Positions 1 to 64,000 of a stretch of DNA of 64,000 bases are shown one piece after another (the first letter of the stretch is position 1; every line of letters starts with the position of its first letter). The position numbers were made by a program, and so were the translations under genes. The notes below the pieces were generated by a model that did not search any database, was not told the DNA's origin, and saw only the letters and a program-made list of their open reading frames with translations. The stretch lies in the IMG/VR virus record IMGVR_UViG_3300005546_000001, positions 1-64,000 of that record; one strand, 5' to 3'. The DNA comes from a virus (taxonomy: Duplodnaviria > Caudoviricetes).

Positions 1-734
1 GGAGTTGTCGGACTCGCAAGCTCGCTGGCAGGGATCAGCGCAGGCTTCACAGCGTCTTTCTGTGCCTTTGTTGCGCCTTCCGGGAGTCCCGCGATAGCTG
101 CTTGCCATTCCGCGCGGAATTTCGCGAGACGTTTCTCAGCGGCCATGACTTGTTCGGACGTTGCGATGTCCTGGCTGATAGCCAAAGCCAAAGCAGAGCG
201 TTTCGCTGCCACCGTGTGACCCTCACCTGGTTTGAATTCGCCCACTACCTTTGACTGCAAGTTGTGATAGTGAACGGACGCATCCAAAGCCACACATGTC
301 ACGATTGACTGCACAAACGAAGTGCAAGTTGTGAAAGCGTATGCTTGCTCGATCATATCGCCCATGTTCCCGTTGAAACCCCTCAGAGCTCGCTTGTATT
401 CCTTCATGGAGCGAATTCCAAGATCAATCAACGGCTGGGCCAGCCGGACAACTGCGCCGACCAGTTTGTTGCGCTTTGTCTCGCCCGTTTTCGTCGCCGC
501 CGCTTTGTAGACGGTTTTCTTGACATCGGGCGATAGCCAGAATGTTAGTGCGTCGAATCCGTTCTGGGTTTTCTGACTGGCAAACTCGTTGCCGAACAGA
601 GTGAACAGAATCAAAACAATTTTGTCGATTGTCTCAATCCCGATTTGTCGAAGTTGCTCGAAATGATTGACGTTGCTCGCGGGAGTCGCGTCAACCGATA
701 CTGCCGCTTTCGCGGCTGTTGCTCTAGTTGCCAT
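1..734 (-). CDS. hypothetical protein, partial (runs off window start; missing from ORF track)
   Basis: ATG at 734 with GAGG RBS; hand translation MATRATAAKAAVSVDATPASNV... stays open to position 1. Confidence 0.8.
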   Translation of the reverse strand, partial: MATRATAAKAAVSVDATPASNVNHFEQLRQIGIETIDKIVLILFTLFGNEFASQKTQNGFDALTFWLSPDVKKTVYKAAATKTGETKRNKLVGAVVRLAQPLIDLGIRSMKEYKRALRGFNGNMGDMIEQAYAFTTCTSFVQSIVTCVALDASVHYHNLQSKVVGEFKPGEGHTVAAKRSALALAISQDIATSEQVMAAEKRLAKFRAEWQAAIAGLPEGATKAQKDAVKPALIPASELASPTT

Positions 735-802
735 GATTAGTATCCTCGCTTTCAATTCTGAGCGTGCTATCACTAGCGCCGCCGAGCCCTTCCAGGCACT
801 AG

Positions 803-836
803 AAAAGGCGAGTCACCCGTTAGGATAACTCGCCCG
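803..836 (-). terminator. probable intrinsic terminator
   Basis: minus strand GGGCGAGTTATCC-TAAC-GGGTGACTCGCC followed by TTTT. Confidence 0.55.
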
Positions 837-1105
837 ACTAAATTAGTTGTGCAGGTTCGTACCGAACTATTTCAACAAGCTCGCAATGAGCAACACAACG
901 AGAATGATGAGCCATGTCAGTCCGGCTGACCCGCTTGCCGGCCGCGGACGCATTCTCCGCGCCCGTGCCGCCCTGGCGGCCCGTAGTCCTCGCGCTTGAT
1001 TGTACGTCATGAGAAAAACCTCCGTTTCTTACCTTGTCACAACGCGAATCAACGTACCACATGCCAAGCAAATAAGCCTGTATTGATACGTGATCCGATT
1101 GCTAA

Positions 1106-1270
1106 TTAGAACTTCTTTGCGTCCAAACTCGAAACTCTTTCGGTTTGATCCGCATTCTTTGCATTGTACCATGATTCGTTTACTCCACAGTCAACACACA
1201 CTCCGCGTTGAAAGTCGTGTTTGTAATTCCATGTTGGTCCGGTTTTGCTATCTGTTCTGCATTCATGCAT
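1106..1270 (-). CDS. small Cys/His-containing hypothetical protein
   Basis: AAGGAGA RBS before MHECRTD...; H..CVDCG motif. Confidence 0.55.
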   Translation of the reverse strand: MHECRTDSKTGPTWNYKHDFQRGVCVDCGVNESWYNAKNADQTERVSSLDAKKF

Positions 1271-1357
1271 GATTATTCTCCCTTGCGTCCGTAGACGCAC
1301 CTATCCCGCTGCTAGTAAACTACAAGATCGAAACACAGACCTTTACCTAGCAGGTAG

Positions 1358-2332
1358 TTATTCAGAGCCCTTCGGTTGCACATACCGGCCCGTAGCGATA
1401 ACACAGTACGGGCCAGCGATTACATTCCCACGTGATGCTAATATAGGCGATTTTTCAACCCGTTTCGGATGCGATAGTGTTGCGCCCTGATTAAGAGCGT
1501 TAGCTAGTGCATTAAGATTGATACAGAAAGAGTTAAAGTCATTGAATAACTCTGTGTCGGTTATAGACGCTAGAACACGATTAGCATTCTTCTGGCACTC
1601 CAGAACCTTCTGTGAGCTTTTTGAACCCTTTTCTACGTATTCGTGCGTCTTTGGAGGCTTTCTAACGACTTTCTTCGCTTTTGAGCCACGTTTGACGACA
1701 CTCAACTCGTAGTACGCTGCTCCCTTTACCCTACGCTCTCGATCATCCCGCAGTGTTCCGTCGCCAGGTTGATGCCAGTGAGACCGCCTATCCCCTGCAC
1801 GCTTCGCAGCATCAGCGTGGAATACCGCAGCACTGTTGTCCGTGCGCTCTATGCTGTACCCAGCGCATCCACATATAGGATGTCCATGTTCGGTAGGAGT
1901 ACCACACATCGGACACTGGCCGTCTACGCTCACACGTCCTCGATAGTCGCCACGTGCAGGTGGGAGTTGAGTAACCAGCCTATCCGCATTAGCCCAATAG
2001 TGTGTGTGTAGAGAGCGCCCACACACGCACTTAGAAGGCAACAGCACAGCATTATCATACACTTTGCCACATATACAGCGATGCCCCTGCGCACGCTCCA
2101 TGCGCTCAACTTCTCGTGATATGTCACGCTGTACACGCTCTATCACTCGCCCCTTACTCCTGTTGATATGTATGCCAGGAGAGCGGCCCGCTATGTAGGA
2201 CAGCGTGAGCACACCACTATCCCGTACCACGAGTGCGGTGTGTGCTACCCGCACTCTACGCGGTGACTGCACTCTGCGCTGTGATGATAGTTTGGACATG
2301 TGACGCCACCAATGAAGCACGTGTGATACCAA
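1358..2332 (-). CDS. Cys-rich (Zn-ribbon) hypothetical protein, true start uncertain
   Basis: 324-aa ORF with CICG, CVCG, CPMCG...CGC motifs; N-terminus lies in low-complexity DNA. Confidence 0.5.
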   Translation of the reverse strand: MVSHVLHWWRHMSKLSSQRRVQSPRRVRVAHTALVVRDSGVLTLSYIAGRSPGIHINRSKGRVIERVQRDISREVERMERAQGHRCICGKVYDNAVLLPSKCVCGRSLHTHYWANADRLVTQLPPARGDYRGRVSVDGQCPMCGTPTEHGHPICGCAGYSIERTDNSAAVFHADAAKRAGDRRSHWHQPGDGTLRDDRERRVKGAAYYELSVVKRGSKAKKVVRKPPKTHEYVEKGSKSSQKVLECQKNANRVLASITDTELFNDFNSFCINLNALANALNQGATLSHPKRVEKSPILASRGNVIAGPYCVIATGRYVQPKGSE

Positions 2333-2752
2333 GCATACTAATTACTGTGCTATCAACAATAACCTAATGGTATAACTGTTGCTTACTTTCCAATAATCCA
2401 TTTATTCGGATTCGACAATAATCGAATTACCCAATAGAATGTAGTAATAAGGCTACATCCATAATTTCGGTCAAATAACCAAATAATCGTATGCCACAAC
2501 ATGGTACGTGTTTTGCTTGTATCCGCCCCGTGGAGACATGCCACCAAACGTTGATATGATTAGACTTGCAAAAGTGGTACTTTTCATCACAATATCATAT
2601 TTATTCGCTTCTATTCGTATATCGTTTTCGATAGTATGCAATATCTATACCACTACTCTGCACACATATGCAGCATCAATGCATGCAGTGTGCCAAAAGC
2701 GTATTGTTCTATCTAAACGACTTAGTGTTTGATGTATGCACGTAGTGTGCCA
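2316..2752. promoter_or_regulatory. cluster of six sigma54 (-24/-12)-like boxes on both strands
   Basis: TGGYAYN-N4-NTGCW at 2316-2332(-), 2368-2383(+), 2502-2517(+), 2637-2652(-), 2680-2696(-), 2737-2752(-). Confidence 0.6.
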
Positions 2753-2995
2753 CACATAGGTACGAAAATGCTCGAAAACGAGAATCGAGTGTAACTCTAA
2801 TGGATAGAACAGTTATGGTTATGATTTTCGTAGATTTTCGTCGAAGATTCATTCGAAAATGTTGTGGAGATTTTTGCGATTGTGGGGATGGACACTCTCC
2901 CTGAAAGTAAATTCTCTATATTTTCTAGGGTTTTTGAATTTGATAGGTTATTTTAACAGAATTCTAGTTTTCTATAAAAATTTTTCATGCTGTTT

Positions 2996-3202
2996 TTAGA
3001 GGTTTTTGGCTTTTTCTAAATACTTAATTCTACTCTTTTTATTCTTTTCTAGTCTTTTGCGGCGGTTCTCTAATTTTTTACAATTCCCGCAAGTAGCATA
3101 CTTTTTATGTTTAGATATTTGTATTTCCGAAGGGAACCATTTTGGTATTATACCACATAAAGCTTCTTTTGGATATTCTGGATGTTTTATATGTGTCTTC
3201 AT
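2996..3202 (-). CDS. small basic Zn-binding hypothetical protein
   Basis: H...ALCG...TCGNC motif. Confidence 0.6.
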   Translation of the reverse strand: MKTHIKHPEYPKEALCGIIPKWFPSEIQISKHKKYATCGNCKKLENRRKRLEKNKKSRIKYLEKAKNL

Positions 3203-3313
3203 GAAATTATTAACGACTTTACATTATGTGAAGGACATTCAGTACAATACCAATTATCAACCAAATAATTAAGAGAATTATAATTGCAAAAATAAATGCT
3301 CTAAACAAATCAT

Positions 3314-3874
3314 TCATACTCTTAGTTCCTCCCATCTCACGCAGCCTTCCTGAATTTTATTCCGGACTTGTCTTTCCCTTGTACTCAGCGCCGATTGGCC
3401 GGTTTTAACTTCCATAAAAATTACTTCCTCCAAATCTCCGTCTGATAAACCGCTGAAAATCAATAGATCGACCGGGCTTCCTAAGAAACGGCAGTCTTTT
3501 GGATTGTACGGAAAGTCAGCAAAGAAAGGAATTAAATGTTCTGTTATCTTGCCTTTAGTTACCGCCGTGGATCTTGAAATAGCATCAGCTCGAATTCTAG
3601 CTTCTTCCTGCTGTTTCCATTCTACGAGACTTACCTGAGCATTATTCAGCGCCCAAGTCCGCTCCATTTCCCGAACTGTCATTAATTCGTTGTTTTTCCA
3701 TACTTTAAGGGCAGCTTCAAAATCTTCTGGGCTCTTCCAGTCACTGTGTTTCTCTAGTTGAGTTTCTAGCTCTTTTACTCTTAATCTGACTCCAATGTAA
3801 GCTAAAATAAAGCAAACTAGTGCTATAACTAGCAGGAATATAAGAATTGTTAATCCCACGTCAGGAAGCTCCAA
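3314..3874 (-). CDS. Holliday-junction-resolvase-like PD-(D/E)xK nuclease with N-terminal TM helix
   Basis: GKITEHLIPF..FPYNPKDCRFLGSPVDLLIF..GL...FMEVKTG. Confidence 0.8.
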   Translation of the reverse strand: MELPDVGLTILIFLLVIALVCFILAYIGVRLRVKELETQLEKHSDWKSPEDFEAALKVWKNNELMTVREMERTWALNNAQVSLVEWKQQEEARIRADAISRSTAVTKGKITEHLIPFFADFPYNPKDCRFLGSPVDLLIFSGLSDGDLEEVIFMEVKTGQSALSTRERQVRNKIQEGCVRWEELRV

Positions 3875-3972
3875 AACCCAAACCCTATGGCGCCAATGAC
3901 GATCACGATAAATGTAATTATCGAAACCGGGACGACTAAAATAGTAGCGACTATTAATTTAAATGTTCTCAT
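3850..3972 (-). CDS. 40-aa hydrophobic membrane peptide
   Basis: hand translation MRTFKLIVATILVVPVSIITFIVIVIGAIGFGFWSFLTWD; ATGA overlap with upstream gene. Confidence 0.5.
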   Translation of the reverse strand: MRTFKLIVATILVVPVSIITFIVIVIGAIGFGFWSFLTWD

Positions 3973-4190
3973 TCTATTCCTAATACCTTTCTTGCTTTGT
4001 CATAATATGGGTGCCAAAAACAAAGTTCATTAGTTTTCTCATGAATTCCAGATGTAGGAGCACCTTGTCTTTTGCAGGCGCCACATTCATTTAATTCATC
4101 CATTGGCAAAAGCTCTGAAATAATATCCTTCAGTTCCTCAATTTCATTCAGTGCTTTGGTTAGTTGTTCTTCTAGCCATTCTGGAGTCAT
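3969..4190 (-). CDS. hypothetical protein
   Basis: ORF coupled to neighbours. Confidence 0.6.
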   Translation of the reverse strand: MTPEWLEEQLTKALNEIEELKDIISELLPMDELNECGACKRQGAPTSGIHEKTNELCFWHPYYDKARKVLGIE

Positions 4191-5083
4191 TTAAGAAGTC
4201 CCCTATTTCTTCCATTAGCCTGAATCGTCTTCACGGCGATCTCTAGCGCATCCAACCTTGAAGTGATACTCTGCATCGTTTCTTCTGAGAAAACGTCTGT
4301 ACGGGGCTCTTGACGCGATTGCGGGGTATTTGAGCGATGCCCCTTAAATGCTTTTTCAGTTTCCTGCTCGACTAATTTAGTCGATGGGATTGATGTGGAA
4401 GCGCCAAGTTTAATAGCGAAATGGTCTTTTGGCATTTTCGCAATTTCATTTTCTTCCCATTTCTTAACATCTGAAAAAGAATTAAATGAAGATTCAGCAA
4501 CCCCAGCGGACACTGAGGGCTCAAACTGAACCTTAGCCCCACTTGCAGCGGCCAATGGAATATAAAGTTTATTTGTTTCTTGTAAAAGGCCGCCCAACAG
4601 ATATGCGCAATCGTTGCAAACAAACCCATTAAAAAATCCAAGAGTTAAAAATACCCCATCTTTTCCTTGTTTTTTGCATTCTTCACACTGTCTAATATCC
4701 GAGCGATCATCTCGCTTTACTATTCGTATTTTCATATTTTTTCCTAAAATTTTTGGTTTTTTGTCTTTTTTAGATAGATTAACTCTTACATAATCTAAAT
4801 TCGGATGATTCTGCATTATGTAAATCATTGATTTAAAATCATTTTTCCAATAGTTCCATGATGATTTATATACTAAGGATTCACCACTATCATAAATCCA
4901 ATATAATTCTGAAGCGTCCTTTAACAGCCATGTTCCACCATAATATTTGAATCGTAAATTATTGATATTATATAGTTTAATTCTAAAAAATAGTGACCAT
5001 TGATCAATTAAAAAGCCTAAGTTTCCGGTGTGAGCATAATGAAGCAATTCGTGTAATCGACTTAATATCTTCATATTTTTCAT
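4187..5083 (-). CDS. hypothetical protein with CxxC..CxxC; probably starts at the second Met (5074)
   Basis: 298-aa ORF; first ATG overlaps the -10 box. Confidence 0.6.
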   Translation of the reverse strand: MKNMKILSRLHELLHYAHTGNLGFLIDQWSLFFRIKLYNINNLRFKYYGGTWLLKDASELYWIYDSGESLVYKSSWNYWKNDFKSMIYIMQNHPNLDYVRVNLSKKDKKPKILGKNMKIRIVKRDDRSDIRQCEECKKQGKDGVFLTLGFFNGFVCNDCAYLLGGLLQETNKLYIPLAAASGAKVQFEPSVSAGVAESSFNSFSDVKKWEENEIAKMPKDHFAIKLGASTSIPSTKLVEQETEKAFKGHRSNTPQSRQEPRTDVFSEETMQSITSRLDALEIAVKTIQANGRNRGLLK

Positions 5084-5147
5084 TCTAGCAGAGTTTTATG
5101 GCGCTGTCAAGATAGGACTTGACACATAGCCAAAAAATTGTTAAACT
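5082..5147. promoter_or_regulatory. back-to-back sigma70 promoters
   Basis: minus: TTGACA(5110-5105)-17-TAGAAT(5087-5082); plus: TTGACA(5119-5124)-17-TAAACT(5142-5147). Confidence 0.8.
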
Positions 5148-5203
5148 ACGTTACGGAGATTTTTAGAAAATCTCAAATCTAAGAAAACAAAGGTTTTAAA
5201 TAA

Positions 5204-5677
5204 ATGCAGACTGAATTAGTCGTCGGGAGTAATGAAGAAATAGTCCAGTTTGATTCTAGATGGTTAAAAAATACATACCCGGTATTGATTAGTTTTGATG
5301 GTGATAAATATAAATCCGTTGATGAAGCTTTTTATGCTGCGCAAACTCCAATTAGAAATGAACGGAAATATCTGAAAGAATTAGGATATTGCAATAAACT
5401 AACAATTCGCGGAGATTGGGAAGACGTAAAGATTGAAATTATGGAGCAATTTCTTATTCAGAAGTTTACCAAACCGCGATTCAAACGTTGGTTAATCTTT
5501 ACTAAAGATTTGCCAATAGAATTTAGAAATAAAGAATGTGAACATTTTTGGGGAAAATGTTTTTGTTACACTTGTAAAGGTATTGGAGAAAATTATTTAG
5601 GTGAAATGATTATGAATATTCGATACTCATTTCAAGAAGATATAGAAAACAAAGGAATTGTTGTTTATGCCAAATAA
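5204..5677 (+). CDS. NADAR (YbiA-like) family protein
   Basis: Y.SV..AF.A, RGDWEDVKIEIM, QKF, FWG..C...GENYLG..IM.IR. Confidence 0.8.
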   Translation: MQTELVVGSNEEIVQFDSRWLKNTYPVLISFDGDKYKSVDEAFYAAQTPIRNERKYLKELGYCNKLTIRGDWEDVKIEIMEQFLIQKFTKPRFKRWLIFTKDLPIEFRNKECEHFWGKCFCYTCKGIGENYLGEMIMNIRYSFQEDIENKGIVVYAK

Positions 5678-5948
5678 CCCAATAACAAAAGCACCATTTC
5701 CGCATTGCGACCAGCACGTACTACATGCGCCACAAAAATGTGAATTCTGTGATAAGTATCCAGAACTTCAAGAAGAGCGAACAAAAACAAATACGAATTT
5801 TACTGGAGAACAGGATTTAACCAAAAATCCTTGCCCCGCTGAAAAAGCCAGAAGTTTGAAAGATATTAATAAGTGGTCCGGTAATCGACCCGAGGGATAT
5901 GTACGAACTCTGACGTTTGCTAGAAAGGGCAGTAAGTATGTCCAGTAA
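5667..5948 (+). CDS. Cys/His-rich hypothetical protein
   Basis: FPHCDQHVLHAP..CEFCD. Confidence 0.6.
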   Translation: MPNNPITKAPFPHCDQHVLHAPQKCEFCDKYPELQEERTKTNTNFTGEQDLTKNPCPAEKARSLKDINKWSGNRPEGYVRTLTFARKGSKYVQ

Positions 5949-6696
5949 ACCTGCGCCAAATATAAGTTCTTTAGATCTTTTGCGGTCCCTTTATAACGAA
6001 CTTTCGGCAAATTTTGAATTTCATTATAAGACAATAATCCGAATTTCTTGGCGCGACGGCAGCCCGGATACTGAAGAATTTATTATTCATCGTGATCCAG
6101 AAATTCCAGAATCTAAATTAGACAGAAAAAATTATCGAGGCTGTAAGAATGTAGTGCCTTTGAGAACCTTCCAAGAATTTACATCTGGTTCCTTATATAG
6201 CCCAGTCAGCGCACTCGGTTATCGGAACTTCTCATATGAGTGGGCGCTTGCTTTTGTGATTGATTGTAATCTAGCTCGACAAAAAACTGGAAATATTGAC
6301 GATGCACTCGTTCACTATATTTCTGATGTAGCTGCCGGAGATGCGATTCGCAAACGAAGAATAATCCTTGAAGAGAATTCCACCAAACGGCGCCAATCTA
6401 AACCGAATTCCGAAGATCTCGATGAAAGATATTTACAGAAAATGAAGAATCTTTCCGTTGAAGAAAGAAAAGAAATCAAGGATTTCATAAAAAAGAACAA
6501 GAAAAAACTTGATTCCGATGATAGTTTTCAGCACGAAGAGTACAGACCAAAGATTTTTAGGAACTCCGTAAGTATTTCTGCTGGTCCGGACGACCTTGAC
6601 GATGAAAATTTCTTGAGTTGGTTAGTTGAAAAAGAAAATAATAGTAGAAAAACATCTAAAAAACCTTCATTAGAAACAATTGATGGTGATTTTTAG
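5938..6696 (+). CDS. hypothetical protein
   Basis: long ORF overlapping upstream stop. Confidence 0.65.
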   Translation: MSSKPAPNISSLDLLRSLYNELSANFEFHYKTIIRISWRDGSPDTEEFIIHRDPEIPESKLDRKNYRGCKNVVPLRTFQEFTSGSLYSPVSALGYRNFSYEWALAFVIDCNLARQKTGNIDDALVHYISDVAAGDAIRKRRIILEENSTKRRQSKPNSEDLDERYLQKMKNLSVEERKEIKDFIKKNKKKLDSDDSFQHEEYRPKIFRNSVSISAGPDDLDDENFLSWLVEKENNSRKTSKKPSLETIDGDF

Positions 6697-6785
6697 TTAA
6701 AATTCTGTAATTATATAAAAATAAAAGACTTTTTAGTACAAATCTTGTAAGTTATTGTATTTTTATGTAACTTATTGAATCTTTT

Positions 6786-6800
6786 GGGGCATACTTGAAC
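6786..6800 (+). promoter_or_regulatory. putative phage late promoter motif GGGGCATACTTGAAC (copy 1)
   Basis: identical 15-mer at 37561, variant at 46415; precedes the packaging operon. Confidence 0.55.
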
Positions 6801-6818
6801 ATTAGTTTCAGGAAAATT

Positions 6819-6971
6819 ATGAGAATAGATACCAAGCCGGTTGATACACCCCAAAAAGTAACTACTGATATCAAGCAAGAACTAAAAGAGTTGGCGGCGG
6901 AAAAGAAAAATCCAAAACTGGAAACTTCGTTCAGCGCCCTTCTTGCTAGAAAGTCAGCGCAGGTTTTTTAA
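6819..6971 (+). CDS. 50-aa hypothetical protein
   Basis: AGGA RBS; MRIDTKPVDTPQKV...KSAQVF. Confidence 0.55.
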   Translation: MRIDTKPVDTPQKVTTDIKQELKELAAEKKNPKLETSFSALLARKSAQVF

Positions 6972-6973
6972 CA

Positions 6974-7687
6974 GTGTTCTCCTCCGACGATGGGGCATTC
7001 GCCCAAGAAACTCTGGAGGAGGGTGTTCAAACAGAACTTCCTTCCGACTCTCCTCCAGAGAAACCTAAAAGAAATCGAAAAGCAAAGAGTTTAACAAAAA
7101 CGGAAGGCCGTCCCAGAGTTCTGAGTTTTGCTGAACGAGTCGAGGCTTGGCACGATTATACCCTCGGCGCAAATATTTATGAACTGGCCATTAAATTCTT
7201 AACGCAGCCTAATGAAATTCAAGCTGGAATTGATCTAGTTGCAAAAGAACTTGGCTATCCACATAATCACATCGATCCAGAACTAGAACGATTTAGAATT
7301 GTTGAAGCTTCTGATCGAATGAAGTCGGTGCAGATCCAACTTCTTCAAAAAGCTAATCAAACTTTAAAAGAAATAGAGCAACAGCAATCTCGGCTAAAAG
7401 AAGAACGAGAAGATATACATATTGGTCGAGATACTTCTAAAGATGAATTAAAGCTTCTTGATGCAATAATGAAGGCTGAAGCTGAACTTGAACTCCGCCA
7501 TCAGTCAGAAGTTAAATCAATTGTTTCTTTAATGGCCGAATATCGTGCTACTAATTTAGTCATCGCCGATCTTACAGGAATTAAGCGTACCAAGCCAGTT
7601 CGAAAGCCAAAACAACTCCCAACTGCGGAAGAAGCACTTGAAAATCTCTCGGATGAACAGCTCATAGAACTTACAAAAGTAGGATAA
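6974..7687 (+). CDS. probable terminase small subunit
   Basis: HTH-like N-part, coiled coil, LENLSDEQL tail; position upstream of TerL. Confidence 0.5.
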   Translation: MFSSDDGAFAQETLEEGVQTELPSDSPPEKPKRNRKAKSLTKTEGRPRVLSFAERVEAWHDYTLGANIYELAIKFLTQPNEIQAGIDLVAKELGYPHNHIDPELERFRIVEASDRMKSVQIQLLQKANQTLKEIEQQQSRLKEEREDIHIGRDTSKDELKLLDAIMKAEAELELRHQSEVKSIVSLMAEYRATNLVIADLTGIKRTKPVRKPKQLPTAEEALENLSDEQLIELTKVG

Positions 7688-7692
7688 TTTTT

Positions 7693-7908
7693 ATGGATTC
7701 ACAGTCAGTAAAGATGCCCGGATGGTTGCCGGCATCGGAATTAAAGAATCAGCACTCTATGATTGGAACACTAGCATTTTGGCGTGGATTTAAAAATGAA
7801 CCCCGCAGTTCAAAAAAGTCTGTTCCGCAGAATCTTTCTGCCACGCTTTCTATATTAAAGAATATAAATATAAAAATGCAAGAAATGGTGGATAGTTATG
7901 GCAATTAG
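7693..7908 (+). CDS. hypothetical protein
   Basis: AGGA RBS, in operon. Confidence 0.5.
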   Translation: MDSQSVKMPGWLPASELKNQHSMIGTLAFWRGFKNEPRSSKKSVPQNLSATLSILKNINIKMQEMVDSYGN

Positions 7909-8848
7909 ACCACCAAGCACAAAGCAAAAAGAAGCAAAAGCAGCGCAGGAAAAGAAAGCAATATCCGAAGCCGCAAAGATTGTTCTTGCGCGGCGCGATC
8001 TTGTAGCATTTGCAGAAACAGTTCTTCAGGATGAAAATGGGCAGTTAATTAAAGCGGCACCTATTCATCAAAGTTGGTGGGACCATCTCCAGTATTGCTG
8101 GATGATAAAAAAAGCTAGTCTCAACCTCGCGCCCTACGCACACGGAAAATCAGCTTGGATGGCCCTTGCGCTACCTTTGTGGCTTTTAGGACAGAATCCA
8201 AATTTTAGAATCATGATGGTTTCTTCCGCCGAAGACATCGCAGCTAAGAGATTGCAAAAGATTTCTGAGTATATACAAAGAAGTAAAGAATATCATAAAG
8301 TTTTTCCTTGGGTACAATTTGAGAACTCAAAGCAGAATAATGCCCACGCTTTGAATGTAGTCAGAACTGGCCAGCGCGGTGGAATGACAGGATCTATCGA
8401 CCATTCGATGTCAGCCTACGGTTATACATCTAGTGAAGGCCAAGGCTCACGTTGCGATGTACTGATTTTCGACGACGTTTGTGATGAAAAGAATTCTTGC
8501 ATTAGCCCCGCAACGCGGAAGAATCTTCTTGGACTTGTAACTACACAATGGCTTCCGAGAGCCGCGCGGCCCACTCAGGATGAGCAGCCACTTAAGGCGC
8601 GGGATGGCAAGATAATTTCCAAAAAATCCATTATTTGCGTAATCGGCACCCGGTTTCACGAGGAGGATCTGTACGGCTTCATGATGGACAGCCCTAGTGC
8701 GTATTGTTCAATGATTCAAGGGGTTTCAGATGACTATAGCCATCTTGATTGCACCATCATCGGAGCGCTCAAAAATCCACCCCACCCGGTAATCACGAAA
8801 TGGCGCGAGTATGTGCCGAAGCCGGTTGAACAGCAAGAAGCTGCATAA
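7898..8848 (+). CDS. terL: terminase large subunit, ATPase half
   Basis: Walker A APYAHGKS, Walker B VLIFDD, coupling motif IGTRFHEEDL. Confidence 0.9.
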   Translation: MAIRPPSTKQKEAKAAQEKKAISEAAKIVLARRDLVAFAETVLQDENGQLIKAAPIHQSWWDHLQYCWMIKKASLNLAPYAHGKSAWMALALPLWLLGQNPNFRIMMVSSAEDIAAKRLQKISEYIQRSKEYHKVFPWVQFENSKQNNAHALNVVRTGQRGGMTGSIDHSMSAYGYTSSEGQGSRCDVLIFDDVCDEKNSCISPATRKNLLGLVTTQWLPRAARPTQDEQPLKARDGKIISKKSIICVIGTRFHEEDLYGFMMDSPSAYCSMIQGVSDDYSHLDCTIIGALKNPPHPVITKWREYVPKPVEQQEAA

Positions 8849-9942
8849 TGTCAGATGAAAGACAAATCCTCGCTCCTGTGCGATTCAAGCAACCCGGATG
8901 GCCATCATTCTGGGGGCCAGAAGCTTTAAAAGAACAAGAAGCATTAATTCGTTCTCGCGCATTTGAAAGAGGTTTTAGACAGAAACCACAATCTGATGAA
9001 GATTTAATCTTCCCACATCTTGTCGAAGACATTGTTTTTGAAAAAGGTATTATAGTTAAGTACGGAAAGAATTGGCGTCATCTTTCTGATCCGGAACATA
9101 AAGACTATGATGAACCCGATAATAATGGAGTTCATCACGACCCGTTTTATGTTTCACCTGAATGGCCGCGTTATATAGGATGTGACGTTTCGGGCAAAGG
9201 CCGACGCGGAACTGTTATTTTCACGCTAGCTATTTCTCCGCAAGCTGTTCGACACGTTTTGGATATTCGGATCGGAAGTTGGGGCGCGGGGCCAGAGTTT
9301 CATAGACAACTACAAGCCGTTAATTCAAATATACTCCTCTGCCCGCGCCGAATATTTGTAGAAAATAATGCTATCCAAGAAGCCGTAGTTGATAATCTGA
9401 AAGAAATTGGCGGAGAGTTCGGAAATAAAGTTTTTCCGTTTAGAACTGGAAATCAAAAGATGGACCCCGAAATCGGTCTTCCGGGGATCGATATGCAGTA
9501 CAAACTTGGACGTTGGCGAATTGGTGTTCCTCACAAAAAAAATTCTCCAGCATTTCCCGACAAAAAGAATCCAACGCTTTGTTTATGTGGAATTTGTACG
9601 CTGATACGAGATGCATCTACATTTACCGCTGATGATCTGAAAGAAACTCCGGATAGCATTGCCGCGCAATTTATTGCCAAAGAAGCAAGTCGTCAAGGAG
9701 AAAGATATTCAGAAACATCAGCAAACGTTGTTCAAATTTCTCAAAAAGATCTTCAGGCACAGATTCATCAAATGATACATCCTGAGAAATCACGATCTTT
9801 AAGATTGCCGGTTGTAACTAATTCAATCAGAGGAAAGAATTCAGATAAGTCGTGGCCATTTGACGCTCAGTTTAAGGGGCCGCATCCCGATCCAAAGATA
9901 AGACATGATGTTGGAACTTGTGCTGCATGTGATGGAGCTTAA
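8848..9942 (+). CDS. terL: terminase large subunit, nuclease half
   Basis: FWGPEAL..F..Q.P linker, RNase H-like YIGCD, VENNAIQ, PDSIAA; TAATG overlap. Confidence 0.85.
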   Translation: MSDERQILAPVRFKQPGWPSFWGPEALKEQEALIRSRAFERGFRQKPQSDEDLIFPHLVEDIVFEKGIIVKYGKNWRHLSDPEHKDYDEPDNNGVHHDPFYVSPEWPRYIGCDVSGKGRRGTVIFTLAISPQAVRHVLDIRIGSWGAGPEFHRQLQAVNSNILLCPRRIFVENNAIQEAVVDNLKEIGGEFGNKVFPFRTGNQKMDPEIGLPGIDMQYKLGRWRIGVPHKKNSPAFPDKKNPTLCLCGICTLIRDASTFTADDLKETPDSIAAQFIAKEASRQGERYSETSANVVQISQKDLQAQIHQMIHPEKSRSLRLPVVTNSIRGKNSDKSWPFDAQFKGPHPDPKIRHDVGTCAACDGA

Positions 9943-9947
9943 TTATA

Positions 9948-11540
9948 GTGGCTAGGCCGTTAGATGTTGGTAAACGAATTAAAGATTTGGTTAGCGGACT
10001 TTTGCGTGACGCCCTTGGTGCTCCGGTAAAAAGAAAAGGTCAGCCCCCAGTTCCGCCCACAAGATTTGGAAGGCTGTACGATTTAAACCGCCTCCGAACA
10101 GAACGACCTACGCGGCATCTCGACAACTTCGCATTTATTCAGGAAGTTTTGGCTAATATGCCAGCAGCAACCGCCGCTGTAAGGCAGCTTTCGGAAGACG
10201 TAGCGCTTGATGAAAGCGGCGATCCACGATCTTGGAATCTCACAGTAGGCATCGATCCACTGGATGATAGCGCGGGGAACGCCGAAAAAATTTCAGATTT
10301 TAAAGACAACGCAAAATCAATATTTGCTGATTATGCATTAAGAACTGGAATTGGCGATAAAGCAAAGAATTACGTTTTCAAGTTCTTAACTGCTGGTGAT
10401 TGTTTTGCTGAACAGTCAGTCACGCTTGACTCAAAGACCGGCTTTGGGCGAATTGAAAAGATTACCGAACTACCAACTTGGCAGATGCGAGTCATCTGGG
10501 ATGATGCCGGTGACTTGATTGGTTATGAGCAGCGGCTATATCCAAGTTTTGGATTTGCCGATGGTGCCCCAAATACAAAAAGATATGCAGATGTTTCGTG
10601 GGATATTCCAGCGCAGATCATCCACTGGAAATACCACGATTCAGATTATATGCCCTACGGGGAATCCATCTTCGCACATCTTCGAAACCGCTGGGAACAA
10701 TTTAAGCTAGTTGAACTAGATACTATCGGTGCCATTCATAGTCATGCAATTGATCCGGAAGTTCATCTTCTTGGAAATGAAGATGGCGCACGCCTTACTG
10801 ACGATGAAATTATAAGGTATCAACAAAAGCTTCGCGATAATCCCACGGATATAAATCGTTTTTATGTTGGGCGCAAGGGCGAAGTAGAGTACAATTTCCC
10901 GAAGACAGGAACCGCTGACGCTGTTGAGAAATTAATCAACGCATATCGCGATCTTGAAAATCGCTTTGTAGAGGCAATTGTCCCCGGCCAACCAAAGTCA
11001 AATGCCTTTGATATTACACGCCGCGCTGCCGCCGTATCTGGGTCGCAGACATATGCCCGCAAAGTAACATCAGTTCGACAAGATTTTGCCAGATATCTTC
11101 GTGACAGTATTTTCCTTGAGTTTGCGCTGCACGGAATTGACTGGATTTCTAATCCGGAACAATACGGTGCCAAGAAGATAACTCTCGAAGTTACGTGGCC
11201 TGATTCTGGCGAAACTCAAATTCAAAGAGTCAAACGACTTCTTTCTGAGTGGGTAGTCGGCGCTATATCGCATGAAAGATATTTGATTGAACGTGGTATG
11301 AATGATCCAGAAGGTGAACTGGATGTTATCAAACGAGAGCATGAAGAAGGCGACTTTCCACTCCAGTTTGCAAAAACTCCGATAACGGAGATTAGCGCAA
11401 ATGGCGAACAGGGCCAAGGGGTCGGTACGCCAGCAGATTCTAAGACATCTGTTTTGCGTTATATTTTTAATGATCCAGATGAAATACGCGATATAGTCCG
11501 TGAAGAACTTCGCGCAGCTTTTGAGGGATTAAATGAATGA
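9948..11540 (+). CDS. portal protein
   Basis: GDCFAE, IIHWK..PYGESI motifs; directly after TerL. Confidence 0.85.
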   Translation: MARPLDVGKRIKDLVSGLLRDALGAPVKRKGQPPVPPTRFGRLYDLNRLRTERPTRHLDNFAFIQEVLANMPAATAAVRQLSEDVALDESGDPRSWNLTVGIDPLDDSAGNAEKISDFKDNAKSIFADYALRTGIGDKAKNYVFKFLTAGDCFAEQSVTLDSKTGFGRIEKITELPTWQMRVIWDDAGDLIGYEQRLYPSFGFADGAPNTKRYADVSWDIPAQIIHWKYHDSDYMPYGESIFAHLRNRWEQFKLVELDTIGAIHSHAIDPEVHLLGNEDGARLTDDEIIRYQQKLRDNPTDINRFYVGRKGEVEYNFPKTGTADAVEKLINAYRDLENRFVEAIVPGQPKSNAFDITRRAAAVSGSQTYARKVTSVRQDFARYLRDSIFLEFALHGIDWISNPEQYGAKKITLEVTWPDSGETQIQRVKRLLSEWVVGAISHERYLIERGMNDPEGELDVIKREHEEGDFPLQFAKTPITEISANGEQGQGVGTPADSKTSVLRYIFNDPDEIRDIVREELRAAFEGLNE

Positions 11541-11955
11541 AATGTTTGGAGAGAGAATAGATAAAAAAATTCTTAGCGCGCTTCAAGGAATTGAATCCGC
11601 GCTTATTCAGATTGCCGGTGGTGGCAATCAATCTAATGAAAGTACTATTTTAAATAAACTAGCAGAACTTGAAAGTAAAATCAACCAAGTTCTGACTCAA
11701 CAGGAGAACATGATGGCTGACTTAACTGCCGAATTTGCTGCCTTTGGTGCCGCGCTTGATAGAGCGGTCGCTGAAATTAATTCTGAAATTACCGATCTTG
11801 CTGCTGCTCTTGCAAATAATGCTGCTGCAACCGCTGTTGTAGAAGATGCACGCGCAAAGATTACTGCCGCAACTGCGCGGATTTCTGGTGTAGCTGACGC
11901 CCTTGCCGCTGATAACCCCCCAGCGCCAACCCCAGCCCCCGAACCAGTTGTCTAA
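11533..11955 (+). CDS. Ala-rich coiled-coil protein
   Basis: helical Ala-rich C-half, Pro-rich tail. Confidence 0.65.
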   Translation: MNEMFGERIDKKILSALQGIESALIQIAGGGNQSNESTILNKLAELESKINQVLTQQENMMADLTAEFAAFGAALDRAVAEINSEITDLAAALANNAAATAVVEDARAKITAATARISGVADALAADNPPAPTPAPEPVV

Positions 11956-12014
11956 CTTAACCGGGCCGGTTTTACCGGCCCAACCCCCAAAACTATTTTA
12001 GTTGAGACTTTTGA

Positions 12015-13814
12015 ATGCTTTTAAAACTTTCGAAAGAAAAATTTGATGTTCTAGCAGCAAAACTAGAACGCGGTGGTATATCCCTTAATAACACGCGACC
12101 AGCCACCCATGCTGAACAAAGAGTTTTTTATTCTATTCTATCAGACATGGGATACCCCGATTCGCGTGCTATCGGCAAACGCGCCCCAGATCCTAATTAT
12201 TCAGAACTTGGATTTGATCGAGTTGCGGGAGCACCCACTGATAGTGAAATTGTCAGATACGCAGAAGTAACAAACGGCGGGACACTCACAAAAGACGGCC
12301 TAGTTACGCAAGCGCTTTTCTTTGATTCAGACTTAATTGCTGATAGATATTCAGTAGCAACTTATAACCTTCTTGTTGATTTAGCATCAAAATATATTGG
12401 ACGGGGAAACGATTTTAACCACGAGTTCGACGCACGCCAAGCAAGAGCTAGAATTATTCAAACTAATTTAGGAACCGATCCGGCAACATCGCTTCACCCT
12501 GATACCCCAGTACAATCACTAAAAACTCTTAGCCCGAATAATGTAGTTGCGGGAACCTACGTCGCGCTTTATGGAACTCTCGCTTTCCCCAAACTAGAAA
12601 ATGAAGCGCCGTCTTATCAAGGTGGTGGAAATACAATCCAAAGCGTAAGTAGCGGACTAGTTAAAGATATCTCAATTGCCTTCCAGCCAAACCCAGACAC
12701 AACTTATTGTTCAATTTGTCTTAATAAAATGGACCGATTTTGGTTTTGGAGCTATTGCGATATTCACGGATTCCCCGGTGGGCGAATGGATGACGGTACA
12801 GCAGTTGTGGAAATAATGGACCATGTATCCGATGTATTTACATTTGGATTAGTCTCGGATGGCGCCGTTAAGAGAGCTGGAATTATTCTTGATCCTAAAA
12901 TTGAAACAGCTAGCCAATCTGAAGCAACGGATAATTCTGAAAAAAGTCAATCAGATACAAAAACAGAGTATCAGTGGACAATAGCTGGCCCAAATGCCTT
13001 TAGAATTACTGGAGCTACCGTAAATAAACTCCCTCCTGGACTTTATAAAATAACACAAGATTTTTGGGATAATAATTATTTTGAACTTAGTAATCCAGAT
13101 ACTGATAGTTTAATTAAACTTCCTAATACGGCTGGGGATAAAGCAATAGCTGGTATACGAAAGTTTTGGAAATCAGAAGGTTTATTTAAGGCTAAGGGAC
13201 ATCTTTTTAAGCGTGGTGTACTTTTATGGGGACCACCGGGTGGTGGTAAAACCGCGATAGTAAACCAATTGAGCGTTGATTTGATTAGCGAAGATGGGAT
13301 AGTTTTATGGATAAATAATCCAAAGATAGCCAGCGCTGCACTTCCAGAACTACGAAAAGTTGAAACAACCCGTCCTATAATTTGTATTCTAGAAGATATA
13401 GATGAAATAACTGGTGAATATAAAGAACACGAGCTTCTTTCTCTACTAGATGGAGAAAATCAAGTCAATAATGTTGTATTTATCGCTACAACTAACTATC
13501 CAGAAAAACTTGACGCTAGGATGATTAATCGCCCAAGTAGATTCGACGAGATAATTAGAGTAGGGATGCCATCTCCAAAGGCTAGATCGATTTATATTCG
13601 ATCAAGACTTAATTCTGAAGATCTGCCCGATTCAGAGCTTACCAAATGGGTAGTTGATACAAAGGGATTTAGTATCGCTCACATCAAAGAACTTGTCGTA
13701 TCAGTTAAGTGTTTAGGAAATGACTATGAAACCACACTTACTCGATTAAAAGGTATGAGTTCTAAGTTTAACAGTAATGACGAGTATGATGACGAAGAAG
13801 AATTAGCGGCGTAA
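12015..13814 (+). CDS. prohead protease-like domain fused to a C-terminal AAA+ ATPase
   Basis: N-half: FNH, KDISIAF, CSIC..C..H..PG, GLV..GA...AG; C-half: GPPGGGKT, ILEDID, TTNYPEKLD, RPSRFD. Confidence 0.8.
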   Translation: MLLKLSKEKFDVLAAKLERGGISLNNTRPATHAEQRVFYSILSDMGYPDSRAIGKRAPDPNYSELGFDRVAGAPTDSEIVRYAEVTNGGTLTKDGLVTQALFFDSDLIADRYSVATYNLLVDLASKYIGRGNDFNHEFDARQARARIIQTNLGTDPATSLHPDTPVQSLKTLSPNNVVAGTYVALYGTLAFPKLENEAPSYQGGGNTIQSVSSGLVKDISIAFQPNPDTTYCSICLNKMDRFWFWSYCDIHGFPGGRMDDGTAVVEIMDHVSDVFTFGLVSDGAVKRAGIILDPKIETASQSEATDNSEKSQSDTKTEYQWTIAGPNAFRITGATVNKLPPGLYKITQDFWDNNYFELSNPDTDSLIKLPNTAGDKAIAGIRKFWKSEGLFKAKGHLFKRGVLLWGPPGGGKTAIVNQLSVDLISEDGIVLWINNPKIASAALPELRKVETTRPIICILEDIDEITGEYKEHELLSLLDGENQVNNVVFIATTNYPEKLDARMINRPSRFDEIIRVGMPSPKARSIYIRSRLNSEDLPDSELTKWVVDTKGFSIAHIKELVVSVKCLGNDYETTLTRLKGMSSKFNSNDEYDDEEELAA

Positions 13815-13842
13815 GCCGACATTTCACACATAAGGAATAAAC

Positions 13843-14649
13843 ATGAAAATCGAAAAACCCGAAGAACTCGCGGCTTGCATCGCGAAGAATGACGAGCTTA
13901 CAGCCCAACTTGCAGAATTCGAGAAAATGAAGGAAGACTTCGATGCTCTTAAGGCTGATGCCGAAGCCGCTACGGCGGCTCTTGCAGAAATTACTAAAGA
14001 AGTAGAAGCACTCCGCGTTGAAAACGAAGAATTCAAAATAGCTATGGCTGCAAGTGCAGAGGTGGGCGACCAGATTGCCGCAGAAGTAGCGAAAAATCTT
14101 GAACTTACAGAGCAGCTTGATACCGCAAAAACAAGTTATGACCGGGAACTTGAAATTAAAGACGCAGAGATTGCGTCTTTAACGGAACAAGCCGGAGCAT
14201 TTCAAGAGTTAGCTGTTGAGTATGCTGAAGATGCTGAATCTGTTGAAAAACAGTTTGAACTAATCAAAAAGCATCTTTCTCTAAAGGGAGCAGTTCCCGA
14301 TATTGAAGAGCCTACTGCAATCAAAGAAGAAACTGAAGCTCACAAGAATTGGCTTGATCTTGGAACCAGCAAGAATCCCACTGACCGAAGAGCGGCTCGC
14401 GCAATGCTGAAGGCAAATCCTGCTATTGCATCTGTAATTGATAAAAATGCTGCTCCAAAAGTTCAAATTGCTACTATAAAGCCTGTTTTTACTGACGAAC
14501 AAATGGAAGTCATTACAAGATGGCAAGCAGAGCGTGCGGCAGCTAAATCAGATAAGAATTCAAAACTTCATGCAGAGCATGTTGTAGCCGCACGAAGAAT
14601 CTATAATAAGAACCAAGCATTGATTGATTCTTATCTACAGTCTAACTAA
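13843..14649 (+). CDS. probable capsid scaffolding protein
   Basis: acidic coiled coil between protease and capsid genes; AAGGA RBS. Confidence 0.7.
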   Translation: MKIEKPEELAACIAKNDELTAQLAEFEKMKEDFDALKADAEAATAALAEITKEVEALRVENEEFKIAMAASAEVGDQIAAEVAKNLELTEQLDTAKTSYDRELEIKDAEIASLTEQAGAFQELAVEYAEDAESVEKQFELIKKHLSLKGAVPDIEEPTAIKEETEAHKNWLDLGTSKNPTDRRAARAMLKANPAIASVIDKNAAPKVQIATIKPVFTDEQMEVITRWQAERAAAKSDKNSKLHAEHVVAARRIYNKNQALIDSYLQSN

Positions 14650-14732
14650 CTTACGAATTATTTCTAGAAGACGGCCACAGCCATTTGAGGGCGTTGGCAC
14701 GTCGAAAATCAACGACAAAAGGAAAACCTTAA

Positions 14733-15815
14733 ATGGCTAATAACGTAAAGATAACCGATGAGCTTATCCCCTTGATGGAACAGAGTTTATTTGATAACCC
14801 AAAACCATCTCTCGTGATGAGTCAATTTTCGAATGAATATTTTGATCTCGGCCAAAGAAAGGGCGACACTGTAAGAATCATGGCGCCTGACTACTTGGCT
14901 GCGACCGTAAATCCGCGAACAGCTAGAACTCTAGCTTCGCTTGGTAGTTTAGTGGCCAACCAGCCTGTTCAGTCATTCACCGAACAGAAGCAAGAAATTC
15001 AGTTGAATGAATGGATCGGGCCTGGAACCACAACCGCAATAAGTCCACTTCAGTTGCAAGAATATGATTGGATGCATTCTATTCATGATCTTGCTGGCGT
15101 AAATGGTGCTATTCTCGCAGAGGACTACCATCGATGGCGCGATGATATGTATATCCAGGCGCTTGCAAATAACACCTTTCGTATCTTTGTAAATAACAAA
15201 GCGTCGGTAAACTCTTTGGCAAGTACTGATTTGTTTACTCCAGATACTTTTGCTGATGCCGCTGCTCAGTTAGCTACAGCGAATGTCCCTAAGTATTCCG
15301 ATGGGCTTTATATTGCAGTAATTACCCCAAAGGTAAGAGCAGAACTTTATAAGAATCAAAAGTTCTTGGATGCTACAACTCGCGGTAAGGGAGCATCAGC
15401 TCCTGTTTTCAATGGCGATCTTGGTGAGTATGTTGGTGTTCGATTCGTAGAATCAACCAACATCCCAACAGTAGCTGCCGGTTCGTCTGGAATCTCGCTC
15501 ACTGCACAGCAAGTATTTATGTTTGGGCCTAGTGGATTTGGATTGTTCCCTCTTGGAACCGCAGAAGGAAATCTTTCGGATATCCGAAGGGACTTTTTCC
15601 GTGGAGCAGGAGCGGGTCCACTTGTTCAAGCAAACGGAATGCCAGTAGAAGCAAGGTTCTGGGAAGTAAACGACTACGGACGTTTCTCAACCGTGATCTG
15701 GATCGAGCATGCTGAGTACAAAGTTCTTGACCCAGCTCCTGGCGCTGGCAGGACTGTTGGAACTGACACCAGATACTCAAGAACGATATATGGTGCAACC
15801 AGCTCAACTATATAA
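14733..15815 (+). CDS. major capsid protein (HK97 fold)
   Basis: GDTVRI, LATANVP..DGLYIAVITP, GDLGEYVGVRFVES. Confidence 0.9.
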   Translation: MANNVKITDELIPLMEQSLFDNPKPSLVMSQFSNEYFDLGQRKGDTVRIMAPDYLAATVNPRTARTLASLGSLVANQPVQSFTEQKQEIQLNEWIGPGTTTAISPLQLQEYDWMHSIHDLAGVNGAILAEDYHRWRDDMYIQALANNTFRIFVNNKASVNSLASTDLFTPDTFADAAAQLATANVPKYSDGLYIAVITPKVRAELYKNQKFLDATTRGKGASAPVFNGDLGEYVGVRFVESTNIPTVAAGSSGISLTAQQVFMFGPSGFGLFPLGTAEGNLSDIRRDFFRGAGAGPLVQANGMPVEARFWEVNDYGRFSTVIWIEHAEYKVLDPAPGAGRTVGTDTRYSRTIYGATSSTI

Positions 15816-15828
15816 TCAGTCAATTAAC

Positions 15829-15862
15829 TAGGGCCGGGTTGCCGCTCGGCCCTTAACTTTTA
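15829..15862 (+). terminator. GC hairpin after capsid gene
   Basis: AGGGCCGGG/CTCGGCCCT stem, T-rich tail. Confidence 0.5.
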
Positions 15863-15870
15863 AGGGAATT

Positions 15871-16386
15871 ATGCTACGAAGAAAATTCATGTCTCTAGCT
15901 TTGGCTGGAGTAATTGGAATCACTAGTATTTTTAGTGTAGGATGTGGTGGATTTATTGCCAGTCTGAAAACGGCAATTGCAAGTTCGGGACCATTGCTTA
16001 GCGTTTTAGTCAACAAGAAAGTTCTGTCGCAAGAAAAGGCAGATTTCATTAGGTCTGACTTCAACGCCGCTGTTGATGTTGTTGCCGAACTCGATAAAGA
16101 TTTTAAAGCCGCAACAAACACAGGCGATAAGCTAGCCGCCGCTCAAAAAGCTGAAAGGGCTTGGAAAGCGATCTACGCTCAAGGGCACTTCGGCGCCAAT
16201 GCTACCATTCTAGAAGTCGCAAACATTGTTGATGCTGTATTCGCATCCGTAGTTGCTTATTACGGCGGCGGGCCAAGAGCGTCCTTAACTTCAAGAAGTG
16301 GCGCTAGGATTGATTCTGAAGAGGCGCTTGCTCAGCACGTTAAAGAACGCGCAGAACGAATCAAGGAACTTTTGAAGGTCAAGTAA
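15871..16386 (+). CDS. putative Tat-exported lipoprotein
   Basis: MLRRKF twin-Arg, hydrophobic stretch, SVGC lipobox-like. Confidence 0.6.
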   Translation: MLRRKFMSLALAGVIGITSIFSVGCGGFIASLKTAIASSGPLLSVLVNKKVLSQEKADFIRSDFNAAVDVVAELDKDFKAATNTGDKLAAAQKAERAWKAIYAQGHFGANATILEVANIVDAVFASVVAYYGGGPRASLTSRSGARIDSEEALAQHVKERAERIKELLKVK

Positions 16387-16388
16387 GT

Positions 16389-16706
16389 ATGTGCCTTAAA
16401 GACTTTGAATGTTCCTGTGGAAATCGTATAACCAAAGATGTTCCAATGACTGCTGAAAAGCAGCAGCAACACTCACAAATAGAATGGTGCGCAAAGTGCC
16501 AGCGCACCAAAATTTTTCAAAGGGTTTATTCTCCAGTAGCAGTAGCATTCGGTATGCTAGCTGGTAAACCAGGATTTAGAAAACAAGCGGCTGCTGTTAA
16601 TGGCTGGGGAACATACACAACTGATTACGGAAAAGCTGGTTCTGATCTGGTAACTGGTCGGGCGCAAGAAGCTGCTAGAAATATTAAACCAGCGGTTGTA
16701 GATTAA
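16389..16706 (+). CDS. FmdB-like Zn-ribbon protein
   Basis: FECSCG...CAKC...RVYS. Confidence 0.65.
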   Translation: MCLKDFECSCGNRITKDVPMTAEKQQQHSQIEWCAKCQRTKIFQRVYSPVAVAFGMLAGKPGFRKQAAAVNGWGTYTTDYGKAGSDLVTGRAQEAARNIKPAVVD

Positions 16707-16707
16707 A

Positions 16708-16920
16708 ATGAACAACAATTCAAGCTCAACAGCAACAGGCGATTCTGTTTGGATAAAATATCCAACACCATGTCCAACATGCGGTAAATGTCCAACTTGC
16801 GGAGCATATAAAACACAACCATACTGGCCAGTCGGCCCGTTTTATCCGGCTAATCCAGCATATCCAACTTGGTATGGGACGCTTACATCAGCAGGAAGCG
16901 CCCCAGAAATTAATTCGTAA
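16708..16920 (+). CDS. small Cys/Pro-rich protein
   Basis: CPTCGKCPTCG. Confidence 0.6.
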   Translation: MNNNSSSTATGDSVWIKYPTPCPTCGKCPTCGAYKTQPYWPVGPFYPANPAYPTWYGTLTSAGSAPEINS

Positions 16921-17231
16921 TGGCACTGCGTGAGTATGAATGCAGTAAAGATGGTTTCTTTGAAGTAAGACGCCCGATATCCGCGCCCACAACCGAAGAT
17001 TGCCCAAAGTGTGGTAAGGCAGCAGAGAGAATTTACACATGCGCCCCATCAATGGGAATCACTGGAAACGGAATTCCAGATGGTGCTAAGGACATGTCTG
17101 AGTATGAGTCGTGGCAGCGCGAACGGTGGTCATGGGCAGAATCAGAGTGCAGCGTCGATAATATGGGCGCTGAAGATGTTAGCTCAGCTAAAATAGTTCC
17201 ACAGCATAAATTTGGAAATGACGTTTTCTAA
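16920..17231 (+). CDS. FmdB-like Zn-ribbon protein
   Basis: YEC..DGFFEV...CPKCG...ERIY. Confidence 0.7.
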   Translation: MALREYECSKDGFFEVRRPISAPTTEDCPKCGKAAERIYTCAPSMGITGNGIPDGAKDMSEYESWQRERWSWAESECSVDNMGAEDVSSAKIVPQHKFGNDVF

Positions 17232-17244
17232 GGGTTTACTTTGA

Positions 17245-18105
17245 ATGCTCTATTTAAAATCCGCAGCCGAAGTTATTGACTATCTTACCCGCGATGTAGA
17301 AGCTACGGTTGGAAGAGAACTCGCTTTATCAAGAATTGCGTCAGTCCTTGTTGACAGTTATTTGGGGCGGTCATTATCAATCCAGTATTATCTTCTGGAT
17401 TTTGAATTGAATAGTGCTGGTGTTGGATACATTCCAAGACGGCCCATTATATCCTTTGCCCCAACAGTACTTCCTACGGGGATTCGAGTACGCCCGTTCC
17501 GAATGAACGGGGATGGGACTAGGAGTTTTTCTTCTGGGTCTAGTGATTTTCCAGATTCTGTAGATGTAACCGCACCTCTTTATAATCCAAGAACAGGAAG
17601 AATCGAATTATCTCCTTCTGGAATTACTAGTGTTGATTATGGAAGATCAACATTGGGGCGTGCGAAAACATACGAAGCACAAATTGAAGTTTACGCCGGA
17701 TATCTTTTAGATACAATACTTGCTCAAGCAGTGTCTCACGGTTCATCATTAGTTAAATTAGATTCTGTAATCGGAGCAGTTCCAAATTCTACTAAAATCC
17801 AGTTTGGCCAAAATTTAACTAAATACACAATCACATCAGTAGATACGGCTACTAACGTAGTAGGTATTTCATCGCCCCTACCAGAAACTCTTGGAGCTGG
17901 AACTGAAGTAACCCAAGTAGTTCCAGAAGATGTTAAATTGGCTACAGCGGTAATTATTTCAGATCAACTCACATATGAGGTTTCGACATTAAGACAAACG
18001 AGTACACTTGACGTACTGACAGACAGACTTTCCAGAATAAATGGAAGTGCAATACCACCCGAAGCCGAGGAACTCTTAGCCGATTATCGCAATAGTATAG
18101 GATAG
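17245..18105 (+). CDS. head-tail adaptor with inserted beta domain
   Basis: AS.LVDSYLGR, Y.AGY, VPEDVKLA, IPPEAEELLADYR. Confidence 0.75.
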   Translation: MLYLKSAAEVIDYLTRDVEATVGRELALSRIASVLVDSYLGRSLSIQYYLLDFELNSAGVGYIPRRPIISFAPTVLPTGIRVRPFRMNGDGTRSFSSGSSDFPDSVDVTAPLYNPRTGRIELSPSGITSVDYGRSTLGRAKTYEAQIEVYAGYLLDTILAQAVSHGSSLVKLDSVIGAVPNSTKIQFGQNLTKYTITSVDTATNVVGISSPLPETLGAGTEVTQVVPEDVKLATAVIISDQLTYEVSTLRQTSTLDVLTDRLSRINGSAIPPEAEELLADYRNSIG

Positions 18106-18107
18106 AA

Positions 18108-18593
18108 ATGCCATCAGCCACGAGTTCGCGTGTACTCAGGAAATTCAGGAAGCTCCATAAAAAGATTCGCGGTGCAGACCGCGTTTGTAAGTTTGTAAAG
18201 TTCACCAACGCTGTCGAAGATTATTGGTCAGCCGATCCATCGGTTACAGAATTAACTACAATAGATCCCCAACCAGTAGTTAAGGATCAGGACAAGGCTA
18301 GATTCACATCGTTTGGCAACGAAGTTGTTCAAGAATCCTTTTTTGGGGGCATAACCGAAGACCAAAGAATTTTTATTGTTCTAGCTGATAGCTTTGTTCC
18401 AAGGAACCCAGTTGAAACACTTTCTCAGAGATGTGAGGATTTCATCCTCGAAAGAACCGGACAAGAAAAAGGTGGAATTCTTTACGGAAATACGATTTAT
18501 ACAATCGAGAGATTCTTTGGTAATCCGATTTTAGGAAGTGTTGTAGCACGATATTTTATACTTGCGACAGCACATAAGAAAAAAGGTAGCTAA
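18108..18593 (+). CDS. probable head closure protein
   Basis: synteny and size. Confidence 0.55.
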   Translation: MPSATSSRVLRKFRKLHKKIRGADRVCKFVKFTNAVEDYWSADPSVTELTTIDPQPVVKDQDKARFTSFGNEVVQESFFGGITEDQRIFIVLADSFVPRNPVETLSQRCEDFILERTGQEKGGILYGNTIYTIERFFGNPILGSVVARYFILATAHKKKGS

Positions 18594-19141
18594 TGGCGGT
18601 AAATTACCAATTGGCGGTGCGCCAAAGCATCCTACATAAAATTGCTATCTACCTTCAGCAAGATGGTAGTCGTGATATGACAATTCCCTTGAATTTTAAT
18701 AATGGAATTGCTGACTTTTTATTTAATACAACAACTTATGGGATTGTTCCACTAGAAGCTGGACAGACTGCCTTCTATCCCGGAGTCAGTATTTTACCCT
18801 TAGATGAAGAAGATGCTGTAACAGGGCGTTCTCATTTAACTAAAAAGAGATATATTCTTCCAGTTAAAATATTCGTAGGAAAAGAAATTTCAGGAAATAC
18901 GCGCCCCCAAGTTGTAAAAGCAGAAGTTTTAGAAGTTTGTAAATTAGTCCTTCAATGCCTTTCAGATGGCGTTGTTCAGATATGGGATTACTCAGATTTA
19001 AATAATCCAGTTAGTACTGGAATTCGAGCTACCTACGGAAACACGCCGTATTCCTTTAAAGATGAAAGCGTTGCAGTTCCCGGAGGGGATATAAGAATGG
19101 GCTGCGTTGTGCAGCTAAATTACATTGATTTATCACTATGA
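18593..19141 (+). CDS. probable tail terminator
   Basis: synteny; YPGVSI motif. Confidence 0.55.
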   Translation: MAVNYQLAVRQSILHKIAIYLQQDGSRDMTIPLNFNNGIADFLFNTTTYGIVPLEAGQTAFYPGVSILPLDEEDAVTGRSHLTKKRYILPVKIFVGKEISGNTRPQVVKAEVLEVCKLVLQCLSDGVVQIWDYSDLNNPVSTGIRATYGNTPYSFKDESVAVPGGDIRMGCVVQLNYIDLSL

Positions 19142-20130
19142 CAGAATTAGCAAAACCTGATCCGCATTGGGGTGGCACCGGCGCCCTTAAACTTCCTTAC
19201 GACTGGCGAGATTTTCAAGCATTCAGACATCCTGAAATCGCCGAAATGCTTCCGTCGTTCCCAGACTCATTTTCTCTTAGAGAATTTCAAAAAGGTTCGG
19301 CGCTAGATCAAGATGGCAAGGGCGCATGTGTTGCCACATCTAGTTGCCATATGCAAGCGTTCTACGAACAAATGGAACGCAACCAGTGGATAACTTTTGA
19401 TTGGGACAAACTTTATACAGAAAATGGTGGAACCGGCCCAAACGGAGTTCCTACCAGACAAGTGTTGCAAGATATGCAGGAAAATGGTTGTCCAGTATTA
19501 AATACATCCAATCGGTATAAAATCAGCAGTTATGCATTTGTAGATTTTGGAAATTTTGATTTTGCCATCCAGACTGTTAAGGCTGCAATCGCAGCAAAAC
19601 GGCCACTTGTTTTGGCCCTTTTACTCCCCAGCGACTTTGGGGCTGGAATGAATGCTGGATCATCATCTAGCAAGGTAACTTCTGGTTATCATCAGATGAT
19701 GGTTGGTGAATACACATCAACTAGAATTAACTTCTTTAATAGTTGGGGGCCAGGATTTGGAGATCACGGATGGTGTAGCGTTCCGGTTGACTATCTAGCC
19801 AGACCTGAGCAACGTGGATTTCTTTACGCTTACACGACTTTTGACGCAAAAGATACTGATCCAATTCCACCACCTCCGCCACCTCCTCCTATTGATAAGG
19901 TTATTGTGGATGGTGACATAATCAAGGCTGGGTCAAGAAAGATTGTCGTTCGCCCAGATAAAAATATTATGGTTGATATTACTGGCCATAAAGTTTTAGC
20001 CGTAGTTGATGATAAAACTTTTGAAGCTAATGTAACTGGATATGCACCAGATAGAATAATCTTGAAGCAACCAAGGATTATCGACACAACAAATTTTGTA
20101 GGAAAATTAATTCATTTTGAGACTTTATGA
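19138..20130 (+). CDS. papain-like (C1) cysteine peptidase with poly-Pro linker
   Basis: DQ..KGACVA (Cys), GYHQM (His), FNSWG..FGDHG (Asn). Confidence 0.85.
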   Translation: MTELAKPDPHWGGTGALKLPYDWRDFQAFRHPEIAEMLPSFPDSFSLREFQKGSALDQDGKGACVATSSCHMQAFYEQMERNQWITFDWDKLYTENGGTGPNGVPTRQVLQDMQENGCPVLNTSNRYKISSYAFVDFGNFDFAIQTVKAAIAAKRPLVLALLLPSDFGAGMNAGSSSSKVTSGYHQMMVGEYTSTRINFFNSWGPGFGDHGWCSVPVDYLARPEQRGFLYAYTTFDAKDTDPIPPPPPPPPIDKVIVDGDIIKAGSRKIVVRPDKNIMVDITGHKVLAVVDDKTFEANVTGYAPDRIILKQPRIIDTTNFVGKLIHFETL

Positions 20131-20468
20131 TAGATTATAAACATATCGGCGAACAGTTGAGTATTACCGTTCGAGAATCTCCCGGAGTCGGGATAGACGA
20201 TCCAAAAGCGAGAGATTTATTTAGATTTCAAAACGCCCAGCGTATATGGGAGATTTGGACTCAATGTAAGTTATTTGACGAAAAAGATCGTCAGTATTAT
20301 TTTTCTGTCTACAGCGGGCTGCCCACAGGGGTCGTCAATCGCTATATGGAAGTATGTAGAAAATATGAAGAAGATCGGGCTACTGAAAGAATAAAAGCTA
20401 GCAGAGCCAAGACAGCATCGAAGACTTCCAAAAAATCAAAGGTAGTTCAAACTGCCAGCATAGCTTAA
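20127..20468 (+). CDS. hypothetical protein
   Basis: ATGA overlap. Confidence 0.6.
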   Translation: MIDYKHIGEQLSITVRESPGVGIDDPKARDLFRFQNAQRIWEIWTQCKLFDEKDRQYYFSVYSGLPTGVVNRYMEVCRKYEEDRATERIKASRAKTASKTSKKSKVVQTASIA

Positions 20469-20484
20469 GTTTAGGAGATAAAGA

Positions 20485-21135
20485 ATGTCAGATAAGATAG
20501 CTTTTAACGGAACCCCCGGCAGCGAGTCGTTCGCACTTGCTGGGTCAAGAATTCTGTGGGCACCAGTAAATACAGCCAAGCCAGCAAAGGTTGTGCCTAT
20601 TTATGATGATACTATGCCTGTAGCCCCAGTTGGCTGGGCCGATCTCGGCATACCCGTAGGGGCTCTTGTGGAAATGACGGTTGATTTCACAACCGCGAAG
20701 ATCGTTACAGGCGTTCTTCAGAATACCCGAAGAACCTATATTGATAGTCAAACCGGAAAGATCACAGCCAAGATATTTGATCCCGGCCCAACTAATACGG
20801 CAGTTATTACTGGGCAAGGACCACTTGTAACTACCGCGTCAACTTCTTTGAACAGAGCATTTAAAGGAATGGGTGTTGGTGGAACTCTTGGAAGCAAACT
20901 TGCCGTTCTTGTATTTAAGGACTTTGATATTTCGCAAGTAACATCAGATGGTACTGCGCAGTATGAACAAGTTTGGCATTACACCCCAACTGCGCAACGC
21001 GCTGCGTCTGTAAACCTCGCCGAATTTGAAACCAAGACACCTGTATTTACCTTCGACTTTGAACTTCTTCCGTATGCAAATTCTGCGTACGGCGGACGAT
21101 CAATTCTGATCGAAGTTGTATGGTTGTCAGTCTAA
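20485..21135 (+). CDS. tail tube (major tail) protein
   Basis: strong AGGAG RBS, GWADLG motif, position before chaperones and tape measure. Confidence 0.75.
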   Translation: MSDKIAFNGTPGSESFALAGSRILWAPVNTAKPAKVVPIYDDTMPVAPVGWADLGIPVGALVEMTVDFTTAKIVTGVLQNTRRTYIDSQTGKITAKIFDPGPTNTAVITGQGPLVTTASTSLNRAFKGMGVGGTLGSKLAVLVFKDFDISQVTSDGTAQYEQVWHYTPTAQRAASVNLAEFETKTPVFTFDFELLPYANSAYGGRSILIEVVWLSV

Positions 21136-21177
21136 CAGACCGCCTAATGCCGACTAAATTAGTCGCCTAATAAAAAT

Positions 21178-21208
21178 GCCGGGGGATTCCTACACCCGTC
21201 CCCCGGCT
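21178..21208 (+). terminator. GC hairpin after tail tube gene
   Basis: GCCGGGGGA/TCCCCCGGC stem. Confidence 0.5.
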
Positions 21209-21327
21209 ATAAGATCGGCGCTCTGGTGCGCCAATGCGCTTAGGATAAAAGGTTGTCCACGAGATGACCTACTGGCCTTCTACTCCTCGTTTTCAATCCT
21301 ACCTCAGTATACACAATCCAAAACAAT

Positions 21328-21873
21328 ATGTCAAGTAAGGAAAAATCCGTTATGGGAAGATCGCGAAAACTAAAAGTAGTAGAACCAGTTTATCCAGTTG
21401 TTACATTTGGTGATAATACGTTTGAAATCCATCCGATTGCAGATCGAGATGATGACTATGCATATGACGATGCAGCTAGATTTTTAACTCTAGCAATTCC
21501 AGTAGGATCAAAAGTATTTTCAGAATTTATAAAACTAGGAGAAGATAATCCAGAAGCAATCGCACGAGTCCAAAAAGCTCAAGCGGAGGGCGAAGAGGTA
21601 AGTTCAGTATTTTCTGATCTTATAGGATTTTTAGCTACTGGGGATTTTGGAAATCTAATTGATGAAGTATCAGACGTGCTTCCAAAACTCACAGCTATTG
21701 CGTGTCATTATACTGATCCTGATGTAACTGAACGTGATATAAAGCGTTGGACGAAAAATCCACTTCACAAAGAAATGTGGCGTGCCGTTATTGCTCAAAT
21801 GTCTGCCGACAACATAATGGCTCAAATCGGCTCATTACAGGGCATGATGGGGGAGTTTTCAAGTGTTAAATAG
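21328..21873 (+). CDS. probable tail assembly chaperone
   Basis: acidic protein after tail tube. Confidence 0.55.
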   Translation: MSSKEKSVMGRSRKLKVVEPVYPVVTFGDNTFEIHPIADRDDDYAYDDAARFLTLAIPVGSKVFSEFIKLGEDNPEAIARVQKAQAEGEEVSSVFSDLIGFLATGDFGNLIDEVSDVLPKLTAIACHYTDPDVTERDIKRWTKNPLHKEMWRAVIAQMSADNIMAQIGSLQGMMGEFSSVK

Positions 21874-22285
21874 AAGAAACTTTGTCAAAAAACTTGCAAC
21901 AGTTCCACTAGTTGGCGCCGCTTTAGTTGTACCAACTAAAGCAAAAAATCTAATAAAATGCGATGTTTGTCATTTAGATACTCCAAACAGTCTTGTATCA
22001 GTTCGTCCTGATGGAAAATATCCAGATTTTGGGTCTTACAATACGAATTGGTGGGAAGATTTATTTGGTCCAAATCTGTCAGTTATCTGTATTCTTTGTG
22101 TAAATCATAAAATTTGCTATCCATATTTTGAACGGGTAGTTTTTACCAAACCAGCAAAAGGTCAAGTGTGGGCTGAGTATGCTAGTTCCCCATTTTATGA
22201 AAATTTGTGGAAAGCAAAACATGATTGCTCAATAGTTGATTTAGAAAAAGAACTTCAAGAATATAGAATTGCGCAACTAAAATAG
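21863..22285 (+). CDS. twin-arginine signal protein
   Basis: MLNRRNFVKKLATVPLVGAAL; CxxC pairs. Confidence 0.55.
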   Translation: MLNRRNFVKKLATVPLVGAALVVPTKAKNLIKCDVCHLDTPNSLVSVRPDGKYPDFGSYNTNWWEDLFGPNLSVICILCVNHKICYPYFERVVFTKPAKGQVWAEYASSPFYENLWKAKHDCSIVDLEKELQEYRIAQLK

Positions 22286-22290
22286 TTGAA

Positions 22291-23043
22291 ATGCAAGAAA
22301 AATTGGAACTTCCAACATTATCCCCAAATGATCGCGCTCGCTTGATGCTGAATCTCCCAAATCTAGCGAACCGATTTGTTGAATTTAATGGGGTTAGTTA
22401 TCCAATCTTGCATTTAGGAATTGGGGATTTAGAGCAGTTTCGCGCCGCATGTACCCCGCTAGAAGAACTTTACCTAGAATTTGTAAAATCAGAACTTCCA
22501 TTTACCGCGTTTCTGGAGGTTTACAACGACGAAATAGTCGAAATTCTAATAAAGGCAGTTCCAAGAACGGCAAGCATTGTCCTCGGCTTACCAGAAGCCG
22601 CCGTAATTGCGTCAGGAAGCCCACTGAGCGCTTTTTCAGCAGTTTTGGCACAGTGGCTTCATAATCAGGAAATCGGTGCTCTACAAGCCTTATTTCCGCC
22701 TCCACCAGATGATGAACCCGAAAAGGAACTGGCTGGCGACCCCAGTGCGATGAATCCACTTTCTGTAGTCCAAAAGATGGCATCGGCCTATCACTGGCCG
22801 GAAGATGCGATTCTAAAGATGACTCTTCCTAAAATCTATCTAATGGGAAATGATTCAGCTTGGAGCTACGCTACAATAAAATCTGACTCGACAAGAACAA
22901 AAAAGAAGCCAATCATAGCTGGCGGAAAAAAACAAAAGAATTTTGATAACATGACTGCAGGCGACTATAAACAGTATCTTAATAATGTTATGAGAATCAA
23001 TGCGGGAGGTGCAGAGCCACTCGTTCCAGCCGGGGGAATTTAA
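22291..23043 (+). CDS. probable second tail assembly chaperone
   Basis: YHWPEDAILKMTL motif; synteny. Confidence 0.55.
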   Translation: MQEKLELPTLSPNDRARLMLNLPNLANRFVEFNGVSYPILHLGIGDLEQFRAACTPLEELYLEFVKSELPFTAFLEVYNDEIVEILIKAVPRTASIVLGLPEAAVIASGSPLSAFSAVLAQWLHNQEIGALQALFPPPPDDEPEKELAGDPSAMNPLSVVQKMASAYHWPEDAILKMTLPKIYLMGNDSAWSYATIKSDSTRTKKKPIIAGGKKQKNFDNMTAGDYKQYLNNVMRINAGGAEPLVPAGGI

Positions 23044-23843
23044 TGAGTGATATCCAAGAGTGGGCTGATTTTTTTCAGCGATATTCAGTAGAACACCCAA
23101 AATTAAAAGGATCTGCACTTGGATCACCACTCAATCTAAACTTCCGTCTGATAAATACAGCTTTTTCTGTTGGTAAATCTGGGAAGAAATTCGAATATTT
23201 TGAAGCTGTTGATACTGGACGACGCGCAATCGACGCTGAAGAAAATATTCTTGCTTTCGCCGGAACTGGCGGAGAATTCGTTTTTAGAGAAAGTGTCAAA
23301 GGAACAACTGGCGCAAATATAACTGCAAAAGCTGGTGGCCGATACAACGCTACACATTTAGCTGAACTCGGCGCCTTGCTCTCTGCTTGGGCACAAAATG
23401 CTGATGAGAATGTTATTTTAGGGAGTAGTTTACAAGCCGGTACTATTAGTAGTGAAAAAACTCCGGTAGCTGCAAGCAAAAATGCTAAAGGGACTACTTA
23501 CGATAACGTTGTTCTCCAACTAATAAACAAAAGCAAAACTCAGTTTAATCCAAACATCGGGAAATTTGGAAAACTTCCATCCGGCGCTCCGCCCGGAGTG
23601 ATTCGTAAACTAATCAAAATTCCAAACTGGTACGCAATAGCAGCTATATTCTTAAAAGTACAAGGAGATCAAGTCGAATTATCTTATAAACCAAACACCC
23701 CATCCAGAAAAGAAGAAGGAAAATTCAAACTAGCTTATGTTGGTGGTGAATTAGAAATGCTTGATCCGAGCACTGGTGGCGGACTTAGAAATGGCTACAA
23801 ACTGATTTACAGCAAATCTATGGGAACTTTAATAAATGGCTAA
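23043..23843 (+). CDS. probable neck/tail completion protein
   Basis: YFEAVDTGR..I...LAF..F..SVKGT, HK97 gp10-like. Confidence 0.5.
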   Translation: MSDIQEWADFFQRYSVEHPKLKGSALGSPLNLNFRLINTAFSVGKSGKKFEYFEAVDTGRRAIDAEENILAFAGTGGEFVFRESVKGTTGANITAKAGGRYNATHLAELGALLSAWAQNADENVILGSSLQAGTISSEKTPVAASKNAKGTTYDNVVLQLINKSKTQFNPNIGKFGKLPSGAPPGVIRKLIKIPNWYAIAAIFLKVQGDQVELSYKPNTPSRKEEGKFKLAYVGGELEMLDPSTGGGLRNGYKLIYSKSMGTLING

Positions 23844-26800
23844 TAATGTAATTGTAAATTTTATACTTGGTGGAAATGCTAGCGGATTGCAACAAACATC
23901 TAATCAAGCCGCTAAATCTCTAAATCAAGTTAATAATGCATATACAAATACTACAAATAGTACTAATGCAGCCACAATCGCAACTAAAGATTTTGCAAAT
24001 AATTTTTTAATTCAACGACTAAAATTCATTGCCGCTACTAAAGTAATAACTGGAATTGCGGATGGGTTTGTAAATCTTACTAAATCACTTATAGAAACTT
24101 CTGCTGAATTTCAAAGACTTGGCACATCTTTTGTTTCAATTCTTGCAGAACCCCTCCTAGCTGTCAGTAAAGGAGCGGCTATTACAGCCGACGATCTGGC
24201 AATTTTAAAAGAACAATCTGTATCTCTTTTCCAAGATGCACAACGAGCGGCGATTGATACAGTAGCTACTACACAAGAATATGTAAAACTCCTTCAGGCA
24301 GCGCTTGCTATTGGACACAATGTTGGATTAACAATTGGCGAAACTGAAATAATTACAAAGCGGCTTGCTTTAGCTGCTGGTGCATTTGGCATTAATTTCG
24401 AAAAAGCAAGTACAGCAATTGCCCAAATTCTTTCGGGCTCAATACGAGTAACAAATCAACTTGGAAGAAATCTCGGACTTGCAACTCAAGAACAAAGAAA
24501 ACAGCTTCAATTATCTATTCAACAGGGAACGCTGTTTGAATTTTTAGAAAAGAAAACTAGAAATTTTGAACTTACATCTAAAGAAGTAGCGAATAATTTT
24601 CTTAATGTATCAGCATCTATTAAAGATATATTTCAGATAGGCGGCACGGCGGCGATTAAGCCATTATTTGATTTTATTAATAAGTTTTTAGTTCAGTTCA
24701 GAGATACATTTATTGGGGAAGAAACATTCTTTACACCAGCACTAAGAAAACTAGTAGATGGTTTTTCTCAATTCTTTAAGGATATATTACCATCTATTAG
24801 AGTTTTAGTAGAAGAAATATCCAATTTATTTATAGACATAGGAAGCAAAACTAGTGGAATTTCATCCATAACTAAGATAATTTTAGCGACTATTTCGGGT
24901 ATTGTAAAACTTATAGATCAAATGGTTTCTTTAAGGGGGCTTGGCGGGGTATTATCGCTTATTGTTGCTATAAGAGTATCCTTTGCTATTATTTTAAGTT
25001 TAGTTAATTCAATATTTGCAACAGCGAGCATAGGAAGATTATCATCATTCGCCGGATTAGCTAGTTCATTAACTAATATAGTTGCAATAATTGGAGTTGC
25101 TGTTTTAGCTTTTCAGGCATTTAGAGATAGTTCGGATGATGCTCAAAGATCGTTCGAGAGATTTCAAAATAGTATTGAACGTTTTACATCTGAACAAACT
25201 GATTTTAAGAATTCATTTAAATTACAAGATATAATTGATGAATATAAACAACTTCAATTACAAACTGAGAGAACTATAGCTCAAACAGAGACATTAACAA
25301 AAGATATTATTCTTTTGCAAGAGAGATTGGGAAATAATTTTGAAAAGGATATAGATAATCAAGATAAAATAAGGGAAGCATATGGTAAAGGAAATAAAGA
25401 ATTAAGAGAGAGAATTGTTCAACTTGATAAGTTAAGAGAGCAACTTGAAAAGATAAAACAAGAACCAAATATTGTTGAAAGAATTTTTGACTCATTCAAA
25501 GGTGGCTTTGCTCAAGGAGCTGGGGAATTATTAGGTGGATTAAAATCCGATGAAACTTTAAGAATTCAAAAGAAAATTGATGAAGCAAAATCTCTTGCTA
25601 AGAAGCTTGGACCAGAGTTATTTCCAGCTTTTGATATAAGTAGTATAGAAAATATCAATAAATACATCGCTGCAATAGAAAGGGCGATGAGTGAAGATAT
25701 TGCTGCTTCTAAATCTCTTGAACTCAGAACAAAAACTACCGAGCAACTTTTTGATGCTGTATTTAAACTCCGCCAAGCAAAGCTTGATGGAGCATCAGTT
25801 GATTCTGAAATTAGAACCGCCCAAGAACTTATAATTAAAGGATTAAGAAGAGAAGCTGAAGCTAATAAAGAAACAGCCGAATCTTACACAGAAAGATTGT
25901 TTGAAAATCAACAAACAGTTTTAAAAGAAAAAGAATTTTTGGCCGCAAGAGTAAAATCCCAAATCGATGCCGCAAATACACTAAATAAAAATAAAGTAGT
26001 TTTAGATAAAGCTGGAGCTATAATTGTTGATACTTCTGGTTTAACAAAATTAATTGAAGCAAATGAAGAAGTTGAAAAAGCTAAAGACAGACTAGCAAGA
26101 CTTAAATCTGCGCTCTCAATATTTGTAAAGGTTCCACCACCGGGGCCAAAGGGCAGAACTCAAGAAGAACAAGAGGCCGCAGAAGAGTTCAAACGACAAT
26201 TAGATGAAGAAAAAACCACTTTAAAAGAACGTTTAGCCGATTTTCAGGAATTTCAAAAAATTGAAGTTCAAAGGCTTGCATCCGAAGTAAAAGCAGGAAG
26301 AGCCCCATTTACCGCAGCTATTCAATTGGATATTGAGGATTCAAAGAAATTTCTCGAAGAGTCCAGCAAAGGAATTGACGCTTTAATTGCTTTTATAGAT
26401 GAAAGAATTAAGTTTCTTAGTGACCAACTATCATCTACCCGTGCAGCAGCCGATCCGAAGTTTGCTAAGGCAATTAGTGGAGAAATTACTAAACTTCAAT
26501 CTGAATCAAATCGCCTTATAAAAGAAAGGGGAAAGGATCGCAGAAAAGCTGAACTTGAGATTGTTAAGGAAGAAATCGCTCTTGCTGATCTCTCCGCCGA
26601 GGCGGATAAAAACCGATTGGGGGTTTTAAATAATATTCTTTCTGCGGAGGAATCTCGCCTAAAAGTTTTACAAGAAGAAAATCTAATATATGGACCGGAT
26701 GCCAAAGAACGAGATATAAAAATTCAGAAGAGTAGATTATCTCTAATAGAACAAGAAATTGCTTTGGCTAAACAACGATTAGAGATTAATTTAGCTGGGG

Positions 26801-29400
26801 CGCTTTCAGAAGCAAAGCGCCAGCAAGAAGAAGATCTTGCTAATCAGCTTAAGGCTGGAGTTACCCCTGAGCAAGCCGCCAATCTAGCCGCAACGCGAGG
26901 TAAGGATGTGTTGGGCGTTCTTCTCGCAAGTACCCCTATAATAACATTACGAAACGAAGTTATTTCTTTAGGTCAAGCCGCATCAGAAGCTCAATTAAAA
27001 ATTGCTAATGCAGATGGCATTCTTGGAAGAATTTCTTTTGGCTTTGGAGAACTTGCTAGACTTTCTTCTAAATTTCCGGGACTTGAACTTGTATTTATAG
27101 GACTCAAAAATTTCATAGATGCAATTCAAGGGGCCAAAACTCAAAAGTCTGCACCAGAGTTAATTAAAGATGCCGGTGGGATATTTAAAGGTCAAGTAAA
27201 AGATGCTGGTCAGCTTCTAATTGAAGCTGCTGAAATTGCTAAGCAGCGATTTATTGAAGCTATGAGCGGAACTCTTGGTACTAGCACTATATCTACATCA
27301 GATATAGTGTCGGCAGCTCAATCCAAGCTAACCGTTGCTCTAGAAGAAAGAACAAAATTAGAAGAACAATTAAATGCTGCTTTAGAAGAAGATTCCACAA
27401 AAGCTGAATCTGCTACCTCAGATGTTCAACAAGCAACTAAGGACTTCTTTGAGTCTACCCAAAAAGTTACAAAAGCTCAAAAAGAGCTAGCAGAAGCAGT
27501 CACTAAACAAACTAAGGAAGTAAAGGATACATCGAAAAAAGCGTCCCAATCTATTGCTATACCCGGATTAAATATACAAGGATCTGTTCAGCAACAAATT
27601 GCTAAACTTACAGAAGGAAAAACTCTTGGCGGGCTACCGCTTGGCCCCCTTCTTCTAAAGCTTGCGGAATTTGAAAGCGGATTTAGGCCGGGGGTTGTGG
27701 GGATAGAAGCAGCCAATGTTAAAGGACCAAAAGAAAGATTTGGATTATTTCAATTTGCTAAAGCAACCGTAACTCCAATTCTTAAAAAACTTGGCAAATC
27801 TTTCGACGATTTTTTGAAAAGCGTTGAAGTTCAAGTAGATGCTGTTAGCTTGTTTCTTAATGAAGAACTCTCCAAAACAGGCACAGTGAAAGGGGCTTTT
27901 CGAGCATTTGGGGTATCTGATCCTAAAAAGGGAACAAAATCAGTAATATTTCCTCTAATAGATAAATTAAAGAAATTAATTACTGAAAATCTTGTTGATG
28001 ATGCCGAAGAATTAAGAGGATTGCTTGCAACAGCTTTATCCGATAATCAAGAACTTTCACCAAGTCAAGTAGAAATTATAAAAAATGCATTTGAAGAAGC
28101 TAGAACAAAATTTCTTTTAGAAGCAACTCGCCCAAGAACAGTTACAGATCAAATTCCAAATGAAAACGATACCGATGCGTTTTATGCAAAAATGGGACTT
28201 GGGCCAGGGGGAACTCCTAGATTTACAATTCCACCGCCACCTGATGACGAAGAAAAAAATCTTGTAAAAACAGTAATAACAAAAACTTTCCAAGCCGCCA
28301 GTGCTGTGCTCCAAGGATTGTCGGCGGATACGTTAGGTGGAAAGATTGCTGGATTTGGGCAACTCGCAAACCTGATTCCAGTTGCAGGACCATTTATAGC
28401 TGCTGGTCTTCAAATTGTCGGTGGATTTATTGATTTCTTCGGCGCTGCGGCTAAGAAGAAAACACAAGAACTCGCCGCTGCTTTAAATATTGGAATTCAA
28501 GATATCAAAGATGCTCTGAGCAATGGCGCAATCGGTCTTGGCGAAGGTATCCGAGAACTTCAAGCGAAACTTGAGGATGCCCGCCGCCAGCTTTCTGGGC
28601 GCAAGGGTGGCGCGGAAGAACTTAAGAAAATTGAAGCTGACATTGAAGCTGAAAAGAAACGTCTTCGAGCAGAAGCTAAAAGACTTCAAGACGAATTCAG
28701 ATACAATCTTGATTTACTCCGCCAGCCTGCTGGACTTCGAGATACAATTACAGCCGTAGCCAAAATCAAGCAGACTGCAAAAGAATTCATAAATTCATTC
28801 GAAAACCCGGCGGATGCGCTGGCCGCTGTAAAGGAAACTCAAGAATTTATACGGCTCTCAATCAAAGAACTTAAAGATGGAATTCAAAAAACCTTATCTG
28901 ATCTTCAGCAAAATCTACGAGACGCAACAGATAAATTTGCATCCGACGAGCGGAGTATTCTTCTTGAAGGTCGAATTGATCCTCGCGTATCCGTTGCAGA
29001 GTCGAAACGACAAAGGCTGGCTGCTCTTGAGCGAGAGTTTCAGAAGAACAAACTCGATTTGGAAAATCAAATATCCGCAGAACAAAAGAAACTTGATTAT
29101 GTAAATCAACGAGCAAATCTTGAAGAAAAAATTGCTAAACTTGCTGAACGCGGGGCAAATGCTCTTGGGTTGGCTGCGGATAAACTTTCAGGCGCTGCTA
29201 ATGCAATAGAACGTGCTTTCGCGCAAGCTGGGCGATTTGATTTCGGAACTAGCGCTGCGCCGCAATCGGTTACTTTAAATCTTAAAATCAACGATCAACC
29301 AGTCGGACAAACCCAAATTGGTGTCGGTGTAGAACAGCACCTAGAGTTAGCAGGGCTTATTTCGCCATCAAGACTGAACAGGTTTAATCAGGTAGTTTAA
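23836..29400 (+). CDS. tape measure protein with a lysozyme/SLT-like domain
   Basis: 1854 aa, helical; LAEFESGF...GLFQF. Confidence 0.9.
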   Translation: MANNVIVNFILGGNASGLQQTSNQAAKSLNQVNNAYTNTTNSTNAATIATKDFANNFLIQRLKFIAATKVITGIADGFVNLTKSLIETSAEFQRLGTSFVSILAEPLLAVSKGAAITADDLAILKEQSVSLFQDAQRAAIDTVATTQEYVKLLQAALAIGHNVGLTIGETEIITKRLALAAGAFGINFEKASTAIAQILSGSIRVTNQLGRNLGLATQEQRKQLQLSIQQGTLFEFLEKKTRNFELTSKEVANNFLNVSASIKDIFQIGGTAAIKPLFDFINKFLVQFRDTFIGEETFFTPALRKLVDGFSQFFKDILPSIRVLVEEISNLFIDIGSKTSGISSITKIILATISGIVKLIDQMVSLRGLGGVLSLIVAIRVSFAIILSLVNSIFATASIGRLSSFAGLASSLTNIVAIIGVAVLAFQAFRDSSDDAQRSFERFQNSIERFTSEQTDFKNSFKLQDIIDEYKQLQLQTERTIAQTETLTKDIILLQERLGNNFEKDIDNQDKIREAYGKGNKELRERIVQLDKLREQLEKIKQEPNIVERIFDSFKGGFAQGAGELLGGLKSDETLRIQKKIDEAKSLAKKLGPELFPAFDISSIENINKYIAAIERAMSEDIAASKSLELRTKTTEQLFDAVFKLRQAKLDGASVDSEIRTAQELIIKGLRREAEANKETAESYTERLFENQQTVLKEKEFLAARVKSQIDAANTLNKNKVVLDKAGAIIVDTSGLTKLIEANEEVEKAKDRLARLKSALSIFVKVPPPGPKGRTQEEQEAAEEFKRQLDEEKTTLKERLADFQEFQKIEVQRLASEVKAGRAPFTAAIQLDIEDSKKFLEESSKGIDALIAFIDERIKFLSDQLSSTRAAADPKFAKAISGEITKLQSESNRLIKERGKDRRKAELEIVKEEIALADLSAEADKNRLGVLNNILSAEESRLKVLQEENLIYGPDAKERDIKIQKSRLSLIEQEIALAKQRLEINLAGALSEAKRQQEEDLANQLKAGVTPEQAANLAATRGKDVLGVLLASTPIITLRNEVISLGQAASEAQLKIANADGILGRISFGFGELARLSSKFPGLELVFIGLKNFIDAIQGAKTQKSAPELIKDAGGIFKGQVKDAGQLLIEAAEIAKQRFIEAMSGTLGTSTISTSDIVSAAQSKLTVALEERTKLEEQLNAALEEDSTKAESATSDVQQATKDFFESTQKVTKAQKELAEAVTKQTKEVKDTSKKASQSIAIPGLNIQGSVQQQIAKLTEGKTLGGLPLGPLLLKLAEFESGFRPGVVGIEAANVKGPKERFGLFQFAKATVTPILKKLGKSFDDFLKSVEVQVDAVSLFLNEELSKTGTVKGAFRAFGVSDPKKGTKSVIFPLIDKLKKLITENLVDDAEELRGLLATALSDNQELSPSQVEIIKNAFEEARTKFLLEATRPRTVTDQIPNENDTDAFYAKMGLGPGGTPRFTIPPPPDDEEKNLVKTVITKTFQAASAVLQGLSADTLGGKIAGFGQLANLIPVAGPFIAAGLQIVGGFIDFFGAAAKKKTQELAAALNIGIQDIKDALSNGAIGLGEGIRELQAKLEDARRQLSGRKGGAEELKKIEADIEAEKKRLRAEAKRLQDEFRYNLDLLRQPAGLRDTITAVAKIKQTAKEFINSFENPADALAAVKETQEFIRLSIKELKDGIQKTLSDLQQNLRDATDKFASDERSILLEGRIDPRVSVAESKRQRLAALEREFQKNKLDLENQISAEQKKLDYVNQRANLEEKIAKLAERGANALGLAADKLSGAANAIERAFAQAGRFDFGTSAAPQSVTLNLKINDQPVGQTQIGVGVEQHLELAGLISPSRLNRFNQVV

Positions 29401-29409
29401 AAGGAACTC

Positions 29410-31605
29410 ATGCCAAACACACCAGGAACCCTTGTATTTCCAACAACACTTGATGATGTTATTTCATTATTTGAAGTAACTAATCGCGCAACTACAACTA
29501 TATCTACATCGGCTAATTCTGGTGACACTACTATAATAGTAGCTAGTACAGCACTATTTCCATCTACTGGGGCAATCAGTATTGAAAACGAAGTAATTTA
29601 TTATACTGGGAAAACTAGTACTACGTTTACTGGATGTCTTAGAGCATCAAATGGTACATCTGCTGCCGCCCATTCATCTGGAGTTGCAGTAGATGGATTT
29701 ATAATAGCCCCACACCATTCTATTCTTTCTTCAGCAATTATCGCTCTGGAAACAAAGGTAGGGTACGGTGCATCGAATCAAACTCCTACTACAGTGGGAC
29801 ATGTCCTAAAAGTAACCGCTGCCGGACAAACAGCTTGGGGTGCTCCCGGTGCTGGAGCATGGGGTACAATTACTGGAACGCTATCTTCTCAGACCGATCT
29901 CCAAGCTGCACTAGACGCAAAGGCGAATGTAGGATCTACCGGATTAGGTAATCCTACTGCAACTATCGGATTGACTGCTGTAAATGGAAGTGCCGGTACG
30001 GGATTGAGATCAGATGGCGCCCCCGCTCTGAGCCAAGCAATTGTACCCACATGGACTGGTATTCATACATTTATACAATCCCCAGCAGCAGATCCTGCTC
30101 AAAGCAATTCGGCTGTAGTTAATATCTTCCGTGGAGCAGACTCATCATCCGGAACTCCGCTAAATTCAGATCTCCCATCAACTTACTTTCAGACTATCAG
30201 AACTGGCGGAACGCACAGTGGCGCAAGATTTGGATTTCTGTGGAACTATCAAGTAAGCGGAGCATCTGCCGCTGATAATTATGTAAATTACACAATTGCC
30301 AGACTGACACCATCAATGTCTGGAGCCCCTAGTGGTGATTATTTTCACGAAATAAATAGAAATTATTTAATCTTATCAGCAACTAATATTTCAGGGCAAA
30401 ATATTCATGGGTACACCAATACAGCAGTAGCTGAAAGAACCGTAAGCGGGGTTAGAGTAGTCGGAACCTATACTGAACTCAGAAACAATACATCGGCGGA
30501 TGCTAATGTATCTACTGGGTCAATAGATAGTACCTTTAATTTAGTTACATCTCAAGGAACCGGATTTCACAATACTGGGTTGTGGTATGCAGAAGGCCCA
30601 TCAAATGCAACATCCGGTTACTTCGGAGCGTTTTTTGCAGCTAATTCCGTAGTTCAGAGAATTTTTGATTTGTCAATTGCTACACAGACTTTACAAGGAA
30701 CATGGACCGCAACAAATGGTAGTACATCTGTAACCGGAAGTGGTGGACATGCCGATGTAGAGGTAGTGGCCGGAGACTGGTTGCTAATCAATGGTACATA
30801 TGCCCGGGCCGGATCAGCCACAGCAAATGCAATTACATTATCATCAAACTTTACGGGAACCACCGGCTCTAGCTTAACAATCACGAAGTCAGCACAAGCC
30901 ATGTGGTTGAGAGAAAACCAGCCCATCGCCGCGCTTAATCATGCCGGAACAGCACGCAAGGAGATTCTACGGTATGGTGAAGATGACCACATCTATCTAG
31001 ATAACGATGCTGTTGGAACCATATGCAAGAGTTATATTAGCTTTGGGACGAATACGGCGGCAGCGCCGTCAGACACCCTAACGTCTGGTTGGCGTATTGT
31101 TGGATATGACGGTGGCTCAGGCGCTCGCTACGGCGACGGTGTTGAATCCGGTTATAGATGGACACTTGGAAATGGGCAAAAGTTTTATGTAAGTGGCAGC
31201 AATTCACCTGTTATAGCGCTAACGCTAGAATCAACGGCAGCGGCTACATTTGCTAGCTCTGTTAATGCGCAGTACTTCGCCCCAGCTAAGGGGATTGTAA
31301 ACGTTTCAAACGGTTTAAATAGCAATATAAATATAGGGACAGTTGGATTTGTGCGGCAAGGTGGTGCGACCGGTGCCTTTTCTCTAGGTGGTTTTACTGG
31401 TGGTGTCGATGGCCGAGTGCTTTATTGGTTCAATAATACAGCTCAAACTATGACTATTGTGAATGAAGATGCGAGTTCAACGGCAGCAAATAGAGTTGCA
31501 ACGTTGACTGGTGGAAATGTTGTACTAAGAGCAACTGCCCAAAGTTTTGCAATGTTTATTTACAGTGGATCAGATAGTAGATGGATTCTTGTTTCAACTA
31601 ATTAA
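29410..31605 (+). CDS. tail fibre / virion protein
   Basis: Gly/Thr/Ser-rich; WGTITGTLSSQTDLQAAL motif. Confidence 0.75.
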   Translation: MPNTPGTLVFPTTLDDVISLFEVTNRATTTISTSANSGDTTIIVASTALFPSTGAISIENEVIYYTGKTSTTFTGCLRASNGTSAAAHSSGVAVDGFIIAPHHSILSSAIIALETKVGYGASNQTPTTVGHVLKVTAAGQTAWGAPGAGAWGTITGTLSSQTDLQAALDAKANVGSTGLGNPTATIGLTAVNGSAGTGLRSDGAPALSQAIVPTWTGIHTFIQSPAADPAQSNSAVVNIFRGADSSSGTPLNSDLPSTYFQTIRTGGTHSGARFGFLWNYQVSGASAADNYVNYTIARLTPSMSGAPSGDYFHEINRNYLILSATNISGQNIHGYTNTAVAERTVSGVRVVGTYTELRNNTSADANVSTGSIDSTFNLVTSQGTGFHNTGLWYAEGPSNATSGYFGAFFAANSVVQRIFDLSIATQTLQGTWTATNGSTSVTGSGGHADVEVVAGDWLLINGTYARAGSATANAITLSSNFTGTTGSSLTITKSAQAMWLRENQPIAALNHAGTARKEILRYGEDDHIYLDNDAVGTICKSYISFGTNTAAAPSDTLTSGWRIVGYDGGSGARYGDGVESGYRWTLGNGQKFYVSGSNSPVIALTLESTAAATFASSVNAQYFAPAKGIVNVSNGLNSNINIGTVGFVRQGGATGAFSLGGFTGGVDGRVLYWFNNTAQTMTIVNEDASSTAANRVATLTGGNVVLRATAQSFAMFIYSGSDSRWILVSTN

Positions 31606-31607
31606 AA

Positions 31608-34600
31608 ATGACAATTAGATACAATCAGGAACGATATAACGAAAAGACATACGGTGGGGTGACATCCGGTGTCACTCCTCCACCATCTGGTGGAACAAAT
31701 TTAAGTCTTTTCGTGGGGCCTACTGATTGGACCAGTCGCGTTACTTGGAAAGATTTTAAGTTTTCATTTAGACAGGGTGTTGGTGTAGCAGCTACATTTG
31801 GAATAGAAGTAAGCGATGTAGTGGAACTTGCTCCAACGTGTTCAAGTCAGTTTATTCTAACCATGCCAACTGGCGAGAAGTTTGTTCTAGTTCCCACTGG
31901 AATTCCACAGACTTTATATCGCTACGATGCTCATGATACCCCACCAGTCATAGTTTATACATACGATACAATCGATATTGTTTCTGCTCTTGATAGAGTT
32001 CCTATTCCAGTTCATCAATTTATAGAATCTACTGCCCAAGAAATCATTACAACTTTAGTAGCGGAGATGAATTCCGCGATAGATGTTTCGGGGGTCGCAA
32101 CTGGAAATGACGTTCCGTATTTAGATACAAATGATTTTGTAAAATTTAGTGACGTTGTAAAAGCCGCGCCAATAGCAACTGGTGGATACACAGTTCAGAT
32201 CGATCCAACTCTAAATAACGGATTCGCTATAAAAGGCGATTTTAAAGACAACTTTAGTGCATCTGGAATTGCTGTTGACAAAGATTCTGGAGATTTTACT
32301 CCGCAAAAGGAACCTATTGTTCCTGATACCAATGTAATTAATTATCAAAGAGTTAAAAGTACTAAACCCGGCCCCGATCATACTGGAATGGAATTTAGAG
32401 AAATCGATCTTCTAAATCCCTCATTTAAACTTAAAACCCTTCCATATGGTTTGGATGGAACTGAGCTTATTAACTTTCAAATTGATGATGGAAGTATTAC
32501 TGGGGCGGACACATCCGGACTTCCAAATGTAATTCCCCTTCACTATCCAGTTCAAATTGAAGTAGCAGATATCTCGATAAATGGTGGTGCTGGCGAACTA
32601 TTCGGTGTTATTGGCAGAAATAATACTCCAGTTGTATCTGTAATAATCGGAAGTAACACCATCGGTGCCAAGGTAGCTGGAATATCACACACGCAATTAA
32701 TTCCATTCGTTCCATTTGGGCACGCACCAGATATAGATCATCAGTATTACTATGATTGGTATGCGGTTTGGACAGCTTCTGGTTTAGAAGTCTCGATAGT
32801 TGAAAACTATCTTAATAATTTAGCTGGAGAAACCCCTCTTGCTACAGTTACAGCTATTAACCAGAATTCTGGGATTGTAACTATTAGTCTTTTGGGAGCA
32901 TCCACAGTAGATGATATTCCAACATCGATTAGATTTTTTGATTCGAGTGATCCAACAAATGTCCGTGGATTTTCAACTATTAAATCTCGATCTGGTTCAG
33001 CTATTGAAATAGATAGCTGGCCAACAGATTTAGCTGTTGGCGATAAACTGGCGTCAAGCGATTCGGCAAGTGTTACAATAACAGAAAAAACGATATATAG
33101 CGGCGCAGCACCCGCTAATCGATATGGGAAACCACAACTCGTAGTTTCAAATGGTGGGGGGGTAACGGCGCGACAGTGGACAGCATCTTACGGTCCTGCC
33201 ATAGATGCTGTACTCTTAGACAATCCATATACAGGAGCACCCGGCAGAAGACTTCGAGTTGATACCGTTGCTTCTCGTTCTACTGACTTAGTTATAGCTA
33301 AATCCGGAAACACAGCAATCTGTACAATCGTTGGCGAACGCCTGCCGCTTCGGGGTGTAGCTAGAATTCTTTTGAACTATGATGTCGCAAAAATCATCGA
33401 TGTTACAGTTCAAGATTCAGCTTCTATATCTAGATGTGGGATACGACAGGGTGATATAATTGAATCTGACGCAGTTTTATCCCCTGATGAAGCTACAGCA
33501 CTGGGACAGTCTGTTCTTGATGAGTTTGCAAATCCAAAACCAAAAGGAACTATAACAAGAGAATCTTGGTTAACAACTAGCTTTCCTTGTCCAAATTATA
33601 CTGCTGATATTGATGTTCCTACGCAGTATGGAATTGATCCGACAACCGTATCTATATCTGATGTAAGCGTAGATTTTGGTGGATATGATTGGGAAGCCGA
33701 CGAAGGTGTCTTAATTTATCAGATATCTCTTGGAAATCTTGATCTTCAAGATGCTATTAATCGTCAGCTATTAGCCAATCAAGTTTCTACTGGACTCCAA
33801 TTCCGACCACTATCCGCGCCAGGATCGCGAATTTCAAGTGCATCTTGGAATGATGTTGATGCAGTTTCAATAGGAGTAAGTGGAACTGTATCTCTAAATG
33901 GAAAGACTGCTTCAAGCACATTTAATCCAGCAGACTATGCAGTTGGGGATCTTCGTGAAGCCCCAGTAGCTCTTGGTGGAGCTGTTACAAGTGGTGAAGT
34001 AGTTGGAGAACTTTTAGTAGAAATTATTTATCCACCACTTGATATTGATGCAGCGTCGGTTCAATGCCACTATCACCCCAAAACTAATTTAGTTATATAT
34101 CGCTGGGGGCGCCCACCGGGATTTATTTCTGGCAAAATAAAACGTAAGGTAGATGATGGAACAAATACCGATACTCTTGTATACAAACAAGTTGATGAAA
34201 TTTTTAATGAGCAGTATTCTCTACCATACGAGCCAGCTAGTAAATCCATAGAAGTCTTAACTGTAGGACTTGGTGATAAAGAAGGTGCTGGTGGGTACAT
34301 AGAACTGACATGCGTTCTTCCTCCATTAGTTGCACCAACAACATTTGATGTTGTCAAGTTTAAGCACAATGATACGATTGTTTTTGAAATCAGCCCACCA
34401 CCAACTGGTTCTGAAATAACAGGAAGAGCAAAATTCTTAAGAGTTTTAATCAGCGAAAATCCAGCATCGGCTCCAACAGTTCGCGCTGACTTTCCAGCCG
34501 ATGATGATGATGTAGCCAAGTACGAAGAAACTCCACCACCAGATGGAACTCCGTGGAGAATGCGCGTTCCATTTGTTGATACTGAAGCTGATGATACGGT

Positions 34601-37109
34601 GTACGCAGCAGCATGCTGGGTTGATGGGTTTTTAGAAGAAGGATTATTAACCACCCCATTCGATGCCACGGCGCCACCAATGTCAATCGGATCGATTTCA
34701 ACATCCGATTTCTTCAGATCAGATACTCAGGCCAACGGTGGAACTGTTGAAGACGACAACGAGTTAACTGGGGATACAGAGTTCACCGGAGTTTTTAGAT
34801 ACCACCTCGGGCACCACAATAGTAATATAAAACCGATATTTGAAGAATCTAATCCAATGACTGCTCCTACGGATACACCCACATGGAGCGGTCATTATGT
34901 AAAATCAAATCAGGATGTATCAGACGCTGATGTAACAAACGGTTATATCGATATCGAACTAAACAAAAAATTTCGAATGGGCCGAAAGAAGTGGAGAGCT
35001 TATCGGCCAGTTCAATTCACTGTAAAGGGCGTTAAAGTCCATGAACGAATTGGACCATCTCTAGAAGAAGAACGTACTAGAGAAATGATGTATCTCGTTG
35101 GATTTAATGGGTCGTCGTTTCCAGCCGTAGTTCCACATGTGGCTGATGGCTACTTCAACTACAATAGTTTTGTATTTGTACCCGGAGTAAACGGTTTAGC
35201 TAATACGTTAGCCACCGTAACTGGTGGTAGAATAAAACAAATCGCTGATGGTTTCAAATATGCTTGGGACAACATAGATGACGTAGGAATTCGCCGATAC
35301 ATGGTAGTTTTTTCTACTACTGTATTTGGTACAAAAGGGCCGGGAACCGATTCTAGTATCAGTACAGCTTTAAATGCTATTGCTGGGCAAGGTGCAATTA
35401 CTGTTTATGAAGCTACAAATACGACAAAAAATGTTTCTGCTCATGCTGTTGATGTAGGAAAAGTAGATCACCTGACTTTCCATAACGGCGATATAATTGA
35501 TGGGGTGACATTCACAGCAGGAAGTACTTACTACGTTTCAGTTCTTGGACAAAAGAAGAATGGTCGGTGGTCAACTGCTTTTGCTACAATATTTAACACC
35601 GCATCCGGCCAGCCTGCTGGCGGAGATACTGTAGCTCCCGGCGGTACTCTCACAGCTCCGACGATTCGTGAACTAAAGCGCGGCGGGCTAAAAATCGACC
35701 TGACAGCACCTACCACTGGCAACCTGACGCTTAGGCGATCAAATGTCTATGTGGCTAATGGAAATCACTCTACCGCTACTCTATGGTTATCAGGCTCGGA
35801 TTTAACTAGTTCAACAGCAACAGAATCTGTTGGAGTAATCCAAGAACCACCTACTGGTGGGTTCACAATCCCTGCTGATAAAGCAGTGCTGGAAGCAATA
35901 TTCGGCACTGGGGCTACGATTTCTGTTTATGCTACGTGGACTAATGATATTGGAACTTCTGGTTTCTCTTCAGCAACAACTTATAATTTAGCTACAGGGG
36001 AAACAGGCGCAGTTCCTCGCGATCCTGCAGCCCCTAGTACGCTGGCAACCCCAGTTCTAGAATGGGATAGTCGTGGCGGCCTAATGATTCGCAATATGCG
36101 AGCATCTGTTGATGACAATACAATTACTCGCTACTTTGTCGTAGTGTACGATAATTCAACTACTTACTTCGATTTTGCCACAAAAACGACAGCAGCGAAT
36201 GAAGCCGCAGCAAGATTTGATGTAGGACTCGGCCACCGTGCTTTTCTAGGACTAAAGAAAAAGAAACTTACAAACGTATTTGGTTCTAGTGGAACCATTT
36301 ACGCCTACTATTATGCAGAAAACGCACAGGGGGTTTCATCGGCATCTGCTAATTCTGCTGGATTGAGTCTTGCTACAACCGCTGAGTATTTATCTGATAA
36401 CTATGATGCTGCGCGTGTTATAGATGTAAGTGCGTTAATGTCATCGCCACAAAATTTAATTGTTAATGGCGATTTTGGATTTTCTACGGCTACATCTACA
36501 ACTCTAAATAAGTGGAGAATGTGGTTTAAAAGCGCCGGGGTTAGCCAAGCGAATACATTAGCTATAACTACAACTAGTTCTGATTTAATTTGGGATCAAA
36601 CTAATCATTGTATTAAATGGCAAAATATTGGTGTAGCTCCTGTTGTACCACTTAGGGGTTTAGTTCCTGGGGATTATTTTACAGTAACTTTCTTAATTAA
36701 AAAAGTTGGGAGTGTTACTCCAGACTTGAGAGTTAAATTTGTTAGGGGCGGTACGACAACAGATGATACAGAATCGGCACCATCTGGAACAATAGCTCTA
36801 ACTACAAGCTATGTACTTGTAGGTGCAAGAATGAGACTATCTACCGGAGCTGATGGCTCAGTTACTCAATGGTTAGAATTTGATACACCAACTACTTTAG
36901 ATACTAGTAATTATTTAGTGATTGATAGAGTTAGTTTAACAAGAGGAAAGCAGCCACATTCTTATATGTGGAATGAAAGCGATGATCAAACTGTTTTTTT
37001 TGCCGCAAGTCCTGCGGCAATAACTTCGCCAGATGTATCTGATCCATCTGTTGGAATTCAGGGTGGATTTATTGATGATGCATCTCTGGCCGTTATAACT
37101 TTAACATAA
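31608..37109 (+). CDS. tail tip / central fibre protein with Fn3-like repeats and a C-terminal CBM-like domain
   Basis: 1833 aa, beta-rich; YYVSV, QNLIVNGDF. Confidence 0.75.
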   Translation: MTIRYNQERYNEKTYGGVTSGVTPPPSGGTNLSLFVGPTDWTSRVTWKDFKFSFRQGVGVAATFGIEVSDVVELAPTCSSQFILTMPTGEKFVLVPTGIPQTLYRYDAHDTPPVIVYTYDTIDIVSALDRVPIPVHQFIESTAQEIITTLVAEMNSAIDVSGVATGNDVPYLDTNDFVKFSDVVKAAPIATGGYTVQIDPTLNNGFAIKGDFKDNFSASGIAVDKDSGDFTPQKEPIVPDTNVINYQRVKSTKPGPDHTGMEFREIDLLNPSFKLKTLPYGLDGTELINFQIDDGSITGADTSGLPNVIPLHYPVQIEVADISINGGAGELFGVIGRNNTPVVSVIIGSNTIGAKVAGISHTQLIPFVPFGHAPDIDHQYYYDWYAVWTASGLEVSIVENYLNNLAGETPLATVTAINQNSGIVTISLLGASTVDDIPTSIRFFDSSDPTNVRGFSTIKSRSGSAIEIDSWPTDLAVGDKLASSDSASVTITEKTIYSGAAPANRYGKPQLVVSNGGGVTARQWTASYGPAIDAVLLDNPYTGAPGRRLRVDTVASRSTDLVIAKSGNTAICTIVGERLPLRGVARILLNYDVAKIIDVTVQDSASISRCGIRQGDIIESDAVLSPDEATALGQSVLDEFANPKPKGTITRESWLTTSFPCPNYTADIDVPTQYGIDPTTVSISDVSVDFGGYDWEADEGVLIYQISLGNLDLQDAINRQLLANQVSTGLQFRPLSAPGSRISSASWNDVDAVSIGVSGTVSLNGKTASSTFNPADYAVGDLREAPVALGGAVTSGEVVGELLVEIIYPPLDIDAASVQCHYHPKTNLVIYRWGRPPGFISGKIKRKVDDGTNTDTLVYKQVDEIFNEQYSLPYEPASKSIEVLTVGLGDKEGAGGYIELTCVLPPLVAPTTFDVVKFKHNDTIVFEISPPPTGSEITGRAKFLRVLISENPASAPTVRADFPADDDDVAKYEETPPPDGTPWRMRVPFVDTEADDTVYAAACWVDGFLEEGLLTTPFDATAPPMSIGSISTSDFFRSDTQANGGTVEDDNELTGDTEFTGVFRYHLGHHNSNIKPIFEESNPMTAPTDTPTWSGHYVKSNQDVSDADVTNGYIDIELNKKFRMGRKKWRAYRPVQFTVKGVKVHERIGPSLEEERTREMMYLVGFNGSSFPAVVPHVADGYFNYNSFVFVPGVNGLANTLATVTGGRIKQIADGFKYAWDNIDDVGIRRYMVVFSTTVFGTKGPGTDSSISTALNAIAGQGAITVYEATNTTKNVSAHAVDVGKVDHLTFHNGDIIDGVTFTAGSTYYVSVLGQKKNGRWSTAFATIFNTASGQPAGGDTVAPGGTLTAPTIRELKRGGLKIDLTAPTTGNLTLRRSNVYVANGNHSTATLWLSGSDLTSSTATESVGVIQEPPTGGFTIPADKAVLEAIFGTGATISVYATWTNDIGTSGFSSATTYNLATGETGAVPRDPAAPSTLATPVLEWDSRGGLMIRNMRASVDDNTITRYFVVVYDNSTTYFDFATKTTAANEAAARFDVGLGHRAFLGLKKKKLTNVFGSSGTIYAYYYAENAQGVSSASANSAGLSLATTAEYLSDNYDAARVIDVSALMSSPQNLIVNGDFGFSTATSTTLNKWRMWFKSAGVSQANTLAITTTSSDLIWDQTNHCIKWQNIGVAPVVPLRGLVPGDYFTVTFLIKKVGSVTPDLRVKFVRGGTTTDDTESAPSGTIALTTSYVLVGARMRLSTGADGSVTQWLEFDTPTTLDTSNYLVIDRVSLTRGKQPHSYMWNESDDQTVFFAASPAAITSPDVSDPSVGIQGGFIDDASLAVITLT

Positions 37110-37111
37110 AA

Positions 37112-37519
37112 ATGAAACCATTTAAAAGCGCGTTTAAATCTGGAGGAACAGATACTCAAATTAGCTTATCAACGGGCACAAAAGTAATAACAGGAGTACT
37201 AATTAAACCACTATCGTCAAATGAAACAGATATGATAATTATTAATTCATCTATGGCTCCAGATAAATCTGGCACCATCTCAATAGATGATGAAATTATC
37301 TATTATCATGGTTGTCACAAGGACGAACCCGGAACCTTGTTTGACCTATTGCGGGGGCAAGAAGGTACTGTTGCAACCGAGCATGCTATCGGAACAGCAG
37401 TCTCCATACACGGCGCTGCGCGACACGGAAATCCTGCGATTGTTGATTCTATGATTGCGATGCAGGAAAAAATTATCGATCTTGAAATGAGACTAGTAAA
37501 ACTAGAGAAAAAACCGTAA
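37112..37519 (+). CDS. virion protein paralogous to the N-terminus of 29410-31605
   Basis: GTISIDDEIIYY..LRG..GT.A..H..G..V shared with GAISIENEVIYY..LRA..GT.A..H..G..V. Confidence 0.7.
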   Translation: MKPFKSAFKSGGTDTQISLSTGTKVITGVLIKPLSSNETDMIIINSSMAPDKSGTISIDDEIIYYHGCHKDEPGTLFDLLRGQEGTVATEHAIGTAVSIHGAARHGNPAIVDSMIAMQEKIIDLEMRLVKLEKKP

Positions 37520-37560
37520 TAGTTGCAGCCAAAGACTTTATCTTTCAACAATTTATGGAA

Positions 37561-37575
37561 GGGGCATACTTGAAC
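37561..37575 (+). promoter_or_regulatory. putative late promoter motif (copy 2)
   Basis: GGGGCATACTTGAAC. Confidence 0.55.
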
Positions 37576-37576
37576 C

Positions 37577-38038
37577 TTGTTACGCATTGAAAACAAAGAA
37601 TTTAGAGATGGCGAGTTGCCTTCTTTCATAAAAAACACAATATTTCACTCATGTAAATTTAGAGGAAAACTCCCCGACTTCCATCTATGTGAATTTCATG
37701 ATTGTGATTTATCAGGAACTATAGTTAGGGAACTTGTTGAATGCATGTTATTTTCTTGCAACCTCAATCATGCTAATTTTTCGGATGCAGATGTGAGGTT
37801 CTCCAAGACAAACGCTGGTTCCCCTTGCACCGCTTATGGAGCCGAGTGGCAGGGAGTTTGCTGTACTCTAGACTGCGGTTGGTTTTCTGGAATTAAAGCA
37901 AATGAAGAAGATGCTGAAATATTTCTTATAATGAGCACGCTTCCTGATACCCCACTTAGAAAGAAACTTTTAAGGGGATTTTCTCCCGAACTTTTGCGTG
38001 AAACTAGAAGGCGAATGAAAAAGAATTTTCGGGCTTGA
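37577..38038 (+). CDS. pentapeptide-repeat-like protein
   Basis: CEFHDCDLSG, CNLNHANFSDADV. Confidence 0.6.
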   Translation: MLRIENKEFRDGELPSFIKNTIFHSCKFRGKLPDFHLCEFHDCDLSGTIVRELVECMLFSCNLNHANFSDADVRFSKTNAGSPCTAYGAEWQGVCCTLDCGWFSGIKANEEDAEIFLIMSTLPDTPLRKKLLRGFSPELLRETRRRMKKNFRA

Positions 38039-38063
38039 CACAAGTTTAAGAATTCGTTAAAAT
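38035..38063 (+). promoter_or_regulatory. sigma70 promoter
   Basis: TTGACA-17-TAAAAT. Confidence 0.75.
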
Positions 38064-38069
38064 AGAAGC

Positions 38070-38375
38070 ATGAAAACACCCAAAGATAAGGTTACTCTTT
38101 TGTCTGAAGCAAGAAAAAAGAGAGAAGAAAAACAAGTTGCTGTTCGAAATTCAATTCTTTTAAGCAAAGCAGAAAGACGGGAAGTTCAAGGATTTAAAGC
38201 GCGTCAACGAGAAATTGATACCATACAGAATCCTCTAAACTCAGATTATAGAGAATTTCTAGCCGAACTCCAGACTAAATATTCAATAACAATTGGCGTA
38301 ACGCATCAACTTGACATTGATAGCTATGAATTAGTTCCAATGCCAGAGCAACCAAAAACCCCGGAGACTGCATGA
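38070..38375 (+). CDS. hypothetical protein
   Basis: ORF directly after promoter. Confidence 0.65.
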   Translation: MKTPKDKVTLLSEARKKREEKQVAVRNSILLSKAERREVQGFKARQREIDTIQNPLNSDYREFLAELQTKYSITIGVTHQLDIDSYELVPMPEQPKTPETA

Positions 38376-38671
38376 AAGTAACAACTTCAAGCAGTATTAA
38401 ACCTACAGAAGCCTTTTTTGGTGCCAAGGTAACTCGATGCAGATGCGGAGATCCTTGGAAAATCCATGCGTGCCATTGTTCACTATATAATGCGGACCCC
38501 AAAGAACACTTGGGTCAACCATGTCCTTATGGAAACGATCCTTGTCCAATTGGGGTACAAGATGATCTAGGAATTGTTTCTTACTGGCATAAAAACCCAT
38601 TAAAACGTTTTGTTTACTGGTTTAGAACCAGAATTTTGAATGAGAGAGTCAATGATGAAGAAAGTTTATAA
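38372..38671 (+). CDS. Cys-rich hypothetical protein
   Basis: DLGIVSYWHKNPLKR. Confidence 0.6.
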   Translation: MKVTTSSSIKPTEAFFGAKVTRCRCGDPWKIHACHCSLYNADPKEHLGQPCPYGNDPCPIGVQDDLGIVSYWHKNPLKRFVYWFRTRILNERVNDEESL

Positions 38672-38876
38672 AGTATTTTCAGTTGAACCGCAGCAAGTAG
38701 AGGTCGTGGCTAATGTGGGTGGAAAACCCACCAAAGTCTTGGCGCCTACTGTTGTAGCTCAACTTGTACCTGTTCATGATGATGGTTCTGGAACACTCAA
38801 AACCGCTGTAGATGCCGAGAATCTTAAGATGTTCGAATTGGGCGATGAAGTGACAGTTACCTTTTCATCGGAGTAA
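38652..38876 (+). CDS. hypothetical protein
   Basis: FELGDEVTVTF. Confidence 0.55.
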   Translation: MMKKVYKVFSVEPQQVEVVANVGGKPTKVLAPTVVAQLVPVHDDGSGTLKTAVDAENLKMFELGDEVTVTFSSE

Positions 38877-39435
38877 TTTGATTTGGCCGAATTGCACTTG
38901 CTTCGGACAATTCTTTTTCTAAAGCTTCAATTGCCAAAATCGCCTTTTCCTTTTTAATTATAAGATATGGCAGTATAGCTTTTAATAGTTCTACTACATC
39001 ATATTTCCTAGCCACGCTCCATTTGTAGCAGCGTTTTCTGTTACCTTTTGGTCGATAAGAACTAACTGTCCCTACAAACTGTGCAACCCATCTTATACAT
39101 GGTTCATCAGTAAGAGACATTGTTACGGAATAATGTGGAATATCATATTGCTTGGATTTGATTATACTTCCTTCACCATCAACTAATCCTGCGATATATG
39201 CGTGAATTGCCACATCGTTTGGCAACTTTATGGTTTTGGACCATGCTGAACCAACAGCATGACCGGCTCTGTAGCCATATCGTCGATTAAATAATCTATA
39301 TAAAGCTGCCCTATCTCGTTCTAATTCTTCAGCTAATTTACCTATAGTTAGCCTTTCAGAAATCAGGCGATTATACAAGGCATCTGATTGCTCAGTGGTT
39401 AAATAAGGACCACGAGTGTAATTTTTTACTTTCAT
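38857..39435 (-). mobile_element. free-standing LAGLIDADG homing endonuclease, antisense to the late operon
   Basis: AYIAGLVDGEGSI, ILPYLIIKKE; own TTGTGC-17-TAACAT promoter. Confidence 0.85.
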
Positions 39436-39512
39436 GGTAACTATGTTATCATATTTTCAACTTTAGCACAAGAGCTAAATGACAACAGGTAACTGTTGAA
39501 AGGAAAGAACTT

Positions 39513-39878
39513 ATGGCCACGGTGTTTTCAAATTCTGGGAAAGATATCGTCACCAATAGAATCAAAGGCTCTGGAACCGAACCAAACTATTGCGCGGTTG
39601 GAACTGGTGCTGGTACAGCCGCAATCACCGATACAACTTTATTTACAGAAGTTGAAACAAGGGTTGCTGGAACATCCACCCGCCAAACAACCACAACCAC
39701 CAACGATACATACCAGTCTGTAGGTACTATTTCTATCACTGCAACACGCGCCCTAACCAATGCAGGTTTATTTGATGCTTCTTCATCTGGCAACATGCTG
39801 ATTAAGGGAGATTTTTCGACAATAAATCTCGTAAATGGTGATTCGATCCAAATAACTGGCAAGTTGTCCTTCACCTAA
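39513..39878 (+). CDS. virion structural (collar-like) protein
   Basis: AVGTGA..A..TDT.L, AGLFDASSSGNML, INLVNGDSIQIT. Confidence 0.75.
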   Translation: MATVFSNSGKDIVTNRIKGSGTEPNYCAVGTGAGTAAITDTTLFTEVETRVAGTSTRQTTTTTNDTYQSVGTISITATRALTNAGLFDASSSGNMLIKGDFSTINLVNGDSIQITGKLSFT

Positions 39879-40084
39879 TGCGGTGGCACCAAATTAAGCA
39901 TGGTAAATGGTGGATGCTCCAGTGGGGAAAACCTATTTTCTTTTCGCTTGGTATTCACATTGACCCAAGGATTTGGTATGTTGATCTGCATTTAATCGCT
40001 TGTATTATTACTTTTGGTCATTGTGAAAAGGCTTATACTGACTACAAAGCATGGTGGGCATCTAGGAGTCTAGAAAACGAATGA
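39878..40084 (+). CDS. hypothetical protein
   Basis: TAATG and ATGA overlaps. Confidence 0.5.
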   Translation: MRWHQIKHGKWWMLQWGKPIFFSLGIHIDPRIWYVDLHLIACIITFGHCEKAYTDYKAWWASRSLENE

Positions 40085-40614
40085 GCGTAGTTGTTACTAA
40101 GTTTCCAACATCAAATTCTGTAGACACCGGGGCCGGACTAACGAATCCAAATAACGCGCACGCCGATGATGGTTCTTATGCCACCGCCGCACCGGGGAAG
40201 AATTTAAGCCTCGGGACTGCTTATGCTGGATTTGGATTTGACAGCGCAATACCATCTGGTGCCACAATAACCAAAGTTCAAATTATCTACCAGTATAAAA
40301 CTAGTACTACAAGTTCAGTAGCAACAGCAAGAGTCGGCGCTCAAGTCAGTACTGTGAATCAAGCAACTCACGATGATACATCTGAGCCTGCGGGTGATAC
40401 CACTATCACAGTTGACATAACTGCTGATCGTTCTTGGACACAAGCAAATCTTCTTGATGCTAATTTTAAGGCTAGATTATTGGCGGTTCAGGGAAGTAGT
40501 AGCACAGCCGTTACATTTTCATTCGATTTTATTCAAGTAGAAGTTACGTATACAACTATGTATACCGAATTAGAAAGTATAGGACGTGGCATGCTCCGAG
40601 GAGCCTTTAGATAA
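40081..40614 (+). CDS. jelly-roll-like virion protein
   Basis: TNPNNAHADD, FGF..IPSGATI, DFIQVEVTY. Confidence 0.7.
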   Translation: MSVVVTKFPTSNSVDTGAGLTNPNNAHADDGSYATAAPGKNLSLGTAYAGFGFDSAIPSGATITKVQIIYQYKTSTTSSVATARVGAQVSTVNQATHDDTSEPAGDTTITVDITADRSWTQANLLDANFKARLLAVQGSSSTAVTFSFDFIQVEVTYTTMYTELESIGRGMLRGAFR

Positions 40615-41441
40615 TGTTTCTTTTAGCAAAATACAATACACAAACAGTTTTTACATTTCCAATGATTAAGCGCGGTGTAATCGATTTTGCTGTAACTGCC
40701 GACTGGACCCCAGCTACAGGTGACACCAAAATTAGTAAAGATGGTGGAAATGTTGCTAACACGACCAATAATCCCGCCGCTGTTGGTGGAACTGGATCTG
40801 CGTTGTGGACACTTACCCTAACAGCTACCGAACTTCAAGCTGCTGTCGTAGATATCCAGATTATTGATTCTGCCACAAAAGCCGTCGAAGATCAATTTTT
40901 TAAAATTTATACATATGGAAATGCAAGTGCAAAAATTATAGTAGATCTAAGCGATACAGTACGTCTTGGACTTACATCCCTTCCTAACGCAGCAGCAGAA
41001 GCCGCTGGTGGATTGTATACTCGCGGAACAGGTGCTGGGCAAATCAACCAACCCGCTAACGGTCAAGTTGATGCAAATACAGTAAAAATTGGTGGAACAA
41101 CCCAAACTGCTGGAGACGTTGGTTCTCAAGTTGCTGCAATAAAAGCAAAAACAGATCTTCTTCCAGATGGGATTAAGAAGAATACAGCTCTATCTAATTT
41201 TGCATTTTTGATGGTTGACTCTACAGATCACATATCTGCCAAAACTGGCCTAACAATTACCGCCACAAGATCAATCGACGGCGCTGCCTTTGCAGCCTGT
41301 GCAAATTCTGCATCAGAAATATCAAATGGTATATATAAGATAAATCTCGCCAATACTGATCTCAATGGTGATATGATTGTTTTGCGATTTACCGGATCTG
41401 GGGCAGATGATCGTTTGATTACAATTATCACGGAGACATAA
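40614..41441 (+). CDS. virion structural protein
   Basis: ISKDGG, KTGLTITATRSIDGAAF. Confidence 0.7.
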   Translation: MFLLAKYNTQTVFTFPMIKRGVIDFAVTADWTPATGDTKISKDGGNVANTTNNPAAVGGTGSALWTLTLTATELQAAVVDIQIIDSATKAVEDQFFKIYTYGNASAKIIVDLSDTVRLGLTSLPNAAAEAAGGLYTRGTGAGQINQPANGQVDANTVKIGGTTQTAGDVGSQVAAIKAKTDLLPDGIKKNTALSNFAFLMVDSTDHISAKTGLTITATRSIDGAAFAACANSASEISNGIYKINLANTDLNGDMIVLRFTGSGADDRLITIITET

Positions 41442-42148
41442 TGCCATTTTCTCCTACTGATATTACCGGATGTAAACTATGGTTGAAAGCAGATTCGTTA
41501 GCACTCAATGATAATGATCCAATTAGCACATGGTCAGACTCATCCGGTAGTTCTAACGATGCTACTGCCAGCGGCGCTGTTCGCCCCACATTCAAAACTG
41601 CCCAAGTAAACGGATTGCCAGCAGTGCAATTTGGTGGCAGTCACTACCTTCTAACACCGTCAATTACTACAACCATAGATTCTATTTTTATTGTCTATAA
41701 ACATACATCTGGATCTGGCTATATTATAGAATTTGAGGGAAATGATGCTGCTAACGCACTTATAGCTGGATTTACAGCTAATGTTGAAACCTATAATTCT
41801 CCAAGAATATCAGTTGGAGCATATTCAACATCATTATTTAATCTTCATGAAGTTACTCGTGGTAGTGGAACTACCACATATATAAATGGTACATCCGTAA
41901 CGTCCGATGGAACTAATCAACACGCTGGGGGAGTATTCACGATAGGAGCGTCTAGATTAGGAACGGCTGACTTTGTAACTGGCTATATCGCTGAAATTAT
42001 TTTTTATGATTCTGTTTTATCTACAGGTGATCGCCAAAGCGTAGAAGGTTATATTAATACAAAATATTTTGTAGCTGCTGCTAGTTACGCGCGTCACACA
42101 TATTTACCTCCCGGAATAACTCAGTGGACGGTTGGATTTGAGAGATGA
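41441..42148 (+). CDS. LamG/concanavalin-like virion protein
   Basis: LWLKAD, W.D.SG..NDA, GYIAEIIFYD..LS. Confidence 0.8.
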   Translation: MPFSPTDITGCKLWLKADSLALNDNDPISTWSDSSGSSNDATASGAVRPTFKTAQVNGLPAVQFGGSHYLLTPSITTTIDSIFIVYKHTSGSGYIIEFEGNDAANALIAGFTANVETYNSPRISVGAYSTSLFNLHEVTRGSGTTTYINGTSVTSDGTNQHAGGVFTIGASRLGTADFVTGYIAEIIFYDSVLSTGDRQSVEGYINTKYFVAAASYARHTYLPPGITQWTVGFER

Positions 42149-44022
42149 AATATATAGGAGCACCATCCGGTATAGTAGGTACTTGGGTTACTCAAGGGCA
42201 CACTATAGCTACCCAGAATATTACTGCATCTGGCGTGGGTGCTGCTGCATTAAATCGCAATCCATTTAAAATAGTTTCCGTCGCCGGTATTGGTGCTGCA
42301 AGCCTAGTTCGATCAACAGCACACAGTATCTCAGCCGCCGGTGTCGGGGCGGCTTCTATTCTGAAATCTCCCGGAAAGTTCATCTTTCCATCCGGAGTTG
42401 GGGCTGCTCTTCTAACTACAAATATAACAAAAATCCAGTCAATTATCGCTGCTGGAGTTGGTACTGGGCTGCTAGTAAATCGGCCAACTAAAATAGTCAG
42501 CACTTCTGGAGTCGGCACACCCGCTCTAACCAGAACTTCCGTCCATATAATCAACGCTGTTGGTATAGGTGCAGCTAGCTTAATTAACTCTGTTTTGAAA
42601 AATATTTCTGCATCCGGAATCGGAACTGCATTTTTAAATATGAGCCTTATAAAAATCCAGGAAGTTGCTCCGGTTGGTGTTGGGGCTGCCACCATAATCA
42701 ACCAGCCTGCTAAAATAGTTTCGGCGGCAGGTGTCGGAGCCTCTGTTATCCAGACAGCTAAAACAAAGATTCAAAGTATAATTGCAGCGGGTATGGGGGC
42801 GGCGAGTTTAATAAAAACTCCGGGAAGAATTTTAAATACATCTGGTGTTGGAACAGCAGCGATTATAAACTCCCCGGTAAAAATCCTATCAGCCGCTGGC
42901 ATAGGTGCCGCATTTATTAACGCAGTTAAAATCGTCGCAGCGCTTATTTCTGCATCTGGAACTGGGGATGCTCAAATAACTAAACAGCCAGTAAAAATAC
43001 TGGCTTCTTCTGGAATCGGAAGCCCAAATATTTCTAGACTTGTAGGTAAAACACTGAGTTCTAGTGGTATCGGCGCCACCGTAATAACCACCCTAAAAGT
43101 AAAAATACAAGAAATTTCTGCGAGTGGCACTGGACTTGCAATTCTCATAAGAACTGCGTTAAAAGTGTTGAGTGGAACCGGAACCGGAACACCGTCAGTT
43201 CTTAGAACTCCGGCTCATTCTATAACCATTGGTGGGGTAGGCGCTGCCGCTGTAGTTAAACAGCCATCAAAAATAATTTCTATAGACGGTGTTGGCGCCG
43301 TTGTCGTAACTTTAACACAAGTAACGAGCAAAATAATTTCAGCCGCTGGAGTTGGAACTGCTGTACTTGTTCGCGGCGTTCTTAAGAATTTAAGTGGTTC
43401 CGGGGTTGGTGCTGGTGCTATAACCAAACAGCCTCGAATTTCTATTTCTACTAGCGGGATTGGAACAGGAACATTATTCCGACTTGTAAGTAAATTCATA
43501 TCCACTGCTGGTGTTGGTCTTGTTATTATAGCAAGGACTCCAAATAAGCAAGTCAGTGCGGTATCAACAGGAACCGGAAGTATTACAAGAGCCCCAGGTC
43601 ACATTATTTCTGGTCAAGGTGTTGGACTTGCTGGAATCCTAAGAAGTTTTCCATTCAGTTTCTCTGCTGCCGGAACTGGGGTAGCGTCATTATTCAAATC
43701 CCCAACTAAAATAGTTTCTGGAACAGCCACTGGAATTGGTAACATTGTTTGGATGCCAATAAAAATTATATCTGCCGTAGCAGTCGGCGCTGGACGGTTT
43801 ATTAGATCCGCTGGGAAAGTAATTGTAGCAACTGGTATCGGTTATGCGATAATTACTTTTATCAGTAGTGGGACTAGATTCCCAATTGTTCAGTTTATAA
43901 GAACTGGAATACTAAATCTAAGCAGATCAAGAACTGTTGATTATGAGCGCTACAAAGGCTCAGAACTATCTGGCGAAGTATCAGTAAAGAGAAGCAAGAT
44001 AACAAAAATTAGTGAGGAATAA
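42145..44022 (+). CDS. tandem ~19-aa repeat virion protein
   Basis: about 30 copies of (K)I.S..G(V/I/T)G.A.(L/I). Confidence 0.75.
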   Translation: MKYIGAPSGIVGTWVTQGHTIATQNITASGVGAAALNRNPFKIVSVAGIGAASLVRSTAHSISAAGVGAASILKSPGKFIFPSGVGAALLTTNITKIQSIIAAGVGTGLLVNRPTKIVSTSGVGTPALTRTSVHIINAVGIGAASLINSVLKNISASGIGTAFLNMSLIKIQEVAPVGVGAATIINQPAKIVSAAGVGASVIQTAKTKIQSIIAAGMGAASLIKTPGRILNTSGVGTAAIINSPVKILSAAGIGAAFINAVKIVAALISASGTGDAQITKQPVKILASSGIGSPNISRLVGKTLSSSGIGATVITTLKVKIQEISASGTGLAILIRTALKVLSGTGTGTPSVLRTPAHSITIGGVGAAAVVKQPSKIISIDGVGAVVVTLTQVTSKIISAAGVGTAVLVRGVLKNLSGSGVGAGAITKQPRISISTSGIGTGTLFRLVSKFISTAGVGLVIIARTPNKQVSAVSTGTGSITRAPGHIISGQGVGLAGILRSFPFSFSAAGTGVASLFKSPTKIVSGTATGIGNIVWMPIKIISAVAVGAGRFIRSAGKVIVATGIGYAIITFISSGTRFPIVQFIRTGILNLSRSRTVDYERYKGSELSGEVSVKRSKITKISEE

Positions 44023-44403
44023 ATGGCAGAGTTTAATGGGATAATCAGCAACTTCGCAAATGACGTGGATATTTCATTTGACTGGACGATTACTACAGTT
44101 CCAGCACTGTCTACTATAGCTAGCGCTGAGTTCACCGTCAAGACTGTTGAAACTGATCCAGACTCTGCTGCTATTCTTGTTAAAATAATAACTCCAACAA
44201 ATTCTACAGGAGTTGGGCAAGTGGAAGATACTGGCTCCGATGGTACTGGAAAAATCAGATTTGATTTAACTCCTACTGATACAGCAAAACTAACTCCTGG
44301 TGTAATTTATGTTTACTGGGTTTATGTAATTTTAAATAGTGGGCAGACAACATTAGTGGAAAAAGGAAGCATCTTCTCGGCGCAGGGAGCTTCACATGTA
44401 TAG
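44023..44403 (+). CDS. BppU-N-like virion protein
   Basis: AEFTVK, G.IRFDLTP.DT..L.PG..YVY. Confidence 0.65.
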   Translation: MAEFNGIISNFANDVDISFDWTITTVPALSTIASAEFTVKTVETDPDSAAILVKIITPTNSTGVGQVEDTGSDGTGKIRFDLTPTDTAKLTPGVIYVYWVYVILNSGQTTLVEKGSIFSAQGASHV

Positions 44404-44947
44404 AATGAAGCTATTAAGATTTTTGCTTTCTATTATATTGATCTTTTTTATAAGCTGCGGAAGTGGAGTCCACGTCAAAAATCATCCGTTTAAAGATAGC
44501 TCGATCTTTAATTTTGGAAAAGTTGATGACAATGTATATCGCGGTTCCCAACCATTAGAATCCGATTATATCGGGCTGAAGAAACTTGGCATCAAAACAG
44601 TTCTCGATTTAAGAGACGATCAGGTTAGTACTTCCCCAAAATTTGCTAAAATGGCTGGCCTAGAGTATAAACATGTTACAATGTCATCTACGCACACACC
44701 GAGATTGAAGGATGTTCAGACCGCTGAAGCAATTTTACGCGATCCTCTGAACTGGCCTGTCTTCGTTCACTGCGAGGGTGGCCGTCACAGAACGGGTGTA
44801 ATTGTTGCTGTATATAGAGTTATAGTTTCCAAATGGACGATAGATAAAGCTTGGGGTGAGGCTCTGAAATACGATTACTACTCTGATTTTGGACACCAAT
44901 CTATTGAAACGTGGTTTCTACGCGATTTTAAGCCTGAATTATTCTAA
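44396..44947 (+). CDS. Cys-based protein-tyrosine/dual-specificity phosphatase, probable lipoprotein
   Basis: YRGSQP, VHCEGGRHRTG (CX5R); FFISC lipobox-like. Confidence 0.85.
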   Translation: MYRMKLLRFLLSIILIFFISCGSGVHVKNHPFKDSSIFNFGKVDDNVYRGSQPLESDYIGLKKLGIKTVLDLRDDQVSTSPKFAKMAGLEYKHVTMSSTHTPRLKDVQTAEAILRDPLNWPVFVHCEGGRHRTGVIVAVYRVIVSKWTIDKAWGEALKYDYYSDFGHQSIETWFLRDFKPELF

Positions 44948-45065
44948 ACCAACCCGAACATCCTTTTTTCTTTAAAGGTCTCTTAAATCGCTTCCTAACG
45001 CGTTCTTGGGGGATTCTACGGCACAGTCTGAAATCAAAATTCATTTTCTGAAAAACTAAATTAGT

Positions 45066-45650
45066 ATGGCACACCGACCGATAACAGATAATTTTACTCT
45101 ATTCTTTGATTACGGAGTTTGGATTCCTGATAAATACCTCGATATTACTGGGGATATTAATGAGAAACTAGTTTTTAAAGCCATGCGTGGGCTAACAATC
45201 CTAGATTCTTTAGCAAGCAATGCACCAATAACAATCCGCCTATCTACTTCAGGTGGAGATGTTTACGACGGTTTATCCCTGTATGATGCTATAAGAAATT
45301 GTAAATCCAGAGTAGAAATCATAGGATTTGGAAAAGTATGGTCAATGGGTTCTGTAATTATGCAAGCCGCCGACCCCGGTGGAAGATTTCTAACGCCAAA
45401 CACAACGTTCATGGTGCATCAAGGATATTCGGGAATTACCGAGGATCATCCGGAAACAGTTCAAAGATGGGCCAAAGAAGACAAAAGAATTGGTAATAAA
45501 ATAAATCGTATTTTATACGAACGAAGCAAGTTAACTGCCGATATCTCGATTACGCAGAAACAATTTATAGCCGGAATCCAGTTCGATGTTTATATGGACC
45601 CAAGTACAGCGATCTCGGCGGGACTCGCAGATGCCATTCTTGCGCCATAG
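45066..45650 (+). CDS. clpP: ClpP-like protease
   Basis: STSGGDV..G..LYD, WSMGS, FMVHQ, D.YM....A...GLAD. Confidence 0.85.
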   Translation: MAHRPITDNFTLFFDYGVWIPDKYLDITGDINEKLVFKAMRGLTILDSLASNAPITIRLSTSGGDVYDGLSLYDAIRNCKSRVEIIGFGKVWSMGSVIMQAADPGGRFLTPNTTFMVHQGYSGITEDHPETVQRWAKEDKRIGNKINRILYERSKLTADISITQKQFIAGIQFDVYMDPSTAISAGLADAILAP

Positions 45651-45654
45651 GCCC

Positions 45655-45683
45655 TTGCGCTAATCCAAAAAGTTTGGTATGAT
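45655..45683 (+). promoter_or_regulatory. sigma70 promoter
   Basis: TTGCGC-17-(TG)TATGAT. Confidence 0.6.
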
Positions 45684-45692
45684 AGCCACTAT

Positions 45693-46406
45693 ATGAATAA
45701 AGATGGAACACCTTCGGTGCTTTTCTTCGACATAGAAACTGCTGGTCCAGCTTCAATGACGGCTGATCTGGCAATTGTTATTTGCTTCGGCTATAAATGG
45801 CAGGGTGAGAAGCATTCTCATTGCTTGACAATTGATGAGAAATCTCTTAGAAAATTTGACGACAGCAAACTCCTAAAAGAAGCGTGTAAAATTTTTGAAG
45901 AAGCCGATTTAATTGTTGCACATTACGGCTCGGTATTTGATCGCCGTTTTATTCAAGGCCGCTTATTAATCAATAATTTACCGCCAATCCCACAGACTAA
46001 AATGAGGGATACTTGTTTCATGGCACGAAGTATCGCCAATTTTAGTCGTAATCGACTTGCGTACCTTTGCAAAATTCTGAATCTCGGTCATGCTAAGCTA
46101 GACAATAACTGGCCCGCAGCTTGGTTCTCCGTACTTCGCGGAGATATGGGAGCCCTTAAAAAGATGGCTATTTATTGTAAAGGCGATGTTCTAGCTCTCG
46201 AAGATCTTTATAATCGACTGAAAGCCTTTGATAGTCCCCATCCAAGAATGGTTATCGACCGAACAAAGTGCGGTCTTTGCGGCGGCGAAATCGAATACCG
46301 TGGTTTTTCATTTGTCGGACACCTCAGATACCGGCGCTTTGTATGTAAAAACCCTAAATGTCGCAAATGGGATAGAGAGAGAACAGCGATTAAATCCAAG
46401 AAATAA
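45693..46406 (+). CDS. RNase H-like (YprB/DEDD) exonuclease with C-terminal Zn ribbon
   Basis: FFDIET, HYG..FD, YC..DV..L; CGLCG...C...C. Confidence 0.85.
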   Translation: MNKDGTPSVLFFDIETAGPASMTADLAIVICFGYKWQGEKHSHCLTIDEKSLRKFDDSKLLKEACKIFEEADLIVAHYGSVFDRRFIQGRLLINNLPPIPQTKMRDTCFMARSIANFSRNRLAYLCKILNLGHAKLDNNWPAAWFSVLRGDMGALKKMAIYCKGDVLALEDLYNRLKAFDSPHPRMVIDRTKCGLCGGEIEYRGFSFVGHLRYRRFVCKNPKCRKWDRERTAIKSKK

Positions 46407-46414
46407 GCATCTTA

Positions 46415-46428
46415 GGGGCATACATGAA
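46415..46428 (+). promoter_or_regulatory. putative late promoter motif (copy 3)
   Basis: GGGGCATACATGAA. Confidence 0.45.
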
Positions 46429-46457
46429 GGATATTTAACGCTATTTTTAGATTTCTC

Positions 46458-46486
46458 TTGACAAAAATCAAGGAATCTACTAAAAT
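46458..46486 (+). promoter_or_regulatory. sigma70 promoter of the tRNA array
   Basis: TTGACA-17-TAAAAT just upstream of tRNA-Tyr. Confidence 0.85.
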
Positions 46487-46495
46487 AGCAGAGTT

Positions 46496-46582
46496 GCCAA
46501 CTTCGGGTAGCGGCGATCCCACGAGATTGTAAACCTCGCATTCTTCGGAGTCTCGGTGGTTCGAGTCCACCAGTTGGCACCA
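46496..46582 (+). tRNA. tRNA-Tyr(GTA)
   Basis: cloverleaf, long V arm, encoded CCA. Confidence 0.9.
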
Positions 46583-46586
46583 TTTT

Positions 46587-46658
46587 GGCAGAGTTCGTTA
46601 ATTGGTAAGCGGCTGATCTCCAAAATCAGTGCTGAAAGTTCGACCCTTTCCTCTGTCG
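46587..46658 (+). tRNA. tRNA-Trp(CCA)
   Basis: CTGAT-ctCCAaa-ATCAG. Confidence 0.85.
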
Positions 46659-46729
46659 TAGTAGACCGCTGCAACGCGCCAACCAGAGCGTAGCGACTCG
46701 GCTAGTTACTGAGTCGAATCTGGTAAACT

Positions 46730-46817
46730 GGAAGCGAACCGGCTGGATCAGGGGAGAGTTTGCTAAACTCTTGGGGCGCTAGACGTGCCCTTGTGCGTTC
46801 GAGTCGCACCGTTTCCG
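46730..46817 (+). tRNA. tRNA-Ser(GCT)
   Basis: AGAGT-ttGCTaa-ACTCT, long V arm. Confidence 0.85.
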
Positions 46818-46820
46818 CTT

Positions 46821-46903
46821 GGAGAATTTGGCATAGGCACGCCGCACGGTCCTGAAAACCGCAGGGGCTTACACCCCGGTAAGTTCGACTCTTACATTCT
46901 CCG
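46821..46903 (+). tRNA. tRNA-Ser(TGA), C33
   Basis: CGGT-ccTGAaa-ACCG, long V arm. Confidence 0.85.
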
Positions 46904-46909
46904 CTTTTT

Positions 46910-46982
46910 GGCCCCGTGGTGAAACTGGATATCACAAAACGCTTCGAACGTTTAGTTGAGGAATCGTACTCTTCCGGGGTTA
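46910..46982 (+). tRNA. tRNA-Arg(TCG)
   Basis: AAACG-ctTCGaa-CGTTT; atypical T loop. Confidence 0.8.
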
Positions 46983-46993
46983 TTGGAGTAATT

Positions 46994-47164
46994 ATGGAAG
47001 ATACAGATAAAGTGCCCGAATTCAAATTCGGAGTATTCAACTCTATGTTTAGATACGGGCTAGTAAAAAAGTTCTATGAAAAAGAAGCCGCTATTAAATA
47101 TGCGGATTACCTCAGTCACGGCGGACAATATTTCGTTGAACGAGTTGACTGGATAATGCCTTAG
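46994..47164 (+). CDS. small hypothetical protein
   Basis: GGAG RBS; MEDTDKVPEF... Confidence 0.55.
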   Translation: MEDTDKVPEFKFGVFNSMFRYGLVKKFYEKEAAIKYADYLSHGGQYFVERVDWIMP

Positions 47165-47170
47165 TTTTAT

Positions 47171-47255
47171 GCGAGCGTAGACAAATTGGCAAAGTCGGCA
47201 GGCTTAGACCCTGTTTTGCGAAAGCATCCTGGAGGTTCAACTCCTCTCGCTCGTA
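47171..47255 (+). tRNA. tRNA-Leu(TAG)
   Basis: GCAGG-ctTAGac-CCTGT, long V arm. Confidence 0.9.
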
Positions 47256-47259
47256 CCTT

Positions 47260-47332
47260 GCTGGTGTGGTGTAATTGGTAAACGCAGCGGCCTCAAACGT
47301 CGCTTATGGCTGTTCGAATCAGCTCACCAGCA
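47260..47332 (+). tRNA. tRNA-Leu(CAA), short variable loop
   Basis: GCGGC-ctCAAac-GTCGC. Confidence 0.8.
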
Positions 47333-47406
47333 TTTTCAGTGGATGTGGGGCCTCCTGCATCGGCGCCCTTGCACACCGAGGCGCTTTTAATTTCGGGTGC
47401 TATTTA

Positions 47407-47478
47407 TCGCGCATAGCCAAGGGGAAAGGCGTGAGTCTGCAAAACTCTGATACATCGGTTCGATTCCGATTGCGCGAT
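47407..47478 (+). tRNA. tRNA-Cys(GCA)
   Basis: GAGT-ctGCAaa-ACTC, U73. Confidence 0.85.
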
Positions 47479-47483
47479 CTTAA

Positions 47484-47560
47484 TGCGGGCGATAGCGCCA
47501 TTGTGCTAACTGCGCTCATAACGCAGATAAGGCGGGGTGAGACTCCCCGGCCCGCTACCA
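47484..47560 (+). tRNA. tRNA-Met(CAT), initiator-like
   Basis: CTGCG-ctCATaa-CGCAG, 1:72 mismatch, CCA. Confidence 0.8.
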
Positions 47561-47670
47561 TTTGAAACGCCAAGCGGCCACATGAAATTGGTATACCTCA
47601 ATTAAGGAGAACGGGTAAGAATGACCGACGCGCCGCCAGCGCGAGTACTGGCGACCTTGGCGCGGTTTTT

Positions 47671-47744
47671 GCCAGCGTGATGTAATTGGCACGCATTTAC
47701 CGCTTAAAACGGTGATTTTGGGGGTTCGAGTCCCTCCGCTGGCA
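47671..47744 (+). tRNA. tRNA-Leu(TAA), short variable loop
   Basis: TACCG-ctTAAaa-CGGTG. Confidence 0.85.
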
Positions 47745-47828
47745 TTCTTTGGTGCGAAGCTATGCTATGAATATTGCCATAGAGCGCAAACCTCCATTGG
47801 ATGTTAGGCGCTCGCACTGAGGGGACAT

Positions 47829-47900
47829 GGCGTCGAATGCAAATGGCTAGCAGCAAGTCCTTCAAACTTGTACTAGAGAGTTCAATTCTCTCCGGCGCTG
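47829..47900 (+). tRNA. tRNA-Glu(TTC), C33
   Basis: CAAGT-ccTTCaa-ACTTG. Confidence 0.75.
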
Positions 47901-47977
47901 CTATTCCGCCTGACTATTTCGATGGCAGGCTGCGGGAGTACACTACAGAAGGAATTCTGAAAGAACTCCCTGCTTAT

Positions 47978-48050
47978 GGCGACTGTAGTGTAGTGGAAAC
48001 ATGGAAAGCTGTGAACTTTTCGTCAGTCCGTTCAAATCGGCTCAGTCGCC
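47978..48050 (+). tRNA. tRNA-His(GTG)
   Basis: GAAAG-ctGTGaa-CTTTT, G-1:C73. Confidence 0.85.
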
Positions 48051-48056
48051 CTTTAT

Positions 48057-48130
48057 TCTGGCGTCTTCTAAAGCAAGAACCATCGCTCTGAACGATGAGA
48101 ATCTCGGTTCGATTCCGTGCGCCAGTGCCA
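48057..48130 (+). tRNA. tRNA-Gln(CTG)
   Basis: CATCG-ctCTGaa-CGATG, CCA. Confidence 0.85.
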
Positions 48131-48144
48131 ACTAATTTAGTTTT

Positions 48145-48217
48145 GCCGATCTAGTGTAATTGGCTGCACGCCCTCCTGATTAGAGGGAAGCTCAGGGTTC
48201 AAGTCCTTGGATCGGTA
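48145..48217 (+). tRNA. tRNA-Ile(GAT), U37
   Basis: CCCTC-ctGATta-GAGGG. Confidence 0.85.
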
Positions 48218-48236
48218 CTTAGGGAGTTTATCTCCC

Positions 48237-48322
48237 GACGAAGAGCCGGGGTCGCTGGTTCAACTCCAGTAAAGGGGACCATTTTATCCCCTGCTAGTTT
48301 AGCGTAAAACACCGGCTATGAT
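48237..48322 (+). ncRNA. circularly permuted tRNA mimic, YrlA/Y-RNA-like
   Basis: GACGAAG-AGCCGG, T arm GCTGG-ttcaact-CCAGT, acceptor GGGGA-CCA-tttta-TCCCC, D arm GTTT..AAAC, closing CCGGCT. Confidence 0.7.
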
Positions 48323-48326
48323 TTTT

Positions 48327-48397
48327 GGAGGCGTAGTGTAAAGGCCGCACGATTGGCTGTCTACCATTTAGAGCGAGTTCGAATCTCGTCGTCTCCG
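48327..48397 (+). tRNA. tRNA-Asp(GTC), U37
   Basis: TGG-ctGTCta-CCA. Confidence 0.85.
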
Positions 48398-48400
48398 CCT

Positions 48401-48474
48401 GTTCTCGTAGCCAAATTGGATAAGGTGCCAGTCTTCTAAACTGGAGATTCCGAGTTCGAGTCTCGGCGGGAACA
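48401..48474 (+). tRNA. tRNA-Arg(TCT)
   Basis: CCAGT-ctTCTaa-ACTGG. Confidence 0.9.
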
Positions 48475-48476
48475 TT

Positions 48477-48800
48477 ATGAAAGTTCTTTTCACTACTATT
48501 TTAGTAGCCGTATCTTTTCTTTGTACCGGCTTTATTGGTGGATTTTCTAGTTATACAGCGACAGCGTACACCCTAAAAGGCCGTACGGCTTTTGGTTGCA
48601 AAGCACACTCTGGAATAATAGCTGCTGATCCGCGCCAGATTAAACTCGGTTCTACAGTTTATATCAGAGCCGGTAAATACTCCGGAGAATATGTCGTGCA
48701 TGACACTGGCGTAAAAGGCCGTAGAATCGACATGTGGCTCCCCAGCCGAGCAGAAGCCTTGCGCTTTGGCAAGAAATCTGTTACACTGAAAATATTATGA
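48477..48800 (+). CDS. 3D-domain (MltA-like) cell-wall enzyme with signal sequence
   Basis: TATAY, IAADP, HDTG, RIDMW. Confidence 0.85.
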   Translation: MKVLFTTILVAVSFLCTGFIGGFSSYTATAYTLKGRTAFGCKAHSGIIAADPRQIKLGSTVYIRAGKYSGEYVVHDTGVKGRRIDMWLPSRAEALRFGKKSVTLKIL

Positions 48801-49000
48801 AAACAATTTGGATATTAACAGCGCATTCTGAAAGTGGTGATGATTTTGGCCCATTAGCATTTTCTAAGAAACCAACAGAAGCAAAACTAAAGAAAATTGC
48901 TTTTGATTGGGATGGTGAAGAAACAGAAGATGGTCCTGGTGACTATGGTTCTTATGTTTATTTGGATCTAAGTGAGGTAGAAGTTGATAAAAAAAGTTAA
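48797..49000 (+). CDS. hypothetical protein
   Basis: ATGA overlap; MKTIWILTAHSESGD. Confidence 0.6.
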   Translation: MKTIWILTAHSESGDDFGPLAFSKKPTEAKLKKIAFDWDGEETEDGPGDYGSYVYLDLSEVEVDKKS

Positions 49001-49099
49001 ATTTGTTTATCCAGAAGCATCAGAGAATGTTTCAAACAGCCCGTTCTTTATTTCTATAATGCAAGAAATTGTTAAACGACAGCGCGAATGGGTGACTAG

Positions 49100-49172
49100 G
49101 AACTCGTAGCTCAATTGGCAGAGCATCACTCTCTTAAAGTGAGTTGTGCGGGATCATTGCCCGCCGAGTTCA
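49100..49172 (+). tRNA. tRNA-Lys(CTT)
   Basis: TCACT-ctCTTaa-AGTGA. Confidence 0.85.
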
Positions 49173-49177
49173 TTTCT

Positions 49178-49266
49178 GCTCCCTTGGTGTAGTGACAGCA
49201 CGCTTGCTTTATACGCAGGAAGCCCCAGATTAGGGCGTGGCAGAGGTTTAATTCCTCTAGGGAGTA
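49178..49266 (+). tRNA. tRNA with TAT anticodon (Ile codon AUA) and a long variable arm
   Basis: CTTGC-ttTATac-GCAGG; V arm GCCC-cagatta-GGGC. Confidence 0.8.
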
Positions 49267-49269
49267 CTC

Positions 49270-49342
49270 GGATCGAAGGCTCAATTGGCAGAGTACCGGA
49301 CTTTTAATCCGGGGGTTGTGAGTTCGACTCTCACTCGATCCA
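49270..49342 (+). tRNA. tRNA-Lys(TTT)
   Basis: CCGGA-ctTTTaa-TCCGG. Confidence 0.9.
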
Positions 49343-49346
49343 CTTT

Positions 49347-49418
49347 GTCGGCGTAATTTAATCGGTAAAATACATCCCCGGTACGGATGTTTCAAGAGTT
49401 CAAATCCCAGTACCGGCT
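49347..49418 (+). tRNA. tRNA-Thr(GGT), C33, degenerate (possible pseudogene)
   Basis: CATCC-ccGGTac-GGATG; T stem and acceptor poorly paired. Confidence 0.55.
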
Positions 49419-49423
49419 TTTAT

Positions 49424-49496
49424 TGGCGTGTCGTTTAATAGGCAAGACGGCAGATTGTTAATCTGTTAAGTGCAGGTTCGAGTCCTGCCGCGCCAG
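49424..49496 (+). tRNA. tRNA-Asn(GTT)
   Basis: GCAGA-ttGTTaa-TCTGT. Confidence 0.9.
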
Positions 49497-49502
49497 CTTT
49501 AA

Positions 49503-49577
49503 CTGTGTGTAGCCTAGTCTGGTTCAGGCACTTGGTTTGGGGCCAAGGTCACGGGAGTTCAAATCTCTCCACACAGA
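49503..49577 (+). tRNA. tRNA-Pro(TGG)
   Basis: CTTGG-ttTGGgg-CCAAG. Confidence 0.9.
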
Positions 49578-49582
49578 CTTTA

Positions 49583-49656
49583 CAGGGTGTGGTGTCAATT
49601 GGCTGGCGACCCGGCCTGGAACCGGGAATATGCAGGTTCGAGTCCTGTCACCCTGA
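49583..49656 (+). tRNA. second tRNA-Pro(TGG), C33 and A37
   Basis: CCCGG-ccTGGaa-CCGGG. Confidence 0.75.
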
Positions 49657-49659
49657 CTT

Positions 49660-50175
49660 ATGAAAACAACAATAGCAACTTTATTTGTCGCATTGTTTCT
49701 TGCTGTTCCAGTGTTTTCACAAAACCGCGAACGGCACATGGATAATCGAGGTGTGTCAGAACACCGCCAAGAGTGGTTACAAGAACGTGCTCGAAATAGA
49801 GAACGAGAATCTCGTGATCGGCCTGTTAGAGTAGTTCCAGTAGTTCCGGTACGTCCAGTTCAACCTCGTATTGAAGATCGCCGTGGCGAGCAGCATCGCG
49901 ATTGGGATCGACGTGAACGCCACGAGCGTCCTTCGGGACCAAGAGTAGTGATCGTACCACGCTTGACATTCAGATTTCCTTTCTTTTACAAGGGAGCAAG
50001 AATCTACAACGCCTACGACTACGGATTTCGTGACGGATTCTACAAGGGACGAGAAGACTTCAGATTCGGATTTCCGTGTGATCCCGAATTCGAATTCGAT
50101 TACAGGCATTCATACGATGATCGTTATCGAGCGGGATTTCTTGCTGGATACGACCGTGGATGCCGTTGGCGCTAG
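49660..50175 (+). CDS. secreted Arg-rich protein
   Basis: signal peptide; YGFRDGF..GRED..YRAGF..GY motif. Confidence 0.7.
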   Translation: MKTTIATLFVALFLAVPVFSQNRERHMDNRGVSEHRQEWLQERARNRERESRDRPVRVVPVVPVRPVQPRIEDRRGEQHRDWDRRERHERPSGPRVVIVPRLTFRFPFFYKGARIYNAYDYGFRDGFYKGREDFRFGFPCDPEFEFDYRHSYDDRYRAGFLAGYDRGCRWR

Positions 50176-50184
50176 GAGATTTTT

Positions 50185-50331
50185 ATGCTTTGGACGATTT
50201 TGATCGTGCTTTTAGTTCTATGGTTACTCGGTTTGATCGGTGGAGTCGGGGGTGGTTTAATCCACCTCCTGCTCGTTGTCGCGCTGATCGTTCTTTTAAT
50301 CCAGTTGATTACTGGCCGAAGAGTAGTTTAA
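50185..50331 (+). CDS. lmo0937-like small membrane protein (missing from ORF track)
   Basis: AGGAG RBS; MLWTILIVLLVLWLLGLIGGVGGGLIHLLLVVALIVLLIQLITGRRVV. Confidence 0.8.
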   Translation: MLWTILIVLLVLWLLGLIGGVGGGLIHLLLVVALIVLLIQLITGRRVV

Positions 50332-50338
50332 ATTTTTA

Positions 50339-50415
50339 GGGCTCATAGCTTCAATTGGTAAAGCGACTGGCCTGCAACCAGTAGACTCTCGGTTCGAATC
50401 CGAGTGGGTCCACCA
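50339..50415 (+). tRNA. tRNA-Ala(TGC), C33
   Basis: ACTGG-ccTGCaa-CCAGT; G3:U70; CCA. Confidence 0.9.
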
Positions 50416-50420
50416 TTTTT

Positions 50421-50493
50421 GCGGATATAATTCAAGAGGATAGAATCCAAGTTTCCTAAACTTGCTATCCGGGTCCGAGTCCCGGTATCCGCT
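50421..50493 (+). tRNA. tRNA-Arg(CCT)
   Basis: CAAGT-ttCCTaa-ACTTG. Confidence 0.85.
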
Positions 50494-50496
50494 TTT

Positions 50497-50571
50497 GTAC
50501 GCATAGCTGAGATGGATTAGCGGCAGTCTGAAGAACTGCAAAGGCCCGTTCGATTCGTGCTGCGTACACCA
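50497..50571 (+). tRNA. tRNA-Phe(GAA)
   Basis: GCAGT-ctGAAga-ACTGC, CCA. Confidence 0.85.
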
Positions 50572-50591
50572 CATCATATAAAGGAAAACAA

Positions 50592-50834
50592 ATGCATTAC
50601 CGAAATGGTCGTGAAGCTCATAACGGAGACAAGGTAGTAAAATTAGAAGGTGGGAAGATTGTTAGTTTCGGAGTGCTGCACAGCGCCACTCCCGGCAACG
50701 ATTACTGCAATGGATATATAGCTGTAGTACAGTCCCCAACCGACTACGCTTGTATGGTAGACTGTCTCCATGTAGATGACGTAGCTGAGTTGCTAGCAGA
50801 AAAAGGGTTAGCAACCCGACCGGCTGGTAAGTAA
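50592..50834 (+). CDS. hypothetical protein
   Basis: AAGGA RBS; MHYRNGREAHNGD. Confidence 0.75.
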   Translation: MHYRNGREAHNGDKVVKLEGGKIVSFGVLHSATPGNDYCNGYIAVVQSPTDYACMVDCLHVDDVAELLAEKGLATRPAGK

Positions 50835-50837
50835 TTT

Positions 50838-50908
50838 TGCTCGGAAACCAAATGGATCGGTGATAGTCTTTGAAACTATTTTAGTTGGTTCGATTCCAAC
50901 CCGAGCGG
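50838..50908 (+). tRNA. tRNA-Gln(TTG)
   Basis: ATAGT-ctTTGaa-ACTAT. Confidence 0.85.
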
Positions 50909-50912
50909 CTTT

Positions 50913-50985
50913 GTCGCGCTGATATAACTGGTTATTATTCCGGTCCTGTAAATCGGCCATCGGGGTTCGACTCCCCGGCGCGGCT
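50913..50985 (+). tRNA. tRNA-Thr(TGT), C33
   Basis: CCGGT-ccTGTaa-ATCGG. Confidence 0.8.
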
Positions 50986-51001
50986 CTTAGGATTAAATTT
51001 T

Positions 51002-51145
51002 ATGCCATATAAAGTAAAAACCCCATCTGGTGTTTTAGCAGATGGAGAATGGGAACGAATCGAAGATATTCCAGAAAAAATACCAGATCGATTTGAATAC
51101 TACTTTGAAACTGCTGAAGCAGAAATTATATGGGTTGACGACTAA
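51002..51145 (+). CDS. small acidic protein
   Basis: AGGA RBS; MPYKVKTPSG... Confidence 0.5.
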   Translation: MPYKVKTPSGVLADGEWERIEDIPEKIPDRFEYYFETAEAEIIWVDD

Positions 51146-51152
51146 TTTAGTT

Positions 51153-51191
51153 GCCGTATTGATGTAGCTGGAAACACGGGAGTCTTCCAAA
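51153..51191 (+). pseudogene. 5' half of a tRNA-Gly(TCC)
   Basis: acceptor 5' strand, D arm and GGAGT-ctTCCaa, then no 3' half. Confidence 0.7.
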
Positions 51192-51198
51192 AATAAAA

Positions 51199-51687
51199 AT
51201 GTATAAACAAAGATTTTGTAATGATTGTGGCTCTAAAAGAGATAAAAGAAGCAAAAGCGAACTTTGCTTAATATGCTTTAGAGAAAAAGTTAAACGCGAG
51301 GCTAATAAATATCAACCCGGATTTATTTAAGGTGGAAGTCAGTGGGCAGATAAGGATGGTTTAACTCATTATCAAAAAAATAAATCTCAATATTCTGCAT
51401 TAGCTATGCTCTCGAAGAAGAGAAGAAAGATTATTCTCTATAGTATTATAAATGAATACAAAGCTGAACGAGGGTGCAAGGATTGTGGCAATAAATTTCC
51501 AGAATATCCACAAGTTTTAGATTTTGATCATTTAGATTCAAATAATAAAAAGGCAGCAATTTCATCAATGCTACAGTTTGGGAATTCTTTGCAGTTAATA
51601 ATAGACGAGATTGCTAAATGTGAGTTAGTTTGTGCAAATTGTCATAGAATAAGAACTTTTAAAAGAAGACATAAAATTAGTATTTAA
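51199..51687 (+). pseudogene. HNH endonuclease with in-frame TAA at 51328-51330
   Basis: MYKQRFCNDC...GFI*GG... continues in frame into CKDCG, LDFDH, CELVCANCHRIRT. Confidence 0.7.
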
Positions 51688-51689
51688 TT

Positions 51690-51762
51690 GTGAAAGTAGC
51701 TCAATTGGCAGAGCGCCAGTCTTCCAAACTGGATGTTGCGAGATCGTTGCTCGTCTTTCACA
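51690..51762 (+). tRNA. tRNA-Gly(TCC)
   Basis: CCAGT-ctTCCaa-ACTGG; A73. Confidence 0.8.
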
Positions 51763-51766
51763 TTTC

Positions 51767-51838
51767 GCCAGATTCGACAAGCGGAAAGTCACTACGTTTA
51801 CACCGTAGCATGCGTGGGTCCGAATCCTACATCTGGCA
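51767..51838 (+). tRNA. tRNA-Val(TAC)
   Basis: CTACG-ttTACac-CGTAG. Confidence 0.85.
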
Positions 51839-51840
51839 TT

Positions 51841-51995
51841 CTGTGCGGTATATCGAAAGTAGCCCCCGCTTTGTCTGGTAAGGTTGCAAACGAACCAGCG
51901 AAGTACTTGGCAATCGGCGCCTGAAGCAGAAGCATGGAATGCTGGCCAGCAAGAAATGCGGAGCAGGAGATTGGCGCAAATTCGGGATAGCACAG
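51841..51995 (+). ncRNA. unidentified ~155-nt structured RNA
   Basis: fills a tRNA spacer; ends pair CTGTGC/GCACAG and TCGAA/TTCGG. Confidence 0.4.
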
Positions 51996-51999
51996 ATTC

Positions 52000-52077
52000 G
52001 CTGGTGTAGTGTATAAAAATAGGATAACACAGCCTTCCCGTAAAGGGCAAATGGCGGTTCGAGTCCGCTCATCAGCT
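52000..52077 (+). tRNA. tRNA-Thr(CGT), C33, enlarged D loop
   Basis: GCCTT-ccCGTaa-AGGGC. Confidence 0.8.
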
Positions 52078-52084
52078 TAATTTT

Positions 52085-52630
52085 ATGAGGCCAGTTCTTC
52101 AATTATCCGCAGCATATGAAGCTGAGAAGTTAGTCTCAGTAGAAGATGCTTTCCTGCTTATCTGGAAGGGCGCCGCTGAACTCGTTGAACCGGACGGCGC
52201 CAGAGTCCTTCGCTCCCAGTACGATAGTTTCCCACAACCTTCCGTAATCCGCCTCGTTAAATATATCGACATCCGTGGAAAACAACGTCGTTCACATTCC
52301 AAAAGAAATCGTGTCCTAGGACGTGACGGCTACCGCTGTCAGTATTGTGGAGCTAAAGGTACAAACATGACTCTGACAATGGATCACATCTTTCCAGCAT
52401 CCCGAGGTGGGCAAACATCCCCAGAGAACCTTGTTACTGCGTGTTTTTCTTGTAATCAAAAGAAGGGTGATCGGACTCCAGAAGAAGCTGGGATGCGTCT
52501 CAGAAAGAACCCAACGTCTCTTACATATGGGATCGACCGTTCAATTATTTGTCACATCGCAGAGAACCGCCCAGAATGGGCCAAGTTCTTGTACATCGAT
52601 AGTAAGTACTCAGAAGCTTTTGAGGAATAA
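52085..52630 (+). CDS. HNH (McrA-like) endonuclease
   Basis: PSVIRL, RD.YRCQYCG, DHIFP.SRGG, NLVTAC..CN..KG. Confidence 0.9.
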   Translation: MRPVLQLSAAYEAEKLVSVEDAFLLIWKGAAELVEPDGARVLRSQYDSFPQPSVIRLVKYIDIRGKQRRSHSKRNRVLGRDGYRCQYCGAKGTNMTLTMDHIFPASRGGQTSPENLVTACFSCNQKKGDRTPEEAGMRLRKNPTSLTYGIDRSIICHIAENRPEWAKFLYIDSKYSEAFEE

Positions 52631-52675
52631 CCCCGGCTTAGCCGGACTGTAGGATTTATGTCAGCCAAAGTTAAC

Positions 52676-52704
52676 GGGGGGCCGCAAGAGCGGCCCCTTT
52701 CTTA
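52676..52704 (+). terminator. intrinsic terminator
   Basis: GGGGGCCGC-aaga-GCGGCCCC-TTTCTT. Confidence 0.7.
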
Positions 52705-52750
52705 TTATGCAGAACCAAAAAATCCATCAATAGAGGAAGAAGTCAGCCCT

Positions 52751-53170
52751 ATGCGCAAAAGTAATCTTTCCAACGAAGATGATATAGCTGACATCGCAAA
52801 TATTCTTCGCGATGGATTTAAAGATATTGGCAAGCAACTAGAAGATCAGAAAGACGAGATTGCTAGCCGCATGCCAGTCAAACCATCATTAACAGCTATT
52901 ATCGGCGCTGCTGTGGCTGTTTTAACTGTATGCTTAATTGTCGGCGCGTATCTTGTAACTATTACTAAATATAGTTCAGATCTTGCTGGAGAAGTAAATG
53001 TCTTAAAAACAACTATTCAAAATCAAAATGAAAAATTTATTAATTTGCAGACCCAGATTAATGATGATAAATTAGATGTCAAAACGATGAGAGCAGAAGT
53101 AAATCAGTTAAGAATTGAAGTTGCCCGAGTATCTGGAAGAGTTGTAGTTCCAACTCCCGCCATTCCCTAA
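52751..53170 (+). CDS. single-TM coiled-coil membrane protein (holin/spanin-like)
   Basis: GAGG RBS before MRKSNL; TM helix then coiled coil. Confidence 0.6.
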   Translation: MRKSNLSNEDDIADIANILRDGFKDIGKQLEDQKDEIASRMPVKPSLTAIIGAAVAVLTVCLIVGAYLVTITKYSSDLAGEVNVLKTTIQNQNEKFINLQTQINDDKLDVKTMRAEVNQLRIEVARVSGRVVVPTPAIP

Positions 53171-53195
53171 CAATCAAATTAAAGGATAAAAAATA

Positions 53196-53423
53196 ATGTG
53201 TGTACCTTGCAAAGTAGTAACTAATGGTTTAACCGCTGTTGGTAAAATAAATGGATGGTATGGTGGACTAGAAGAACTTCATAGTAGAGGATTTGATCTC
53301 CCAGCATCAGCCTACCGCCGCGCCAAGGAAGTTTTGTGTGGATTTGATGATGATATGGACGAAGTTCTAAATTTCATTAACAACGGCCCATATGTGCCCT
53401 TTAAGAAAGAAATAATTCTCTAG
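53196..53423 (+). CDS. hypothetical protein
   Basis: AAGGA RBS. Confidence 0.6.
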   Translation: MCVPCKVVTNGLTAVGKINGWYGGLEELHSRGFDLPASAYRRAKEVLCGFDDDMDEVLNFINNGPYVPFKKEIIL

Positions 53424-53445
53424 GGATAGCATATATGCTATATGA

Positions 53446-53820
53446 ATGGGATCAATAATGGCAGATCGTGACATAATGACTGAGTTAGCAGTCATGATAG
53501 ATCAATTAACTGATGCCGTGAAAGCACTTACTATCAAGCTGGATAAATTACAAGATGAGAAAGTTCAGTCTCTTTCAGAACAAATGGCACGCCAAGATGA
53601 GCGTTTGAAATCAACCGAAGTTATAGCTAGCTCAGCAAAAAATATATCCGACGTAATTTCAAATGAATTTAGTGCTCAGAAAGATAAGGTAGCAAAACTC
53701 GAAAGATTCTTTTATGGAATGATAATTTTTGTAATTATCCAGCTAATTGGGCTGCTTATTTGGCTGATAAAAATTCCCCATGCAATGGTAATTTTGAAAG
53801 GTATTTCATGGCTGAGATAG
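53446..53820 (+). CDS. coiled-coil plus C-terminal TM protein (XhlA/holin-like)
   Basis: architecture; KVAKLERFFYGMIIFVII. Confidence 0.55.
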   Translation: MGSIMADRDIMTELAVMIDQLTDAVKALTIKLDKLQDEKVQSLSEQMARQDERLKSTEVIASSAKNISDVISNEFSAQKDKVAKLERFFYGMIIFVIIQLIGLLIWLIKIPHAMVILKGISWLR

Positions 53821-54266
53821 ATTTGGATGCTCTAAAATCAAGATTACGAATGATTCGCGCTGGAATGAGCCGGTCGTTTTGGAGTGATTTGCTGGTAGAA
53901 ACTGCGGCTGCAATAGTTGTAGAAGAAAGTGGTTATATAGTTGATGCTACAAAACCAGGAGATTTGTTATTTGGGTACATCCCAGGTGAACTTGCCGGAC
54001 AATCTTTAAAAACCATAATTCCAAAACGATTTTGGGAAATACATGATCAACATTGGAAACGATATTGGGAAAATCCTATCGCTCAAGCAATGGGCGCCCG
54101 CTTAATGGAGGTTCCTGATATGAGCGGAGCCTCCAAACGAAAGTTGGATATTGTTGGCCGGGTTAAGGACGGAACAGAGAAGAATTTGACTATCGGACTT
54201 TATCCATTTAAACCAAAAGAAACCGATCAAAGAGCCGCATTAGCGTTGATATCAGAGAGATTTTAA
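53808..54266 (+). CDS. stand-alone PAS-domain protein (FixL-like)
   Basis: AIVV...GYIV, LFGY...EL.GQ.L..IIP, EIHDQH...Y, MG, GR.KDGT. Confidence 0.8.
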   Translation: MAEIDLDALKSRLRMIRAGMSRSFWSDLLVETAAAIVVEESGYIVDATKPGDLLFGYIPGELAGQSLKTIIPKRFWEIHDQHWKRYWENPIAQAMGARLMEVPDMSGASKRKLDIVGRVKDGTEKNLTIGLYPFKPKETDQRAALALISERF

Positions 54267-54610
54267 TGCATCAATGGTTTTTTACACGTCCAAAATGGAT
54301 AGCATTTGGTTCTATGACATCCGGGGCTGTTAGTACTGCATATGGATTGTTTACATGCATTCGATATGCTCAAAGTGGACAATCAGTATCCCCAATATTT
54401 GGGACTGTTCCAATGGCATTTCCTACTGCCGCATTATTTGTAATTGATGGATTAGCGATCTTTTGGATTGGCTGGTTAATAAGAACTCAAAATTTTTCTA
54501 AAGCTAGAAACTACCCAAGATTAAGCGAAAACCATAAGGTACAATTAATTTTGGCTGCCATCAGTGCTATTTCTTTAATCTTAGTAGCTCTAATTGGGTC
54601 GTTTAAATAG
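54266..54610 (+). CDS. 3-TM membrane protein (holin candidate)
   Basis: three hydrophobic segments; TAATG overlap. Confidence 0.55.
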   Translation: MHQWFFTRPKWIAFGSMTSGAVSTAYGLFTCIRYAQSGQSVSPIFGTVPMAFPTAALFVIDGLAIFWIGWLIRTQNFSKARNYPRLSENHKVQLILAAISAISLILVALIGSFK

Positions 54611-54896
54611 CAGCTAGCTTGCTACATAATTCTTTAACGCTCTTACAAAGAGCTATCCTTCGAGCATGTTCCGGGCGATCTATGTCTTCAACCATTCGCT
54701 TTGTTACGCCCATCATTAATTTTGTTTCTTCCACGAAATCATTTACATTCCTTGCAAGCAAGCATACCCAAAAATTTCCTTGTTTAAAATAAGCAACGCT
54801 TATCTTCTTAAGAAAATCCTTATGTCGGGTTCCCATTTCCACTCGACTACCAAGTTTTATCTCATCATCAGTTAATCCGCGAAATATAAGTTTCAT
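54603..54896 (-). CDS. hypothetical protein
   Basis: last gene of leftward operon. Confidence 0.6.
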   Translation of the reverse strand: MKLIFRGLTDDEIKLGSRVEMGTRHKDFLKKISVAYFKQGNFWVCLLARNVNDFVEETKLMMGVTKRMVEDIDRPEHARRIALCKSVKELCSKLAAI

Positions 54897-55240
54897 AATT
54901 CCCCACTATCAAATTTCTTATAGCACTCATTACATTCCTGAATATTATTTACTCTTCCATCTGAGAATGCCTCAGTAAAATACCAAATGCCATGTTCACA
55001 AATTGCAAGTTCTACTTGCAATCCAGTAAATGGGCTACATTCTGGGTCATCCTTGATATACTTGCAATTTCTTGATTTTCGCATGGCTTGTACACCAAGA
55101 ACTTTTGCGTGCTCCTTGTCAAAAGCAAGCACTCCGACGCAATCTCGTCCAGATTCTATCGGTCCAGTTCCATCGTCTAAAATAGGAATTACTTCTTCGT
55201 ATTCAGGGGACATTACCCAATAGGGCTTTAATTCTTCCAT
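54893..55240 (-). CDS. hypothetical protein
   Basis: GAGG RBS, ATGA overlap. Confidence 0.65.
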   Translation of the reverse strand: MEELKPYWVMSPEYEEVIPILDDGTGPIESGRDCVGVLAFDKEHAKVLGVQAMRKSRNCKYIKDDPECSPFTGLQVELAICEHGIWYFTEAFSDGRVNNIQECNECYKKFDSGEL

Positions 55241-55242
55241 AA

Positions 55243-55692
55243 TTACCTCGGCGCATATATTTCAATCCTTATATTTTCAAGCGGTGATAGTTTTTCCAGC
55301 ATTAGTGGCAGAACTTCTCCAAAGAAATCCAGTCCCCCGTTGCCACACCCAAGAGCCGGTATTGCTATCGAATCGATTTCTCCTTCTTTTATTACTCTAA
55401 CTAAATCATCCAACCCATCTTCAATCCATTCTATTTTTGAAGGATTTTTCCAATGAACTTTTGTTGGAAAAGAAATAACATAACGTGGCTCGAATAAATG
55501 CTCGCAAACGTACATCTTTCCCGGCTGTACTTGCCCAGCATCGCAAGCTATCTTATGTGCTTTAAAGCATTCTGGAAATCTTTTCTTGAACTCCAGCGCA
55601 ACTCCTTTACCCCAAGTCCCAACACAATTTACTGTGTTCACAAGAGCTTCACAATTACTAGAAAACAAATCGCCGTGTAAAACTTCAATCAT
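55243..55692 (-). CDS. DarG-like macrodomain
   Basis: GDLF, VNTVNCVG..GKGVA, FPTK.HW, PALGCGNGGL. Confidence 0.9.
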   Translation of the reverse strand: MIEVLHGDLFSSNCEALVNTVNCVGTWGKGVALEFKKRFPECFKAHKIACDAGQVQPGKMYVCEHLFEPRYVISFPTKVHWKNPSKIEWIEDGLDDLVRVIKEGEIDSIAIPALGCGNGGLDFFGEVLPLMLEKLSPLENIRIEIYAPR

Positions 55693-56300
55693 TACACTCC
55701 TATTTTAGTAGTCCACATCAAACTCAAGCCTCCGGCTACTATTTTAAGATCTATTACTTTTCCGTATTGCCCCGTTAGTATAAAAGCATCTTCAATTTCA
55801 AATTCCCAAAAATGCTCGGGGCTGGGATTTTGATTCATTAGCGGGACACTGATTACAAGGTTTCCCCTTGGATGAGTAATTCGTGCTAGTTCAGCAACTA
55901 CTCTTTCTGGATCATCCACATGCTCTAGAGTCTCACCGCAATGAGTGAGATAAAACTGACCATCATTGTATCTGGTAGCTATAACATCTCTGCATTTAAA
56001 TTCAATGTGAGGATTGTATTGCTGGCAGAAATCAATTACATTTGGTGAAAAATCCAACCCGTATTTTTTCCAAGTTGGAAAAACAGCGTGAACATGATTC
56101 AGGAGTTCTGCCGAACCACATCCTGCGTCAAGAAATGCCAGCGCCTGTCCGGGCCAGTATTGTTGAACGTCTCTGATTGCATTGTAAACGAAGACAGTCC
56201 GCTCAAAATCAAATCTTTGTTTGCCTGAGCTGATTTCGGATTGGTATTGTTTGTCCCAGTATTCAGGACTATTCAACTGCGGGTTTTCAGTTCTTTTCAT
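55692..56300 (-). CDS. class I SAM-dependent methyltransferase
   Basis: LDAGCGS, GLDFS, ETLEH..DP. Confidence 0.85.
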   Translation of the reverse strand: MKRTENPQLNSPEYWDKQYQSEISSGKQRFDFERTVFVYNAIRDVQQYWPGQALAFLDAGCGSAELLNHVHAVFPTWKKYGLDFSPNVIDFCQQYNPHIEFKCRDVIATRYNDGQFYLTHCGETLEHVDDPERVVAELARITHPRGNLVISVPLMNQNPSPEHFWEFEIEDAFILTGQYGKVIDLKIVAGGLSLMWTTKIGV

Positions 56301-56725
56301 TCTACTTTCCCAGTTACAAAATTATACACCACGCACGGCTTGCCAGCCTTCTTCATTCGTCTGGTCATATCCATGCTTCCCTTCGAGTGTCCGTCCCACA
56401 TAACCAGCGCAGCGTCTGCATACTCCGCCATCAACTGATTCCTCTCAAATCCTGCGGCCATGTTCACCTTTCCACCTATACGCCATTTGGCTGGAAATTG
56501 TTTAACTGGAACTGCCGCACGGTATGCCGCCAGCTCCCCGATTTTATCGGCACCGCGAGCCGCGCCAGAAACTATTTCAGTAGGATGAAAATCTGTGTAA
56601 TCTTGCAATACACGCCAAACTTTGTTTCTCAGCAAGTCACACCCGTAACAATCTTTGTTCGGGTTTGCGTCGTGTCCCTTTATTGTACAACAAAAACTTC
56701 TCGAACCGGCTATTATAAGCTTCAT
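56297..56725 (-). CDS. SLOG (YspA/DUF2493-like) protein
   Basis: IIAGSR, IVSGAARGAD, AG..RN..MA, WDG.SKG. Confidence 0.85.
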   Translation of the reverse strand: MKLIIAGSRSFCCTIKGHDANPNKDCYGCDLLRNKVWRVLQDYTDFHPTEIVSGAARGADKIGELAAYRAAVPVKQFPAKWRIGGKVNMAAGFERNQLMAEYADAALVMWDGHSKGSMDMTRRMKKAGKPCVVYNFVTGKVE

Positions 56726-57396
56726 TCTGCTCCTACCAACCCGTATTCGTGTGAAACTATTTTAGTTACAGGATCAATATCAATTATAATCGGTTTATGG
56801 GCTACGTTGTAGCGATCATCTAAAATCGCTGCGTTTATGAACGTTGTTCCGTTTATATCTCGAACCCCATATCCAGCATGAAGGTGCCCAAAGCAATGAA
56901 CTTTTGGTTTTACTTGCTGGACTCTTTCCAACAAATCTTCGCAACCAGCCCGCATATTTCCATACTGTGAATAATCTAGAATTCCAAATGGGGGACCGTG
57001 AGTAATCAGTACGTCTATGTCCGATGGAATCCATCGCCATTTGTCTCTAAGTGGCTGGCCCCTATCTAGATTGAACGCCCAGTCAAAAAAGCGCGGTTGC
57101 CACGGACTCCCATAGAACTTTACCCCATCTATTACAACTTCAGAGTCTTCCAGATATCTGGCATTTGTAATTAACGACTTTGCAAGATATGAATTTTTCT
57201 CAAAGAGCCAATCATGATTTCCGGCTATAACAATCTTTTTTTTCCCCGGTTGTTTTCCCAACCATTCATTAACCGCATTGATTTCAAACACGTCTCCCTT
57301 CATTGTCATGTCACCACAATGAATTAAAACATCACATTCAGGAATTACAATCCCTGTTCTACGGCAGTGCGTATCTGAAATGATACAGATTCTCAT
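56722..57396 (-). CDS. calcineurin-like metallophosphoesterase
   Basis: SDTH, HCGD, GNHD, THGPP, FGHLH. Confidence 0.9.
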   Translation of the reverse strand: MRICIISDTHCRRTGIVIPECDVLIHCGDMTMKGDVFEINAVNEWLGKQPGKKKIVIAGNHDWLFEKNSYLAKSLITNARYLEDSEVVIDGVKFYGSPWQPRFFDWAFNLDRGQPLRDKWRWIPSDIDVLITHGPPFGILDYSQYGNMRAGCEDLLERVQQVKPKVHCFGHLHAGYGVRDINGTTFINAAILDDRYNVAHKPIIIDIDPVTKIVSHEYGLVGAE

Positions 57397-57578
57397 GGCT
57401 TTGCTGTATAAGGATACTTCTCCTCATACTCCTTTGTTACTTGATCACAAATACAATGTCGAGCGCAGTGTGCGCAGTAGCAGCACAATTCTACATCTCG
57501 ACAAGTACATGTTATCATATTTGCTGTATTGATTGAACCCCCATATGGGGCCGAACAGCATTTACAAAATGGCCTCAT
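57393..57578 (-). CDS. small Cys-rich protein
   Basis: ten Cys in 61 aa; overlaps neighbours. Confidence 0.5.
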   Translation of the reverse strand: MRPFCKCCSAPYGGSINTANMITCTCRDVELCCYCAHCARHCICDQVTKEYEEKYPYTAKP

Positions 57579-57856
57579 TAAAATCGTCCATCCCCGCTTG
57601 TTACAAATTTCTTCATATATTCTTCGTATCCTTTCCAGAATTCATCGTGGCACGAGCAATTACATCCACCAATACAAAGTTCATCCTTATCTTCTGAACC
57701 ACATTTCATACAGTATGCTCCGGGCCACCCACTCCACCAATGTTCCGTAAGTTTTTCACCATGTAGACTTTTATTAGCCGGACAGTCTATTTTTTCCAAT
57801 TGATAACAAGTTGGAATATGTTCCATTATCGTTCTCACCTTCTTGTCTTCGCCCAC
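57578..57856 (-). CDS. Cys-rich hypothetical protein
   Basis: HWWSGWPGAYCMKCG. Confidence 0.6.
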   Translation of the reverse strand: MGEDKKVRTIMEHIPTCYQLEKIDCPANKSLHGEKLTEHWWSGWPGAYCMKCGSEDKDELCIGGCNCSCHDEFWKGYEEYMKKFVTSGDGRF

Positions 57857-58308
57857 TCTGCGCCAATTAAATCTCCCAAAGCTAAATAAATCGTCTGGAG
57901 TCTTGTCTTGAGTGCTTTTCTCTGTTCTACTCCCGCTGTAGAGTAGTGATTCGCGGCGTTCTCAGCCCATTTAAGACACTTTGAGAAAGAAACCAAGGAA
58001 TGAGTCCCCCCAGATACTCTCGGGCCTCTAGAAGCCACCCAATCAATTCCCGCCGATCTCACGCAGATGTCCAAAACCGTATCCGGAAGTCCCGAAATCT
58101 CACCCCAATCTTTAGCAGTCTTTACAGCGAAACTAAATTCAGAGTCAATTTCTGATTCTAAAGCAGTTGGCCTATCTCGTAAATAATCTTCTTGTAAAAG
58201 CCGATCCAGTGCTTGTGCTGGAGACTTGAATGTTCGCTGTCGGCGCGAGTCCGAGAGTTGTTTAGCTAGCGCGACGTGTTCTACTAATTTAGTTTCTAAT
58301 ACGTTCAT
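57835..58308 (-). CDS. hypothetical protein
   Basis: ORF in operon. Confidence 0.6.
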   Translation of the reverse strand: MNVLETKLVEHVALAKQLSDSRRQRTFKSPAQALDRLLQEDYLRDRPTALESEIDSEFSFAVKTAKDWGEISGLPDTVLDICVRSAGIDWVASRGPRVSGGTHSLVSFSKCLKWAENAANHYSTAGVEQRKALKTRLQTIYLALGDLIGAEWAKTRR

Positions 58309-58432
58309 GAATAATGCCCGCAAGATTTGCATGTTTCTCTATCTGAACTACTTCTTATACTTTCATTTTCCATATAATCTGCCGCATATGAGTGGCATCT
58401 ACATTTACACCAAGTTGGTTTATCTTCCTCTG

Positions 58433-59290
58433 TCATTCTAAATAAAACTCCTGTACTTTATAATCTTTATTCAAATCTATCTGGCGAATATCTTTGTAAA
58501 CACTTCTTTCATTCATTTCGGGCTCGCTCATATTTTCTAGCTGAGCAATTTTTTCTTCTAGAGTTCCTTCCGGTTCTCGCCCAGCGCGGTGGTAGCTGTA
58601 GAATCCTGCGTGATATGCTCGGGGGACATTTGAGTAAAAAACCTCGTAGTTGTTCTTTTCGATTATTCTGGCTATCAAACCATCTTGTTCTGGAAATAAA
58701 CTCCTATACCGTGAATTCGGAAACATCATTTTCAAATACCCAGCCATGTCTTCAAAATACTCTGGAACGTTGTGAACTAAAATTTCCCGAACTGAATCAA
58801 GTGGAAATGAAACCCCAAGACTCTGATAATCTTGGCAAAGGTAAACAAGCGCCGGATCTTGCTTGGGTTCATAGGTTCGAAACTGATTCCTGCACAGACT
58901 GAGCGCCCACGGTTTAAACTGTTGGTGGATTTTCTCTGCACTGCTAAAATAGTCGGCGCCTACCCAAACATCTTCTTCTATCAAGTGTAGAACTTCTACG
59001 CCACAATGTTCTGCAAGCCACAGCCCTCGCGCCAGTCCAGTTAAAATATTATCGGAATTCCCTATCCCCCTGCGTTCCATAGCTACGGAAACAGAGCTAC
59101 TAAATCCAGGACAAAAAGCACCACCCCGTTCAAAATCCCCAAACGTTTCCCAATTTTCTTCGTCTGGTTCTTTATCAAAGGATAAATGATACCGATTTTC
59201 TTTCCACCCACCAGCTAGCATAATTCGGCGAATTGCTAAAATTAGCATCTCCGGTCGGCGCCAAGCTGGAATAACTACAACAGAGTTCAT
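58433..59290 (-). CDS. GT-A fold glycosyltransferase
   Basis: VIPAWRRPE.L, LIEEDV, EQDG, RAYHAG. Confidence 0.75.
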   Translation of the reverse strand: MNSVVVIPAWRRPEMLILAIRRIMLAGGWKENRYHLSFDKEPDEENWETFGDFERGGAFCPGFSSSVSVAMERRGIGNSDNILTGLARGLWLAEHCGVEVLHLIEEDVWVGADYFSSAEKIHQQFKPWALSLCRNQFRTYEPKQDPALVYLCQDYQSLGVSFPLDSVREILVHNVPEYFEDMAGYLKMMFPNSRYRSLFPEQDGLIARIIEKNNYEVFYSNVPRAYHAGFYSYHRAGREPEGTLEEKIAQLENMSEPEMNERSVYKDIRQIDLNKDYKVQEFYLE

Positions 59291-59463
59291 TCATCCTCCA
59301 GCGGATTTTCAAAAGTCCATTGAGAAACTCCATTAATTCTATAATCATCAAATTCTTTACCATCCCAAGATTGATCGTAAACCCATCTATCGAACTGATT
59401 TTTTTCATTTGATGGAATTAGATAGTTGTGCCCATCATCGTCTCTGACAAATCTGTATCTCAT
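59287..59463 (-). CDS. 58-aa hypothetical protein (missing from ORF track)
   Basis: MRYRFVRDDDGHNYLIP...TFENPLEDE; ATGA overlaps at both ends. Confidence 0.65.
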   Translation of the reverse strand: MRYRFVRDDDGHNYLIPSNEKNQFDRWVYDQSWDGKEFDDYRINGVSQWTFENPLEDE

Positions 59464-60005
59464 TCACCATCCTCAAACGTTTCAATCGGCCCTTCTATAG
59501 CTGGATGTCGCAGCTTCACCAGCGTTTTTGGTGGCTTTTTAGTTAGTGGCCTTTTTGTTAAAGGCAGTCTCGCAATTCTTTTGTTTTTTAGTTTTTCTTT
59601 TCTGCGTTCCTTCTTATCTACCATTCTCTGTTCCTTCGCTTCTTCTCTCAGCCGACGATTTTCCTGTCGCTGAAGTTCTCGCTCTCTATCTTCTTGGATT
59701 TGTTCCGGTGTCTTTTTGGTATTCGATGGGCGCTTACCCATGTTTGCTCGTGCTGATGGCGGCGCTTTAATTGTTCTGAGCGTCAACCCAACCACACCGC
59801 CACGTATCCCAGCAACCTGAAAGATACACTGCTTCCACGGTAGCAACTCCCCAATCGATATAAGCCGTTTAAGATAAATATCTACTTGCGTAGCAATCGC
59901 TTCTTCCGCAATAGGCCCGCCCTGTAGTCTGGATGGCTGAGCGAGTTCGTCCGGCTGATGTTCTACTAACTCGTCCAGTAATTCTTTTTCTTCTGGAGCA
60001 ATCAT
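59460..60005 (-). CDS. hypothetical protein with basic C-terminus
   Basis: ORF in operon. Confidence 0.6.
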   Translation of the reverse strand: MIAPEEKELLDELVEHQPDELAQPSRLQGGPIAEEAIATQVDIYLKRLISIGELLPWKQCIFQVAGIRGGVVGLTLRTIKAPPSARANMGKRPSNTKKTPEQIQEDRERELQRQENRRLREEAKEQRMVDKKERRKEKLKNKRIARLPLTKRPLTKKPPKTLVKLRHPAIEGPIETFEDGE

Positions 60006-60208
60006 TTCTTTTCCCCTAACTTTCTACGCAAGTCTCCATTTTCTCGCAGGAGTTCTATAATCCGTTTATCACGCCCTTCCATCGACTCGCGGAACCTTTG
60101 ATTTTCAAGCCACAAATAATGTAAAAAACAGTCAGCTTCGTTATTGTACGCGCCAGTGCCGAATTTTTTCACATACTCTGTAATAGCTGGAATCAAACTT
60201 TCGTCCAT
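60002..60208 (-). CDS. hypothetical protein
   Basis: ORF in operon. Confidence 0.55.
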   Translation of the reverse strand: MDESLIPAITEYVKKFGTGAYNNEADCFLHYLWLENQRFRESMEGRDKRIIELLRENGDLRRKLGEKK

Positions 60209-60209
60209 T

Positions 60210-60605
60210 CTATTCTTCTGTAAATTTATCTCTACTCAACCAAACAAGCATTCTATCTGGTTTAATAATATAGCATTCATCCGGATCAGTTGGGTCAAGT
60301 CGTACTTCTGCTGAAAAGTGGTCCCATGTCAGCCCTTTCCCATTTGCTTCGGCTTTATCAAATCGAGATTTAACAAATTGCAAATAATCCTCTGCTAAAA
60401 TAATCCCATGAAGTTCGGCAAGATCTTTTATAGAGCATACTTGTTCTTCTGGTCGAAATAAAATAAGTGGAAAAATTCCTATTTCATTAGCAGGACCGAT
60501 ATACTCTGTAGTTTCTTCTTTTGTTATAGAAGACTTTGGAGCTTTCTTAGCAATTCTTTCTTGAAATACTTTATCTGTCTCTGCTTCTAATTTTTTGTAG
60601 TCCAC
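60210..60605 (-). CDS. hypothetical protein
   Basis: ORF in operon. Confidence 0.6.
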   Translation of the reverse strand: MDYKKLEAETDKVFQERIAKKAPKSSITKEETTEYIGPANEIGIFPLILFRPEEQVCSIKDLAELHGIILAEDYLQFVKSRFDKAEANGKGLTWDHFSAEVRLDPTDPDECYIIKPDRMLVWLSRDKFTEE

Positions 60606-60761
60606 TATTTTACCAACCTATCTTCAAAATCTTGTTTGATGTAAGACTCAAGATATCTTGCTCGCTCTTGAAGCGCCGCCGATTTATGCCGCCGTAGCCA
60701 TTCAATTTCTTCTTGTACTATTCGACGCCAATCAATTCCTTCGTACATTATTTTAACTCCT

Positions 60762-61532
60762 TTATTCAATTCTGTCTAGTGAATAATATGGATGACTCTT
60801 TAAATCTTCTGGCAAAAGTTCTTTGTTAAACGGCTGCGGAGTCCAGAATCCAACGCAAGTAGGATGTACATCTACAATCCCCGGTTTCCAATCCAGGAAT
60901 TTATCCTGATACCAGTCACCACGCCATTCGTCAAAGTGTCCGTGAATTTGGATTTTGTACTCAATATCTTTTGGTTTTCTAGCATACCCAAAATGCCAGA
61001 TATCCGGATACTCAGGTAAAGCTGAAAATGGAGAGTAAATAATTTCTTCAGATGGCGCCCCTACTCTAACAATCCTGTCCTGCATCATCGGGTCGGTACA
61101 CGCCCAGTTAAAAGATCTCCAAAAATTCGTCATTCGGACTTTGTACCACTTCTTTTCTGGCATCGATTGCATCAGCGCGATTCCAGATTGAAGATTTTTT
61201 GCATCCCAAACCTCGTCGGCGTCTACTACAACAATTAAATCTCCGTGTTTTGTGTAGTTATAAATTTCATCTCTATGTTGTCCTTCGTTATCCCACCGCC
61301 CTTCCACCAACCGGAGTTTATTAAGAACGGATGGCCCGGAATTCAAAATTGTTTCTCTCATCTGCTCTGGGGAGTCTGGACAAACTAAATTAGTCGGCGT
61401 ACCGTGACTTGGCTGACTGGCAAGCATGACGTAAATCTCGTCTACAAATGGCGCTACAGAACGCAGCGCGTAGCTAATATAGTCAGCCCCATAGTGAACA
61501 ATTGTCAGAGAAACTATTTTACCCATGTCCAT
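60762..61532 (-). CDS. GT2-like glycosyltransferase
   Basis: LRSV..FVDEI, VVDADE, HFGYA. Confidence 0.8.
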   Translation of the reverse strand: MDMGKIVSLTIVHYGADYISYALRSVAPFVDEIYVMLASQPSHGTPTNLVCPDSPEQMRETILNSGPSVLNKLRLVEGRWDNEGQHRDEIYNYTKHGDLIVVVDADEVWDAKNLQSGIALMQSMPEKKWYKVRMTNFWRSFNWACTDPMMQDRIVRVGAPSEEIIYSPFSALPEYPDIWHFGYARKPKDIEYKIQIHGHFDEWRGDWYQDKFLDWKPGIVDVHPTCVGFWTPQPFNKELLPEDLKSHPYYSLDRIE

Positions 61533-61849
61533 GAGTTCTCATTTTTTCAAGAATCTCGGCAACCGCTCTAATTACAGCTAAAGTTTGTCTGGAACCAATC
61601 TGCGGTTTTTCTTTTTCACTAATTCCTTCTCCGTATAGTTCATCGTAAATCATTTCTAGATGTTCATTAGAGCGTTTTAACAGACTTTCAGCAGTTATCA
61701 TATCGTTACCCCAAACTCCAACAGAATAGTTTGAAACTCCATCCATTCAAACTCATCGTAGGATTTTGTTTTTTCAGCTTTTCTTTTTAACCCGTAGAAA
61801 ATCGCCGAAGCGCGGTCTAGCAGTTCAGCTTTGTATTCTTTTTGTGTTT

Positions 61850-62431
61850 TCATAATTCTCCTAAAGCTACACGAATGTCTTTGCCATCGATTGCATTTCC
61901 AACACAAGTCCATCCATCTCGCTGTCTTGTCGCGAACATTTCAAGTCGGGTTGCATTCGGATACATCCTCTCGATTCTATCTTGAACTTCTTCTGGCTTT
62001 TGGCTGTGCTTTCCTCGCGGTGCAAAAACTACTTGTTGTATCATACACTCAGTTGGGCGCATTGAACCTCGAACTCCAAGCAAAACATCTTCCGAGTTTG
62101 AAGCTGTGTAATATCCCGGATTGTAAATCAAACTTTCGTCTTTTGTCAATTTAATCCAAGTAAATGCTTTTGTAGCATACCTAAATTCCCATGCTTCAAA
62201 TACTTTAAAAGCTATATTTAATTTTGGCGGAACAGTCCAAAGAAATAATGCACAATTCTCAGCGCTCACTTTGTCCACAAGTGATGATAGTTCAAAAATT
62301 TCTTCGTCTGGCATCAAGTTGTAGTATTTTTCCGCGCCCCCACCAAACTTAGTTTTGTTTCTTCTTTCTCCCCCGGCCTTACGGCTATTATATTTCCAGG
62401 GCAAATCGACACATAGGACATCATATTTCAA
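61850..62431 (-). CDS. MT-A70 family adenine methyltransferase
   Basis: DLPW (DPPW variant), LFLW, FTWIK, HSQKP, EMFA. Confidence 0.85.
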   Translation of the reverse strand: MKYDVLCVDLPWKYNSRKAGGERRNKTKFGGGAEKYYNLMPDEEIFELSSLVDKVSAENCALFLWTVPPKLNIAFKVFEAWEFRYATKAFTWIKLTKDESLIYNPGYYTASNSEDVLLGVRGSMRPTECMIQQVVFAPRGKHSQKPEEVQDRIERMYPNATRLEMFATRQRDGWTCVGNAIDGKDIRVALGEL

Positions 62432-62664
62432 TGTTTTGTTAACCCCAATTTACTGATTTGCATAATAGCCGTGTTTGTTTTATTAAACTCAGCTTCTATG
62501 TTGTTTGCCATGTTAAAAATCATGTGCTCAATCGCAAGCGCCAGTGCCCTTATTTCATTACTTTGAATCTTCGGTGCTGGTGACTCCGGTAAAACCGGCG
62601 GATCGATTTCCGCGAGATACTTGTCTGCTAGCTTTAAAAGTTCCGATTCTACTTCTTTGCTCAT
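62428..62664 (-). CDS. hypothetical protein
   Basis: GAGG RBS, ATGA overlap. Confidence 0.55.
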   Translation of the reverse strand: MSKEVESELLKLADKYLAEIDPPVLPESPAPKIQSNEIRALALAIEHMIFNMANNIEAEFNKTNTAIMQISKLGLTKH

Positions 62665-62824
62665 TCTTCATCCTCACCTAAATCCCAATTTTTCGGAAGG
62701 TCTTTTCCAGTTTTTTCTTTGAATCGTTTGTTCATCCAAAAAATTATATCATCATCTGCTGGACCAAAATCTGCATTTTGCCTAAACCATTTTAGATATT
62801 CAAGTTCAGTTGCTCTTTCTTTGC

Positions 62825-63067
62825 TCATACTCTTACTCCCAATCTATTCAGGACTGCCATCAATTCGCCCCATAACTTTTTATCATAACTCTGCGGGCGT
62901 TCTCCGTCTCCCCTAGCTACACCCCAAAGTTTGTGAAACAGTTGTCGGGCTAGTTGCTGATCTTTAACAAGTTCCTCAAATCCACCACAGCCATCTGTGC
63001 TAGTTACTTTGGGAAATAACTCATCTATTTCTTGTTGGATCACTTGGCCTCCTGGAGTTTTTGCCAC
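62825..63067 (-). CDS. hypothetical protein
   Basis: LFHKLW...YDKKLW. Confidence 0.55.
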   Translation of the reverse strand: MAKTPGGQVIQQEIDELFPKVTSTDGCGGFEELVKDQQLARQLFHKLWGVARGDGERPQSYDKKLWGELMAVLNRLGVRV

Positions 63068-63699
63068 TCTTTTTTGTCGCTTTCAATAATCGAATTTATT
63101 TCTGGATTCGCAGCGCCTACTACGCTAAGCTGGTGATAAGCTAGCAAATCTTTCATTATCGTAATTTTCCATCCAGCATCTTTCAGTGTTTCAAACATGT
63201 ATTGGTCGCCAAACCAGTGCTTCAAGGTATTTGGAATCGGATACACAATCTCCGCTGCCTTTCGGGGGAGAAAACTAAAAAACCCCATGACCCCGCCTAC
63301 TGCGTGCTCTACATTTTCGATATCTGGCTTTCCTTGCAGAACTTCTCCAGTGTACAAATTCGGAACCAAGACTTCGTTTGGATACTTCGCTATCCGCGCC
63401 AGAATCGTTTCATACCAAAAAGGTGGCAGAGCAGCGTCTGTTCCAAGCCCTATTATATCATATCCATCGCTTAACCCACAATGTAGTATCTGATTCCACG
63501 CACGATTACAGTGCATGTTCTCTTGATTTACAATAATCGAGATTTTTCCAGCAAACTCATCTCGCAGCAGTGCCTTGATGTTTGCGTCTGCTCCGTTGTC
63601 AACTACTAATATAGTCGCCGGAGTATTTATCAGAGAATTAAGGCAGCCCCGCAATAAATCGTGCAGCCGAAATGCCGGTAAACCAACTAAAACACGCAT
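63040..63699 (-). CDS. GT2-like glycosyltransferase
   Basis: CL.SL, VVDNG, N....RAWN, WFGD. Confidence 0.8.
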   Translation of the reverse strand: MRVLVGLPAFRLHDLLRGCLNSLINTPATILVVDNGADANIKALLRDEFAGKISIIVNQENMHCNRAWNQILHCGLSDGYDIIGLGTDAALPPFWYETILARIAKYPNEVLVPNLYTGEVLQGKPDIENVEHAVGGVMGFFSFLPRKAAEIVYPIPNTLKHWFGDQYMFETLKDAGWKITIMKDLLAYHQLSVVGAANPEINSIIESDKKEWQKLQEAK

Positions 63700-63966
63700 T
63701 TAAACCAAATATCCATAGTGTGGAAATATGCCAACCGCTATTATTTCATTTTTTGGTATCTCTACATCTGGATAGCTCTTTCCTATCCCATTGGACTTCC
63801 CCATAATTCTAAAATTAGTATATCCATCATTTGGATCAATCCAGCCATGAATAATTCGCCAATCTTGCATACTATGTTTGTGAGTAAGAATTAATATCTC
63901 GCGATATGAACCGGATGATAGAGAATTAACAGGAACCCATTCTATTGCATGAGGAATCTGATTCAT
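63700..63966 (-). CDS. hypothetical protein
   Basis: AGGA RBS. Confidence 0.55.
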   Translation of the reverse strand: MNQIPHAIEWVPVNSLSSGSYREILILTHKHSMQDWRIIHGWIDPNDGYTNFRIMGKSNGIGKSYPDVEIPKNEIIAVGIFPHYGYLV

Positions 63967-64000
63967 TATTTTTTCCTATTTGAAACTATTAATAGTATTC

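Follow-up and report, generated by a model that had tools for sequence, protein, structure and literature searches.

Transcription by the sigma-54 form of RNA polymerase is strictly gated by an activator, and its promoters carry an asymmetric signature in two parts, in which the -24 and -12 blocks lie one helical turn apart on either side of a variable spacer, unlike the palindrome of a dimeric DNA-binding protein and unlike the signature of a sigma-70-family factor. In the enhancer-dependent promoters of bacteria (those of the glnAp2, pspA and Klebsiella nifH type) the -24 block is marked by GG and the -12 block by GC, and in nif promoters the variants TGGTAT and TGGTAC occur. The locus that we describe here resembles these promoters in its GG and GC elements, in their fixed spacing, and in the presence of repeats ~35 to 215 bp upstream, but differs from them in that six sites are packed into 440 bp on both strands of a phage genome, where neither a recognised activator site nor an IHF site nor a neighbouring activator gene was found. 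Two further precedents are relevant. In E. coli, many sigma-54 sites are intragenic or antisense, lie in either orientation and often far from gene starts, would give long leaders, and are bound without being transcribed under standard conditions (Bonocora 2015, PMC4591121); those sites are scattered singly inside genes, whereas here six share one non-coding gap. Among phages, PMC10914365 describes a sigma-54-like promoter, P015, in Pseudomonas phage YuA (Ceyssens 2008, as cited there), the start of which was mapped by ONT-cappable-seq together with a promoter trap. Part of the transcription of YuA depends on host sigma-54, as we predict for the phage studied here; P015, however, is one promoter in a cultured phage, and the present case is a dense bidirectional array in an uncultured phage. 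In our search of the literature, YuA provided the sole documented phage sigma-54 promoter, and no paper describing arrays was found. Sigma-54 promoters themselves are known, and what is most likely new is that a phage should carry them densely packed and in both orientations.

The array lies in the genome of an uncultured phage (IMG/VR record IMGVR_UViG_3300005546_000001; 130,977 bp, rated complete by IMG/VR), the first 64 kb of which form the stretch of DNA that was analysed and that we refer to as the window. The ends of the record share a 120-bp direct terminal repeat, and an ORF that runs leftward from position 773 crosses position 1, passes through this repeat and continues into the other end of the record, which argues that the ends represent an assembly cut in a circular or permuted genome rather than physical termini. 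The terminase genes, moreover, lie at 7898-9942, 5 kb from the six sites. Both facts speak against the idea, put forward in the original prediction, that the cluster marks a genome end or a packaging site. That prediction had also placed the cluster at the early/late junction. The plus-strand arm of the genome extends from 5204 to ~54.6 kb and contains a split T4-type terminase, portal, capsid and tail genes and 27 tRNA genes (identified with ARAGORN); the minus-strand arm, which makes up the remainder, contains sugar-modification genes together with genes for a DnaB-like helicase, a family A polymerase, Rad52 and ThiF. The two arms diverge at 5083-5204, and the cluster is located inside the leftward arm. 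Near-consensus sigma-70 promoters point in both directions at this divergence (TTGACA-17-TAGAAT and TTGACA-17-TAAACT, at 5082-5147, each preceded by TG), the early leftward one occupying 5082-5110. The presence of these canonical promoters indicates that host-type promoters are in use elsewhere in the phage.

Base composition changes sharply at the cluster. The genome has a GC content of ~42%, whereas the block to the right of the cluster has one of 29-36% and the block to the left one of 50-57%; the interval 2900-3300, at 28% GC, ranks with the most AT-rich DNA that the genome contains. The AT-rich block contains four leftward genes, including one for a PF10107 resolvase-like nuclease and one for a basic 68-aa protein with a Cys pair. 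The latter (2996-3202, minus strand), to which no function is assigned, is the last gene of the block, and its stop codon opens a non-coding gap of ~700 bp (2300-2995) in which all six sites are found and in which no coding signal was detected in any frame. It is here that AT-rich DNA meets the GC-rich block. No tyrosine-type integrase was found in the phage with the Pfam model PF00589 (serine recombinases lay outside this search), and a search for repeats flanking the GC-rich block returned none, so that nothing here points to an attachment site or to an inserted element. Rfam gave no match on 1-8000, and on 118000-130977 a single sub-threshold chance match.

All six correctly spaced sites that had been predicted within ~440 bp are present, at the positions and on the strands claimed, and the accompanying estimate of one match in about 65,000 positions is right as arithmetic. 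Written as TGGYAY-N6-TGCW, the motif occurs six times at 2316-2752 (437 bp), eight times in the window and 11 times in the 130,977-bp genome; the remaining five matches lie within genes or antisense to them and resemble background. The comparison with a composition-matched shuffle that had been proposed as a check bears out the enrichment, in that 100 dinucleotide shuffles of the window contained a mean of 0.93 matches and at most four, compared to the eight observed. When the 470-bp region of the cluster was itself simulated 20,000 times with a first-order Markov model, the mean was 0.02 matches and the maximum two. When the spacer in TGGYAY-Nx-TGCW was varied from x = 0 to x = 13 in the same region, x = 6 gave six matches and any other value gave none or one, which argues that the signal is more than a surplus of the two words. 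The word TGGYAY alone occurs nine times in the region (0.9 expected), three times without a -12 partner. In each of the six sites the GG and GC are exactly ten bases apart and the spacer is followed by TGCWT, and the motif is bipartite and non-palindromic. Note that the sites depart from the extended consensus TGGCAC-N5-TTGCW: TGGCAC is present in two of them and TTGC in three, with both present in none, while TGGTAY is found in four of the six and the T at -15 is missing from three. The motif, its spacing, its orientation, these statistics and the layout of the surrounding genes are direct observations.

We predicted start sites by setting the C of the GC element as -12, a rule that is in use also for the E. 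coli ChIP sites (PMC4591121). Site 1 (TGGTATCACACGTGCT; 2316-2331, minus strand) has a predicted start at 2305, which leaves 6 nt to the ATG of ORF A, the first gene of the GC-rich block, and is already past the GGTGG ribosome-binding site of that ORF. Sites 2 and 3 are on the plus strand. Site 2 (TGGTATAACTGTTGCT; 2368-2383) would start rightward transcription at 2394; together with site 4 (TGGTATAGATATTGCA; 2637-2652, minus strand; predicted start 2626, leftward, towards ORF A), on which it converges, it makes up a 29-nt inverted repeat. Site 3 (TGGTACGTGTTTTGCT; 2502-2517) has a predicted start at 2528; 10 nt beyond it is the ATG of a putative hydrophobic ORF of 64 aa (2538-2732, plus strand), which has a weak GGAG that is poorly (closely) spaced and is of doubtful coding status; the earlier statement that the plus-strand sites face no gene was imprecise in this respect. 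Site 5 (TGGCACACTGCATGCA; 2680-2695) and site 6 (TGGCACACTACGTGCA; 2737-2752), both on the minus strand with predicted starts at 2669 and 2726, share a 17-nt direct repeat, its copies 57 bp apart, and site 6 is the furthest upstream of the leftward sites. The flanks of the pairs 5/6 and 2/4 are unrelated beyond ~6 nt, which indicates that these pairs are not plain duplications. In sum, the orientation of the sites is four to two, with four leftward sites facing the ORF A unit and two sites directed rightward.

The unit that the leftward sites face begins 6 to 427 nt downstream of the predicted starts of its four co-oriented sites (sites 4-6 would give ORF A leaders of 327-427 nt, and site 1 one of 6 nt). 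Folding predictions for the leader and for the rightward transcript were unremarkable, with z-scores of -1.7 and -1.3, respectively. ORF A (1358-2299, minus strand; 313 aa), the first gene downstream of the leftward sites, encodes a protein rich in Cys, His and Arg for which the models of Pfam, PHROGs, NCBIfam and PADLOC gave no match. When 1.84 billion representatives were searched exhaustively with HMMER, one homologue emerged, which is 65% identical over residues 1-264 and shares with ORF A long invariant stretches containing Cys and His. ORF A is a real gene that belongs to no known family. The protein folds poorly in the ESM Atlas model and with AlphaFold2 (pLDDT 33.5). Searches of the neighbouring ORFs against subsets of the same four collections yielded no function, and in IMG/VR no relatives were found either of ORF A, by sequence and by alignment, or of the resolvase-like gene. 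Beyond ORF A, on the same strand, lie two overlapping ORFs with CxxC pairs (1029-1270), one running from 1270 to 1106 (54 aa, with a GGAG site) and the other from 1172 to 1029 (47 aa, zinc-ribbon-like), followed by ORF D (867-1010, minus strand; 47 aa), which has a strong GGAGG site and the product of which combines an Arg-rich N-terminus with a predicted C-terminal membrane helix. A strong intrinsic terminator at 806-835 on the minus strand (a stem of 13 pairs, seven of them G-C, and a T-run) closes the leftward unit. Morons, as in lambdoid phages, are promoter-gene-terminator units of deviant composition, and the unit resembles them in having putative promoters and a terminator of its own, a GC content of 50-57% in a genome of 42%, and cargo without an assigned function. 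Classical morons, however, have sigma-70 promoters and belong to temperate phages, whereas here the predicted promoters are of the sigma-54 type and no PF00589 integrase was found.

Just upstream of the leftward trio of sites is a second family of repeats. All three copies of ACGAAAAT in the 64-kb window fall within 2762-2841, and the variants TCGAAAAC at 2772 and TCGAAAAT at 2853 extend the family. The copies form two arms that we regard as a candidate enhancer. In arm 1 (2762-2779) two copies, 10 bp apart, are arranged as ACGAAAAT-gc-TCGAAAAC; in arm 2 (2824-2860) the arrangement is ATTTTCGT-ag-ATTTTCGT, again with a 10-bp phase, followed by the inverted copy TCGAAAAT. The two arms are an inverted repeat of each other with 46 bp between them. 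An 8-mer present three times in 100 bp arose in ~1% of local simulations and is found at just five other places in the genome. Repeats of the ACGAAAAT family lie ~35 to 215 bp upstream of the predicted starts at 2726, 2669 and 2626, and enhancer sites are usually located within such a range. No IHF, NtrC or NifA-type site was found near the array, and the ACGAAAAT repeats match no known activator site. The enhancer-like repeat pair had no match in IMG/VR. Pairs of the ACGAAAAT type were sought as a bacterial regulon in five genomes and then in 400 genomes from each of the phyla of G002 and G005, and they occurred at background levels. (Two genomes departed from this in having a dispersed repeat, beside which no sigma-54 box lies.)

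If the sites are read as promoters, the proteins that read them would have to come from the host. The phage genome gave no match to the Pfam model of the sigma-54 DNA-binding domain (PF04552; PF00309 and PF04963 lay outside the search), to the activator families PF00158 and PF14532, or to the Pfam models of sigma-70 region 2 and of T7-type polymerase, and its single large AAA+ protein is of the FtsH/Cdc48 type, fused to a prohead protease. The lack of matches to a phage sigma factor, polymerase of the T7 type or activator implies transcription by the host enzyme and activation by a host ATPase. Concerning that host, homologues of a sugar dehydratase of the phage, at 50-56% identity, are spread across many phyla, and although about half of the 80 loci kept belong to Verrucomicrobiota, this proportion is not decisive. 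As for the departures from consensus, the ChIP-verified E. coli sites include GGTAT, GGTAC, GTGCA and ATGCA (Table 2 of Bonocora 2015, PMC4591121), and GGT is present in ~22 of the 85 sites by our own count of that table. Since the table contains such forms, the variants in the array are within the range of sites that are occupied in E. coli.

We consider the chances about even that host sigma-54 uses the six sites as promoters under the control of a host activator, mainly to drive the GC-rich accessory unit. In this model, whose elements (sigma-54 binding, start positions, an activator and a function for the repeats) are predictions from the DNA, host sigma-54 RNA polymerase would dock at the six sites, which would act chiefly as activator-dependent promoters. 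The tandem leftward sites (starts at 2726, 2669 and 2626) and the fourth (2305) would drive expression of ORF A, the zinc-ribbon ORFs and the 47-aa membrane peptide, up to the terminator (806-835). At 2762-2860, the phased ACGAAAAT repeats may serve as docking sites of a host enhancer-binding ATPase that loops to the promoters. The rightward sites (2394 and 2528) could produce convergent antisense transcription over the long leader and might also yield a small hydrophobic peptide, adding a second layer of control. The unit would thereby be coupled to a host signal and not to the sigma-70-driven programme of the phage. We favour this promoter reading because the four-to-two orientation bias is towards a unit bounded by a terminator, because the enhancer-like repeats are well placed, and because the surroundings of the sites are non-coding. 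The precedent in YuA and the recurrence of tandem sites in IMG/VR also count in its favour. Counting against it are the two sites that point away, the start of site 1 after the ribosome-binding site, the lack of a perfect consensus, the failure to find an IHF, NtrC or NifA-type site, the absence of a cluster from the examined DNA of the more distant relatives, and the lack of counterparts of the repeat pair in IMG/VR or, as a regulon, in 800 bacterial genomes.

Whether the array belongs to a wider class can be judged from other phages. A megablast search with 1-6000 and a tblastn search with the portal protein found nothing in cultured phages. Closer relatives of the terminase are found in Logan or JGI contigs only, at 72-86% identity (P0003, P0004 and P0006), with a further one (P0012) on a 121-kb JGI contig. 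Three relatives with terminases ~50% identical (L011, L012 and L014) share only structural genes with the phage, as does an 87-kb distant relative (L010/G001; terminase 32-36% identical), and no cluster was present in the DNA of these that was examined. In IMG/VR we also looked for pairs of TGGCAC-N5-TTGCW sites that share an orientation and lie 10-40 nt from each other. Tandem consensus sites of this kind occur in at least 120 contigs, when compared to a chance expectation of about one match, as estimated from an assumed collection of roughly 6e10 bases. Among the matches listed, both orientations are present in 42 of the 80 clusters tallied first, with up to 13 sites in 500 bp; and, again among the matches listed, in those loci (87 of 120) where three or more sites cluster, 54% of sites fall outside ORFs, against a background of 23%. 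No protein was shared between the present locus and the tandem-site contigs among the matches listed. The IMG/VR clusters (L098-L217) thus resemble the array in being dense, often bidirectional and enriched outside ORFs, and in having no activator gene that we could find. The array described here differs from them in its sites, which are weaker and rich in TGGTAY, in having phased octamer repeats of its own, and in its clearly bounded GC-rich payload.

The abundance of bidirectional clusters in other phage contigs, together with the presence of both orientations here, is consistent with a different function, namely that of a polymerase trap or insulator, the sponge or roadblock of the original prediction. 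According to this explanation the sites would hold stable closed complexes of sigma-54 holoenzyme that rarely fire, and the array would either soak up sigma-54 as phage DNA multiplies or wall off the GC-rich block from read-through out of the promoter at 5082-5110. The predicted footprints do not overlap, so that all six sites could be occupied together; transcription from the upstream genes would meet no terminator before the array; the Pfam activator families searched have no match in the phage; and most E. coli sigma-54 sites are bound yet silent (PMC4591121). However, intragenic sigma-54 complexes in E. coli gave no roadblock effect (PMC4591121), a sink should prefer high-affinity consensus sites whereas four of the six deviate, neither the bias of the sites towards an operon nor the enhancer-like repeats would be needed for a sink, and titration of this kind is not known from any phage. 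What stands of the earlier proposal is that the sites are real, exceed chance and have sigma-54 geometry; the sponge or roadblock itself is disfavoured by the layout, with four of six sites co-oriented with a terminated operon and phased repeats upstream, as well as by the E. coli data. We consider a trap or insulator rather unlikely. Still less probable, in our estimation, is the stronger form of the idea, that the array is chiefly a docking platform on which up to six sigma-54 holoenzymes would occupy 450 bp, draining the small sigma-54 pool of the host and blunting the stress responses that depend on it, or insulating the GC-rich block, and would constitute a DNA-level anti-host device common to many uncultured phages.

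It is also conceivable, though we think it unlikely, and the least unlikely of the alternatives, that another protein of phage or host reads the motif and that its likeness to sigma-54 sites is coincidental; the sites could then be, for example, origin iterons or part of a regulatory nucleoprotein complex that includes the ACGAAAAT repeats and the AT-rich DNA. Consistent with this possibility, two repeat families adjoin next to some of the most AT-rich DNA of the genome (2900-3300), the unpartnered copies of TGGYAY bring the total of that word to nine, and small basic proteins with Cys pairs are encoded on either side. Nevertheless, a motif that is bipartite, asymmetric, exactly spaced and variable in its spacer suits a sigma factor more than a dimer, and what it matches is a consensus that was defined independently, not an arbitrary word; moreover, DnaA boxes were looked for and none was found, and the replication genes (helicase and polymerase) are at least 50 kb away. 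There is, finally, the question of whether the matches have any function at all. That pairs 5/6 and 2/4 are alike beyond the core motif could point to recent local duplication, and local composition or chance might be invoked as well, but none of the 20,000 local simulations contained three or more matches, enrichment is confined to one spacing, and the flanks of the alike pairs are unrelated; we regard an origin of this kind as very improbable indeed.

Returning to the promoter reading, its interest lies in the fact that sigma-54 transcription is almost unstudied in phages. If the sites work, one accessory operon of this phage would be under the control of a host signalling ATPase, which would give the phage a way of sensing the state of its host. 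Arrays recur in at least 120 IMG/VR contigs, any one of which could bear on whether phages widely use or trap the sigma-54 enzyme, and the locus described here is compact (~2 kb), with an unusually clear layout of predicted promoters, candidate enhancer, payload and terminator.

Immediately upstream of the non-coding gap that carries the six sigma-54-type sites, a minus-strand gene (positions 2996-3202) specifies a very basic 68-aa protein, which contains a Cys pair and has a C-terminal helix rich in Lys and Arg. It is possible that this protein is a DNA binder acting on the repeats in the adjoining gap.

The other side of the gap borders a GC-rich block of ~3.8 kb that runs across the record ends (window 1-2300 together with genome positions 129467-130977) and has a GC content of 46-58%, compared to 42% for the genome. 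The coding part of this block consists of the ORF A operon and a 260-aa ORF that spans the record ends; beyond the latter lies a 1.4-kb stretch in which no ORF reaches 70 aa and Rfam detected nothing. ORF A itself (1358-2299, minus strand) has a homologue in only one Logan contig, with 65% identity, and its paired Cys and His residues fall within long invariant stretches (CxC...CxC and CxxC...CxC). ORF A matched no known family and gave no confident fold. The 47-aa ORF D of the same operon (867-1010, minus strand) has a strong GGAGG site and is located directly ahead of the terminator. With an Arg-rich N-terminus and a membrane helix at its C-terminus, its predicted product resembles a small tail-anchored membrane peptide.

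Divergent, near-consensus sigma-70 promoters (5082-5147) lie where the two genome arms actually meet. Close to these promoters, a 100-bp stretch contains three copies of the 8-mer AATCTTTA. Elsewhere, the 8-mer CCCACGCA occurs 10 times within ~100 bp in a His-rich 296-aa ORF (genome about 126869-127759, minus strand). A dispersed repeat of ~150 nt containing ACGAAAATTCACGAAAA is present in 14 and 20 copies in G385 and G403, respectively, two genomes from a Verrucomicrobiota sample (loci L218-L232), frequently at the ends of contigs; it resembles a small mobile repeat and has no relation to the phage.

The only perfect TGGCAC-N5-TTGCA site in the phage genome (43125-43140, plus strand) lies in the sense direction within a 625-aa plus-strand gene, and the next gene is ~900 bp further on. 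Tandem consensus sigma-54 boxes were found in at least 120 viral contigs (IMG/VR, loci L098-L217), many of which, among the IMG/VR matches listed, carry dense bidirectional arrays. One such locus, L136, contains 28 sigma-54-type sites across 6.5 kb, and at three others (L109, L115 and L122) the sites alternate strictly in orientation.
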